Shown here one piece after another: positions 1 to 64,000 of a stretch of DNA of 64,000 nucleotides. Numbering within the stretch: position 1 is the first letter of the stretch; each line of letters begins with the position of its first letter. Source of the DNA: Ramazzottius varieornatus. Taxonomy: Eukaryota; Animalia; Tardigrada. A model generated the notes under the pieces. The model did no database searches. It was not told the origin of the DNA and saw only the letters and a list, made by a program, of their open reading frames with translations. Location of the stretch: assembly GCA_001949185.1 (NCBI GenBank), contig BDGG01000007.1:62001-126000 (forward strand), in the 5' to 3' direction. The translations under genes were made by a program, and so were the position numbers.

Positions 1-801
1 CACGAAAGTATAGTTTGTCGTGTTGAGAAACCCATCGACTTGAAGTGTGGTTACGTTGGACTGAAGTGCCGTGCTCAAGCCGTTCTGGTTGCCGGTACAC
101 CACAAAAGCAGGGCAGGATTTCGATTGACGTCACAGACGATCAAGACCGTGATCCAGTTGAAATGCAGCAAGACGCCCCTGAGCATGCTCACAGACCGTA
201 TCACGCTCGATTTTCCTCCTGCCCCAGATTCTATGCGCGTTGGCCATTTTTCCTTGTTGTCAATATCGCTCACATAATTCGTGCTGGAAAGCCAAGTGTG
301 ACTTCACTTTACTTCCGGCCAACTTTTAGCCGTTAAAATATTTACCCAATGGTAAGTTTCCGCAGGTTAGTAGCCAAGTAGGTGGTCGCATGACCATCGC
401 AGTCTAGTATATCCAAGTTCAGTGGTCATGAAACATTCCGCACGAAGCTCTCTAGGTGGTTATACCGAAGCGTTTCAGAACTCACCTGCTTCGTTGGTGA
501 GGAATATGGTAAGATTAGCAGCTCGCCATTTCGACAGATTCGAGTAATAGAACTTGGCCAGTACGTCGTCACTGACAGGCGTCAAATCGGTGCATTGACT
601 GTATTCCGGACCGGTGATGATATTCTGGGAGATGCTCAACCGAGGATAAAACCTTCGGATGTCTTCCAGTGCACTTTCGTAAGCTGGCTCAACCAGGAAA
701 TAACTTCCCATCTCTCCGGCATAATTTAAGATGAAAGTGATCACTTCGACACGGAACAACGGTTGACCGTAGGTGTTGCTGCTAAAGCTCAAGTTATTCA
801 T
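1..801 (-). CDS. ANF-receptor / receptor guanylyl cyclase-type extracellular ligand-binding domain gene; 5' exons only, continues off the window start
   Basis: Exon 1 (801-486, donor GTGAG) reads ...VEPAYESALEDIRRFYP...C...LAKFYY. Short exon DCDGHATTYLATNLRKLTIG. Next exon DNKEKWPT...LLHFNWITVLIVCD matches the 'dK.kyPt...l..fnW..v.ivyD' pattern of ANF_receptor domains. Confidence 0.65.
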
Positions 802-1831
802 TTTTTTCGTAAAGGTATCTCGCTAAATGATGAGTCTTCTGCATACTGCCAGCTCTGCTCGTTGGATCCCACACCTCGACATTCATGGATCACTGCCTGG
901 CTGTTCACGTCAATTAGCAAACCATGCAAAAGATTACTTCCCACCGACCAGTTGCTCTTTGTACGATTTAGAGTAGTTTCCCCAAATGGATGAACTCCTC
1001 AGAACTTAGTAAGCCCCCGACATCCTTCATGTGTTGACGCACTAAGTCCCAAATATGGAAGTCCCAAATATATGAAAAAGAGAGGTGGCCTCCTTCCATA
1101 TACCAGGTTGACTTCTTGGAAGAAACGCACGAAATTTCCCCCGCGTGTAATTCTTTCGAAGGCGACCCATACCTTGTCGCAACTCGAGGTGCATGTTTGC
1201 GAGGAGCTTTAACGGTCTTCTGCGCAAAATTTCCAACTCGCTTGCTAGTTTGTATGGGCGCTCTTACACAGTTGTACTGGTGGTAGGCGCTTTCTTTCCA
1301 TCTTTATATAAGCGCTGGAGTTTTAGGCTGGGAGACGACAGGTTCATGCCAGAGTTTGACACGGCCGTGGTTTCTCCGGTGTGAATGTGGCCGTTCTGGT
1401 TGGGGCTTTCGGGTTGCTCGCCCGGAAGTGGCGAAGGTGCGCCACTGCCACGGGGTAACGTCTAGGCCTTGACCACTTCTTCTGCTTCCTTGTACATTTC
1501 ACCTTCGGGTCAGGATGGATTATCACTGTCCACGTTTAACCTGAGAAAGAAATCAAAATGGAGAAATGCTGAAGAAAAATAACGTGTTCTTCAAGAGAAG
1601 ACAGCAATGAAAGCAGGAGGCCAAGTTGAAATCAACACGATTTCTCCCTCGTTAGGATTTGAAACATAGAATATCTCTCCGAGTCGGCAATATACATTAT
1701 GCCGGCTACAATGTCAGCCTTCGGGCAATCCTCTTCTACTGTATTACTGAGAATCGGTAATGCTTATTCAACCGTTGCACAGTCAACAAAGAAAAAAAAC
1801 AATATTCCGAAACGAGCGCTACTCACAACTA

Positions 1832-2260
1832 CGAGGTAAACGACATAATCCGGCCGTACCCGTTTTTGGGACGTTATTTGGACGGCTGTTTTTTCAATAA
1901 TCTTTGGATGGTTTTCCATCCTGTATGATTCACGGATCAGAAAATCTTGTTTCCTAGAACTCTAAACGGTTCTGGAGAAGATCCGATGGTCAGAGGATGA
2001 AATACAGGTCTTCAAAGAAGGGTCGCGCTAATGCTAAAGAGCCTGCGAAACTAAAATCAAGTAGGCCTCGAGAGGCGCTTGTGTCGTGGCTTCCATGAGT
2101 ATCCTATTGCTACACGTCACTCAGCTGGTTTTCAAGATTTCGAGCGTTGTGGACGGTATGAAACCATAAAGTAAAGCGCCATGTTCTGCCACCATATACC
2201 GCAACACCGCCTGAATTATGTCCCAAAAACGGGTACGGTCGAATTATGTCGTTTACCTTG
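1832..2260. mobile_element. Tc1/mariner-type MITE, about 430 bp, TA target duplication
   Basis: About 41-bp TIRs with 3 mismatches: CGAGGTAAACGACATAATCCGGCCGTACCCGTTTTTGGGAC and its inverse. TA at 1830-31 and 2261-62. Confidence 0.85.
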
Positions 2261-3888
2261 TAGGTAAAGACGCCACAAATGGCTGAGCATTAGTACATAA
2301 GCGGAGGGCGGGTGGGAGGAGATGCGGTAGAAGACAACGATGGTGTTTGCGACTGATGGGAGCCGGTCAAATCAGTTGAACAGCTGAGGAATGCGTGGAA
2401 TTTTCCATTTTGTCTATTTTCTTGATCTCGATAAGCTACCTGTGAGAGCTGAGTATGCCTGCAACTGCTGGTTGATTTCTGGCACGATCTTAACACCATG
2501 AGCACGGGGCGGTGATCTCACTTTCCTGGTGCACACTGGTTTCTACGCAGCGAGACTGCAGCTTGATCTTTGCTACCCGCTTTTTTCACGATTGCCTGAA
2601 ACATTACCTTCTCTTCAGACTGCAACTGACGGCCACGGGACAGTGGCTATGCATAACTGCGTGGAATGTTTTCCGTTTGATGAAATTTCATCGTAGCCAG
2701 CCAATTTTGGTTCGGCCAGGTTCTCGGTTGGCTCGGACTCTCCAAAAAAATTCTAGCTCTAGTTTAAACACTTCTTTCTCTCCGTAAAACATTGGATTTA
2801 CAAAAAGATCTGCTCATTGGTCAACAAGAGATTTTGTAGGTCGGCGGTTTTGAGCTGGCAGGTGTGTACTGTACAGTCCACTGGCTCGAAATGTGAACAA
2901 AAAATTTCGGCTTTGATTTGAGGCCTGCCAAACTCTCACCGCACAGCGTGCTAGGTACCGGCCGCAATTACATAACACATACATAACACAAAGCTTTAAC
3001 TGATGTAATCAAGTAACCAGTCGCAAATATTCGGTTGTAGTAGGCTTGGCGAGCTGTATTGTTAACTTTGAATGATTTCAGTATTTTGAAATCGGACAAT
3101 TTCGTCCACATTTCGAACGAGTGGACTATAATCTCAGACAATCAACGACTGCAGCAATGTCCAAAACGGTTGACACGTCTTTACTGTTGCACTGACATAC
3201 ATTCATTGTCTGATTACAGCTCATTTCTTGTTTTGATTTAGAATACGCGTTGATTGATGGACAATCCGCATACCTGTACCTGGGCTTTGTTTACGCGTAC
3301 GAGCGTGTACCGGGGCCATACTGACGGGAAGCAGAGATCATATCAGCCGATCTTCCCCGGTAGCGGGATGACCAAGAGCTGATTCCAACTTTCTGCAACG
3401 GCCATCCGACAGCTCTGATGGACAAATATAGTCGCGGAGAAGGTTCTAGTTCGATTGGAATCTTCTCCAAACTTAGAGAGACGAAACTCAAAAGTACGGT
3501 ATTCGTGAAACGGAGCTCACATCATTCTCCCCAATTTTGTCTAGTTTAAGAGGTGGTGATTGGTCTAATTTGGCGCCGCCCACTGGCCTCAACTAGTTAA
3601 AACGGGGCGAAAGTGGATTTCCCTTTTCCACCGCGTATTCTGAAAGCACGAAATGTCGTCGTGCTTAAGGTGTTAACCTTAACGTCCTAGGTGTTATACC
3701 ACATATATGGGAAAGACTAAAAATGGATACCACGGTCTTGAAGGGACAAACTCCGAAAGTCCAGCTCTAGTGTTTCAGAACTGAAATTCAAAGCCTTCTA
3801 CCAAATCATCCTCGAACGAGTTAAGTGTGCGTTTGCATCCTTAGCCTAACGTTCGAAAACAAAACCTCCGGGGTGACATCCTTATGTT

Positions 3889-7500
<3,612 letters not shown>

Positions 7501-7639
7501 GCAAAACCTAATCACTTTTTATCTTTTAACAACAGGCCCGTATTGTTCGTATATCTTTTGCTTGAAGAAGGATTTTACGATGGTCTTTTCCAGGGAGAAA
7601 ACCTCGTGACAGTGACCTACGATAAAAGTAAGTTAGAGC

Positions 7640-8950
7640 TTATCGAGTGCGACAAGATGAACACCTATCCATGACGGTCAGAATGGCCGGTTCTTTCAGC
7701 AGTTGATCGACGCCAACTCCTTTCAGAAGAGTTTTGATCTTAATGACTGCATCTTCACCCCCAAGCATATGCAGGATCAGCCGCCATCTGTACCCATACC
7801 ACCCATTGCGAGAAATGGACCGAGGACCATAGTGCTCCATTAGGTCCTGAAGAACAGGTCGTTTGATGTACACATCGTAGCCCGGTCGAAGCTGAAGAGA
7901 ATTCGGGGTGGGATTTTTCCAGTATACGCTGGTCATCATTTCTCGAACAATCTCTGTAACCCAAGCATGAGTAAATCTTAGTAGGCACAGATCTCTTGGC
8001 TTAGCTTGACGATCATTTGCACAGTGTTTGTAAACAGTACTGCATTTACGGACTCACTTCGCGCCTCTTCGTCGTCCAGTTTCAGCTTCGGTGCCGGCAA
8101 AGCAGAGGGCACTTGGTAGACCAGCTGACCGCGCAATGCTGCAGAGGGAATTCTCAGCGGAAGATGATCGATAAGTTCATTTGAAACGACAGGACGACTT
8201 ATCTTGATATGACCGCGACAACCGTTGCGCGTACCTATGGGCCCCGGTGGTTCAGATTCAGCAGAGGGTCTTTCAGCCGAGTCTTCAGGGTCGCTGTGCA
8301 GCGCGTCATCCAAGCTCACTGTGAAAACAGCAAAGTGTATAGAAACAGACCGTTGACCGCCACCACGTCTCAAATGCTCTTTTCCCGTTTTCGACTTACG
8401 TTGCAGAGACTGCTTATCGACGTTCATGCTGGCGTCCCCTGTGGGCAAAAATACGAATATCACAACGGCAGCTGCATCGCAGTGGACAAGTTAGCCCAAA
8501 CTTTCCGATGAGATAAGCTTGCTTACCAGAACGTTCTTCGGTAACCGATGAATTTGCACTGCGGACCACATAATTTAACGTTACATTCAGCGGTGACATC
8601 ATGAGGCTCTTAATAGCCAACGAACGGTGAAACTTTATCGCACTTTATCTTGTTCCTGCAGGTCAGCTTGCTGCTGAAATTAATCATTCGTGTCTTCTGA
8701 TCTACGGGATTCTGAACTAGTACGAAACCTGATAACAAATCAAACATAGCATGACGTTTTCGATCTGGAAACGCGGATGGGAACTACAACGGCTGCGTAT
8801 TAGAAGTGGGGAATACGAGTCCGCACTTACTTAGAGTCAATCGGTGAAACGCTATGAGGTTGTCCGCCAAAACTTCATCATCCTATTCGGCTATGGCTGA
8901 CGAGCGGGAAGTGACCGACGAAGACCGCGAGCTTTTCTGGGACATCTTTA
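7640..8950 (-). pseudogene. Uncharacterised, apparently decayed multi-exon gene
   Basis: Broken coding-like segments (7640-7939, 7978-8463) with splice-like junctions and an early in-frame stop. No family recognised. Confidence 0.3.
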
Positions 8951-9419
8951 TACTGACCTTTAGTGAAAGAAGAGGATGGGAAAATAGTAGCGGAGATTTG
9001 AAATTGGAACTGAAAACTGGCGCGTGAATGTTTAGATTCACGCGCCCTCGATACTACGTTTACATCAGAAAGTAGGCGGAGTGAAATTCGAAATGCAAAA
9101 AGCACACATTGGATTGGTTAAATTTCCGTTTGTCAAATTTGATTTCGATCTGCACGAAAGCGGGCTTTTCTTCACCACTCACACCCAGCTCTGCGAATGC
9201 TGTCAAGTTCGTTAAGGGCAAGAGCTAAAACTGCAAGTACCTGACAAGCTGAGCAAAGGTGGACGAAGTTTGCGGCAGCTTTGCTCAATCTCTATTTTGT
9301 TACGGGAAGAAAACGGTGTGCGTACTATGAGTGATTGCTTACTTTGATTACTTCGTGGTCAGGTAAGATTTCGAACGAGTGTATCCGAAGACTCTATATC
9401 TTCCATCGATAAAATTTGC

Positions 9420-10195
9420 AGACGTTTGCAGACATTTGCAGTTTGTCATCACAGGGAGCGAAGACGAGGGAGCCACCGAAGACAACGAAGTCAACAGCGA
9501 ATGCGCGGCAGCTAGTGCTAGCCATCCACCGAGCGACTAAGCGGAAAGCAACCAGTGCGCAAAGAGCGATAATCATGAAAGCGATAGCGAGGACACTGAT
9601 GAGGACAGGGAAGGGTCGATTGACGAGTACAGCGACTACGATATTGAAGAGGCGGCTCAAAATGACATGGTACACGAAAGTGAGCATTTGAGTACGTCAA
9701 ACTGGTTTTATATCAAACTGTATCACTTTCCTATTTTCACAGACCTAAAAAAGATTCCGGATCTTCCGTCGAGCTCGGCCGTGGTGTCAACCTCAGAGAT
9801 GCGGCAAGATCGTTAACTGAATCCGACTACTGTGATAAGTGCTTGTCTTGCAGTTGAAGCAACAGCTGGTACTACCTCGACAATTTGGCATCATGAAAGG
9901 CATCTCGCGGAAATGCTTTCGCTATGTACTGGGCAAATAAACTTGCACAAGAAATGTTTCTCGTTGTCAAAGTGGATCCTAGATTTGTTCTCTCCAGGAT
10001 ACCTTGTCCACTTGCGCACCGCTACCAAAGACAAGTACCTGGGCTACAGAGATGCTCGAGATGAGGAGGACAGCCATTAACGAAAACCCGCAATGCGCCC
10101 GCGCGCATAACAAGGGAAAGATTCTTCGCGCATTGGCAGAAAGTATCGGAAAGAGCTTTGATACGGTGGAGGATCACGTTAACAATGCTGAATGA
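9420..10195 (+). pseudogene. Uncharacterised acidic low-complexity coding remnant
   Basis: Frame SEDEGATEDNEVNSE...PPSD*AESNQ...EDTDEDREGSIDEYSDYDIEE with an in-frame TAA, followed by splice-like sites. Confidence 0.25.
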
Positions 10196-11109
10196 CGGAC
10201 CGATAGCTTACCGTAGTTGGCTTCCTGTCTTTCGCCATCAAAATTTTCCCATCCTGACACTCCCAAGCTGCAGTACATTGTACACCTTCGGCAGAGCTCT
10301 TCCGTGATTACTTCCTGGTTGGCAAAGCTTGTCTCTCAGTTTTCACGCTCGGTCGGTCTACAGTTCAATATTGTGAGACGCTTTGTTTGAGAGGTTTCGC
10401 ATGTCTTCCAAGTTCATGTTCGAAGTGTATGGGATTTTCTAAAGGAATACTTTATTCATGTAGACGGCTGTGGAACTGCGTGAATACTGATTTATTATTT
10501 TTGCTATCGTGGTCAGCGCGTAGCTACAGTACACTCAGCAGATAACTACGGTACTATTTCAACACGAGTGCGTGCAGACAAGTGGCAGACTATGCATCGT
10601 TGTGTGATAGGATTGATACCCCCATGATATTCTCTACCGTCTGAATAATCTTGCAACAGTCTTTCAGGGCCTAAATTTTTATCTGGGTACCATCCAGAAT
10701 CATCCGTCCTCGGGAACGCGGGAACAGGATGATCAGTATATTAATTTCGAAACGAAAAGGCAGATTTTCCGCATGTCTCATAATTGAGAAGGGATGATTC
10801 CATTCCAAGATCCTGCCAGGAACTGCAGCATGTTCAGCAAGGTAAGTTGGATAGCACATCTCGACATCAGAAAGGGCTAAAGTCTAGGACAATCTTCTAG
10901 GGTTCAAAACGTCTCGCGGAGCGCCAGCTAGATTAGGCCATTTACCACAGGGATCTGCTAACATCTCTCCAAATCAAACGCGCAATAACTTCAGTTTTAT
11001 ACCAAGACTACAGACATTAAGTTGCCACCGCCAGATGAAAGTCCCACTGTAGCTAAGATGAGTGGCAACGTCACTCATAAGGGCAGCAGCTGAACTTCAA
11101 GTTTGAATA

Positions 11110-13774
11110 GTTATTAAGGTCGGGATCACAACAGGGAGGGGAGCACTCTCGTACAGAGAAATTTCTGAGCCGCTGCCCAGATCCCTTCCTAGAGAAAATC
11201 TTGAGCGATCTTCCGACTTCGGAAATCGTTTTGCATGTTTTGATTGACAGGAGTTGCTCTTGGTCATCCCGCCATCGGGGATATTTTTCTTGATTGTCCG
11301 CACGCTACAGACCAACCCGCCCACCGTGATCTTCGGACTCTGACGTCAGTCAACCTGTTTTGAAAGTTTTGTCTCATACTTCCGCGTTTTACATCGGGTA
11401 CCACAGCAAGCGCCCAAGCCGTCCGCAGTCTTTACAGGAAAAGTTCTACGTTGTAATAAGGGTTCGGCTAATTTATGGTAATGGGGGATAATTATTTTCT
11501 TTGAATCTACAAAGTATTACGGGCGTGGGACGAATTTCGTAGTCAAGCGGGACACGGTAAAGACATTGAAACGGAAGCAAAGCTAGGTCGTTGTCATCGT
11601 CAAGATCTTGATCCAGGGGCTCCAGGTCTCCGCCCTCTTCAGCTACGTCCTCTCGGCTTGCTCGTCACCAACTGCCTCAATGCGGTCTTCCTTTGTGTCG
11701 ATATCCCAGTAGTCATCCTCAAGCTTGATGCAATGGGCGAAGAGCTTGGGGAAGTCTTCTGGCTTGAAGATATCAGCAGATTCTTCCCACAGCGTGATCA
11801 GGTCAGGCAGCTTCCTGGTCGTGTTTTGCTTGCCGACATACCCTTTGCGGCGGGCCGTCACCTTCTGCCACAGCTCAGCCACCAGTTCCCGCGCACCGAA
11901 CTCGATCCTATGGTCAGTCAGCCACTGCTGGATTTCTTTCTTCACTCTCTTGCATCTTCTGAACTGTGGCATCAAGCGGGAATGATAACTTGCGTTATCC
12001 AGCACGATCGCAACCGTGTCATATCCGTGGAGCCGAGCAAATTCTTTCAAACGGGGAACCACCACCTCCTTCATGAACCTAAAACCATAACAGCCAAAAT
12101 TTATCATGACGTCATCGAAAACTTGAAGCATTGGCATTCCGTCACGGTAAGAGTTTCATCCGAAATTTTTTCACAATCACAAAGACCCAGTCGACATCTT
12201 CATTTTGTCTGCTCGGACCGGAATAATCCAACCAGTGGTTTGCGAGATATACTCAAAAAACTTATTTTGACCCCCTTTTTTTACTTTTCTCAAAATCAAG
12301 CCACTTGATTGACCTAGTACAACGAGAAAATCTCTTCGTTTGATTGATTGATTTGACAGACTGGCTTACTTCTCGTAGTTTTGGTAGTTGAAATTCCCGT
12401 GGTAGTCCCCAGTGTTCTTTGAGGCTTCCCAGAGAAGTCCACATCCGGGAACGAATCCCCTATCCGTCACCACGTCGAAAATGACCAGACGCTTTCCCGA
12501 TCCACTTGGATGCGACTGTCCGCAGTCCTTGCACAGGATTTCGGCTGTGCCGGTGGATCTTTCTTTGTCGAGTTCGATTCAACTCTTGCGAAACTGGTAG
12601 TTCTCGTCTAACCCAGTCTCATCCAGGAAGCTAATCAGGGCATTCTTCTGTCGAAACTGACGAACCGCTCGGATGTAACGGATACGCCTGACTTTGAGGC
12701 TTGGGTCACCAAACAGGTGTTTAGTGGACCGATCCCGATATCGGAAGCCCATTCGACGTAACACACGATACATCGTGGATTTCGACACCTTAACACCGAC
12801 TTCCTCCTCCACCAATGGCAGTAGAGATTCCACCGTGATGTGTATCTTACTCTTGTACTCCCGGTGAATGATCGCACGAATTTTCCCGTATTCTGACTCC
12901 TTCAACAAGTGCCGACCGACGCCCGCGACACCCTCCATTTCTTCCGCCTCGACAACCGGGTCCAAGGTTGTCATCTTCCGGAACGGTGTTGCTCTCGACT
13001 GCAGTTCCGCTCGGTGGACCAGTTATCAAATCCAGTTCGTAGTGATGTTCTGGATGGTGCGTGTACTTCGCTGGCACAGATGCGCGATTGCCTTACGGCG
13101 ACCTGCCAGAGTGGTCAGAGTATATTTATTCGATCCAAAAAACGACTGACCCAGCACTTTCCATAAATGAGCAATATGCCTCACATCCACGGGATACAGA
13201 GAAAAACTGGAAGACATCTCTCAGCTTCCTGTTAGTTTTGTCAGACTGCGGTATACGCTATTGTAGAATACTGTGGTGCATTTGAAAACTGAGGAGACGG
13301 TTTTCGCTTGTGTTTGATGAAAGCTTCTATCTCTCCAGTTTTTTCCTGGCTGACTCTTCATACTTTCCAGCTGTGATAGGAGAAGACAACAAAGAAGTTG
13401 TCTCGACTCTATCGTTTTCCAACGTGCAGCATGAAAGTCAGATGCCAGAAGGCCGATAAGAATATCGTCTGTGCCGGTACCTTTTACATTTCACGCACGC
13501 AACAGATTTCATTTTTGCCTGCCTGCTGACATTTTTGCCTGCTGACGTCAAAGACCACGGTGGGCGGGTTGGTCTGTAGCGTGCGGACAATCAAGAAAAA
13601 TATCCCCGATGGCGGGATGACCAAGAGCAAATCCTGTCAATCAAAACATGCAAAACGATTTCCGAAGTCGGAAGATCGCTCAAGATTTTCTCTAGGAAGG
13701 GATCTGGGCAGCGGCTCAGAAATTTCTCTGTACGAGAGTGCTCCCCTCCCTGTTGTAATCCCGACCTTAATAAC
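11110..13774 (-). mobile_element. IS630-Tc1-mariner DNA transposon with about 220-bp TIRs, defective
   Basis: Near-identical TIRs at about 11110-11333 and 13551-13774 (GTTATTAAGGTCGGGAT...). TA at 11108-09 and 13775-76. Transposase remnant inside. Confidence 0.9.
11643..13217 (-). pseudogene. Tc1-like transposase resembling the long-spacer DD82E/Sailor type; one intron, inactivated
   Basis: HTH (VSKSTMYRVLRRMGFRY), FLDETG, PSGSGKRLVI, GDYHGNFN, IVLDNASYHS. In-frame TGA at 12579-81. GT-AG intron 12369-12079 restores the frame. The LPPY..LNPIE segment is absent. Confidence 0.8.
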
Positions 13775-14605
13775 TATTCACAGTTCAACAAAAAACTTAG
13801 TAATATAGTTTTATGTTTCGTTATCCTCTGACGATCGAGGAAGCCGTCGACTAGATTGTCGAGGCTCAATAAATCCATCTATCTAGTTGGGCAGCCACCA
13901 TGATTCCCAATGCTAGCCAACCGTAACTCCGATTACGCTATTTTTCGAAAATAAGGGGAGCTCCGGAAAGCAAAATGTAGTTACACGTCACGAAAGGGGC
14001 GGAGCAAGGCCGTGGCTACAGTTGCGAAGTGAACGGGAGTGGCAACTTAAGCTCTATATTGACTTGGATCCGCCCTGAGGTCGATGCACAGGAGGTCCTC
14101 CGGTCCTCCGGCCCTCCGTGGACTGGCGACCGAGAAAGATAGGGCGGTAAACGCAAGTACGAAGTGATTCACTGGGAGAAGAAGGTTAAATAATCCAGAA
14201 ATTGTAAAGCCAGATTCAAATTCGGAAACGCAAAAATCTACTTCGGATCTGCAGTACAACAAGCATAAACAAACGAGATTAATACTGTCCAACAGGGATC
14301 TTTAGAAAATCAACACTTGTCGAAAACCCTTGGTCCAGCTAGTCGGTTGTTTTTTTTTTGAAAAAACCATCGAAAATCAAGAAAAAAACCTTTCTCTATA
14401 GCACGTTGCATACAGTCCTACATGCGAGATGTGACAATCGCTCCTTCTGCGATTAAACAACGATTTTCCACGGGCTTGCTCGCCATACACTGCGCAGCAC
14501 GATCGGCTGATGGCGCGTAGCTCCGTGAACATACGAACCACCGTCCAGAACTAAAATCAGGCGTTTGAACTGTGACATCTCGCAGGTAGGACTGTACGTA
14601 AAATA

Positions 14606-15620
14606 CTAGTATTTGATTAAGTTCGAGATGTTGTTGTGACGGTGGTTGCGGTTTTCTTTGAATGTGCCCGGTTGGGTCAGCGAAGATGGCTCCGCAGACA
14701 TCAAAATTTCGGCCAGTTTCTTCCCATGGCGGCGTCGTTCGCACGGGCTCTTTGCCCGTATGTCTTTTGGGCATTTTGTCTTTTAGCAAAACCTTTTCAC
14801 CCTTAAACCTTTTGACCAATGCGCCTTTTGAAACACGAAAATTACCTTTTGGTCACCAAACCTTTTAGCCGTTAGACCTCTCACCGCTTAAACCTTTTGT
14901 TGGCGGTGAACGAAGTAGGCATGAGGGTAACCAAGTCATTTTCTCAGCTAACACTCATGCGGTGTCGAGGGTGACGCCATTCCACCCCGGTTTTCCCGAT
15001 CTCGGCCAAAGCTGCGTTTTAAAAAACACGGACAATTGAGCGGTGCTCAAAAGGCAGAGAGGTCAGAAGGTATAAGTGTTGTTCTCAGAAGGTCATAGGG
15101 TTGGAAGGCGAAATGCCTAAAAGGCCAAACGTGCAGAAGGCAAAAGTGCTAAAAGGCGAATCCAAAAAGGGAATTTGCTGCGAGGTATATCAACGCCGTA
15201 CCATTCGCACATGTAGATGATACCACAAGCGAGCCCGACTTCCGCTGCGAACCCAAGGAACAGGACCACGGCGTCTCGTCTACCTACAACAATTTGCACT
15301 GAAGACAAGCGACTGACCAGCATGCCCTCACATCAGCACGTCATGGGTAGAGGTGGCACTTCCGGCTGGTGCATTGTGATGACAACATTTACCGCGGACT
15401 TTGAGGCGGAAGGAAGCGTAGTTGGTGTTAGTTATCCCATTACAGGCACCGCACCGGTACTCCCCATCGTCTTCTCGGGTGACATTTAGGACTTAAAGAG
15501 AAGCGTTGCGGAGTCCAGGCAGAGTAATCCGTATCGTTCATCACCCACCGCGAAACAATACTGTTGTCGAGCTCGTCCGCATTCAGAAAGGTTTTGTCCA
15601 CCGAGTACGGCCAATAACCC
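14606..15620 (-). pseudogene. Basigin/neuroplastin-like Ig-domain + TM gene fragment inside the TIR element
   Basis: Ig motif VLNVTREDDGEYRCGACNG..ASFRLKV; phase-1 intron 15392-15299; TM AVVLFLGFAAEVGLACGIIYMCE with intramembrane Glu. Basic tail ERRRHGKK is recovered after removing insert 14743-15193. Stop at 15493-95. Confidence 0.65.
14743..15193. mobile_element. 451-bp insertion interrupting the captured fragment, flanked by a CGC direct repeat
   Basis: CGC at 14740-42 and 15194-96. Left part is rich in CCTTTT/CTTTT and right part in AAAAGG (imperfect foldback). Excision restores the reading frame YG|ERRRH. Confidence 0.6.
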
Positions 15621-16776
15621 AATCGTCGTATATGGCGCAGGGATTCTACAGGAGCAACACTCGTCCAAACGCCCTGATACCCGTGGCACTACCCCTGTGA
15701 GACATGGTCTCCTGACTCCAGGACCTCAATCCGCCCCTGAGCTTCGGGAATCAACCGACGGCAAATCAGCGAGCGATCAGAGCGGACCCGTCTTCACAGT
15801 TAGTCCAAGGGCCCAACGCAGCGGACAGGCTGGGCGTATGATTGACTCTTGATCTGTTGACAAGAAGTTACCCGAAATCAACGATCAGCGATTTCCATGC
15901 CAGTCACTGGTGAGCAGCTGTACTTCGCCTTGCCGGAGGCCGGGACACACGATCCAGCTATTACAGAGATTAAGTTGCTACTCCCGTTCACTTCGCAACT
16001 GTAGCCACGGCCTTGCTCCGCCCCTTTCGTGACGTGTAACTACATTTTGCTTTCCGGAGCTCCCCTTATTTTCGAAAAATAGCGTAATCGGAGTTACGGT
16101 TGGCTAGCATTGGGAAGCATGGTGGCTAACCAACTATTCAAAGTTCTGATCAGCTGCTGCGCTTATGAGTGACGTTGCAACTTAACTTAGCTACAGTGGG
16201 ACTTTCATCTGGCGATGCCAACTTAATGTTTATATTGATAGATTGCTCTACACGAATATCGAGGCGGAACAAATATCCGTTACGACCATACAAACGAAAC
16301 AGAAAAAAACTGCATAAACCTTCCCGTCGGACTTTCACGGGCAGGCCGTTGCAACCGGCGACCTTTTTCGAATTTTCTGGAGCTGTGAAATCTGAGAACA
16401 CGTCTTTTGCGATGCGGATTCAAGAATTTCCGTAACTGACGATTCTTAAACAGTCAGACCATGACTTGATTCAACGATCTTCGGCGTAACTGCTGATGGG
16501 TATTCTTCACCTATCTACGGCGGCTGTTGAGGCAGACCACATTTTGGCACGCCGTTGTTTGGAGACGGCGAAGTACTGCTGCTCTACAGTGATGCCAGTT
16601 TGGCACTTGTCAGTTTTCAGTTGACTTCCCGTCCACGTCTGCCACTCACGCTACGGAGCCTGGATATGGATCCGTACAGGACGTGACACTTTGGCGGGAG
16701 GCAAGAAGAAGGGAGCTGTTGGCAGAAGATCGGCCATCAAGACCGGAAGTTGCTTCTTTGACCGCTGCTTGTCACC

Positions 16777-19700
16777 ATGCAGCATTCCAGCCAGAATCCC
16801 GACGACTGGCGATCACTGGAGTTCCGGACGAAAGTTGTGGAGCACATGTGAGTATTGCGAGGAGCGATGAGGGGAATGTCCCATATTATGACTGCCCGTT
16901 TGTTGTTTTCCAGCGAAATTGTGATGTCGCGATCGCAGCAGGGTCAGTCAACATCTGCTCGTGAATATGAACAGCGCCTGTTCAACCAGTCCAATACCAG
17001 GGTATGAGTCCCGTGTTTCAATCAAGTGAGTGCCTTCAGATTTGAGCTCATTGAGTTTTTGGTTTTAACAGGAGGATTATATCACGTGTATCAAGAATTT
17101 CATCGGCAAGATCAAAGGCACAATCCCGCAGCAAAACGTACGTATGGATCCAATTATTTCCTAGTCCCCTCTTGCTTTTCCACCATTCGCTCAACTTTAT
17201 CTTTGTATTTATAGCTCTCACAAAACCCTGGGATGATCGGAGCTCAACCTGGGCAACAACAGATGGGCCAGATGCCCAACGAAATGCAGCAACAGCCAGG
17301 CACGTAAGAGTCGCGTATGACGTCGCCAGTGTTGCTCTAGAATACCTTTTGTTTAATGGATTTTTCTGATCAGCGCCTAAACGTCTGCGTTCATGAGATT
17401 GGTATCAGGTCAAGGTCGATTTTCTCGTTTTTCATTCTCTTTCGTCGTAGCTATGATGTCCCAAGATCCCCAGCAGTATCAGAACATGCTTCAACAGCAA
17501 CAATACCAGCAGCAACAGCAGATGCAGTCCGGACAGTTCATGTCGATGGGAGCTGGCGCGGCTCAACAAGGCTTTCCTCAGCGTCCAGCCGGTCCAGGTA
17601 TGGTTGGCATGTCCCAACAGCAGAGGATGGCTGGTCAGACTGTTCCGATGGGCCAACAGCCTAACATGGCGGGACAGTACATGCAGGGTGTTGGCATGAA
17701 TCAGCAACAACAACAGCAGGCGGCTCAGATGGCTGCTGCTGGTCAACAGAGACCACAAATGCAAGGTAGAACGAACCGATGAAATATATAACGAACCGAC
17801 GGAATCTCAAAATGGGTATATCTCTGTCTTGCTCTATTTCAGGTGCGCCACGACCCATGTTTCCCAACAACATGGGAATGGGGCAAGAAATGCTGCAGCA
17901 GATGAAAAGAATGGCGCCTGAGGAGCAGCAAAGGTTCATGGCACAGCACAGACAGGTGTGTCGTTTTGGAAGTCTCTCCATACTTATCTCGGATAATGAA
18001 AGGCATCCTGAGTGACGGTGTTCGGTGCATAATTAGATATAGTCGACAGTTTCTTTGGTTTTTCAGAGGGCGGAGATGGCCAGCGCGCAACAGTATCGTC
18101 AAGGTGCCCCGATGGGTCAGCAACCTGGGCAGCAAGCAAGATTCGCACCTGGACAGATACCTCAGGGCGCTCCTGGCATGCAACCGCGACCTGGAATGCC
18201 GTACCCGGTTCAGACTGGAGCAGGGTTTCCAAGTGGAATACCCCCGATGACAGCTGGCGGTGAACAGCCTTTCCCAAGGCACGCAAAAGATCGTCTTTGC
18301 TTTAATTAAGAAAATTGCAGAATGAATAATACATGAGAATGAACTGAATGCTTTCTTGGTTTACAGTGGGGTAATGGGTGGGAAACCTGGAGGACCATTT
18401 CCTAATCAGACTTCTCCCGGAGCAGCGGGTCCACCTTCTGTGGGTCCAGCACCTTCTCCTGCCAGTCAGCCTTCTCAGCCAGACTACGCTAGCATCAAAC
18501 CAGGGGACGAGCTGTACACCCAGAAGTGGCGCGATCTGCAGAAATATAAGGACCGGCTGAATGCCTATATCGCCCAGACCGCTAGTGAGTTCACTACCCT
18601 TATCCTCAAGCTCTGTGAAGCTGGAGCGAGTTTTGTTGCTAAAGAGGGATTTCTCTTTCAGCTCGCGCCGATAACAATAATATGGCGCAGAAACTTCGCG
18701 CATTGCAGAAAATCGTCAACGACCCCAATCAGACCATCCCTTTCCAGACGCTGATCGCCTGCGAGAACGCCTGTAAACAATTTGTAAGGGAAACTTTGAG
18801 TTTACTCAGCCTGTGTGGCTGTTTAACGAAGGTGTTTGATCGTTACGTTTCGTCTTTCAGTTCGCAGCTCAGGCAAACGAAACTGGTGTGGCTTCGCCCG
18901 ACGCGCTTTCCGTCCGAACTCCGGGACAGGTGGCCGGCCTGACTCCGCTGGTCGCCACCCAGGCTCCCGAGAGTCTTATCAAGAACGATCGTCCTTCCCT
19001 AACGGCGGTGGCCGATTCTCTGTCTAACGTCTTAACGCATTTGGAGGAGAAAGAGTTCGTGACGCTGTGTCACAGTTTGGCCAGCCGAGCACCCAGCTTC
19101 CTCGAAGACGATCTCAACCTTCCCACTGTCGCCATCTCGCCTGACCTGGACTTGGACCTTGAAAATCTTGAAAAGATGTACCCTGATGCATTCAACACAG
19201 ATAACACTGAGGATATATCCGCTACAGAACGAGAAAGGTGAGAAAGCTACAGTCGGTTTCAAAGAACCGCTGACGTCACTTCCGGTTCATTGATGATCGA
19301 AGGGTGACACATCAAGTCCCCGAGTCGCACGCTTTTTGTCTTTATTTCTTGAACATTGTTGAAATATCAGTCTTCCTTAGCGGGCTATCAGAATGGGATT
19401 TCCTTCAACATACTAACTAGCGTGATTTTGACGTCACCAGGACAGGTTATAAAAGGTTTTTGTGTGTTTTTCAGACATAGGGTTGAGCAGAGCAAAATGC
19501 TGCTAGCGTGGATGGAGGAAATTCCCTATGCTCTGCAAATGGAAATCTGCACTTTGTTGAGCGACTATGACATTGCGCTAGATCCCGACATGCATCCTGA
19601 CGACGAAATCAAGGACGATTTCATCTACCTGTGTTGTGGTCTGAAAGCAAGCAGGAACAAGAGCAGTGCGCCACCGGTTGGAGTAGCTGTCCCAAGGAAA

Positions 19701-19910
19701 TACCCCGCCATCGAGATTGACTTCAGGGAAATGGACGTGTCCGCGTACGACAAAGGTCCAGAGTGGAAAGGGCTGAAGAAGAACCTCGGAGGGCTGTTGT
19801 TGAATGATGGAGCGGAGCGAGGATGCTCCTTATCGAAAATTCTGCGCAGCTGGGACCGCGCTGTCAGTTTGACTCTAAAGCAGCACGGCCTTGTTAGGCT
19901 CGCGATATGA
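16777..19910 (+). CDS. MED15: Mediator complex subunit 15 (multi-exon)
   Basis: KIX domain over exons 1-3 (DDWRSLEFRTKVVEHI...EYEQRLFNQSNTREDYI). Q/M/G/P-rich middle. C-terminal IPYALQMEI...LDP...PPVGVAVPRKYP...SLSKILRSW. Confidence 0.88.
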
Positions 19911-22609
19911 TTATCGATTTCATGTGATATTTTTTCCTGAAAACTCGTTTTTGTTTTACAATTCTTCACTATAATAGTTTCAAAACTTGTTTCTGTCTCA
20001 GAGAGTGCTGTCTTGAATTTATCGTTACTGGAAGAGGAAGAGAAATTATACATGAAAATCAATTGTGTCGGCACGGCCTTCATCTGCTGTACTTTTGTCC
20101 CATACTGAAATCTTACTTTTCTTGTTCTAAGGTTGGCTGCGGGTCATTTAACCTTCAAGATAAAACTATACATATTAGGTACGAATATGTCGACGGATTG
20201 AGGAATGGAAGAGTCAATGGGGAGCGAAACACCACGTGGAGCAGGTTGGGTAGGTGGGAGCTGGCTGCCGGTTGGGTCTTCCGCCCAGACTGTGTGAAGT
20301 CCGCACGGCGATATCAAGTGAAAAATGTGCGCTGATAACGTGTTGGTCCATCGATGACACTTGCGAGAGATTTGAGAAGTGTAATGGGTATGCGCTTGAG
20401 AGCGATGGCGCAAAAAGTGACTTCCTGATCTTCAGCAGAAGCTAAAGATAGATGTTCATATCGCCAAGGAGCGCGACTTACATAATGTCTTACAATTGAG
20501 GGACTTTCCTCTCACTCATGGTTCCGGCTAAACCTGATCCGTGTCTGTCTATATTACGCCGAATGGCAGTCCAGCAATCGCAGGCGGTAATTGAGCATTT
20601 TTTCACAAGTTATTTCGGGATGCTTGGCCTGACCTCCGAGGTCGCGCAGAACACGCAGCAGGCCAGCTGCTGCGTGTAACATATACGTCATCGTGTACTG
20701 AATATGAATAGTATTTCGTCACAGCGAAGATCTGGTCTCCGGCAAGAAAGCATGTCAAGATGATCGCAAATACGACAAAGTGACGCTACCGGTCTGGTCA
20801 AGGCCGTGCCAGAAGTTAAGCTCTTCCGGGTTTTGATCTTACACTGGTTCCTCGGCTTGTGACGAAGGTCTTTCTACTATACACTGACTCATTTCTCAAG
20901 CCCTGATTCTTGGTATGCTTTTCTGGTAATGCATAGGTAGGGTCCCGACAGAGAAGGATGCACGTAGGCGTTTGCTGCATCTCGTTTTGATGCGGAGTTT
21001 CTTCTAAAATCGTTCTCTCGCCAAATCAAACTAGGGATGCCAGCGCGATGAATGTTTCTTTGGCGTCCGGACGCAGCAGATTCCCTCGGAAGCTTCTGCT
21101 TGTCTTTTTTCGCGGCGAAGACGTAAATGAAAGTGATTCCACTCTTCAGACAGAACTTGTAATGTCATCAAACTGACATCTCACCCATGTTTAACGTGTT
21201 GCACAGTTTAGCAGCCAAGCGCCACAAGAAGCTTGGCGCAGCTGTACGAAGCTGGAATCGAAACCACTGATTCGCCCAGGCATCGGCAAAACGGTAGGCG
21301 AGATTCTCTCAAGTTCCCTATCAAATGAACTTCCGGTTCCTTGCGAAGTAATCAAGCAAGGTATCACAGACCTGCATAGCGCACGCGCTCGAAAGTGATG
21401 GCGCGTGCACCGATGGCATTGGGAAGGCGCACTGTTTGCATGTGCGTATCTCGCACGCCGGACAATGGCTAACCGCACGTTTTGCTTGATTGCTTCCTGG
21501 CACCACCGACCACGCTACTGCTCGTCATGAGTCACGGCCAATGGCATTTCCGTATGTCATAGCTCCACCTCGTACAGCTTCGCAAGCCAGACAGAGCGAC
21601 TTTGATCTCGTCAAGATATTTTAGTTCCCTTTTTCCAGCTTCACAGCATCCTCAACAGCGGATGTGCGCTTGTCATAATCATTATCATCGTTGTTTTGTG
21701 GACGGATATAACTCGGTATTATTTTCATAGGCCATTAAGCTGGTTCCATTCATTTTGGATTACATCCTGCAAGCGGAAATTGGGGTAAGTTTGAGTCATG
21801 GTGGTCCCGAAGGCCAACGTGTGACTATTGTTGGCCTGCCATAATGCCTCAACCCAAATGTAGAGCAACAGCCTCGAAGGGATATCAATTCCCCATGTAT
21901 CGCTGTGGACTGGTTTTCTCGGTCGGCAGCTCGTGATTCTGATGGCCGGAAGTGGAACGATCATTTTGGTTCACACAAAGTTCCAACTTTTCAATAGAGC
22001 GAAGTCGGAAATCGGAATCACGAAGCTTGTGAGTGAAATACTGTACCGTCCCTGAAGTGCACGGCGCGTTCAGGTAGCTGGTCACATGGTTACCTGAATG
22101 AGTTTTGCTCAACAAGATCACATGGTGCGCATGGTATACTGTGTGCCGCCTGTGCGCAGTCCGAAATAACAGGGACTCCAGTACCCTGCACACAGTTTCA
22201 GAATCCAGCTGCAGTACGGTGTTGACCGATTCGCGTTTTCGAATCTGCGGTACCATTGACGTCATTCATTGCAGTGTAGGTGGACGTGATACCGCACCGC
22301 AAATCGGCTGCACCGTGACTTTCGTTTTTTTTGCTTTGTTGGCCAAGAAAAAAATGTTCTATGGAAATAAACGTGGCATAATTTAATTTGTTTGCTTCTC
22401 CTGATCTGCCGGTGTCTACCACACGGAATGACCGTGAATGTTCTGTTGCAGAATCTCTTGACATCTGGACTAGTGGCGGAAGAGGGAAGCGCAGTCAGCG
22501 CAGGAAAACCGTCGTTTGCTCCTTCCATCGCTCCTTCGCGGAAGGAAGTGATCGTCGGACATAGCCTCGTGGAGGCCTGAGTGCCTGGTCGACTACCGTT
22601 TGTAATCCT

Positions 22610-22630
22610 CAGCAGCAGCAGCAGCAGCAG
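22610..22630 (+). repeat. (CAG)7 microsatellite directly upstream of the SERCA start codon
   Basis: Direct read; ends 2 nt before ATG 22633. A (CAG)6 tract also lies at 23941-23958 in a SERCA intron. Confidence 0.9.
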
Positions 22631-22632
22631 CC

Positions 22633-29421
<6,789 letters not shown>

Positions 29422-31272
29422 CCTCTCCACTATCGTCCCCTTTCGTCCGGCCATCAACCCAGTTCCCAGTCCATACCATCCTATCCCTGGGAGGTGCAAC
29501 TAGCAGAAACAGCAGTATCACTCAGTACAAAAAGCCCCGTTGTGTCCTTCCTACTCCTCTCATGTTCGTTTCTGGCTTTCTTTCTTGTTTCTCAAGCAGA
29601 ACTAATAAGTGGAAAACACGTAATCATTGTTGTTCAAACTTTTTGTTTTGTTTTGAGAGTGAAGAAGAAGGAGAAGCAACCCTCAAAAAGGATTTAGAAT
29701 ACAAGTCTTTATTTGAGTGGAATCAGTTCTTGTTGTGAAACCGTTGTGTGCGTTTTTCTCTCAAGCAGCTCTGAACAAATTGAATCAAGTGCTTGGATGC
29801 ATGCCTGAGTTGCTAACCTTGATCAAAGCGTGATATCATTGATTGTACCCTATTTATTCATACTCCCGGCATTTACCATAATATTATGCCCCTGCTACCT
29901 TTGTATTCAGTCTCGTGGGAACTGCAACCACTCTGGTGATTGGTGAGCTGGTTGATCAACTTTCTCCTCTTTCATAACGTTGTCCTTTGGTGATACCCAT
30001 GAAGAATGCAAAAAGTCGTGCCTGCTACCTTTTGTGTACCATTACCCGATATCTCCTTACTAACTTGTCACTTTTGTAGTACCCTAACATAAACCCTTGC
30101 TGTGACTCTTTGATCTTTATTATAACTTTCTCAGAGCTTCCAGACGAAGCTCTTCCTTACCCATGTAAAAAAAAGACATAGTGCCACGTTCAGTTTGTGC
30201 TCCCGTAAACTGTACGAGTCGTACCAGTTAAACCTTTTTGCGAACCACGTCTGCCCCATTTGGCGCCGTTTTTTCTTTCTTTTTCTGCCGCTTTCGTTTT
30301 CTTCCGCCTGGTTTCCGTCAGCAATGTCAGTCTTATTTGCGTCTCCTCGGCGCTTCTTTCTAGTCCTATCCTTCTTCGTTCTGTCCATCCGTTTATTCTC
30401 TCTCCCCGTCCTCGAGTCGTCGATCGCTATTCAGTTCGGTCCCTGGTTCGTTCCAGTCTTCGTTGGTGAAGAACGTATCTTCTCTTTCTTCCCTCTGTTG
30501 GTCCTACTTTCCTGACTCCCTTTCCATTCATCCACGGTCCTTCGCTCTTCTTTCTTTCTTCGTTATTTCATCTGTTATTCGTTTAAATGTGTTATTTTTT
30601 CTTTCGATTACAGAGAACCTTGTGATGGGAGGTCCAAAGAAAAAGCACGCTGAATGAGAGAGTGAAATCAAGTGAAGACACTCCTCCAAACAAGCAGAGA
30701 CTTCAGCACACTTGTGAAGTAACCAGGAGGATATCCCCCAAGTCTCCGTTTCATTTCTCCTGATCTGACTGTGACCTTGTCTCGCCATTTTTAGTTTTAC
30801 ACAACCAAACACTTTATCCATTATTTCTCTGTACCGGGTCCTTTCTCTGCCACCTCGAAAGTGAAGCCGGTGGTCATTAAGGATTGTTATTGTGATCGAC
30901 TGAGAGATGTGCAACTATCTACTGTTCAGGATAGAAATAATGAGCCTTCTGCCTTTGCCTTCTGCTGTAGTACAACCGGTGCCTTTATAGCCTCCACTTT
31001 CTTCCCTTAAGCTTTCCTCCGCTTGGAATCTACCTATGGATTCCGTATTAAAAGCGCGTGTTGGTCATGCGCTAAACTACCTGACTTTCCGGGTAATGTA
31101 TTTACTGTAGATGCGTAAACAATTGCGTTAGGCCCAGGGAAGGTCGGATACCGTTTGAGCTGAGAGAATTTTGTGGATGGCAGTTGCTCGCATGGGTCTT
31201 GCACACCCCGGGCAGATGTGCTGACGGGTGAGCCGTTTCCGTAGCTTCACTGTTTGACTGCAAGTTACTGTA

Positions 31273-31864
31273 CACGCGGCTGGCCTAATTATTGGCCTGG
31301 ACAAAATTTCTGGCTACTGATGTACGAATCAGCGGCTCCGCCAGCTGTATTCGTTTGCGGCTGAAACAGAACTGGTTTCACCACACAATACCGCTTTACC
31401 GACACGAACAACGAAACGTTCGCAGAGATCTTCTCAATGATCGTAGATCTGGTTTCCTTCTGTATTCTTGGTTATTTTGCTAGGCAAATGCAGCTCTGAT
31501 GGTAAATCAACGTTAAAACTTGAATTTTCTCGCCGGAAAGGCCTGTAATTAGGCAATCCACCAAGTTATGAAGGCAACCGCACGAACTGCCTTCTTCAGG
31601 CTACCCTCCGTATACTTTCGCTGTCTCTTGCTCTTAAGGCCTTCCGGCATATTCCAGGCTAACCTTCCTCAAGATGGGAAAAGAAGTACGAAACAAGAAA
31701 CGAAATCTGAAATGACACTGTATTCCGCATACTACACTGCGAAATATTACTTGTTAACGTCACAGGGCTAGTTTCTGCTACGACATAACAATCTCTGCGC
31801 TAAACTGCCGCCAGCCCGTCCGGCCAGAAATTTTGTCCAGGCCGATGATTAGGCCAGCCGCGTG
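31273..31864. mobile_element. Tc1/mariner-type MITE, 592 bp, TA TSD
   Basis: About 42-bp TIRs CACGCGGCTGGCCTAATTATTGGCCTGGACAAAATTTCTGGC; TA on both sides. Confidence 0.88.
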
Positions 31865-32038
31865 TACGTCTTTACTTTGCACTTTTCATAGTGCGGGCGC
31901 GCGGAAAACCAGGCCAAAATGAAATCTTTGTTACTATGATTTGAACTGCTCGAACGAGAGCGTTTTAAATTCTGATCATGACGTTAGCTAGTCACATATC
32001 AGGTCGTTAAGAAAGGGTACTAGAGTCTTCAGGTCCAG

Positions 32039-34901
32039 CTATCTGATACTTCCGTAATCATTGTTGCTTTGGTTGAAAAACACGCCAGTAGGCTGTTGCA
32101 TTGTGGTGGCTTCATCATAGTCCGGAAGTTCTCCCAGATTGTCCCTCGTGGGATAGCCTGGTTTTATCAAATGACTAGTCTCTTCGGCCTGAGCTTCCCT
32201 GTCGGAGCTCGCTTTGATAAGGGACGGGAACATCCTGTGCGCTGGCTCGCGCAGACGACCACAGTCCACCAGTAGTATCAGTGCAGCTATGATGGAAAAT
32301 GCAAACAGAAGACCCGTTGCAATTTCGGCGATCCGTACAAAACCGTATTCGAAGTAAACCACACTTCCAATAATAGCGCCAAGCGCGTCCCTAAAGCAAG
32401 GACAGAAAAACGATCATCACATGTAGTTTTTTAAAGTTCCTTCCTGTGTTGCTTTTACTGACCCAATGTAGATAGTCGTGAAGAACACGGCTAGGATCAA
32501 GGCATAGGTAGCGACATTTTCCTCCAGTCCACATGCACTACGAGGTTGAACGATGCACTATGTGCTTGATGCGAGAGAAGCTGGGTGTCGAAAGTGAGAT
32601 TACATACATGGCACGTTCCTTCAACGTGTCAAATACGAGTACTGATCCAAACGCGATGAAAACGTTCATGATGAAAAGTAGAAGGGTGACCAGCCAGAGC
32701 AGCCTGTAGGATGATCAAGTAAATGAAGTTCCGACGCAATTGTGAAGTAGCGGCTTACCGGGGTGGTATAAAGGTGAAAGACGGAATAGGTCCCAGGAAC
32801 ATACAGCATATGGCCACACCCAGTGGTGCCAGGACAGCCCAGCGGTAGTCAACGTGGAACTTGAGGAAGATCCAACCGAATATAGGAGCTGTCCCGGCGT
32901 AGGCTAAGAAGGCTGCGGCGAAGATCAGTCCTTCCACCTGGGCACCGCACCCAAACTACAGAAAGCTGACGAAGTGTTGAACATCCAATATACACCCCGA
33001 CGGTGGAGAAGCTCTTACGGATGCCAGGTAAGGTTCGAGTGATGTGCCGAGTACTCCCCAGAACATCCCTCCAGAAAAATTGACAAAGGCCACGCCCAAG
33101 AATATTCTGTCGGTCAACGCGCGTTTTGTCTCTCGGGGCTTTGGCCGTAAATTGATACCTTGAATCAAACATTACAACTGGCCTTCTTTGCATGTACGGC
33201 TGAGTATGAGTTGTTTCCTACCCGTAATCTGGACAAGGAAGAAATATCCGAGAAAACCTGTCAGAAGCAGCGACAGACCGATGAAGGCGCAAGCAGCGCT
33301 GAATCCGCCAGCCTAAGATATAGTTCGCCTCGTTAGATGATGAATATTTGGAATCTAGCATGGACGAATATTTTTATGAAAAAAGCTGACCGCGTAGAGA
33401 GCCCCGCCTATGATAGGACCCACTGTGTAACCGATGCCGACGAAACATTCCAAAATTCCCTGCAAAGCACAATGAAGTACAGTCTACTGGCTGAGACTTT
33501 TGTACTATGAATAACTTACAAACGCAATAGTCGCGTGTTCCGGGAAGGCCAAACAGGTGATGACGTTGGATGACGTGGACAAAGCTAGAGAAAATTAGGA
33601 GCAGAAAATTAGATCGGCGGAATCTTCTTTAATCGGGAAGGAGCTCACTTACTGGCGTACACAAACCCTTCCACGAACCGGAGTATCGTGGCACAGGACA
33701 CGAAAGCTGCTGTCTCTTCGGCGATATTAAGAACCCTGGTGAGGAAAAACTGGTGATCTTTTGATACCGTCAGTTGGATTATCACCTGCTTACGCGTATG
33801 ATAAATAACATGCCGCACCGACAAACGAGCTGATACAGAAAGATGTTCTCGTTCCCAAAAATGGTATCTGCAAGCAATCATAAGGCCTTTCATACTACGA
33901 ACTCCCTTTGATGTGCTGAATATCCCTGTACAGTGTACACGCACGACGAGATGTTATGGGCCAGTAAAACTTATGGACCAGGCCTATTCGTAACGGCGGC
34001 ACGGGCAGGGGATTCTTGCTACAAGTACAAACCAACATCGAAGGCCGCACTTCTGCACGCACGTGCTGGAAATTGAGCCAAGGAGATAAAACTTGTCGTA
34101 TTAGCATTTATTGTGTGGTATCTTCGACATAACGTAGAACGGTGCTGGGGCGAAAGTTTGAAAACTGGAGCTGCTTCGCGTAGTCCCATTCCATCCTTGA
34201 CAGCAAATAGCGCATCCCTCAGGGCTTCTTCGGTGTTTCATCGAGGCTGCTTGGTCCTGAAGGGCTGGACATTCTGAAAACCTTTACGGAAAGGATACCG
34301 AGACAACGAGTCCAGAGCTTTTCCGAGAGAAAGTTGAATAGCCATGCACAGCAGCGTTGAAGTGTAAGAGTGAAACAGCTGATCGGCTGACGGCCACTGT
34401 CCATGACAATTACGGTTGAACTTTTCCTGCGCTACGTCATTCGTCAGATTTCTGTTGCTGGATTTCATAGAAAATGTGAATTTGCCGTCTTTTCCGCCTG
34501 GCCCATAATATCATGTCGTGCGTGTAGTGTAGTGTAAGAACTATCCAACCGGAGTCTGCATACGCACAATTTTGGCTTGAAATGGTTCAAAAAGGATGAT
34601 GGATATGGAAAACATGGCGAAGATCAGTCCGATGTAGGCGTACGGGATCTCTTTAACGATAATCTGAAAAAGTGATTCCGCATAAGGTCGTTATTAAAGT
34701 TCTCGTCCATTGACCTACGGTTCGCGGCAGGATAAGCGGTACGCTGGCTTCCGCCATGTTAATAAACAAGCTGGAGCAACATCCGGCAATCAAGATGAGA
34801 ATTTGAGATCGGCTGAAGCGTGAGCGACCGGTGCGCTCGCTATCCATAGGCAAAGTACCGGCTCCTGGGGCGACACCTTTCTCGTTCTGCAGATTCTCCA
34901 T
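32039..34901 (-). CDS. MFS transporter, SLC18B1-like (vesicular polyamine transporter family), multi-exon
   Basis: Spliced TM segments YIGLIFAMFSISIILFEPFQAKI|IPFLG, ILRFVEGF, AFPEH, GILECFVGIGYTVGPIIGGALYA, SLEPYL, GLIFAAAFLAYAGTAPIFG and MFLGPIP. These resemble SLC18B1 (LETFSGLG..LGP..GG.LY; LLGPVP). The junctions I checked are in frame. Confidence 0.75.
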
Positions 34902-35729
34902 GCTGTCATAAAAAGAGAAAATCGGTAAATTTTAGCGTAGGATCTGCAGCTGTTATGAGTCCGTTCTCGTAATCATGCAGTACACCTAGTTTTACGGTAC
35001 TTACCTTTGTGCTGATGGCCGACTTCTTCAGCAACATGTGCTATCAGCCCCACCGAAATAGTCCACCTGATGGAGCGTTTTTAGGAGATAAGTCCAGAAC
35101 AGCAGATAGCCGGTTGCAGGTTCAGTTTCATTGAGAATCAAGCGAATTTACCGGATCAAGGCACATTGAGTGCCGTTCATCGAAGCCTGCTCGTCTAGTG
35201 CAGCTGGAACAGTGGAAGTAAATCCCACAGGAAAGAGTGCACGGCATTTGCTAGCCCAAGGCGGCAGCACGCCGAAGGACCGCAGGCTGATTTCGTGTGT
35301 GGCGTAATAATTCTGCACATCATAATACCAGTTGTTGGTTTACAGTACTAGGTGCATGCAAACTTTAGCCAGGCCACAATAAATGGGTTTCGGCAGCACA
35401 GTTTCCGGAACACTGACTAACTTGATAACACGATTGTTCCGGAATCGATTTTGAAGTTTTGGCACCCCAGGGGCAGTCTTCAACTGCTAGTGCGATCTAG
35501 TATAATAAACATCGAGCAACCAGATTGTAACTTCCATTCGACCGTCTGACCAGTGGCCAGCTGGCTACGTCGGGAATGCCTAAAGGGGTACGAATTTTTA
35601 ACTGAAAAAGTTTTGACGTCACAATGCCCTCATGTCGCATGAAAATACGTAGGTGGTCGTTCTGGTATCACACCCCCTGGCGGGGATGTTTCAGTTATTG
35701 GTTAACCCTAGAATTTTCCAGAGTGTCTT

Positions 35730-35850
35730 CCCAACAGGGCGAACAGTTTGCTGAGACTTTGAGCCGCGGCGAGGTACGGCAAACTTACCATTCCCTGACC
35801 CTTGATGTTCCCTCGGACCTCACGTCAAAAAAGGGTCATTTGGCAGCAAA
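35730..35850 (+). repeat. Dispersed host repeat, second copy at about 51020-51090
   Basis: GAGACTTTGAGCC(G/A)CGGCGAGGTACGGCAAA(C/T)TTACCAT occurs at both sites. Boundaries approximate. Confidence 0.7.
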
Positions 35851-37126
35851 AATGAGTTTCCGGAAATCGGGCAGCCGAAACCCAAATGCGGATACAATCT
35901 GCAATATACCCAGTATTCGTAGTGCATGTCGTAATCGTGCATAGTTTCCGTAGAATCTTCGGAGTTCTCGCGCTCAACACTTAAAAGACCACGCAGTTCC
36001 AGGCTCTGGGATTACAAGGGGGACAGATCACCTTCCCCACTTTTTAACTGGCTGAAGTCGTGGGGCGGGGTCAAATCGGGTCAATCACCACATTTACGCT
36101 CCGCATTTTTTGGGTAAAATGCGCCACCTAGTGAATCGAGGTGCCAGACGTATGTGATTTTGCTCTGACCACTGACCTGAGGCATATTATAGCTTCTAAG
36201 ATTGTATCATTGTATTCGCTTTGTTCCCAATTTTTAAGAAGGCTTTCCGTCAGCCAGGTCTTGAGTTCAACTCAAGACGAAATCTGGCCGAAAACAGAAA
36301 ACGTTTTGGAAATTTCCAGAACGCTTCCAGCTAGTGCCCGTCTCCTTGGATTACTAGGAAAAATCTTTCCGAAAGCGAAGGTGGAAATCCGAGGGGAAAA
36401 GGTTCAACAAGAACCATTCTGCAGGGTAAGTAGGGTGCGCCATGCAACCGGGGCACCCCCTGGTCTTTTGAGTGTCAAGTCCGCGGAAGCTGCATGGCGA
36501 CAGGAAGATATCCCAATGCGTCATACTGTGACGATGCAGTTACCGATAAGGGATGAAATCTCAGACTGCAACAGCGGCGCTATGTCTTCGACAGTGAGCA
36601 TCAGCTGATTCCTCATCCGCATACATGCACATCAGAATTGCGTTTTTCACGGTCGCGCGTATCAGTATTTGACTTTGGAGCTCGTTAATGCTGGGTCGTT
36701 AAACTGAAACTAGTGCTCGGATGCCAAAAATCTCTTCTGCCGTGGCAGATGACCTGCGTACGCTGGACGATATGCTGTCAAAACGTGTACCGCTGAGACC
36801 GGATATCATCAGAGCATTTTTCAGGATCGCGGAGCGCAGAGATCTAGTGTTCGAAGTTCAAGTTTTCTGACAGGATAGGAACTGAACCTCCCGCCTCTTT
36901 AGCTTTCTTGAGTTGGTGAGTTGAAATCCTGTATTTTACCAGTCAACTTTGGTGGCGCTGCCGATTTGTTATTTAATTACCGAGAACAATTTTCAGCAGG
37001 GAACTCAGAACAACTTCCCAAGATCGATGCTCGGAAAGACGTGGTTCCAAACCACCGAGCTCATCGCTCGTGGATCCAGCTGTTTCTAGGAGGGGGACAG
37101 CGAAAGAATTGGCACCTGTCTCGAGG

Positions 37127-38131
37127 ATGCAGTGCCACCCCTTGACAAGGCCGTGCGGGATGACCAAGCCACCGCCTGCCGAATGGGCCCGTCACGAGGC
37201 AGTTTGGATTGGCTTTCCAAGCCACCAGGGGCTGTGGTTGAATGACCTTGCTCCGGCCCGTAACGAAGTTACGGCGTTCGCGCGCACGGTTCACGCCGGC
37301 GGACGAGGCGAAAGGGTGCTGCTGGTAGCTGCCGACGAGGAAGCGGCAATTGCCGCGCAGCTGGCCGCTCCCTTCGCCGAGGTTATCGTCTATCCCTTTG
37401 GAGACATCTGGCTGCGCGACACTACAGCCATCATTGACGGTGACGGTACCGGGCACATTTTTCGTTTCAACGGCTGGGGTCAAAAGTATGTCATGCCCGG
37501 TGATGAAACCATTGGGACGTGGCTGGCCGAAGCGTGTGACCGACCAGTGGTGCACCATGATTGGGTGTTGGAAGGTGGGGCGATCGACGGAGACGGTACT
37601 GGACTTGTCGTGCTCACGGAGCAGTGCCTGCTCAACCCGAACCGGAATCCGGGTGCTACGCGGGATGACATTGAGGCGCGACTGGCAGCCAACTTGGGCT
37701 TCAACCGTTTTCTATGGCTGGGCGAAGGACTGATGAATGATCACACCGATGGTCACGTTGACAACCTCGCGCGGTTTGTCGGTGTCAACCGTCTGGCAAT
37801 CCCTGTGTCGGCGGACAGCTGCGATCCCAATTACCGTGTATACAACCTAGCGGCCCAGCGCGCGCAGGGCTTCGGTGTGGAGGTGGCACGAGTTCCTTCG
37901 CCGGGCCTCGTCCTGCGGAACGGACAAGCCATACCGGCGAGCTGCATGAACTTCTATATCGGGAACGTCGCGGTTGTTGTGCCGATGTATGGTACTCCTA
38001 ACGACGATCTCGCGGTTCAAATGTTCCAGTTATTGTTTCCTGACCGTACCGTGGTCGGTTTGCCGGCCAACCACGTCTTGAGTAACGGTGGAGGCAGTTT
38101 TCACTGTATCTCCCAGCAGATTCCGGCGTAA
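37127..38131 (+). CDS. aguA: Agmatine deiminase (PAD_porph family), intronless, bacterial type
   Basis: PAEW, DIWLRD, FNGWG.KY, LEGGAIDGDG.G, TEQCLLNPNRN, DHTDGHVDN, MNF and C-terminal GGGSFHCISQQ with the catalytic Cys. First ATG 37127; family-like start MTKPPPAEW at 37160. Visibly GC-richer than its flanks. Confidence 0.95.
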   Translation: MQCHPLTRPCGMTKPPPAEWARHEAVWIGFPSHQGLWLNDLAPARNEVTAFARTVHAGGRGERVLLVAADEEAAIAAQLAAPFAEVIVYPFGDIWLRDTTAIIDGDGTGHIFRFNGWGQKYVMPGDETIGTWLAEACDRPVVHHDWVLEGGAIDGDGTGLVVLTEQCLLNPNRNPGATRDDIEARLAANLGFNRFLWLGEGLMNDHTDGHVDNLARFVGVNRLAIPVSADSCDPNYRVYNLAAQRAQGFGVEVARVPSPGLVLRNGQAIPASCMNFYIGNVAVVVPMYGTPNDDLAVQMFQLLFPDRTVVGLPANHVLSNGGGSFHCISQQIPA

Positions 38132-38166
38132 AGTGGAATTAAAATACACCGTTCTTACTATCAGTA

Positions 38167-38364
38167 TACGCAGGACGGGAAATTATGGTACAGTAAAAAT
38201 TATGGGACAGGCATTTTCGCTACGGCGGTGCAGAAGCACGTACGTACGCGAACGATTCACAGTAAAACAATTTTTCGACACTTTTCTACGGTCGAATTTC
38301 CAATTTGCCGTCCCTTCCACCTGTCACATAATTTTTAATGTACCATGATTTCTCGTCTTGCGTG
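38167..38364. mobile_element. 198-bp MITE with about 45-bp TIRs and TA TSD, between the two bacterial-type genes
   Basis: TACGCAGGACGGGAAATTATGGTACAGTAAAAATTATGGGACAGG and its inverse at about 38320-38364. A related end lies at 57706. Confidence 0.82.
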
Positions 38365-38777
38365 TACACAGTATCCTCAATAATTCTGACTTTCTTGAAA
38401 TTTGTTATGTAGAGATAACGACTTGCTTGGTAAGTTTTGTATTGCATAATGGGGTGAACTTTCATGGAGCGCCAGCCACTAGAGGTCCTTAAGATGGCCT
38501 AAATGCAACCAGTAAATGCATCTGCGGAAACCAAACAGAAAAAGAAAGTACGAGTAATATTCTGACAGGAAAACAGCAGAGCCACGGTGACTCTTTTCAA
38601 ATCCAGTAAGATCCAGTAAGGTATCCGGCAGTAAATCGATGTTCTTGAATTTGGTTCACGGAAATGAGTCTTCTCCGTTGGATCCTGTCAGAGGAACTGA
38701 TTTTAGTCAAAGTTATCAACCACAGGTTTGTATTGCCGTTACCGTACAAAAAAGTTGCCTGGTTCCGGATAGTGAAT

Positions 38778-39758
38778 TCATTGCCTCAAGACCCACGCGA
38801 ATATCAGCGGCGCCACAATAGTTGCGTCCGATTCGATGACAAACTTCGGAGTAGAAATATCCAGTTTATTCCAAGAAATCTTCTCGTTGGGTACTGCTCC
38901 TGAATAAGATCCGTATGATGTTGTAGAGTCGGATATCTGGCAGAAATAGCTCCACAGCGGTATCTCCTTCTTTCTCAAATCCATGTATATCATGGGCACT
39001 ACACATATTGGAAAATCCCCGGCAATACCACCACCTATCTGAAAAAACCCAACGCCCTTCCCGCCCGAGTTGTTCAGGTACCAATCGGCCAGCCAACACA
39101 TGTACTCAATTCCGCTCTTCATCGTACTCGCGTTCATTTCGCCCATAATGCAGTAGGAAGCAAAGATATTTCCCATAGTTGAATCTTCCCATCCCGGTAC
39201 AACGATTGGAATGTTCTTTTCGGCAGCCGCCAACATCCATGAGTTTTTCGGGTCGATTTCATAGTACTGTTTCAGCTCTCCGCTCAGTAGCATTTTGTAC
39301 ATAAATTCATGGGGAAAATATCGTTGTTTGTTATCGTTGGCATCCTTCCACAGTTTATAGATATGGCTCTCTAGCCGGCGAAAAGCTTGGTTCTCGGGGA
39401 TACAGGTGTCGGTTACCCGGTTGAAGCCATTGTTCTTCAAATCCAGTTCGTCCTGCGGACTCAGGTCTCGGTAGTGCGGCACGCGTTTGTAGTGGGAATG
39501 GGAAACCAAGTTCATAATGTCCTCTTCCAAGTTGGCGCCGGTGCAAGATATGATGGCAATCTTATCCTGTCGTATCATTTCGGCCAGGGAAATGCCCAGT
39601 TCGGCAGTGCTCATGGCACCAGCCAGCGTCACCATCATCTTGCCACCCGCCTCCAGATGGGCTTCATATCCTTTAGCGGCATCCACCAAAGCAGCCGCGT
39701 TGAAATGACAGTAGTTCCTCTCTATAAATTGGGATATGGGACCTCTAGTGCTACCCAT
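38778..39758 (-). CDS. Bacterial-type deoxyhypusine synthase-like protein (putative homospermidine synthase / aminobutyltransferase), intronless
   Basis: 326-aa ORF with HFNAAALVDAAKGY, LAGAMSTAELG, CTGANLEED, NRVTDTCIPE, PGWEDST.GN, QIGGGIAGDF and GSYSGAVPNEKISWNK (catalytic-Lys region). Resembles Bacteroidota DHS-family proteins rather than animal DHPS. Start context GCCATGG. Confidence 0.93.
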   Translation of the reverse strand: MGSTRGPISQFIERNYCHFNAAALVDAAKGYEAHLEAGGKMMVTLAGAMSTAELGISLAEMIRQDKIAIISCTGANLEEDIMNLVSHSHYKRVPHYRDLSPQDELDLKNNGFNRVTDTCIPENQAFRRLESHIYKLWKDANDNKQRYFPHEFMYKMLLSGELKQYYEIDPKNSWMLAAAEKNIPIVVPGWEDSTMGNIFASYCIMGEMNASTMKSGIEYMCWLADWYLNNSGGKGVGFFQIGGGIAGDFPICVVPMIYMDLRKKEIPLWSYFCQISDSTTSYGSYSGAVPNEKISWNKLDISTPKFVIESDATIVAPLIFAWVLRQ

Positions 39759-42642
39759 GGCGATTTGAATGGAACTCCTTGGAACTACACAGACACGTTC
39801 TCACAGCCCACACCACAGAAAAAAGGCTACTTTCGCTGTGTGCCAAAGGAACTTCGCAAGCCGAAAAACGCTGTTGTGCAGGTGGACCGACTGGAGAAAA
39901 TCTGTTTCATTGAGTTCTCTTTCCTCGGACCTCAGCACGGAATCAACGGTGCAGAATTTTGCCTTGGGCAAGCAGATGAATCACCCATGGGAAAGTATTG
40001 CGTCGTCGGAATCCGCTCTCACTCTTCAGCATGGAACCAGCGTGGTTTGCCTTTAGGTCCTGCCCCAGGGCGTATTCGGCACAATAGATTTGAATGATAA
40101 TGGACTAGTTCCCGCTTGGTAAACCGCGATTAACGCCATTAATCTGCGCGCGCCCTGGACGAAAAGCATCTTGCATACAGGCACTCTTTTCAGGCTCAGT
40201 TTTTGATTGGCCATTTAAAAAGTGACGTTTCAGCACGCTTGATGCCTGTGTTGAGTGACGCAGAAGGGCTCGTATCAGATCGTTTAATCGGTCTGACTGA
40301 TACAGGCTTGCCATGTTCGGACTGTTGCCCGGAAGAGGTCACCATACTGCCGCAAACTGCTGACTCACACGGCAGTCTGGTTGCTCTTCTTTCAGTGCAG
40401 CTTGCCTAATTTGTTGGCCGCGTTGTCTCTGCGTTGTTCTTGCTGGCACAGGAACATATGCCACCGTACTACGCTGGCTTGATGCAAGCGCTGAACGAAA
40501 AAGTGAGAAATGCTGTGCGTCGATCGGCTATAACCTTGCAGCTAGGAGATGGCAGCATTGTTCATTACCAGTATTCCATGCGCATTGGTTTTGCATAGCG
40601 GCGGCACCGAAAATAACCGGCGACCAGTCGTATACGTGACAGCCATCCTTTCTGTCGAAAGAATGCATCGTTCATCTTTGGGGAGCTACCTGCTCAAAAT
40701 ATCCTGTGACCACAATTCCGACCATGAATATCGCGTGACCAAAATATCAACTGACTTCTATATTGATAAGCCATGTGACTAACTGACGCAGAAATCGTTT
40801 GCTCATATGGGTGTCTCCATATGAGAATGCGTCCAAAGTTTTTTGGCTTCAGATCTGTCTTTTATGACATCAAGTTTTGCGAAATATCAAACTGCACCAC
40901 AGATTCCATGTGCCGCACTCTGCCGCGGTAATCAGACCGGAACGAACGGCTGCAAGTTATGGAGTTACAACTCGGGAAATGCAGGGCTTTTAAGGGCAAG
41001 TCTTTCCAGTTTGCAGCGTGCTTCAGCTGGAGACGTGCACCAGCGATCACTTCCGGTCCACATAATCGTATCAGTTTCTGCATTTGATTGACCGATTAAA
41101 CGTCAGAGTACACAGCGTGCAAGACCGTTATGCGCACTGATCCGTGCAGCGCTAGATTTTCAGCGCACTCATCTCTTCCTTTTGTAACTCTCGGACCTGT
41201 GGTCGGAAGTTGAATCCGACTCCGATTTGACTTCCCTAGAATTTTTTTAGTGTAAAGTCGCATTTGAGTTTGGCCTGAGGGTGCAGAAACTTCGGCACGA
41301 TCCCCTGAACAATTTGGTCTGAGACCATTCGGACGCATTCTCATAATTATGGAGATACCCATATTCCCGATAGGTGCAATCACAACGCCGATTTCTTATC
41401 GCATCTTGTCCGTGACTTTCGATTCATTCTAGTGGCCGTGACGCTCAAAGATATCCAGAGGAGCTAGCAAGTTCCCATGAGAGGAGCTAACAAGTTCCGA
41501 CAAGCTCGACGAGCGAACGGTGTATCCGTGTATCGTCAGGCAGTGCCATGGCTAATCGAGCGTTATGCAGAACGCGATGTTCTGAGAAGTTCTCGTATCA
41601 CGATCAATGGTCCCGCCTCGTATGCAGCCGGTGAACTTATTATTCCACGACATATTGGAAAAGTGGTAAGTACTGTACTATGACAATCTCCATGATAGTA
41701 AGACGCAAGTATCGGCCCCGATTTGGTATGTTTCCATATTGTTCAAGCTGCCCGGCTCAAATCTCAAATAACAATCCAACTCACCAGCTGCTTCTCAGCC
41801 AGAGATGGCAACGATGTTTGTTTTCTTGGCTCTCGTACATAGAAGAGGGTAATAGGGTAATAAAGCGCCGGCCCCACTCGAACAGTTTTGCTCTATTCTG
41901 TACGATGGTCGGGGTTCGGCGGTCTTCGCATCGGTCTGAAATCACTCTTTTCGTATAACTTGCTGGAGTTTTTTTCAGTTGGGTTCGATCCATTGAGCGC
42001 TACGAAAGCCCTATCTTCAAATCCCTTAGTGTTGTATTGGGAAATCATTTAAGCTTCACTGCAACGTTAACGAGTTGTTCGTGTCCAGGGCTGAACGCGG
42101 GATAATACCACCCGACGCCGCCCACCAAAACCGCAAAGGTGCTGGTTGCTATAGACAGCAGGAAGCCAGATTTCGCCGAAGCATGTGTTAGAGCCCGTCG
42201 CCTGAATGAGCAACTGATAAGGGTGGGGTATTTCAAAGCGGTTACTATACCGGGTTTTCCAACCTTAACATTACATCCTATACTCGGCAGTTACGACTAT
42301 CTTGGTATAACCATGCAACAACGAGTAAGACGGACGCAGTAGCGCCATCAAAGGCTTCCGGGAGAAATCTGGCATGTAACTTGTGTCTCGTACAACTGTT
42401 GTCAACAGAGCACACAGACGCTAATATAAATCGAATCAAGACATGAGCATTGTTAGTTTCCCAGAATTAACATACCGGAAATCATAGAGAGATGGAAGCT
42501 TGTCACCCGCTAAGGTATCGGAATCACCTCGTCGTTCGAGCGAGAAACATGGACGGATTCCCGAGAAGGCCACAGGTTCAGCAGTGGATGCGTGGTAAAC
42601 GCTCTCACACATACATCGTACAAATTTTGCGTCAGTTCGTCA

Positions 42643-43854
42643 ATGTGGTCTTCTTCCGGATTGATGCTGGTGAGTTTAGTGTGGCATTCATACGTGACAT
42701 TCGATCTTCCTAACAAGAAATAAAGCCCCGGACCAAAGGGATTCGAAGAAATCAATCCTGTTCTGGACAAAATGGTTTGGCAGCGAAAATGCTCACCTCT
42801 ACGACGACCTCTCACATTGTCCCGAACCACGTTGTGCAGCTACGAACGACCGTTCGTTGCTTTCCCGGAGTTCCGCCTTGATCTTCCATGCACGCGACAT
42901 GAGCCAGGGATATTCCGGAACAGCGTCAATCGCATCAACAGTACGTCTTTCACTCCACGGAAAGTCCGTACTTATCTCGAGTTAATCTTCGAAAAGGAAC
43001 ATTGATGGATTTCTTCAATCTCACCTGGACCTACCGTACTGATTCTGACATCGTATCCAGTTTTTACTTTCACCCATACCTGTACCGCTTGAAACTCTGG
43101 ACCAACCGCATGGCACAAAGAGATTTTGGCAAAGAGAATGAACCGAGCTGTCATTTTGATGTCGAATTGTGGCGCCAGTAGTAATCGAGACGAATATATC
43201 AAACAGCTGCAACAGTACTTCCCGAAAAACTAACCAACTACAAATTCTACCTTGCGTTCCAAAACGGGTATGATTGTATCATATCAAACACATTAGTCGA
43301 AAATCGGTGCACTGAAACTCGTGCGTTTTTTTTTTAGGTTTCGTAAGGACTACGTGAGCGAGAAGGCAACTCGCACCTACCTGACGGAAGTTCTGCCAGT
43401 GATGCTCGGTGGCGCCAACTACTGCGGAATCTTTCCGCCGCACTCCTTTATTGATACAGCAGACTTCGAGAGCCCGAGACAGCTGGCCACCTACCTGTGG
43501 AAGCTATCAAGGAACCTGCATCTTTACGAAGAGTATTTCGACTGGAAGTACGAAGAACAGTACCTCGCTATTCCGGAGGTGTATCAACCGGCTAAAACGG
43601 ACATGTGTAGACTTTGTGAAATTCTGCATGATGAGGAACGCTTAGATGTTTCTTAATCCTATGAAAATTTGGATGAATGGTGGACCACGGCTTCCCACTA
43701 TTTTGCCCCGTTGTTCAGTTGCCCCACCAAGTCGGCGACGTCGATTGCTTTAACTGTAACATCCGTCTTCTTAGGGTTAGTTCTTTTGTTTAATTTAGTA
43801 TACTTTCGTCACCGGTATCGGTACCGTCTCTGTAAAAGAACAATGGATTTCTGA
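42643..43854 (+). pseudogene. Alpha-1,3-fucosyltransferase (GT10) pseudogene
   Basis: ILFWTKWF, ALIFH, VFHSTESP, FFNLTWTYRTDSDI, MSNC..SNRDEYI, YKFYLAFQN|..KDYVSEK, PPHSFI, YFDWK. Deletion/frameshift near 43225, E>Q and C>R in the FucT motif, stop at 43654-56. Confidence 0.85.
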
Positions 43855-44256
43855 TAGTGAAGTAGATTCATGGAATGAGTTCGCCAAGTCTGATATGACA
43901 AACTGAGATCTTTGGACTTGGCGCTCTGAAACTGCTTTTGCTATGCAAACACCCGGTGTGTGTTCTACAGGCGCTCTTATATTCATAAAGGCGCACACAG
44001 CGCATGGTTCACTGCGCATAACTTTATTACCTTTCCGTCACTCGCTCTCCATTACCACCGGATCCGATCTCCTGCCTCAAGCGATGGGTAGGGTGTTTTC
44101 TTCGAGAAGATGACCACGTGCAAGATCCCAGCGACTACACAAATAAATTAAACCTGGCAGATTCCACGAGATACGTCCTCGGAAGCATTCCAAACCAACA
44201 CATCTCTACATTTCGGACCGTAATTCCCGCTTGCGTACCCCTTGGAGGAAAGTAGC

Positions 44257-45249
44257 ATGATCTCCAAAAAACAGTATCATCATGTGATACGTCTTCTTGT
44301 TGCGCTAATCGCCATTTTTATCTTACTTTTGCTTTGGAACACATCGATTCTGCGATATCACCTCCCATGGCACGACTATCAGTGGACCTTCTCAAGAGGA
44401 ATCCCTGTTCCAGCGTGTTCAGGCACTTCGAATGATTCAGCTGTGACCAGTGCGTCCAACCAGGAAGCAGGTTTGATCGTTCATTACGTTAGACTCTATC
44501 CAGTGCCGAAACCCAACAAGAACGACCATTCATTAAACGTGCTTGATTGCTTGAGCGTCTACTCCGTCTTACTGAACCTGAAGCCTCAGTCAATCTACCT
44601 GCATACTAACGTTCCTTCCTTTTGGCCATTCGGCAACTGCGAATCCCTCCTGGAGTTGACGATTGATTGGTCTCTTGTCAAAGTCTTTTGCGCTCCCTTA
44701 CAGTACACCTCTGGCATCAAGCGCATCGCCCACATTGCACACGAAGCGGACATTCGCAAGTTTAGAGCCGTGGAAGAATATGGTGGATTGGTGCTCGACT
44801 TTGACGTGTACGTCATCAACGGTGTACTACTGCGCCAGTTGATAGAAAAGCATCCTTGTATCGTTTGTCACGAAGTCGATAGGCTAAATGCGGGGTTTTT
44901 CGGTTGTCGAACCAGGCAGGCGGAATATCCGAAGCTGGTGCTGGCGTCGTACCATGCTAAATACAATCCATATTGCTGGCTGTGCAGTAGCGGTTACGAA
45001 CCATTCGAAATTTGGAAGAAGAACCAGGATACTGCATCGGTGATTGCGGGAGTTTGCGATCATGAAAGTGGAGTGGTTGAAACTGAAAACTGGGCGACGT
45101 TGCCAGCCTTTCACTCGTACTGGCATAGGAGCTCGTTCACGGTTCAGGACGTCCGACAATTGAGGAGCACTTTGGGCGATGTTCTCCGCTGGCTTCTGAA
45201 AGATGCTCCTTCAGATTTAGCTGGTAAGGCTATCCCGGTGGAATGGTGA
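44257..45249 (+). CDS. Type II membrane DxD glycosyltransferase (GT32 / alpha-1,4-glycosyltransferase-like), paralog 1
   Basis: N-terminal TM; HEADIRK...YGGLVLDFDVY; single-exon ORF; closely similar to 46176-47174. Confidence 0.82.
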   Translation: MISKKQYHHVIRLLVALIAIFILLLLWNTSILRYHLPWHDYQWTFSRGIPVPACSGTSNDSAVTSASNQEAGLIVHYVRLYPVPKPNKNDHSLNVLDCLSVYSVLLNLKPQSIYLHTNVPSFWPFGNCESLLELTIDWSLVKVFCAPLQYTSGIKRIAHIAHEADIRKFRAVEEYGGLVLDFDVYVINGVLLRQLIEKHPCIVCHEVDRLNAGFFGCRTRQAEYPKLVLASYHAKYNPYCWLCSSGYEPFEIWKKNQDTASVIAGVCDHESGVVETENWATLPAFHSYWHRSSFTVQDVRQLRSTLGDVLRWLLKDAPSDLAGKAIPVEW

Positions 45250-46175
45250 TCTCGGAACACACCATCCATCTTTTGGAGTAGCGGAGACAAAACATGAATT
45301 ATGTCAAGCATCAGTCTTGAGATGTCTCCCCAGCTGAAGATCCCGCAAAGTGGCAACTCGGCGTACATGCCGATACGACATTCCATGACGGTGATTACGG
45401 CGGTATTTTCCCAATCTGCATACCGACATAGCGGATTTCAAAGTTGATGACAGCTGCCTGGTTATCTCCGGAAACGGTTAACCTCCTGTCCGACTACAGG
45501 AAGTACCCCGAGCTCACCAAAAAAGCTGGAAAAATATGCATCAAATCCTGACAGCGACGACGAGAGAGCCCGTACATGTTTAGTTATTCTCTGAAATTTA
45601 GGGCACCCGCAGTCTTGGCTGTCACACGGGTCTGCTTGATTTACAGCAGTTTTAATTGTTTGGTTTGAGCTTTACCCATTTTTTTTGATCGAGACCGGTG
45701 TTTGCTTCGAATTTGCCTGCCTGAGTAAAATTTCCTTTGTGTTGGGCTTATCGGTTTGCGTGATATTGTTAAGCATAGAACTCGGTATTTTTGATATCGC
45801 CGCTAACGGTGTTATCGGAGAGAGCAAACATGGGCGTTTACTCTCATAGTCTACGCACTATGCAGGCTATGAGCTTTCTGCCGTATACACCATACCTAAA
45901 AAAGCCAAGCCGGAATTGCATGGCTCTTTGCGCAAAGTTTAACAATAGTAGTCGGGTGCGGCATTTATTACCACCATTTGGGCGAATAGCGCGTCATTGA
46001 GTGAAACATGTGTGTACTTCGGAAGAGTGCGCTTACACTGCAAGGTCCGATCGGGAAGATAAACAGCGTGGAGAACTATCAGACTTCAAATACTGCTGCT
46101 GTGGTCCGTAGGGGCATAGTGCGGGATTTCGGGCGAGAGATGTATATTATCTGTTTCTAATGGTGACAGCCCGAT

Positions 46176-47174
46176 ATGTACGCCAGAAGACGTTACAAGT
46201 ATCTGATGATATTCCTTGCGGTGCTTGCGGCATGCTTTATTTTCTTGTTGATTTGGAATACGACACTTATACAGCGGCCTGAGCAGCCGTGGCTAAATTA
46301 CCAATGGACATACTCTAGAGGAGGGGACCGAACTTCGTGTGCGACTGCATCGAACGTGCCTCCCCCCGGAAACGGGTTAATCGTTCATTACGTCAGGTTC
46401 TATCCAGTGCCGAATCCCAATCAGAAAGACCATGCACTGAACGTCCTGGATTGTTTCAGCATCTATTCCGTTTTAGTCAACCTAAAACCTCAGTTGATCT
46501 ACCTACACACCAATGTTCCGTCCTTTTGGCCATTCGTCACCTGCGAATCTTTACTGGAGGTGACAATTGATTGGTCCCCTGTCAAAGTCCTCTGCGCACC
46601 ATTCCAGTTCACCGTCAGTGGTAAACGCATATCGTTGATCGAACACGAAGCCGACATTCGGAAGTTCAAAGCTGTGGAAGAGCACGGAGGTTTAGTGCTG
46701 GACTTTGATGTGTACATCATCGACGGAACACTGGTGCGCAATTTAATGAGGACCAATCCCTGCATCATATGCCACGAAGGAAGCAACGGTAAAGTCAATG
46801 CTGGGTTCTTCGGCTGCCGAAAACCACACTCTGCGTATCCGCGCCTTGTGCTGCAAGAGTCGTATGAGAAGAACTATAATCCCATTTGCTGGGTTTGTAA
46901 CAGTGGGATAATCCCCATGACACTACTAGAGAAGCACGCTGACACGGCGGTTATAGCGGACAACGTCTGTACCGCGCCTAACTTTTGGCAAAAAGAGGAT
47001 TTCAATTCGAGAAGGGATAGGTACAATTGGACGAGCAAGCCCGCCTATCATTCTTACTTTCACAATTCCCGTTTTAGTTTGAAGGATGCGAGGAACCTTG
47101 AATCTAGTCTAGGTGATGTCTTTCGATGGATACTCAAAGGCGGTCCGCCTGAACTAATGGGAAAACAGAACTGA
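46176..47174 (+). CDS. Type II membrane DxD glycosyltransferase (GT32-like), paralog 2
   Basis: N-terminal TM; HEADIRK...HGGLVLDFDVY; single exon. Confidence 0.82.
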   Translation: MYARRRYKYLMIFLAVLAACFIFLLIWNTTLIQRPEQPWLNYQWTYSRGGDRTSCATASNVPPPGNGLIVHYVRFYPVPNPNQKDHALNVLDCFSIYSVLVNLKPQLIYLHTNVPSFWPFVTCESLLEVTIDWSPVKVLCAPFQFTVSGKRISLIEHEADIRKFKAVEEHGGLVLDFDVYIIDGTLVRNLMRTNPCIICHEGSNGKVNAGFFGCRKPHSAYPRLVLQESYEKNYNPICWVCNSGIIPMTLLEKHADTAVIADNVCTAPNFWQKEDFNSRRDRYNWTSKPAYHSYFHNSRFSLKDARNLESSLGDVFRWILKGGPPELMGKQN

Positions 47175-47438
47175 ACAGTTTTGACTGCAAATATCTTGTG
47201 ATGAGAGCCCTGAATGCATTTGCTCTTCTTTTTTGTAGTTTCTGTTCCCGACTATGATAAACCCAAAGACGTACAAGTGTTTACTCTTCATGAGATGTAA
47301 TTTTGCTGAGGACCGATTCACCGGCTGAATTAACGGCAACGGTCCTACTCGTCACCAATGATTATATCAAGACTGCCGCAACGGCTGTTTTTGTGACAGC
47401 ATTGTAGTCGACAATGAGCTTTCAGGCAGTAATGTGTT

Positions 47439-48199
47439 TTAGCCCACTATGACATCAATGGTACCGCAGAGGAAAAACTGCTCATCGAATCCAGTCAGTG
47501 TCACTTCCAGCGGGATCTTTGCTCTGAGCTGTAATTTGGATAAACCGCGTCGTTATGGTCAGTCGGTGTGTTTTTGTGCAGTGAAGACGATGGAACAGCA
47601 TGGACGTCAAACTTACCGACGGAATGCCACGGGGCACGTCGATCTCATCCACCATTTTGTAGATCACTCCGCTTTTCAGCGGACAAATAACGCCACTGAT
47701 AAGGCAAACATCAGGCTGCGGAACCGGAAGTCGTATTTTCCTTCCGAAGATTGTCGCCGACGCAGCCAGTGTGGCTTGCGAAACTTGCTGCTCCTAAATG
47801 TGGAAACGGATCTCTCAAGTCCATCAGTATACCAGAACAACCTCGAAGGTACTTTAATAAAGGTCCACAGTTCATTGTCGCACGTACAGTTATCATGAAG
47901 TCGATTTCCGCTGTGACGTTTTGGCCCTCCGAAAACTCACAAGGGTCGGAAGCGCAAGGAGTGATGTCGACTTTTAGCACCTTTCCATTCTGAGTACCTA
48001 CAATGTTCGACCATGCACGCGTAGCGTGCACAACTGTTTTCGATGCAATCTAGCATAAAAGCACGCAAACTCATGAAACTCGAAGCTTCGAACTCTTACC
48101 GCAATCCTTGAAGGGTATCGTTGTCGCCAGCGAAAGGCCACAAGTAGTGGACAGGACATAAAAGGTGGTCGTAAACAGGTAAACAGGAGAAGATGCCAT
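47439..48199 (-). CDS. NPC2-like ML-domain lipid-binding protein (4 exons)
   Basis: Signal peptide, then FKDC|G, VDITPCASDPC, AEIDF, PDVC..SGVICPLKSG and final FLCGTIDVIVG*; six Cys. Confidence 0.85.
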
Positions 48200-49556
48200 G
48201 TTCAAAGATTGTGGGCTCGTCGTCTAGACCGTAGTTTTCCTCTCCTTAATTTACAAGTCATATACTTCACATGTCAAAAAATCTAACTTTGACACAAGAG
48301 CTGGAGGTGACGAGACCAGTCGCTCTAAACTTGAACACAGTACTATGGATATCGACACACGCTATTCGATTCTTACCTGTCAACGCCCGATTTCACTTCA
48401 GAAGGTCTATTATTTGCAAACAGACTTATCACACTGGAAGATTAGACAACATGCCCGACAGATGATCGTTCAAACAAACCAAGCATTCAGACAACCTACA
48501 GGCTCGAAAGTAGTTTCTCTCGTAGTTCCTTCCGCTGGTCGCAGATCCTGTACGTGTATTCGGCTCGAATTTCAAAGGGCGATCCGCATGCAGAGCTCAT
48601 GGTTGGCTCCTACCTAGGTGCACATCGGAAGCGTGCTGGTTTTATGACTTCCGTAAAGCTATTTCGCTTGGTTCGCATGACTAACAGAATTACATGGAGC
48701 AGAAAAAAACATCAAAGCTCGAATTGTTCCAGTTGAATGGCTATGGTAACGATTTTGCTTTGTCGCAGTATGATACGTGGACCCTGAACAACTGGCGGTA
48801 TGGAAGCTTGCAAATCACGCGCAGCGCCACTCTCATGAGAAAAATGTGTATGCCAGTATATTAACACTTTCAGCACGATCGTTTTCATGTTTGCAGAATA
48901 CTACCGTCCTCTTTATGTATAGGAATTTTATTGGCTGATACCGTGTTGCGGAGGCTGGTCCAACCAGAAGGCAATTTTCGAAATTTCAAAATTCGGGTAA
49001 TTGGCAGACCATGAACGCCAAATCTCAAAATGGAGAACTGGTTGTCTTGATTTTCTTCTGATCGCACTGATGACTAAAAAATTTATCCGAGACTCGGCTT
49101 CGATAGATAAGACTGTCCCAAGTGCTTCAATGTTTTTCTAAGCGAATAACGTGCACGTGTCTCGCGCGAAGAGACGAAACACCAAATTTTACCAAAACCA
49201 CCCGAAACCGTAGAAAAAAAATTCCAGCGTGCTGGGGTTTTGCTGACCGCTGGTCATTAGTGTTGCTTTGGTGAGAAGACCGAGGTACATGCAAACAAAA
49301 AGAACCAGACCCGAAAGACCAAAAGCTAAAACTGGGAGGTGAATAAAATTGAGTGATTGTATACACAAAGAGGACGGTCGTACGCAGAGCGTTAAGAACA
49401 GAGGCGTCGGCAGGAGGAGGTTCTCTTCGTGCGACACCTCGTGTGAAAGATCAATGCTCACAACAGCCATCCGTCAAAAAGCGACAATAGAGAGATTTGT
49501 CCACAGGCTTGAGAATGTTTAGAGAGATAGTGCTTTGGCGTTGCTATCTTTTCTGT

Positions 49557-50165
49557 TCAGGGTATCGGGTTTGCTGTACCAGTTCCCGACCGCGGCGCAG
49601 TGGTAGAAGTGTGGATGCTGAGACAACGAGGAGCATTTCTGCTAAAGGCGGACTGGAGGTTAGATGCGTACAAGGTTGCCGCGAAGGACACTGAAATGGC
49701 ACAAACGTAGGTTGCCATCGTTGCGATGCCTCGTGGTGGGCTGAAAAAGCCAAGTATGGTACCGGACGCTAATGCGGTGGCAAGAATGTTTCCGTATTCA
49801 CAGACGCGCAGCGCTCGAACGGCAGGTAACGAACTGAAGCTGAATCGGCAAGCGTGCTGAGTTTGGATACCAACGCCGGCGCAAGCGAAACCTGTCCAGA
49901 GCCCGGAGTTCAGGATGTCAATTCCACCGAATATTCCACAGTCTGTGACACACAAGGCAGCTGTTATGACACACATGGGGCTGAAATGCATACAGTGTCC
50001 CTTAATTGCGAACTCACCAGTTTTCCTCTCCAAAAGTGCAAGGATGCTCACGCCTAGAACGATTTGAATATAGCCCAAGATTCTCAAAAAAGACCTCTCG
50101 GCGGAGGATTGCTCAAACATTTCGAGCACACATGCGGCCTTGCGAACCTTACTAGTTAAACTCAT
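49557..50165 (-). CDS. CD20/MS4A-like multi-pass membrane protein; 3' end uncertain
   Basis: LGYIQIVLG and SGLWTGF motifs with several hydrophobic segments. Likely in-frame intron at about 50016-49944. Confidence 0.45.
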   Translation of the reverse strand: MSLTSKVRKAACVLEMFEQSSAERSFLRILGYIQIVLGVSILALLERKTGEFAIKGHCMHFSPMCVITAALCVTDCGIFGGIDILNSGLWTGFACAGVGIQTQHACRFSFSSLPAVRALRVCEYGNILATALASGTILGFFSPPRGIATMATYVCAISVSFAATLYASNLQSAFSRNAPRCLSIHTSTTAPRSGTGTANPIP

Positions 50166-51711
50166 GCGCAATTCTGTTTTCGGCTGTAAACTGTACGCAG
50201 TGCATGAACGGAGTAGAAGCGGACTTATATTTGAATACCTAATCGTCACTTTACAAGGCTTATCAGCGACCGGGTACACTCTATTTGTTTTATCGGCGTT
50301 ACCAGCCCGACTTGGAATAGGGATTGCAAGTTTTTGAAAATACCGCAGACATGATGTTATGTATTTCTGAATGTACGAACAAGTGTTACATCGAAGGAAT
50401 TTGAATACGTGCGAACATCGCAACAAGAGCCGTGTCTTTAGGGCCCCTTTGGTACGCTGGCAAACGTCGACGGTCTGGATACAGAAAGCACGTTCAATAT
50501 CAAAGCCGTTTCACTCGTTTTCTAGTTTTTCCACTGTTCTGCTTTTGCATCTGCGGTCCCGAGATGATCCAGAGTTTCGACCACAGCGATGCAAGCCGAA
50601 ACCTCCCAAGCACCGAATACAAGAAGGTTTTATGTCGCTGCCCAGGCAATGCGAACAAACGCATTGTGGCGACATGTAGGTGTCGGTGGCCCAATTTGCA
50701 TACGATCGCGAAAGATTGCTAGTCAAATTGTGCAGAAATTGAGTTCTAAGTTTCAGGACCCCTGACCAATCTCGAACAGCTAATGCGCTTTAGAGTAATG
50801 AACATCGAACAACACGATTCTGAAGTCCATTTAACCAACCAACTACTGGCCAGATCGCTACGTCAGGAAACGATGAAGGGATTCGAGTCTTCGACTGAAA
50901 ACGTTTCGACATCATAGGACGTAAAAGTACACAGGTGATTGTTTCGGCGTTGGGCCCCAAAGTAGGGATACTTCTGCTATCACTCACCCGTAAAATTTTT
51001 CTCCAGCGAATCTTCCTAGAAGTGCGAACAGATTTTGAGACTTTGAGCCACGGCGAGGTACGGCAAATTTACCATGCGATATCCTTCAATAATGTCAGGG
51101 AGAAAAACAGCTCAAAAATTAAGAACAGCTCCTCTACAGTATGTGGCTCATGGTTTCTCGAGCTCTTATTTTGGTGCTGACGCTGCTGGAGTTGTTCGTT
51201 TACGTCCTCCCAGCCTATCGCATCTCGCAAATTGCGCAGAATGAAACGTTTGCTCATTATTGCATGCCAATATGTCCAGATGGGTTTCACGCGCATGAAG
51301 CGTGGCAGAGACCAATACAGTAACTAGCTTACGTGAAGGGGCCCCTCCGGAATAAAGAAGAAATCGAATGTTCGATACGAGCACACTATTTTGGTTCGCG
51401 CCACCTGTTTTCTGAATTATGCTACAAGGCTCTGATTCAAATATTTTTTATCACTGTTGTGTACCAAACCCATTCGCTGTCGACTTGCGAAATTCGATCG
51501 CTGACCTGTAGATCTAGGAGGCTAGGTATACATATGTTGTTCTCAGCGTTCACCAGTCGAGGAGGATGTAGACAATTCCGTTTGTGACACCAGAAGTGAT
51601 AAATACATGCTAATCGTAAAAGTCAGAAAGTCTACAGCTAGGTTCAAGAGGAATTCTATCGATAGATGGGGCGTTGATCTGGCTGACATATGTGCACGAC
51701 ACTAAGACAGG

Positions 51712-52813
51712 CTAAGTTGGTGCTACAGTAGCACCTTCTGGAGTTTCCGGTTGGTTGTCCGCACCAGTAGCCTTCAGTGCTGCCAACTGCCGCTCTTTGT
51801 GCTTGGTTTCTTCTGTCTCAGCTGTGATGCCCTGATTTATAATACTAATAACCTGGAAAATTGCATCATGAGTAACTTCCCGAATGAAGTTTTGTTTGAT
51901 ATGTATGGCACGTACGACTTCTAGCATTTTGTTCCAAGCAGTTTTGTGGATGTGGCCAAAATTATGTCCAAGCTTGAACGCTAGAAAATCGACGGTTGTG
52001 GTATGCAGAGTCTGCAGGGAGTGGGAAGACGTTAGTCGGCCAAATCCAGTTAGACGATAGATGAATTTATCAGTCGAGTCCTACCGTAAAGTGCTCCGCA
52101 ACCATCCCGCGTTTAGCATGATTACGGCCTGTCTGAAATCAAACAAAACTTACAGTACTCGTACGGAAAACGCAAGTATTTTCTACTATGACCTGAACAT
52201 ATATACGTTTCCGACGAACCTTCATTAGCAGCGAAACCAGAATGTCCGGGTCCGCTAGATTGTCTGCAATACGCAATTTGGATGAACAGGGTGATACAAC
52301 TGCTCGTGAACAAAATCATATGTTCGGTACTTCTGTTTATGTATTTCACTCACCAATGACGGCGGTAAAAGCGCTGCAAAAGCGAAATATGCATGAAGTC
52401 ACGTGCGCGTATATGGTAGTGGCGATTGTTATATTTCGATAAGATGCACATATGGCTTACTGCATTACTTGAACAGAATGAGCTCTCAGTTTATGGCTCT
52501 TTCCAACATCCTGTAAACGAACGTCCCGGAGACTCTCAAACGCATTCTTGTATTCTGGATAGCGGCTGAAGTATCTACAGCACAAATGGCAACAGTGGCA
52601 GACTTGGTGCACTCCATTCGAATCCGTGGTATAATCTGGGGTAAGTCATCTAACTCACCGAACAAAAAGCTCAACACCATTGCCTTTCAGGTCTCTGTAC
52701 ACAAGTCTCCAGTTCTCTTGTATAGCACGTTTCTCACGTTCGGTCAAGCCGGTAACCTTGTCGGGAGCGTCCAGTCGTGTGGCTGGAAGAAATCGACTTA
52801 CTCCACTTCCCAT
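51712..52813 (-). CDS. Globin, 7 coding exons, MGSGVS N-terminal extension
   Basis: Spliced product GLTEREKRAIQENW...LFVR|YFSRYPEYKNAF (CD1 Phe)...LRAHSVQVMH (E7 His)|AFTAVI|DNLADPD..LLMK|TGRNHAKRG (F8 His)..HFT|...AWNKMLEV|VISII. Confidence 0.9.
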
Positions 52814-53415
52814 CAATCTCATAAGTGCAGATAACGGATGAACGTCATATGCTGGGTTCCACGAATCAGCACAAATGGGGAAAAAAATTTCGAGCAAACA
52901 CGCTCAGCATTTTCCTGCCAAACCAAGAAGTATTGTGTGCTTTCGCAAAATGCTCGGTGTGTTAATCAAACCTGACAACCAAGTATTTTCCGGATTATAT
53001 AGGAAGGTATGACATACTGCAGTGTAATTGGAAGATTCATTCTAGAATGCGGCCGATGCCGTTACCTTAGTGATCAAGCGACAACCCTATGAAGTTTCAA
53101 AGCTTCAGACGAACGATTTTTCCAGGCTTGTACAGCTTGTACATCGTTCGCAGTCACCCTCATTATATCATGCGAACACTTTTCTGCCCAAGAAATCTGC
53201 TGCCAGTTAGACATAATGGTGAGCCGTTTCCTAGTTGAACTTCAAAGTTATGGAAACAGGCAGAAGGTCATCGAGTCCGAATTTGCGGTGCGAGAAAGTT
53301 TTTCCGGAAATGACCAGTTTTTTGCCCGCGTGAGACGTTGTTGTTGAATCGATGACACTTGATATACTCCCAACTAACAGCATGGCAAAAGCCGATTTCG
53401 GAATCTGTTGACACT

Positions 53416-53925
53416 ATGGTGAGTTTCTACCGAATCAGTTATGGCGTTAGCAGTAGCAAAGACGGGCGTGGTTACTGCTTGTTCGGAATTGCGCTACTTT
53501 TATTGTGCACGGTAAAACGGTGCGAGGGTCTTCCTGATCCATCGCAAGCTGAACCTCATGAGGCTCCTTCAAGTAACCAGGAAGCGCGCGAGTTGGAAAA
53601 AGCAGTAGCTTACGTCTACGGTAGCATGCCGAGTTTTCTCAAAAGATTTCTGAGTGAGATACTCGGGGTAACGGCAGACCTGCCTTATGGGCAATTTTTT
53701 GATGACGAAGGACCTGAGCAGTGGATGAAGAAACTTGGATACGAGGAATTGGACTGCTCTGCATACGACCTGAATGGAGCCTGTACGAGGATGATTTCCT
53801 CTGAATGTTATCAACCATATGGAAGAACCAAAGTCTATAATGGTGACTGTTCTGCGTGTTCTTACGGTCAAGATACGTACTCCAAAGTATTATGGGTGAA
53901 GCACACTCACTGCGAGAACTTCTGA
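53416..53925 (+). CDS. Uncharacterised secreted protein with a Cys-rich C-terminal region
   Basis: Hydrophobic signal (LFGIALLLLC) and six C-terminal Cys in an open frame. The ATG is followed by GTGAGT, so an intron right after the start codon is possible. Confidence 0.5.
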   Translation: MVSFYRISYGVSSSKDGRGYCLFGIALLLLCTVKRCEGLPDPSQAEPHEAPSSNQEARELEKAVAYVYGSMPSFLKRFLSEILGVTADLPYGQFFDDEGPEQWMKKLGYEELDCSAYDLNGACTRMISSECYQPYGRTKVYNGDCSACSYGQDTYSKVLWVKHTHCENF

Positions 53926-54859
53926 ACTCTTAGCGCACTAAATCCAGGAGCAACATCATGTTCCCACGTTAAATATGTACTGATCAATCGACAATTAAAT
54001 TACAGTGGTCAAAGAGTACTGTAGCCAGGGTCGGTTGAGTACTGGTCTGGGAGGTTGCTCGAACGGTTAAAATGGCCTTAGCTTTATGAGAAACTTCACA
54101 CAAGCTTTGCCGCAACAAGGAAACCAATGTTTTGATTGGTCAGGTCCGTGCACTTCGCCGCCCAGTGGTTGTAAGGTGGTGCGTGATAACCGTGGTAACT
54201 TACAATGAGACGCGACAAGCACATGTAAACACCACTGGCAGGAGTCAACTGACGCAGCCATTGCATCAGACCTGTAACGTCATCAGTTCCGATGGACGTC
54301 TCAGTAATCTCCCCGAAGCAGAGTCCGCTGATTTTTTCCTCCAGGTACAGTTGCCCGTCTCAGCTCGACTTGTGTATCGTGGTGCATGAGCCTTCCAGGT
54401 TCATGGAAGGTGCGCGACAACTACATGCGTACATATACATTCCTGTTATCCAAAGTGTGAAGTCATCAGTTCCGTTGGGAGTGTCGACACATTTCCGCCT
54501 GCTCAATATGTTCCTGTTTCCCGGAGTGAACGACGAAAAATAAGCGCTCGACAGTGTAGTATGTTCTGCATAGACTGTATTATAGTGTTCACCGCATATC
54601 GCGCACTGAACCACGTGATGAGTCAGCGTTGCCCATTATGATCCGATGTTATTAGTCTCTCTAACTCTGACCTAGAGATCATTCCTTGTTCACACGGCCG
54701 AGTGCGAGACAGTTCCGGAGCCCTGCGTATACAGCCTGCGGTCACCGTCGTTTTGCGGCCACGTCTGACGAGTCGCACTACCTTTCTTAGCTGTACCATC
54801 AACAGTTCTTTCGACATTGTGCCTTTCGTACCCAGTCTTCCTCACGTCGTGTTCGAAGC

Positions 54860-55220
54860 GGTCCCGTCAATAGTCACTTTTAGCAGGTCCATCACCTGCA
54901 GCCTCCTGGCTGTCGCCACCCTATCCGTTCTCCGGACACCCTTCAACTACTATCTCCTTCTTGCCGATCTATTTCTATTTCTGTACCACATTTTCTCCAA
55001 TCTCCAAGCCTACTGCGGTTACTGGTCATTCAGCGTCCGTGCTTGTGCTTGCTGCATCTTGTGTTTTTTTCCCTCGGCTGGAATCTTCGACCGAACCTGG
55101 GCAATGGTTTTCTCTTCACTGTCGAACACGTACCACTAAATCCGTCCCCATGTTCCTTTATGCTCCGGTCTGGGTTGATAGCGTTTCCTGAAATATTTCT
55201 TATTGTTCTTGTGTCGTCTC
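54860..55220 (+). pseudogene. Class A GPCR fragment (TM1-TM4), degenerate
   Basis: LRTPFNYYLL.ADL, GYWSF...AC and DRTWA (DRY-like) motifs with deletions; cut off by the element at 55231. Confidence 0.55.
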
Positions 55221-55230
55221 TACTTAAGTA

Positions 55231-56000
55231 CGAGGGAGAGGTTGTCGAGTGGGCGACACCACTTTGGAGTTACAGAGTGGGCCAGTCAGTTTTTTCGCTA
55301 AATATCCACTATTTCCGTAAAGTTTTCCGATGAAACGCTGGAGAATATCTTTTTGTATGTCTGTGCACACGTTACTAGCAGAGCAAAATTCAGATGCTCG
55401 AGATGAGATGCCCGATCTGGAAAATGATCGCATCTCATGTTATAAAGCCTGAGCATAAAATAGTAGAGGCCATAAGAGGCGCTGCTGTCGCCTTTTCGAG
55501 TGACTCACTCAGCAAAACTGAATCGTACAGCAGGGCCAAATTTGCAAAACAAGCATACGAAATCGTTTCTGAGGACATTCTCTCATTCATCTCAAGCATG
55601 TCGTCTCCCAAGCTCGTCATTGCTGCAGAAGCCCAAAAGCAGCTAACGGTTGAAGCTGCAGTTCAAAGCTGGATCGTAAGCAACATACCACAAATCTAAA
55701 CCTGCGGTGTAGCTCGAACCGCCAGTTGAACAAGCGCATTGTGTGTGGTGCCACCCTATACCACAGCTATTTTTGCGGTGGCCCACTCCATAAACCCAAA
55801 ATGATGTGGCCCACTCCATAAACCCAAAATGATGTGGCCCACTCCATAAACCCAAAATGATGTGGCCCACTCCATAAACCCAAAATGATGTGGCCCACTC
55901 CATAAACCCAAAATGATGTGGCCCACTCCATAAACCCAAAATGATGTGGCCCACTCCATAAACCCAAAATGATGTGGCCCACTCGATGAACTCTCCCTCG
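55231..56000. mobile_element. 770-bp non-autonomous TIR element, TA TSD, termini related to the pogo-like element at 57753
   Basis: Left end CGAGGGAGAGGTTGTCGAGTGGGCGAC; right end (reverse complement) CGAGGGAGAGTTCATCGAGTGGGCCAC. TA at 55229-30 and 56001-02. Confidence 0.82.
55778..55984. repeat. 28-bp perfect tandem repeat x7.4, subterminal in the TIR element
   Basis: GTGGCCCACTCCATAAACCCAAAATGAT, head to tail with no spacers. Confidence 0.97.
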
Positions 56001-56596
56001 TAGTCTATAAAAGCTGGTTGGCGTAAAGACTGACTAGGTCTGGCGGACTGTAGGGTACGGTAAGACTGCAGCAGTAATGTCAGTGGTAACAGTGAAGGGA
56101 CTGTAAAGTGAAGACCTAGAAGACGGTATTCGGTAGCGGTAGTAACAGGCTTGCCCGGCGCCAGCGGACTCGACGCGGAACGTACACCCAAATTCCGACT
56201 CTGAAATACCACTGGAAAATCGATGGTACGAGTACTGAAACAAAACGATGGAATGAATTCATATCAATGAAATTATGCAACACTAGGCGCGTCCCGTAGG
56301 CAAAATTTTGTCGTAAAAATCTGCCTAATAGAAGAGGATGCGAACTTTTGACCAGACGTCACGACCCGAGTCGTTGGCTCCGGTCGGCACAAACACCTCG
56401 ACCCGGTACCTGGATAAACCCGGCCGAAAAAGTTATCATGCAGAAATATCAATAGCAGGGAGAGAGTCGGGCGCAGACAGACTGACAACAGACAGTTAGC
56501 TAAGAGCATCCGAGCACTTTTTGCCGTACTTTTGCCGAAAAACCCTTGAGTTTCAGGTATTTGTTGACCAATTATAGTAAAAAGTTCTCAGATGCT

Positions 56597-56986
56597 CAGT
56601 CTCAGTTTGGACTCTGGGGGACTGAAACGGAATTGTATGGGATATCAGTTTCACAGACTGGGACTAACAAGGGAAGTGCGGGAGGGCTTTCCTCAAATCC
56701 TCTGGCTCGTTTTCCCAAAAAATAGAAGATGTGTCAGAGTGCTACCATGAAGCATTTCAAAACGCGTTTCTCACACATTCTAAAAAGTTTTCGACTTTAC
56801 CAAATGGTATTCCGCCAATCGTAACGCCTCTTGAAGGAACCCGGGATCATGGGTTTCCTTTCGCCCAAAGATTCGCACCCAACCCCAGGATCCGCAAAGA
56901 GCATTCCCGCATTTTCCTTGTTAGTCCCACGGACTGGAACTGATATCCCTTGCATTCCAGTTTCAGTCCCCAGACTCGGACTGATA
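56597..56986. mobile_element. Foldback/MITE-like element with about 75-bp imperfect inverted arms
   Basis: CTGGGGACTGAAAC..GGGATATCAGTT..GGGACTAACAAGG versus CCTTGTTAGTCCC..AACTGATATCCC..GTTTCAGTCCCCAG. Confidence 0.65.
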
Positions 56987-57752
56987 TCGGCAGCAAATCG
57001 GTTACAGTCTCTACATTGGAGTTTCAGTCCCTTCTCGCTCTAGTCTTAGCCTCTGCCCGGACGAACCAGTCTCTGTGTTTTAAATTTCAGTCCAAGGCAC
57101 TAGACTGTTAATTCAGTCTGGTCCCGAGATTAAAACTCAAACGGATTTAAAAACTGATATTCTATTAGTCCCGGATCGAAAATGAATACAACTGTGTGTA
57201 ATGTCCGACATGTGATTATCGGCTCGTGGTCGGGTCGGTTAACCCGGACAAACCCGGACAAACCCGGCTTCGCCTACGTCATCGATTGGGTGCAGTGTAC
57301 GTACATGGTAAACACGTGTTTGAGTAATCAGGCTCAACACTGCCATTCCCCACCTGGTTTTTCCACATCGAAATTCTCCAGCGGTATGGATGTATCAGTT
57401 TTCACTCTAGGATGTAAACACGTCGTCTGTCTCGCCGGCTTTGACTCAAATTCTACGTCGTAAGCGCTTCTGCTGCCTCCACTGCTGTTTTTCTGAATAT
57501 GCTTACGAGACTTTGTCGCTGTATTTCAACTGCGGGATAACAGTACACAGCTCGAACCGGCCGGAAGTCAATCGATCAGCAATTCTACTAAAAGCACGGT
57601 GTAGAAAAACCGGTCAGAAGTAGATGGCCACAAAGATCGCAGCAGAGTAACAGCACGTCTGTAATGAGTCATGATCGGATGTAGAGTGTAAAACTCGTTA
57701 GACTACACGCACGACGGGAAATTATGGATCAGGCTTTCTCGCTATCGCGGTA

Positions 57753-60426
57753 CGAGGGAGAGGTTATTGAGTTAGCCATAAGAACCTTCGGTTGTTGAGT
57801 TAGCCACCTGTTTTCGCCCGTTCTATCTGACGTATTCTAACACATGCTTGGATGATTCGACAGAGAAAATGACGGGCTGTCCAATGGTACTTCTTGCGAT
57901 GGGCTCAAGTTCTCAATGCATGCACAAGATCTACAGTTCGGCAAACTGTCAAACCCCATGTTAGAGAGCCTGGACCAAAAATGAAACTAAGGCCACCAGA
58001 GGCGCTGGCGACGCGGTTTTCAATGACAATAAAGATTATTTTTTTCACTGCGAGACCAAATTTCGTACAGCAGTTTTGTTATCAACTCTGTCGGAATAAA
58101 CAGGGCGTCTCTCAAGTTGAAGACTGCACCAGAGGTCCATGCGCAGTTAACAATGCAAGCAGTGGTTCATACGGTGAGAGAAATGGGATGGGAAATGCGG
58201 AAAACTGCGGAGGCGTACGGACTAAACCGGCAGCCGCTGGACAAGCGGTTGAATGGTCGACACACCGAAGTCATGGAAAACAGCCCAGAATTCCTCCCCA
58301 CGAAGAAAATGCCCTGGAAGATTCACTGTTGAGCTGTACAGATACTGGGATCCCCCTTAACCGACAACACTGTGCCGCAGCAATCAGTGAGATGAGTACT
58401 CGACTTGGTAAGGTGATTTATCCCAATGTTAAGGTAATATTCGAATTTTGGTCAGCTCTTATGGATTTCCTTTGTTTTTCCAGGCCTGATCCACACAACG
58501 ATCAGCACTTTCAAAGATTCATCAAGCGCCATCCACAACTATCATTACGAATAACCCATGCCAATAACCGAAAGAAGGAACGAAAGTGGACGCACGAGCT
58601 GGCGGACAGGTACATCGCTAAATTGATGGAGCTTCATAACGAAGGATTCCTCGACGAGCCAGATCAAGTTTGGAACTTGGAAGAATCTGCGTTCAACACG
58701 GCCGAAATGTTCGATAGAGTCGTTGGACGGAAAGGAATGAGGCAAGTTTACTCCCAGTACGACGGAACAGAGAAAGAATTGGTGACTATCCTACCTTGTG
58801 GCAACGCTTCTGGACTCCAGCTTCCTTTTATGGCGCTGTTCTCCGGAAAACGTCACGTTCGATCTCGTCTGGATGGCACAGGTGGACACTGCTATCATGG
58901 TGTGAATGAGTCCGGCACTATGGATTAAATGCATTTCGCAAGCTATAACAAGTCGTATTTCCGACAATGACCAAAATGAAGGTAAGAAATCTAATAATAC
59001 ATGAGTTGCGCAGTACATCGTTAAGCATTCGTCTGTTGGGCTTGCTGGAATGCAGTAGTTTTGATGTATGACGTCATGCTTACTATAATTTTAGAATGCG
59101 GTCTTCGTTGATGGACACTTCTCCCATATCAACAACTTCACTCTGATGAAATACATCAAGGAGTTCGAGGCGGAAACCGGAGAGATCGTGTACGTCTTTG
59201 CCTTACCTGCTGGCCAAACCAATCATCTGCAGCCTTTTGATGTATCCGTCTTTGGGCAAGTTAAAAGAGCATGGGGAGATTATTTAAGGCATCGCCGTGT
59301 TGTTATTGGAGGACTGGTAAAACTTTGGTCCTTTAAATTTCTGTGGAATCTACCTAACTAATGTTCCGTTCTGTAAAATTCAGGTCACCAAGGATAATCT
59401 GCTCTCTCATCTCGTCAAACTGTGGTTTCAGACTGAAGAGTGCTCGCCGCAGCACTTATTCAACCCTGGGCGGAATCTTACCTCTGGATTCCAGAAATCG
59501 GGACTCTTTCCTTTCAATCCTGAGGTTATTCGTGCGACTGTGAAGACTCAAAATTGTCCTACCCCTCGATGAGACGGCGGACTCCGCTCCGAAAGACTAT
59601 CGCTCCAGCTTTGACCGTTTGGCTGACGTTTTGATGGCTGAATTTGACGTCGCCAGCCAAAAAGATCAAAGACATCACAGAATTCATCAGGCTCAAATAG
59701 CGAGGTGTAACTCCAGATGCTGTTCTAGCATCTCCGCTGCAAGCCTCGCTGTTTGCTGCTGCGCCCAAGAAAGTCCGTCGCGAGACGAACGAGCATCTGA
59801 ACCTCGACGCTGGAGGTTTAACCAACGAGGAAAATTTCCAGTCCCATCTGGAAAAGAATCGAGCAGCAAACAGAGCAAGAACCGCCTCTCTAGCAGCCAG
59901 TCGAAGGGCGACAGCAAGCCAAGCCAGAATTCGACACGCTCCAGCTGCTGTTCCCAAACCTCCGAAAATCGCTCCGGGTAGAAAGCCCCTTTCGGTGAAG
60001 CGAAAAGCGTCGGACAAGGAACCAGACCCGAACCCAAGTGAAGTCTTGAACGCACGTGCCGTACAGCAACAGAAAACGACTAAAGCTTCTAGCTAGAATA
60101 TTCATGCAGGTTCCGCTGTTTTATCTAGTAGCTTACCTGAGTGTTCTGTGGATAATATCTGGTGTCAAACGAAGTGTTTTTATAGGACGATGATGTGTGG
60201 GTTTCAGTTCTGCGATGGGCATTCCGGTCAAGAAAATGTTCATTCGGCTCTCGAAATTATCAGCCTTTATAACAGCGGTATGCGCCTCGTACGGCAGTTC
60301 AGAAGAGCGGTATTGATTCTACCGCGATTTTTGGCTATTGCCCTGGCTGTCGGCCACCACATACCGCAGCGGTGGCTAACTCAACAACCGAAGGTTCTTA
60401 TGGCTGACTCAATAACGTCTCCCTCG
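57753..60426 (+). mobile_element. pogo/Fot1-like DNA transposon, about 56-bp TIRs, TA TSD, defective
   Basis: TIR CGAGGGAGAGGTTATTGAGTTAGCCATAAGAACCTTCGGTTGTTGAGTTAGCCACC and its inverse. TA at 57751-52 and 60427-28. Confidence 0.92.
58117..60050 (+). pseudogene. pogo-family transposase (psq-type HTH, CENP-B HTH, DDE_1), intron-containing, inactivated
   Basis: MRKTAEAYGLNRQPLDKRL, VWNLEESAF (first catalytic D appears as E), VTILPCGNASG, FVDGHFSH, LPAGQTNHLQPFDVSVF. Frameshift near 58270; stop at 58926-28. Confidence 0.85.
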
Positions 60427-60528
60427 TACGGAAAAACGTACGTACATGTACGAAAAAGAAGTTTGGGCCAGTAAACACTAAACAGCTTGGGCCAAACGAT
60501 TCGGAAACAGCGGAAAAGAAAATACGTA

Positions 60529-60681
60529 CACGCGCCTGGCCTAAATATGGGGATGGACAAAAATATGGGGAACGGAGCGAAAGCGACTGTGCTTCGATTG
60601 ATTTAGTTGATTGTTCAACCTCAGCGCTTTCGCTCCGTTCCCCATATTTTTGTCCATCCCCACATTTAGGCCAGGCACGTG
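60529..60681. mobile_element. 153-bp hairpin MITE, TA TSD; termini match the 31273 element
   Basis: About 56-bp arms CACGCGCCTGGCCTAAATATGGGGATGGACAAAAATATGGGGAACGGAGCGAAAGCG. Confidence 0.88.
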
Positions 60682-60775
60682 TACGTACGTAAGTGTGTAA
60701 TTCACACCCATGCACTCTTTGGCAGTTCTCTAGCTTTCAGTTTGCCGCCTTTTCGTCTGGCCCAAACTTATTTGG

Positions 60776-62100
60776 GTGGTGGCTATGCGCCATTGATTTG
60801 TATTTATATTGTACGTACTTTTAGTCGTGAGTACGGGGTCTGTATTAATAGGATGTTTTGTATCGTTCTGGACTTCGATGTTTTTGCAACTTTTCTCTTT
60901 TCTTCTGACCTTCTGAAGGTGGTGGATTCTGGAGGGTATTATCCAGGTAGAGTTTGAAGTTCTGATAGAAAAGTGTAGTGCAAAACGTTGCGGATGTTTG
61001 GACAAATGCCTGTAAGGCCAAATGTATGTCGTGACTGGATATGGGGTTATCGCTGACCGTCGAGCTTCGTTCCATGAACGTGTGGAGAATGAGTATTTTG
61101 GTGCACGCATTCTTCGCCGTTCTGGATTATCAATATTAAAAGAACACGGGAAAGGCTCGCCTACGGCTCACTCTTTAAGTCGGGGAGTTGCAAAACCAGT
61201 GGATGGGCGTGGTGTTTAAATCATAACCTAAGGACTTGACGGAAGCACGAAAGATAGTTTTCACTCACACTGAGAAATAAGAAAAATTGAGATTGTGATC
61301 AGGCAAAATATTAAAATCAAAACTATGGTTCATGAATCACGGCAAAGTTTCTAAAAATAGCTGATCAAATTCAACGAGACCGGTAAACCCGTGCACGAAT
61401 TACGCACGGATATGTTTTGGTGCAAGTAAGTCTACAGTATGGTTACAGTATAGGTGGCGTCTATGCGCCGTTAATTTGTTTTAATTTTTCGTTTTTTACA
61501 AGTACGATGTTTGTGTGTTGTTTGTACTGTGCTTTGGACTTTTTCGTTTTCGTGTGCTTTTTAGAACTGTTCTGCCCTTGTGAAGGTGGTGTACTTTGGA
61601 GGACGAAGAGATGTCCTTGGGTTTTATCTAAGTTAGACTGTGGAAGCTTCTGACCTCGTGAAGGTGGTGGACTTTGTTGGGCATTCTCAACGCAGAATCC
61701 GACCTTCGAACGAGAGCAAACTGATACAGGGCAATCTCTCGTTTTCGTCGATGGTCGCTCGGATGGCTGCTCTTCCAAAAGCACCATCAAGTTCTCTTTC
61801 GCAACACTGGCTGCCAGAGTTATCCGGGTGGAAACTTAGACACGGGTCCAAACAATAAAAGTTGCCTTGCAAGAGCTTGAAGAGTTCAATCGCGAAGCAA
61901 CTTCGACCGAAAACACGACACAGCCTGGTGCATCTACAGAACATCTCACAAACAGTTTTCAAGAAGTCCTTGAGACGGGAAAGATTTATTTCTTTTGATT
62001 TTCGATGCAAAGAAAGATCTGCATAGTGGTCGGCAAGAAGTTTTATCCATCTTTTATCCGCGAATAAGTAATTGTCACCCACGGATAACATGGACACGGA
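60776..62100 (-). mobile_element. Two tandem degenerate repeat copies, possibly non-LTR retrotransposon 3' ends
   Basis: Shared blocks CTATGCGCC(A/G)TT(G/A)ATTTGT (about 60783, 61461; also 63809) and CTTCTGACCT..TGAAGGTGGTGGA (about 60903, 61647). The minus-strand peptides only weakly resemble LINE RT C-termini. Confidence 0.35.
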
Positions 62101-62666
62101 GTGTTAAAGCATGGGCCCCGTCAGAGCGGAACCTGGATCGATTTTGCGCAACGCAGCTGACAAAATGATCAAATCGGACAGTCGCTTACTTGATTGACGG
62201 CTTCGTGCAATTAGTTGATCAACGAAATCGTTTTGTTGTTCTTATCCGTTCTATCCTTTTGTATTCGTTTTTCTGTCCACGGATACAAAATGGGTAAAAT
62301 TTTTCATTCTCTCTTATGCGTGACAAGCCCAGTTCGTCATTGCGTGTTGAAAAACCGTAGATAACCAGCGTATACGTACCACGCTAGCATTGTGGCTTTT
62401 GAGTTTTCTGACCTCTGCATTTGAAAAGCCGTAAGACCAAGTGGACTGATTGCTACTTTTCTGACAATCGTTTCATCACATCTGCATGGTACATCCTTTG
62501 AACGTCATTTCAAAACCGTAAAACATTTTGTGAAGTATAAAACAACCGCGGGCGGAGAGCAGCAACAAAAAAATTTTTTAGTAGTTCCCAGATCACCCTT
62601 TTTACAATCGAGCTACTCCTCCTTTTTTCCCGGCCTTTCGGTAACAGAAAGCAGACTTTCGTGGAG

Positions 62667-63266
62667 ATGGGTCCCCGTTACCTAAGTCTGGCCCTGGCCA
62701 TGTTGTCCACTCAGACTATGGCCACCACCGTGCAGTTTAACAACCGATGTGGCCACGCCATCGATCTGATCAAAACCGTTCCCAGCGTGGCCGGCACGCA
62801 GGAATGCGATCTGCAACCGGGCGAAAGCTGCACTAAAAACTACGACGGCCCCGGATTTAATTTCAAGGTTGGTTGTGCGTTTCCCTTTCCTCTAGAGTCT
62901 GAATTTACGTACGTCGAAACATTAATATACTCTTCTCTCGTACGATAGCATACCAATGCTGGGAAGTCGGTCACCCAGGCGGAGTTCACCTTCAACGATG
63001 CCGCTCAGAAGGACTTCTACAACCTCAGCGTGGTAGACGGGTTCAACGTGGCCATTCAGATAACTTCGGACAAAGGCGGACCCACACTGACCTGTGAGTA
63101 GTTCGCCAGTAGAAATGAACACCGAACAAGTTGCACAGGTTCATGTTTTGGTGGAATGGTTTCAGGCAACGCTGATAAGTGTCCAGATGCGTACAACTTT
63201 CCGTCCGATGACACCAAAGTTCACGCGGTCCCCACTGGAGGAACCTTCCAGATTAGCTTCTGTTAA
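62667..63266 (+). CDS. Small secreted thaumatin-like protein (3 exons)
   Basis: Signal peptide; FNNRCG, TQAEFTF, DFYNLSVVDGFNV, CPDAYNFPSDD and terminal ISFC*. Both introns splice in frame. Confidence 0.9.
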
Positions 63267-63489
63267 GCTCGACTTGGCACCTTGCACTTGACGAATGAAC
63301 ATTATATTCCATGATTGGTGACAGCTGTCTCACATCGCACGCTTGATGGCTATCACGTGGGTACATATACCTGCAATACTATACGTGATAAAATTGGACA
63401 TGCTTGTTTCTTCCGACATTAACTCTCCTTCTCTGTGATTTACGTAAATGCACAGATAAAGTGTGACGATGATGAAGGGATAATCAACC

Positions 63490-63633
63490 ACTGCAAATAT
63501 TCGATGCTATCGCGCAGCACGTCGTCGTACAAGTGAATTACAGCCTCGGTCCGCATCACTGCCTGCGTCACCCTACGAGGGTGCATCGTCACTTACGTGT
63601 ACGTACTGCGCGATAGCATCGAATTTTTACAGT
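63490..63633. repeat. Small hairpin/MITE with about 30-bp inverted arms
   Basis: ACTGCAAATATTCGATGCTATCGCGCAG versus CTGCGCGATAGCATCGAATTTTTACAGT. Confidence 0.7.
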
Positions 63634-64000
63634 ATTCACCCGGCCAGACAGGTCAACCGGCCAATGGCAAAGTCTCATCGAGGTCAAAAACTCAAATGCC
63701 GCCACTGATTATTGTATGCTGACAAACTTATGCGGTCGTGGTTCTTACGCAGTACTAGTAAAGAATAAGTTGGACGAAAAGTAGCTGACAAAAGAAAATA
63801 GGTGGTAACTATGCGCCGTTAACACGACTTTCCAACGCAATCTCAAGCAAATCAATCGCTACGCCACCAGACACATACACTGAGCCCCATTAGTCTTGGT
63901 TATTCAGCCTTCTCCTGCGAAAATTCATATTTTCTCTCCCACCCAACGAATTATCATGATTCAAATTGCAGCATGAAGAAGAGAGCTTTCTCTCGCAGGA

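Follow-up and report, generated by a model that had tools for sequence, protein, structure and literature searches.

Adjacent bacterial-derived iminohydrolase and SpeY-type genes beside an SLC18B1-like transporter gene in the tardigrade Ramazzottius varieornatus: candidates for a chimeric agmatine-to-diagmatine route

To our knowledge, animals make only putrescine, spermidine and spermine, via ornithine decarboxylase. Do two bacterial-derived enzyme genes and a transporter gene that lie side by side in the tardigrade Ramazzottius varieornatus act together on another polyamine, or are they neighbours by chance? The locus covers positions 32039-39758 of the window, i.e., the whole analysed stretch of 64,000 nucleotides, and comprises three consecutive transcribed genes, with RvY_11889 and RvY_11891 flanking a gene of the agmatine deiminase/iminohydrolase (AIH) family. 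Open reading frames, profile matches and RNA contigs confirmed all three at the coordinates and in the orientations given by the original prediction. The locus has the following features:

32039-35210, minus strand: SLC18B1-like MFS transporter gene RvY_11889, spliced (RNA-contig joints, public record); exons are the 5'UTR at ~35005-35200, 34719-34902 (ATG at 34901), 34568-34663, a next exon starting at 33867, and the last at 32039-32390
33936-34526, unstranded: MITE-like repeat copy in intron 3 of the MFS gene, 29-nt inverted arms (inverted repeat I3)
36750-38197, plus strand: transcript of the AIH-family gene (unspliced RNA contigs, runs X4 and X8)
38164-38373, unstranded: MITE-like element, 48-nt inverted arms, 88% complementary (inverted repeat I2)
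38340-39842, minus strand: transcript of the SpeY-type gene RvY_11891 of the deoxyhypusine synthase (DHS) family (spliced RNA contig, run X15)

SLC18B1 is the vesicular polyamine transporter of mammals. RNA contigs of RvY_11889 have GT..AG joints at 34902/35005 and 34663/34719, and the loose end of one contig maps to 33867, the start of a further exon. The public record P0241 (RvY_11889-2) spans the C-terminal 255 amino acids of the MFS protein. Pfam MFS_1 was non-significant on this record, a homologue search with this partial sequence returned tardigrade fragments only, and its sole PDB match (E up to 10) is SLC18B1 (9d7u, E 4.4e-9, residues 14-171). SLC18B1 thus appears to be the closest relative of RvY_11889 among characterised MFS transporters, as had been predicted; common motifs are present in the C-terminal half and no other solved MFS structure matches. 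The match is divergent, however, and the tardigrade genome contains three SLC18B1-like loci, a family still small, in keeping with the prediction's premise that it is not greatly expanded. The repeat copy in intron 3 reaches a DNA word depth of up to 654, as compared to ~24 nearby.

The middle gene has an open reading frame at 37070-38131 (plus strand) and a coding sequence of 323 amino acids at 37160-38131 without intron. Its start had been placed at a GTG at 37070; the first ATG is instead at 37127 or 37160, the latter being the annotated start. The protein matches PF04371 over profile positions 3-321 of 321 (E 1e-91, 307.8 bits, cut-off 25), HCISQQ, which contains its catalytic Cys, has HCVTHE and HCVTMQ as aligned counterparts in 1xkn and 1zbr, and the DHTDGHVD and DIWLRD motifs of solved AIHs are retained. 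The full-length profile match and the catalytic Cys, His, and Asp place it by sequence in the AIH family. Against TIGR03380, the canonical AguA equivalog, it scores 196 bits, under the cut-off of 381.8, and a Sphingomonas donor-type AIH likewise remains below this cut-off (216 bits). The tardigrade AIH is 66-72% identical to Sphingomonas proteins and nests in the tree among 14 Sphingomonas sequences (clade SH-aLRT 93), which indicates that the gene was acquired from Sphingomonas. Its end branch is five times the bacterial median, and it departs from invariant columns at 2 of 109 positions. It is the only AIH gene in the R. varieornatus genome, and one of the three RNA runs lacked its transcript.

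The coding sequence of RvY_11891 (38778-39758, minus strand) encodes 326 amino acids. It is intronless as predicted, but the transcript is not, as an RNA contig revealed a spliced 63-nt intron in the 3'UTR (38684-38746, GT..AG). RNA contigs in X4 and X8 have a 74-nt skip, and an annotated isoform has 349 amino acids and another C-terminus. Both the score against PF01916 (E 1e-41, 143.3 bits, cut-off 27) and the catalytic Lys, K298 in SWNK, which falls in the alignment on the Lys of the SW(G/N)K motif in DHS structures (K329 in the human enzyme), assign the protein to the deoxyhypusine synthase fold family (DS); W296 and E292 are also retained, and matches to DHS in the PDB have E 1e-5 to 1e-11 at most. 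The protein is 81-84% identical to Pedobacter and Mucilaginibacter proteins (Sphingobacteriaceae type), and its named best matches are all from Bacteroidota, mostly Sphingobacteriaceae, save two records that we take as mislabelled. This DS type was found in none of 301 Sphingomonas relatives. These matches indicate a bacterial acquisition of Sphingobacteriaceae (Bacteroidota) type, so that the predicted bacterial origin holds for both enzymes. RvY_11891 is the only bacterial-type DS gene in the genome; the separate canonical DHPS for which the original prediction proposed a search is present, spliced, on contig C2.

Like eukaryotic DHS and plant homospermidine synthase (HSS), RvY_11891 has the DS fold, the NAD site and the catalytic Lys in SW(G/N)K. 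Unlike these, it does not derive from the host DHPS, and its spermidine-pocket residues differ, with D/F, N, and Y at the positions of human H288, D243, and D316. With Sphingomonas SpeY, the Bacteroidota-type DS protein shares an identity of only ~25%, and it failed every curated SpeY model, with 86-104 bits against curated SpeY/DHS models having cut-offs of 304-500 (e.g., 86 bits vs. 500 and 100 vs. 450); Sphingomonas SpeY clears the curated equivalog cut-off with 550 bits. Among 80 metagenome loci with Bacteroidota-type DS genes, none had an arginine decarboxylase (ADC), ureohydrolase or iminohydrolase neighbour within 8 kb, and the bacterial neighbours were not polyamine-biosynthesis genes. 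The RvY_11891 branch is very long (0.72 vs. 0.033, 20 times the bacterial median). Nine of 191 invariant columns are changed, five of them within residues 105-131 (P 7e-4, in a window chosen post hoc), including the loss of two invariant Glu, E123N and E124Q, at the presumed acceptor loop or entrance.

Both bacterial genes are integrated into the tardigrade genome and long domesticated, and are not contamination, as they are flanked by host sequence, separated by a host MITE and shifted in GC3, one of them has a spliced intron in its 3'UTR, and a second strain has both genes under constraint. Their contig of 2.34 Mb also encodes SERCA, a tyrosine kinase and a fucosyltransferase, and DNA similarity to bacterial loci is limited to 37143-39770. 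The MITE-like element at 38164-38373 sits between the 3' ends of the two genes and has a DNA word depth of 521-1435 vs. ~20. GC3 of the bacterial-derived genes is 0.65 and 0.58. RNA contigs of the second strain, a strain ~1.5% diverged, contain both genes. Between strains, RvY_11891 differs at no more than 7 of 1049 nt vs. 13 of 462 nt of UTR, its coding sequence being four times less polymorphic than its UTR, and the AIH gene has 7 synonymous and 6 non-synonymous changes (pN/pS ~0.28). High identity of both genes to soil and moss bacteria and the GC content of the AIH region, which at 0.59 exceeds that of the window (0.47), could be read as signs of bacterial contamination or a chimeric assembly. 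The likelihood of such an artefact is nevertheless practically nil: single DNA contigs carry the host flanks, the intron is spliceosomal, no bacterial DNA lies outside the two coding sequences, the donors are two different ones, and the second strain has both genes. The AIH and DHS-family genes are independent acquisitions, each about one coding sequence long. Intronless coding sequences, a gained UTR intron, codon amelioration and expression are shared with other domesticated bacterial genes of tardigrades and small invertebrates; unlike in those, two phyla would here supply adjacent pathway steps beside a matching host transporter.

A bacterial pathway offers a model for what the two enzymes could do. 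Bacterial SpeY proteins, homologues of DHS, join two agmatines to diagmatine, and the pathway comprises SpeY (diagmatine synthase), DIH (diagmatine iminohydrolase), and an NCPAH-like amidase (Li et al., J Biol Chem 2026; PMC13625781). Every SpeY homologue tested makes diagmatine, including that of Winogradskyella (Bacteroidota), and every AIH homologue tested turns diagmatine into bis-carbamoyl-homospermidine; the AIH of Rhizorhabdus wittichii, the sole enzyme measured for this property, is diagmatine-specific and inactive on agmatine (PMC13625781). A tie between the Bacteroidota-type clade of RvY_11891 and the tested Winogradskyella SpeY was sought and not established. The originally guessed agmatine-derived or carbamoyl product fits this published route, in contrast to the plant-HSS-like chemistry (spermidine plus putrescine) also envisaged, as bacterial SpeY does otherwise (PMC13625781). 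SpeY is carried by 14 of 14 Sphingomonas genomes in the clade of the tardigrade AIH (in one of them, an incomplete MAG, the hit is a fragment scoring under the Pfam cut-off), and is absent in seven of seven Sphingobium genomes. In a family sample, SpeY occurred in 27 of 29 genomes having an AIH at least 60% identical vs. 28 of 90 others (P 2e-9). If a SpeY-encoding genome context is the mark of a DIH, the tardigrade AIH would qualify through its clade as well as its own neighbour.

On the basis of the SpeY and AIH activities in PMC13625781, the two genes would represent consecutive steps of one pathway. It is tempting to propose that the independently acquired AIH and SpeY-type genes beside the transporter form a chimeric agmatine-to-diagmatine route, a proposal for which we see equal reason for belief and doubt. 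Briefly, the DHS-family enzyme would act like SpeY and join two agmatines, dependent on NAD, to N1,N9-bis(guanidino)homospermidine (diagmatine). The adjoining iminohydrolase would then deiminate both guanidino groups, yielding N1,N9-bis(carbamoyl)homospermidine, which might either remain the end product or be converted to homospermidine by a further amidase. Agmatine could stem from food, microbes, or an unrecognised decarboxylase. The SLC18B1-like transporter, the weakest link, may move substrate or product. Possible but rather doubtful is the more far-reaching proposal of a working two-phylum pathway from agmatine via diagmatine to bis-carbamoyl-homospermidine or homospermidine, with the linked vesicular polyamine-type transporter storing or exporting the product and the acceptor entrance of the synthase reshaped (EE to NQ) to accept a substrate, or yield a product, unseen in bacteria. 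The locus resembles the SpeY-DIH pathway in having a DHS-family and an AIH-family enzyme, the latter from Sphingomonas, a lineage that encodes SpeY in its genomes, like R. wittichii. It differs in its animal host, in its genes being convergent neighbours from different phyla and no operon, in the divergent Bacteroidota type of the SpeY part with its altered acceptor loop, and in a genome that, as searched, is without ADC and amidase.

Searches of the window and of the whole R. varieornatus genome found no aguB-type amidase and, across four folds, no arginine decarboxylase; for the window, this absence had been noted originally. Host CN-hydrolases resemble Nit1, Nit2, NAD synthetase, and biotinidase, and both host ODC paralogues retain the ornithine-type Asp motif. 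The main reading of the original prediction was the classical agmatine route, in which the AIH leads via N-carbamoylputrescine to putrescine and the DHS-family enzyme makes homospermidine from putrescine and spermidine. Such a route is compatible with the DS fold and its catalytic Lys, with the ability of eukaryotic DHS to make homospermidine from spermidine and putrescine (PMC13625781), and with an AIH that shares its fold and intact catalytic Cys, His, and Asp with the aguA-aguB route of Pseudomonas aeruginosa. Yet aguB, the immediate downstream neighbour of the AIH gene in 63 of 80 donor-type loci, either never arrived with it or was lost later, and the AIH scores below the aguA cut-off (196 vs. 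382). Bacterial SpeY homologues, moreover, use agmatine instead of spermidine and putrescine, and RvY_11891 is of bacterial and not host-DHPS descent, with a pocket unlike that of DHS, which makes the classical route improbable. One or both genes could also be decaying or neofunctionalised and no longer make a polyamine; the DHS-family protein, for example, may use another acceptor or have taken on a role other than catalysis. The long end branches, the clustered SpeY changes at residues 105-131 and an AIH pN/pS that is only moderate would suit this view. Both frames, however, are intact and exactly of bacterial length, 182 of 191 (SpeY) and 107 of 109 (AIH) invariant columns and the catalytic residues are retained, both genes are transcribed, and the SpeY coding sequence is constrained relative to its UTR; loss of polyamine synthesis is therefore quite improbable.

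R. varieornatus has 234 putative foreign genes among ~19,500 genes (PMC5034306), so that random placement alone would give about three adjacent foreign pairs. Two unrelated foreign genes might thus have been inserted at, or later moved to, a single permissive site and now work independently, the AIH breaking down dietary agmatine, the DHS-family enzyme doing something else or little, and the transporter being an ordinary host neighbour. The differing donors, the pathway genes upstream and downstream that were not found in the genome, the ~1.5 kb between MFS and AIH starts (RNA contigs), and the convergence of the AIH and DHS-family genes, which are thus not co-transcribed, are in accordance with this explanation. 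But the sole AIH gene neighbours the sole SpeY-type gene, for which the chance is ~1e-4 with the SLC18B1-like locus on the other side left uncounted. Given a single AIH, a single bacterial-type DS and three SLC18B1-like loci among ~19,500 genes, the adjacency is more than chance. As AIH and SpeY are consecutive steps of one bacterial route, the AIH donors all carry SpeY, and one of the three SLC18B1-like loci flanks the pair, we consider separately acting neighbours unlikely, although the idea deserves some weight.

SpeY was predicted to necessarily travel with a diagmatine-specific partner (PMC13625781), and the tardigrade pair fits this prediction. R. varieornatus may make a polyamine not known from animals. 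If true, the chimeric route would mark the first case in Metazoa of polyamine synthesis from agmatine and of a diagmatine-family metabolite, with domesticated SpeY and iminohydrolase adding an agmatine-based branch that leads to homospermidine or carbamoyl/guanidino precursors. It would be a rare case of an animal joining genes of two bacterial phyla as adjacent pathway steps beside a matching host transporter, and bears on the origin of metabolic gene clusters in eukaryotes. R. varieornatus is an extremotolerant model, in which one could then look for a possible link to stress biology.

Open reading frames (ORFs), Pfam matches and RNA contigs confirm the three neighbouring genes at the positions given in the original prediction, namely an SLC18B1-like transporter gene (MFS gene, RvY_11889, - strand), a gene of the agmatine iminohydrolase (AIH) family and a SpeY-type gene of the deoxyhypusine synthase (DHS or DS) family. 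The main features of the locus and its flanks are as follows.

24906-29421, + strand: SERCA-type calcium ATPase gene, flanking host gene unrelated to polyamines
33936-34526: second copy of the MITE-like element, within an intron of the MFS gene
37070-38131, + strand: AIH-family ORF, annotated start ATG at 37160, 323 aa, PF04371 matched over its full length (E 1e-91)
38164-38373: MITE-like element with inverted arms starting TACACGC, between the 3' ends of the AIH and DHS-family genes
38778-39758, - strand: DHS-family ORF RvY_11891, 326 aa, PF01916 matched (E 1e-41)
43321-43656, + strand: GT10 fucosyltransferase exon, flanking host gene unrelated to polyamines

Transcript evidence came from contigs of public runs aligned to window positions 34000-39999, three of these runs being RNA because they contain GT..AG joints that are absent from the DNA run. 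RNA joints of the MFS gene skip 34903-35004 and 34664-34718, and the following exon begins at 33867. Its last exons match the public record RvY_11889-2 of Ramazzottius varieornatus (P0241), and the MFS analysis used single exons and this partial record, not a joined exon model. RNA covers the AIH gene at 36750-38197, unspliced, in two runs (none in the third, smaller run) and the DHS-family gene at 38340-39842. Both coding sequences are intronless, as predicted, but the term fails for the RvY_11891 transcript, whose 3'UTR contains a 63-nt intron (38684-38746). Splicing at the 3' end of this gene (38684-38800, - strand) varies, with the 63-nt UTR intron versus a 74-nt skip in another strain, and in the annotated isoform of 349 aa the last five residues are replaced, resulting in a different C-terminus.

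The window (C7:62001-126000 of an assembly of 200 contigs and 55.8 Mb) is typical animal DNA in which long ORFs are scarce, and it also contains a tyrosine-kinase exon. The nearby P-type ATPase was ruled out as a polyamine pump, the gene being SERCA. Two tandem intronless ORFs (44242-45249 and 46176-47174, + strand) encode proteins of 335 and 332 aa that are 55% identical to each other, each with an N-terminal membrane anchor and neither with a Pfam match; they may constitute a lineage-specific family of type II membrane proteins. An additional ORF of 344 aa (57894-58928, + strand) is without a Pfam match.

DNA-level similarity to bacterial loci ends at 37143 and 39770. Genes that adjoin these two in the donors have left no trace around this interval, and no remnant of aguB, the N-carbamoylputrescine amidohydrolase gene, or of a bacterial ODC-like gene was found within the window. 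GC3 of the two bacterial-derived genes is 0.65 and 0.58. The MITE-like family is high-copy in the genome, with a DNA word depth of 500-1400 at both copies versus a background of ~20. The RNA contigs, the limits of bacterial similarity and the MITE evidence together exclude contamination or misassembly. Both genes are also present in RNA contigs of a strain ~1.5% diverged. No more than 7 differences separate the strains over the 1049 nt of the SpeY stretch, versus 13 over 462 nt of UTR, and the listed changes in the AIH coding sequence comprise 7 synonymous and 6 non-synonymous ones (pN/pS ~0.28, with a few changes unlisted). The 2022-2023 RNA runs X4-X14 carry the same organism label and diverge from the reference across 34000-39999, by ~1.5% in total and by 2-4% within UTRs; their source is another strain or a closely related sibling species.

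The two enzymes trace to different bacteria. Sphingomonas proteins share 66-72% identity with the AIH-family protein, which groups with 14 Sphingomonas sensu stricto sequences in an 85-sequence tree (SH-aLRT 93). 'Deoxyhypusine synthase family proteins' from Pedobacter, Mucilaginibacter, Olivibacter and related bacteria share 81-84% identity with the DHS-family protein, and no closer relative was found among 5.8 billion clusters; the protein is placed among Sphingobacteriaceae-type sequences with no resolved sister. A single donor operon is ruled out: the AIH gene nests in Sphingomonas, the tardigrade DS type is present in 0/301 Sphingomonas relatives, and the SpeY of Sphingomonas shares only ~25% identity with that DS protein, which implies two donors. 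We consider it almost certain that both genes are integrated and have independent origins.

Bacterial SpeY enzymes of a range of phyla, one of them from a Bacteroidota species, couple two agmatines to N1,N9-bis(guanidino)homospermidine (diagmatine), a reaction that eukaryotic DHS does not perform (PMC13625781, September 2026). Agmatinase homologues convert this product to homospermidine; with all agmatine iminohydrolase homologues tested, it yields N1,N9-bis(carbamoyl)homospermidine, and Rhizorhabdus (formerly Sphingomonas) wittichii has an AIH that is diagmatine-specific and shows no activity on agmatine (PMC13625781). From these reactions it follows that the tardigrade pair would represent two consecutive steps. 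The original interpretation is partly supported and can be narrowed to an agmatine-based pair of bacterial enzymes; plant-type homospermidine synthesis is not favoured, since bacterial SpeY couples two agmatines.

On the donor side, an AIH homologue is encoded in 119 of 121 sampled Sphingomonadaceae genomes, and SpeY in 55. Where the AIH shares 60% identity or more with that of the tardigrade, 27/29 genomes carry SpeY, versus 28/90 others (Fisher P 2e-9). All 14 Sphingomonas genomes of the tardigrade AIH clade have a DS-family match, one of them a fragment below the Pfam cut-off in an incomplete MAG, and none of 7 Sphingobium genomes has one. In 63/80 Sphingomonadales loci, aguB lies downstream of the AIH gene (median 24 nt). 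Directly upstream of speY, an AR-fold ODC/DapDC-like decarboxylase gene was seen in all four Sphingomonas loci inspected out of the many SpeY-bearing genomes (L100-L103), and the same placement has been described for R. wittichii; presumably it is an ODC turned arginine decarboxylase (ADC).

Catalytic residues are kept in both tardigrade proteins. AIH departs from 2/109 columns invariant across 117 bacterial homologues, and SpeY from 9/191 columns invariant across 110. Several features weaken the proposed reading. Both tardigrade branches are long (AIH, 0.81 versus a median of 0.15; SpeY, 0.72 versus 0.033), and five of these nine SpeY changes fall within residues 105-131 (P 7e-4, for a stretch chosen post hoc). 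The bacterial loop PEEEAF reads PENQAF in the tardigrade and corresponds in a profile alignment to human P172-Y176, which holds the acceptor loop of eIF5A. This alteration suggests relaxed constraint or else a changed acceptor. We infer that the Bacteroidota-type DS clade equates with the tested SpeY of Winogradskyella, partly because homospermidine predominates among the polyamines of Sphingobacteriaceae. The clade scores below all cut-offs of curated DHS and SpeY models (86-104 versus 304-500 bits). Among 80 Bacteroidota-type metagenome loci (L104-L183), no polyamine-biosynthesis gene and no ureohydrolase or AIH gene was found near the DS gene. A PotA-like ABC ATPase (ABC_tran + TOBE_2) is encoded within 5 kb of it in 13 of these 80 loci.

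The C-terminal 255 aa of the MFS protein have SLC18B1 as their sole solved match (E 4.4e-9), with no other solved MFS protein matching up to E 10. A broad search of the genome for MFS_1 yielded 219 first-look candidates, so MFS genes are common overall, whereas the SLC18B1-like subfamily, with three loci, is not; no polyamine or foreign genes were seen adjoining the other two. Transcript starts of the MFS and AIH genes are head-to-head, ~1.5 kb apart. Position alone links the transporter to the enzyme pair, which is suggestive, and its role in the proposed pathway appears rather doubtful. With 234 putative foreign genes among ~19,500 genes in R. varieornatus (PMC5034306), about three neighbouring pairs of foreign genes would arise by chance. 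The chance that the sole AIH gene adjoins the sole SpeY-type gene is ~1e-4, and the presence of one of three SLC18B1-like loci on the opposite side adds ~3e-4; these figures are post hoc. Random clustering is unlikely, even if any 'polyamine-related' gene is generously allowed.

The remaining pathway partners were sought across the genome. No aguB-type amidase was detected (best score 23 bits), the host CN-hydrolase loci reading as Nit1-like, Nit2-like, NAD synthetase and biotinidase. ADCs of the pyruvoyl, SpeD-like or AAT fold were likewise not found, and two spliced AR-fold genes retain the VNDGVYGSF motif of ornithine decarboxylases, which we take to mark ornithine specificity; a search of four folds thus yielded no hidden ADC, both ODC paralogues being of the ornithine type. 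A host agmatinase is rejected, as the sole arginase-fold gene reads as arginase. The agmatine source and the last step are therefore unaccounted for. Our literature search found no paper linking tardigrades with homospermidine, agmatine or this DHS-like gene. We regard it as evenly balanced whether the two enzymes act jointly as proposed; by analogy with the bacterial enzymes, our preferred interpretation is a putative chimeric SpeY-plus-iminohydrolase module that would act on agmatine.
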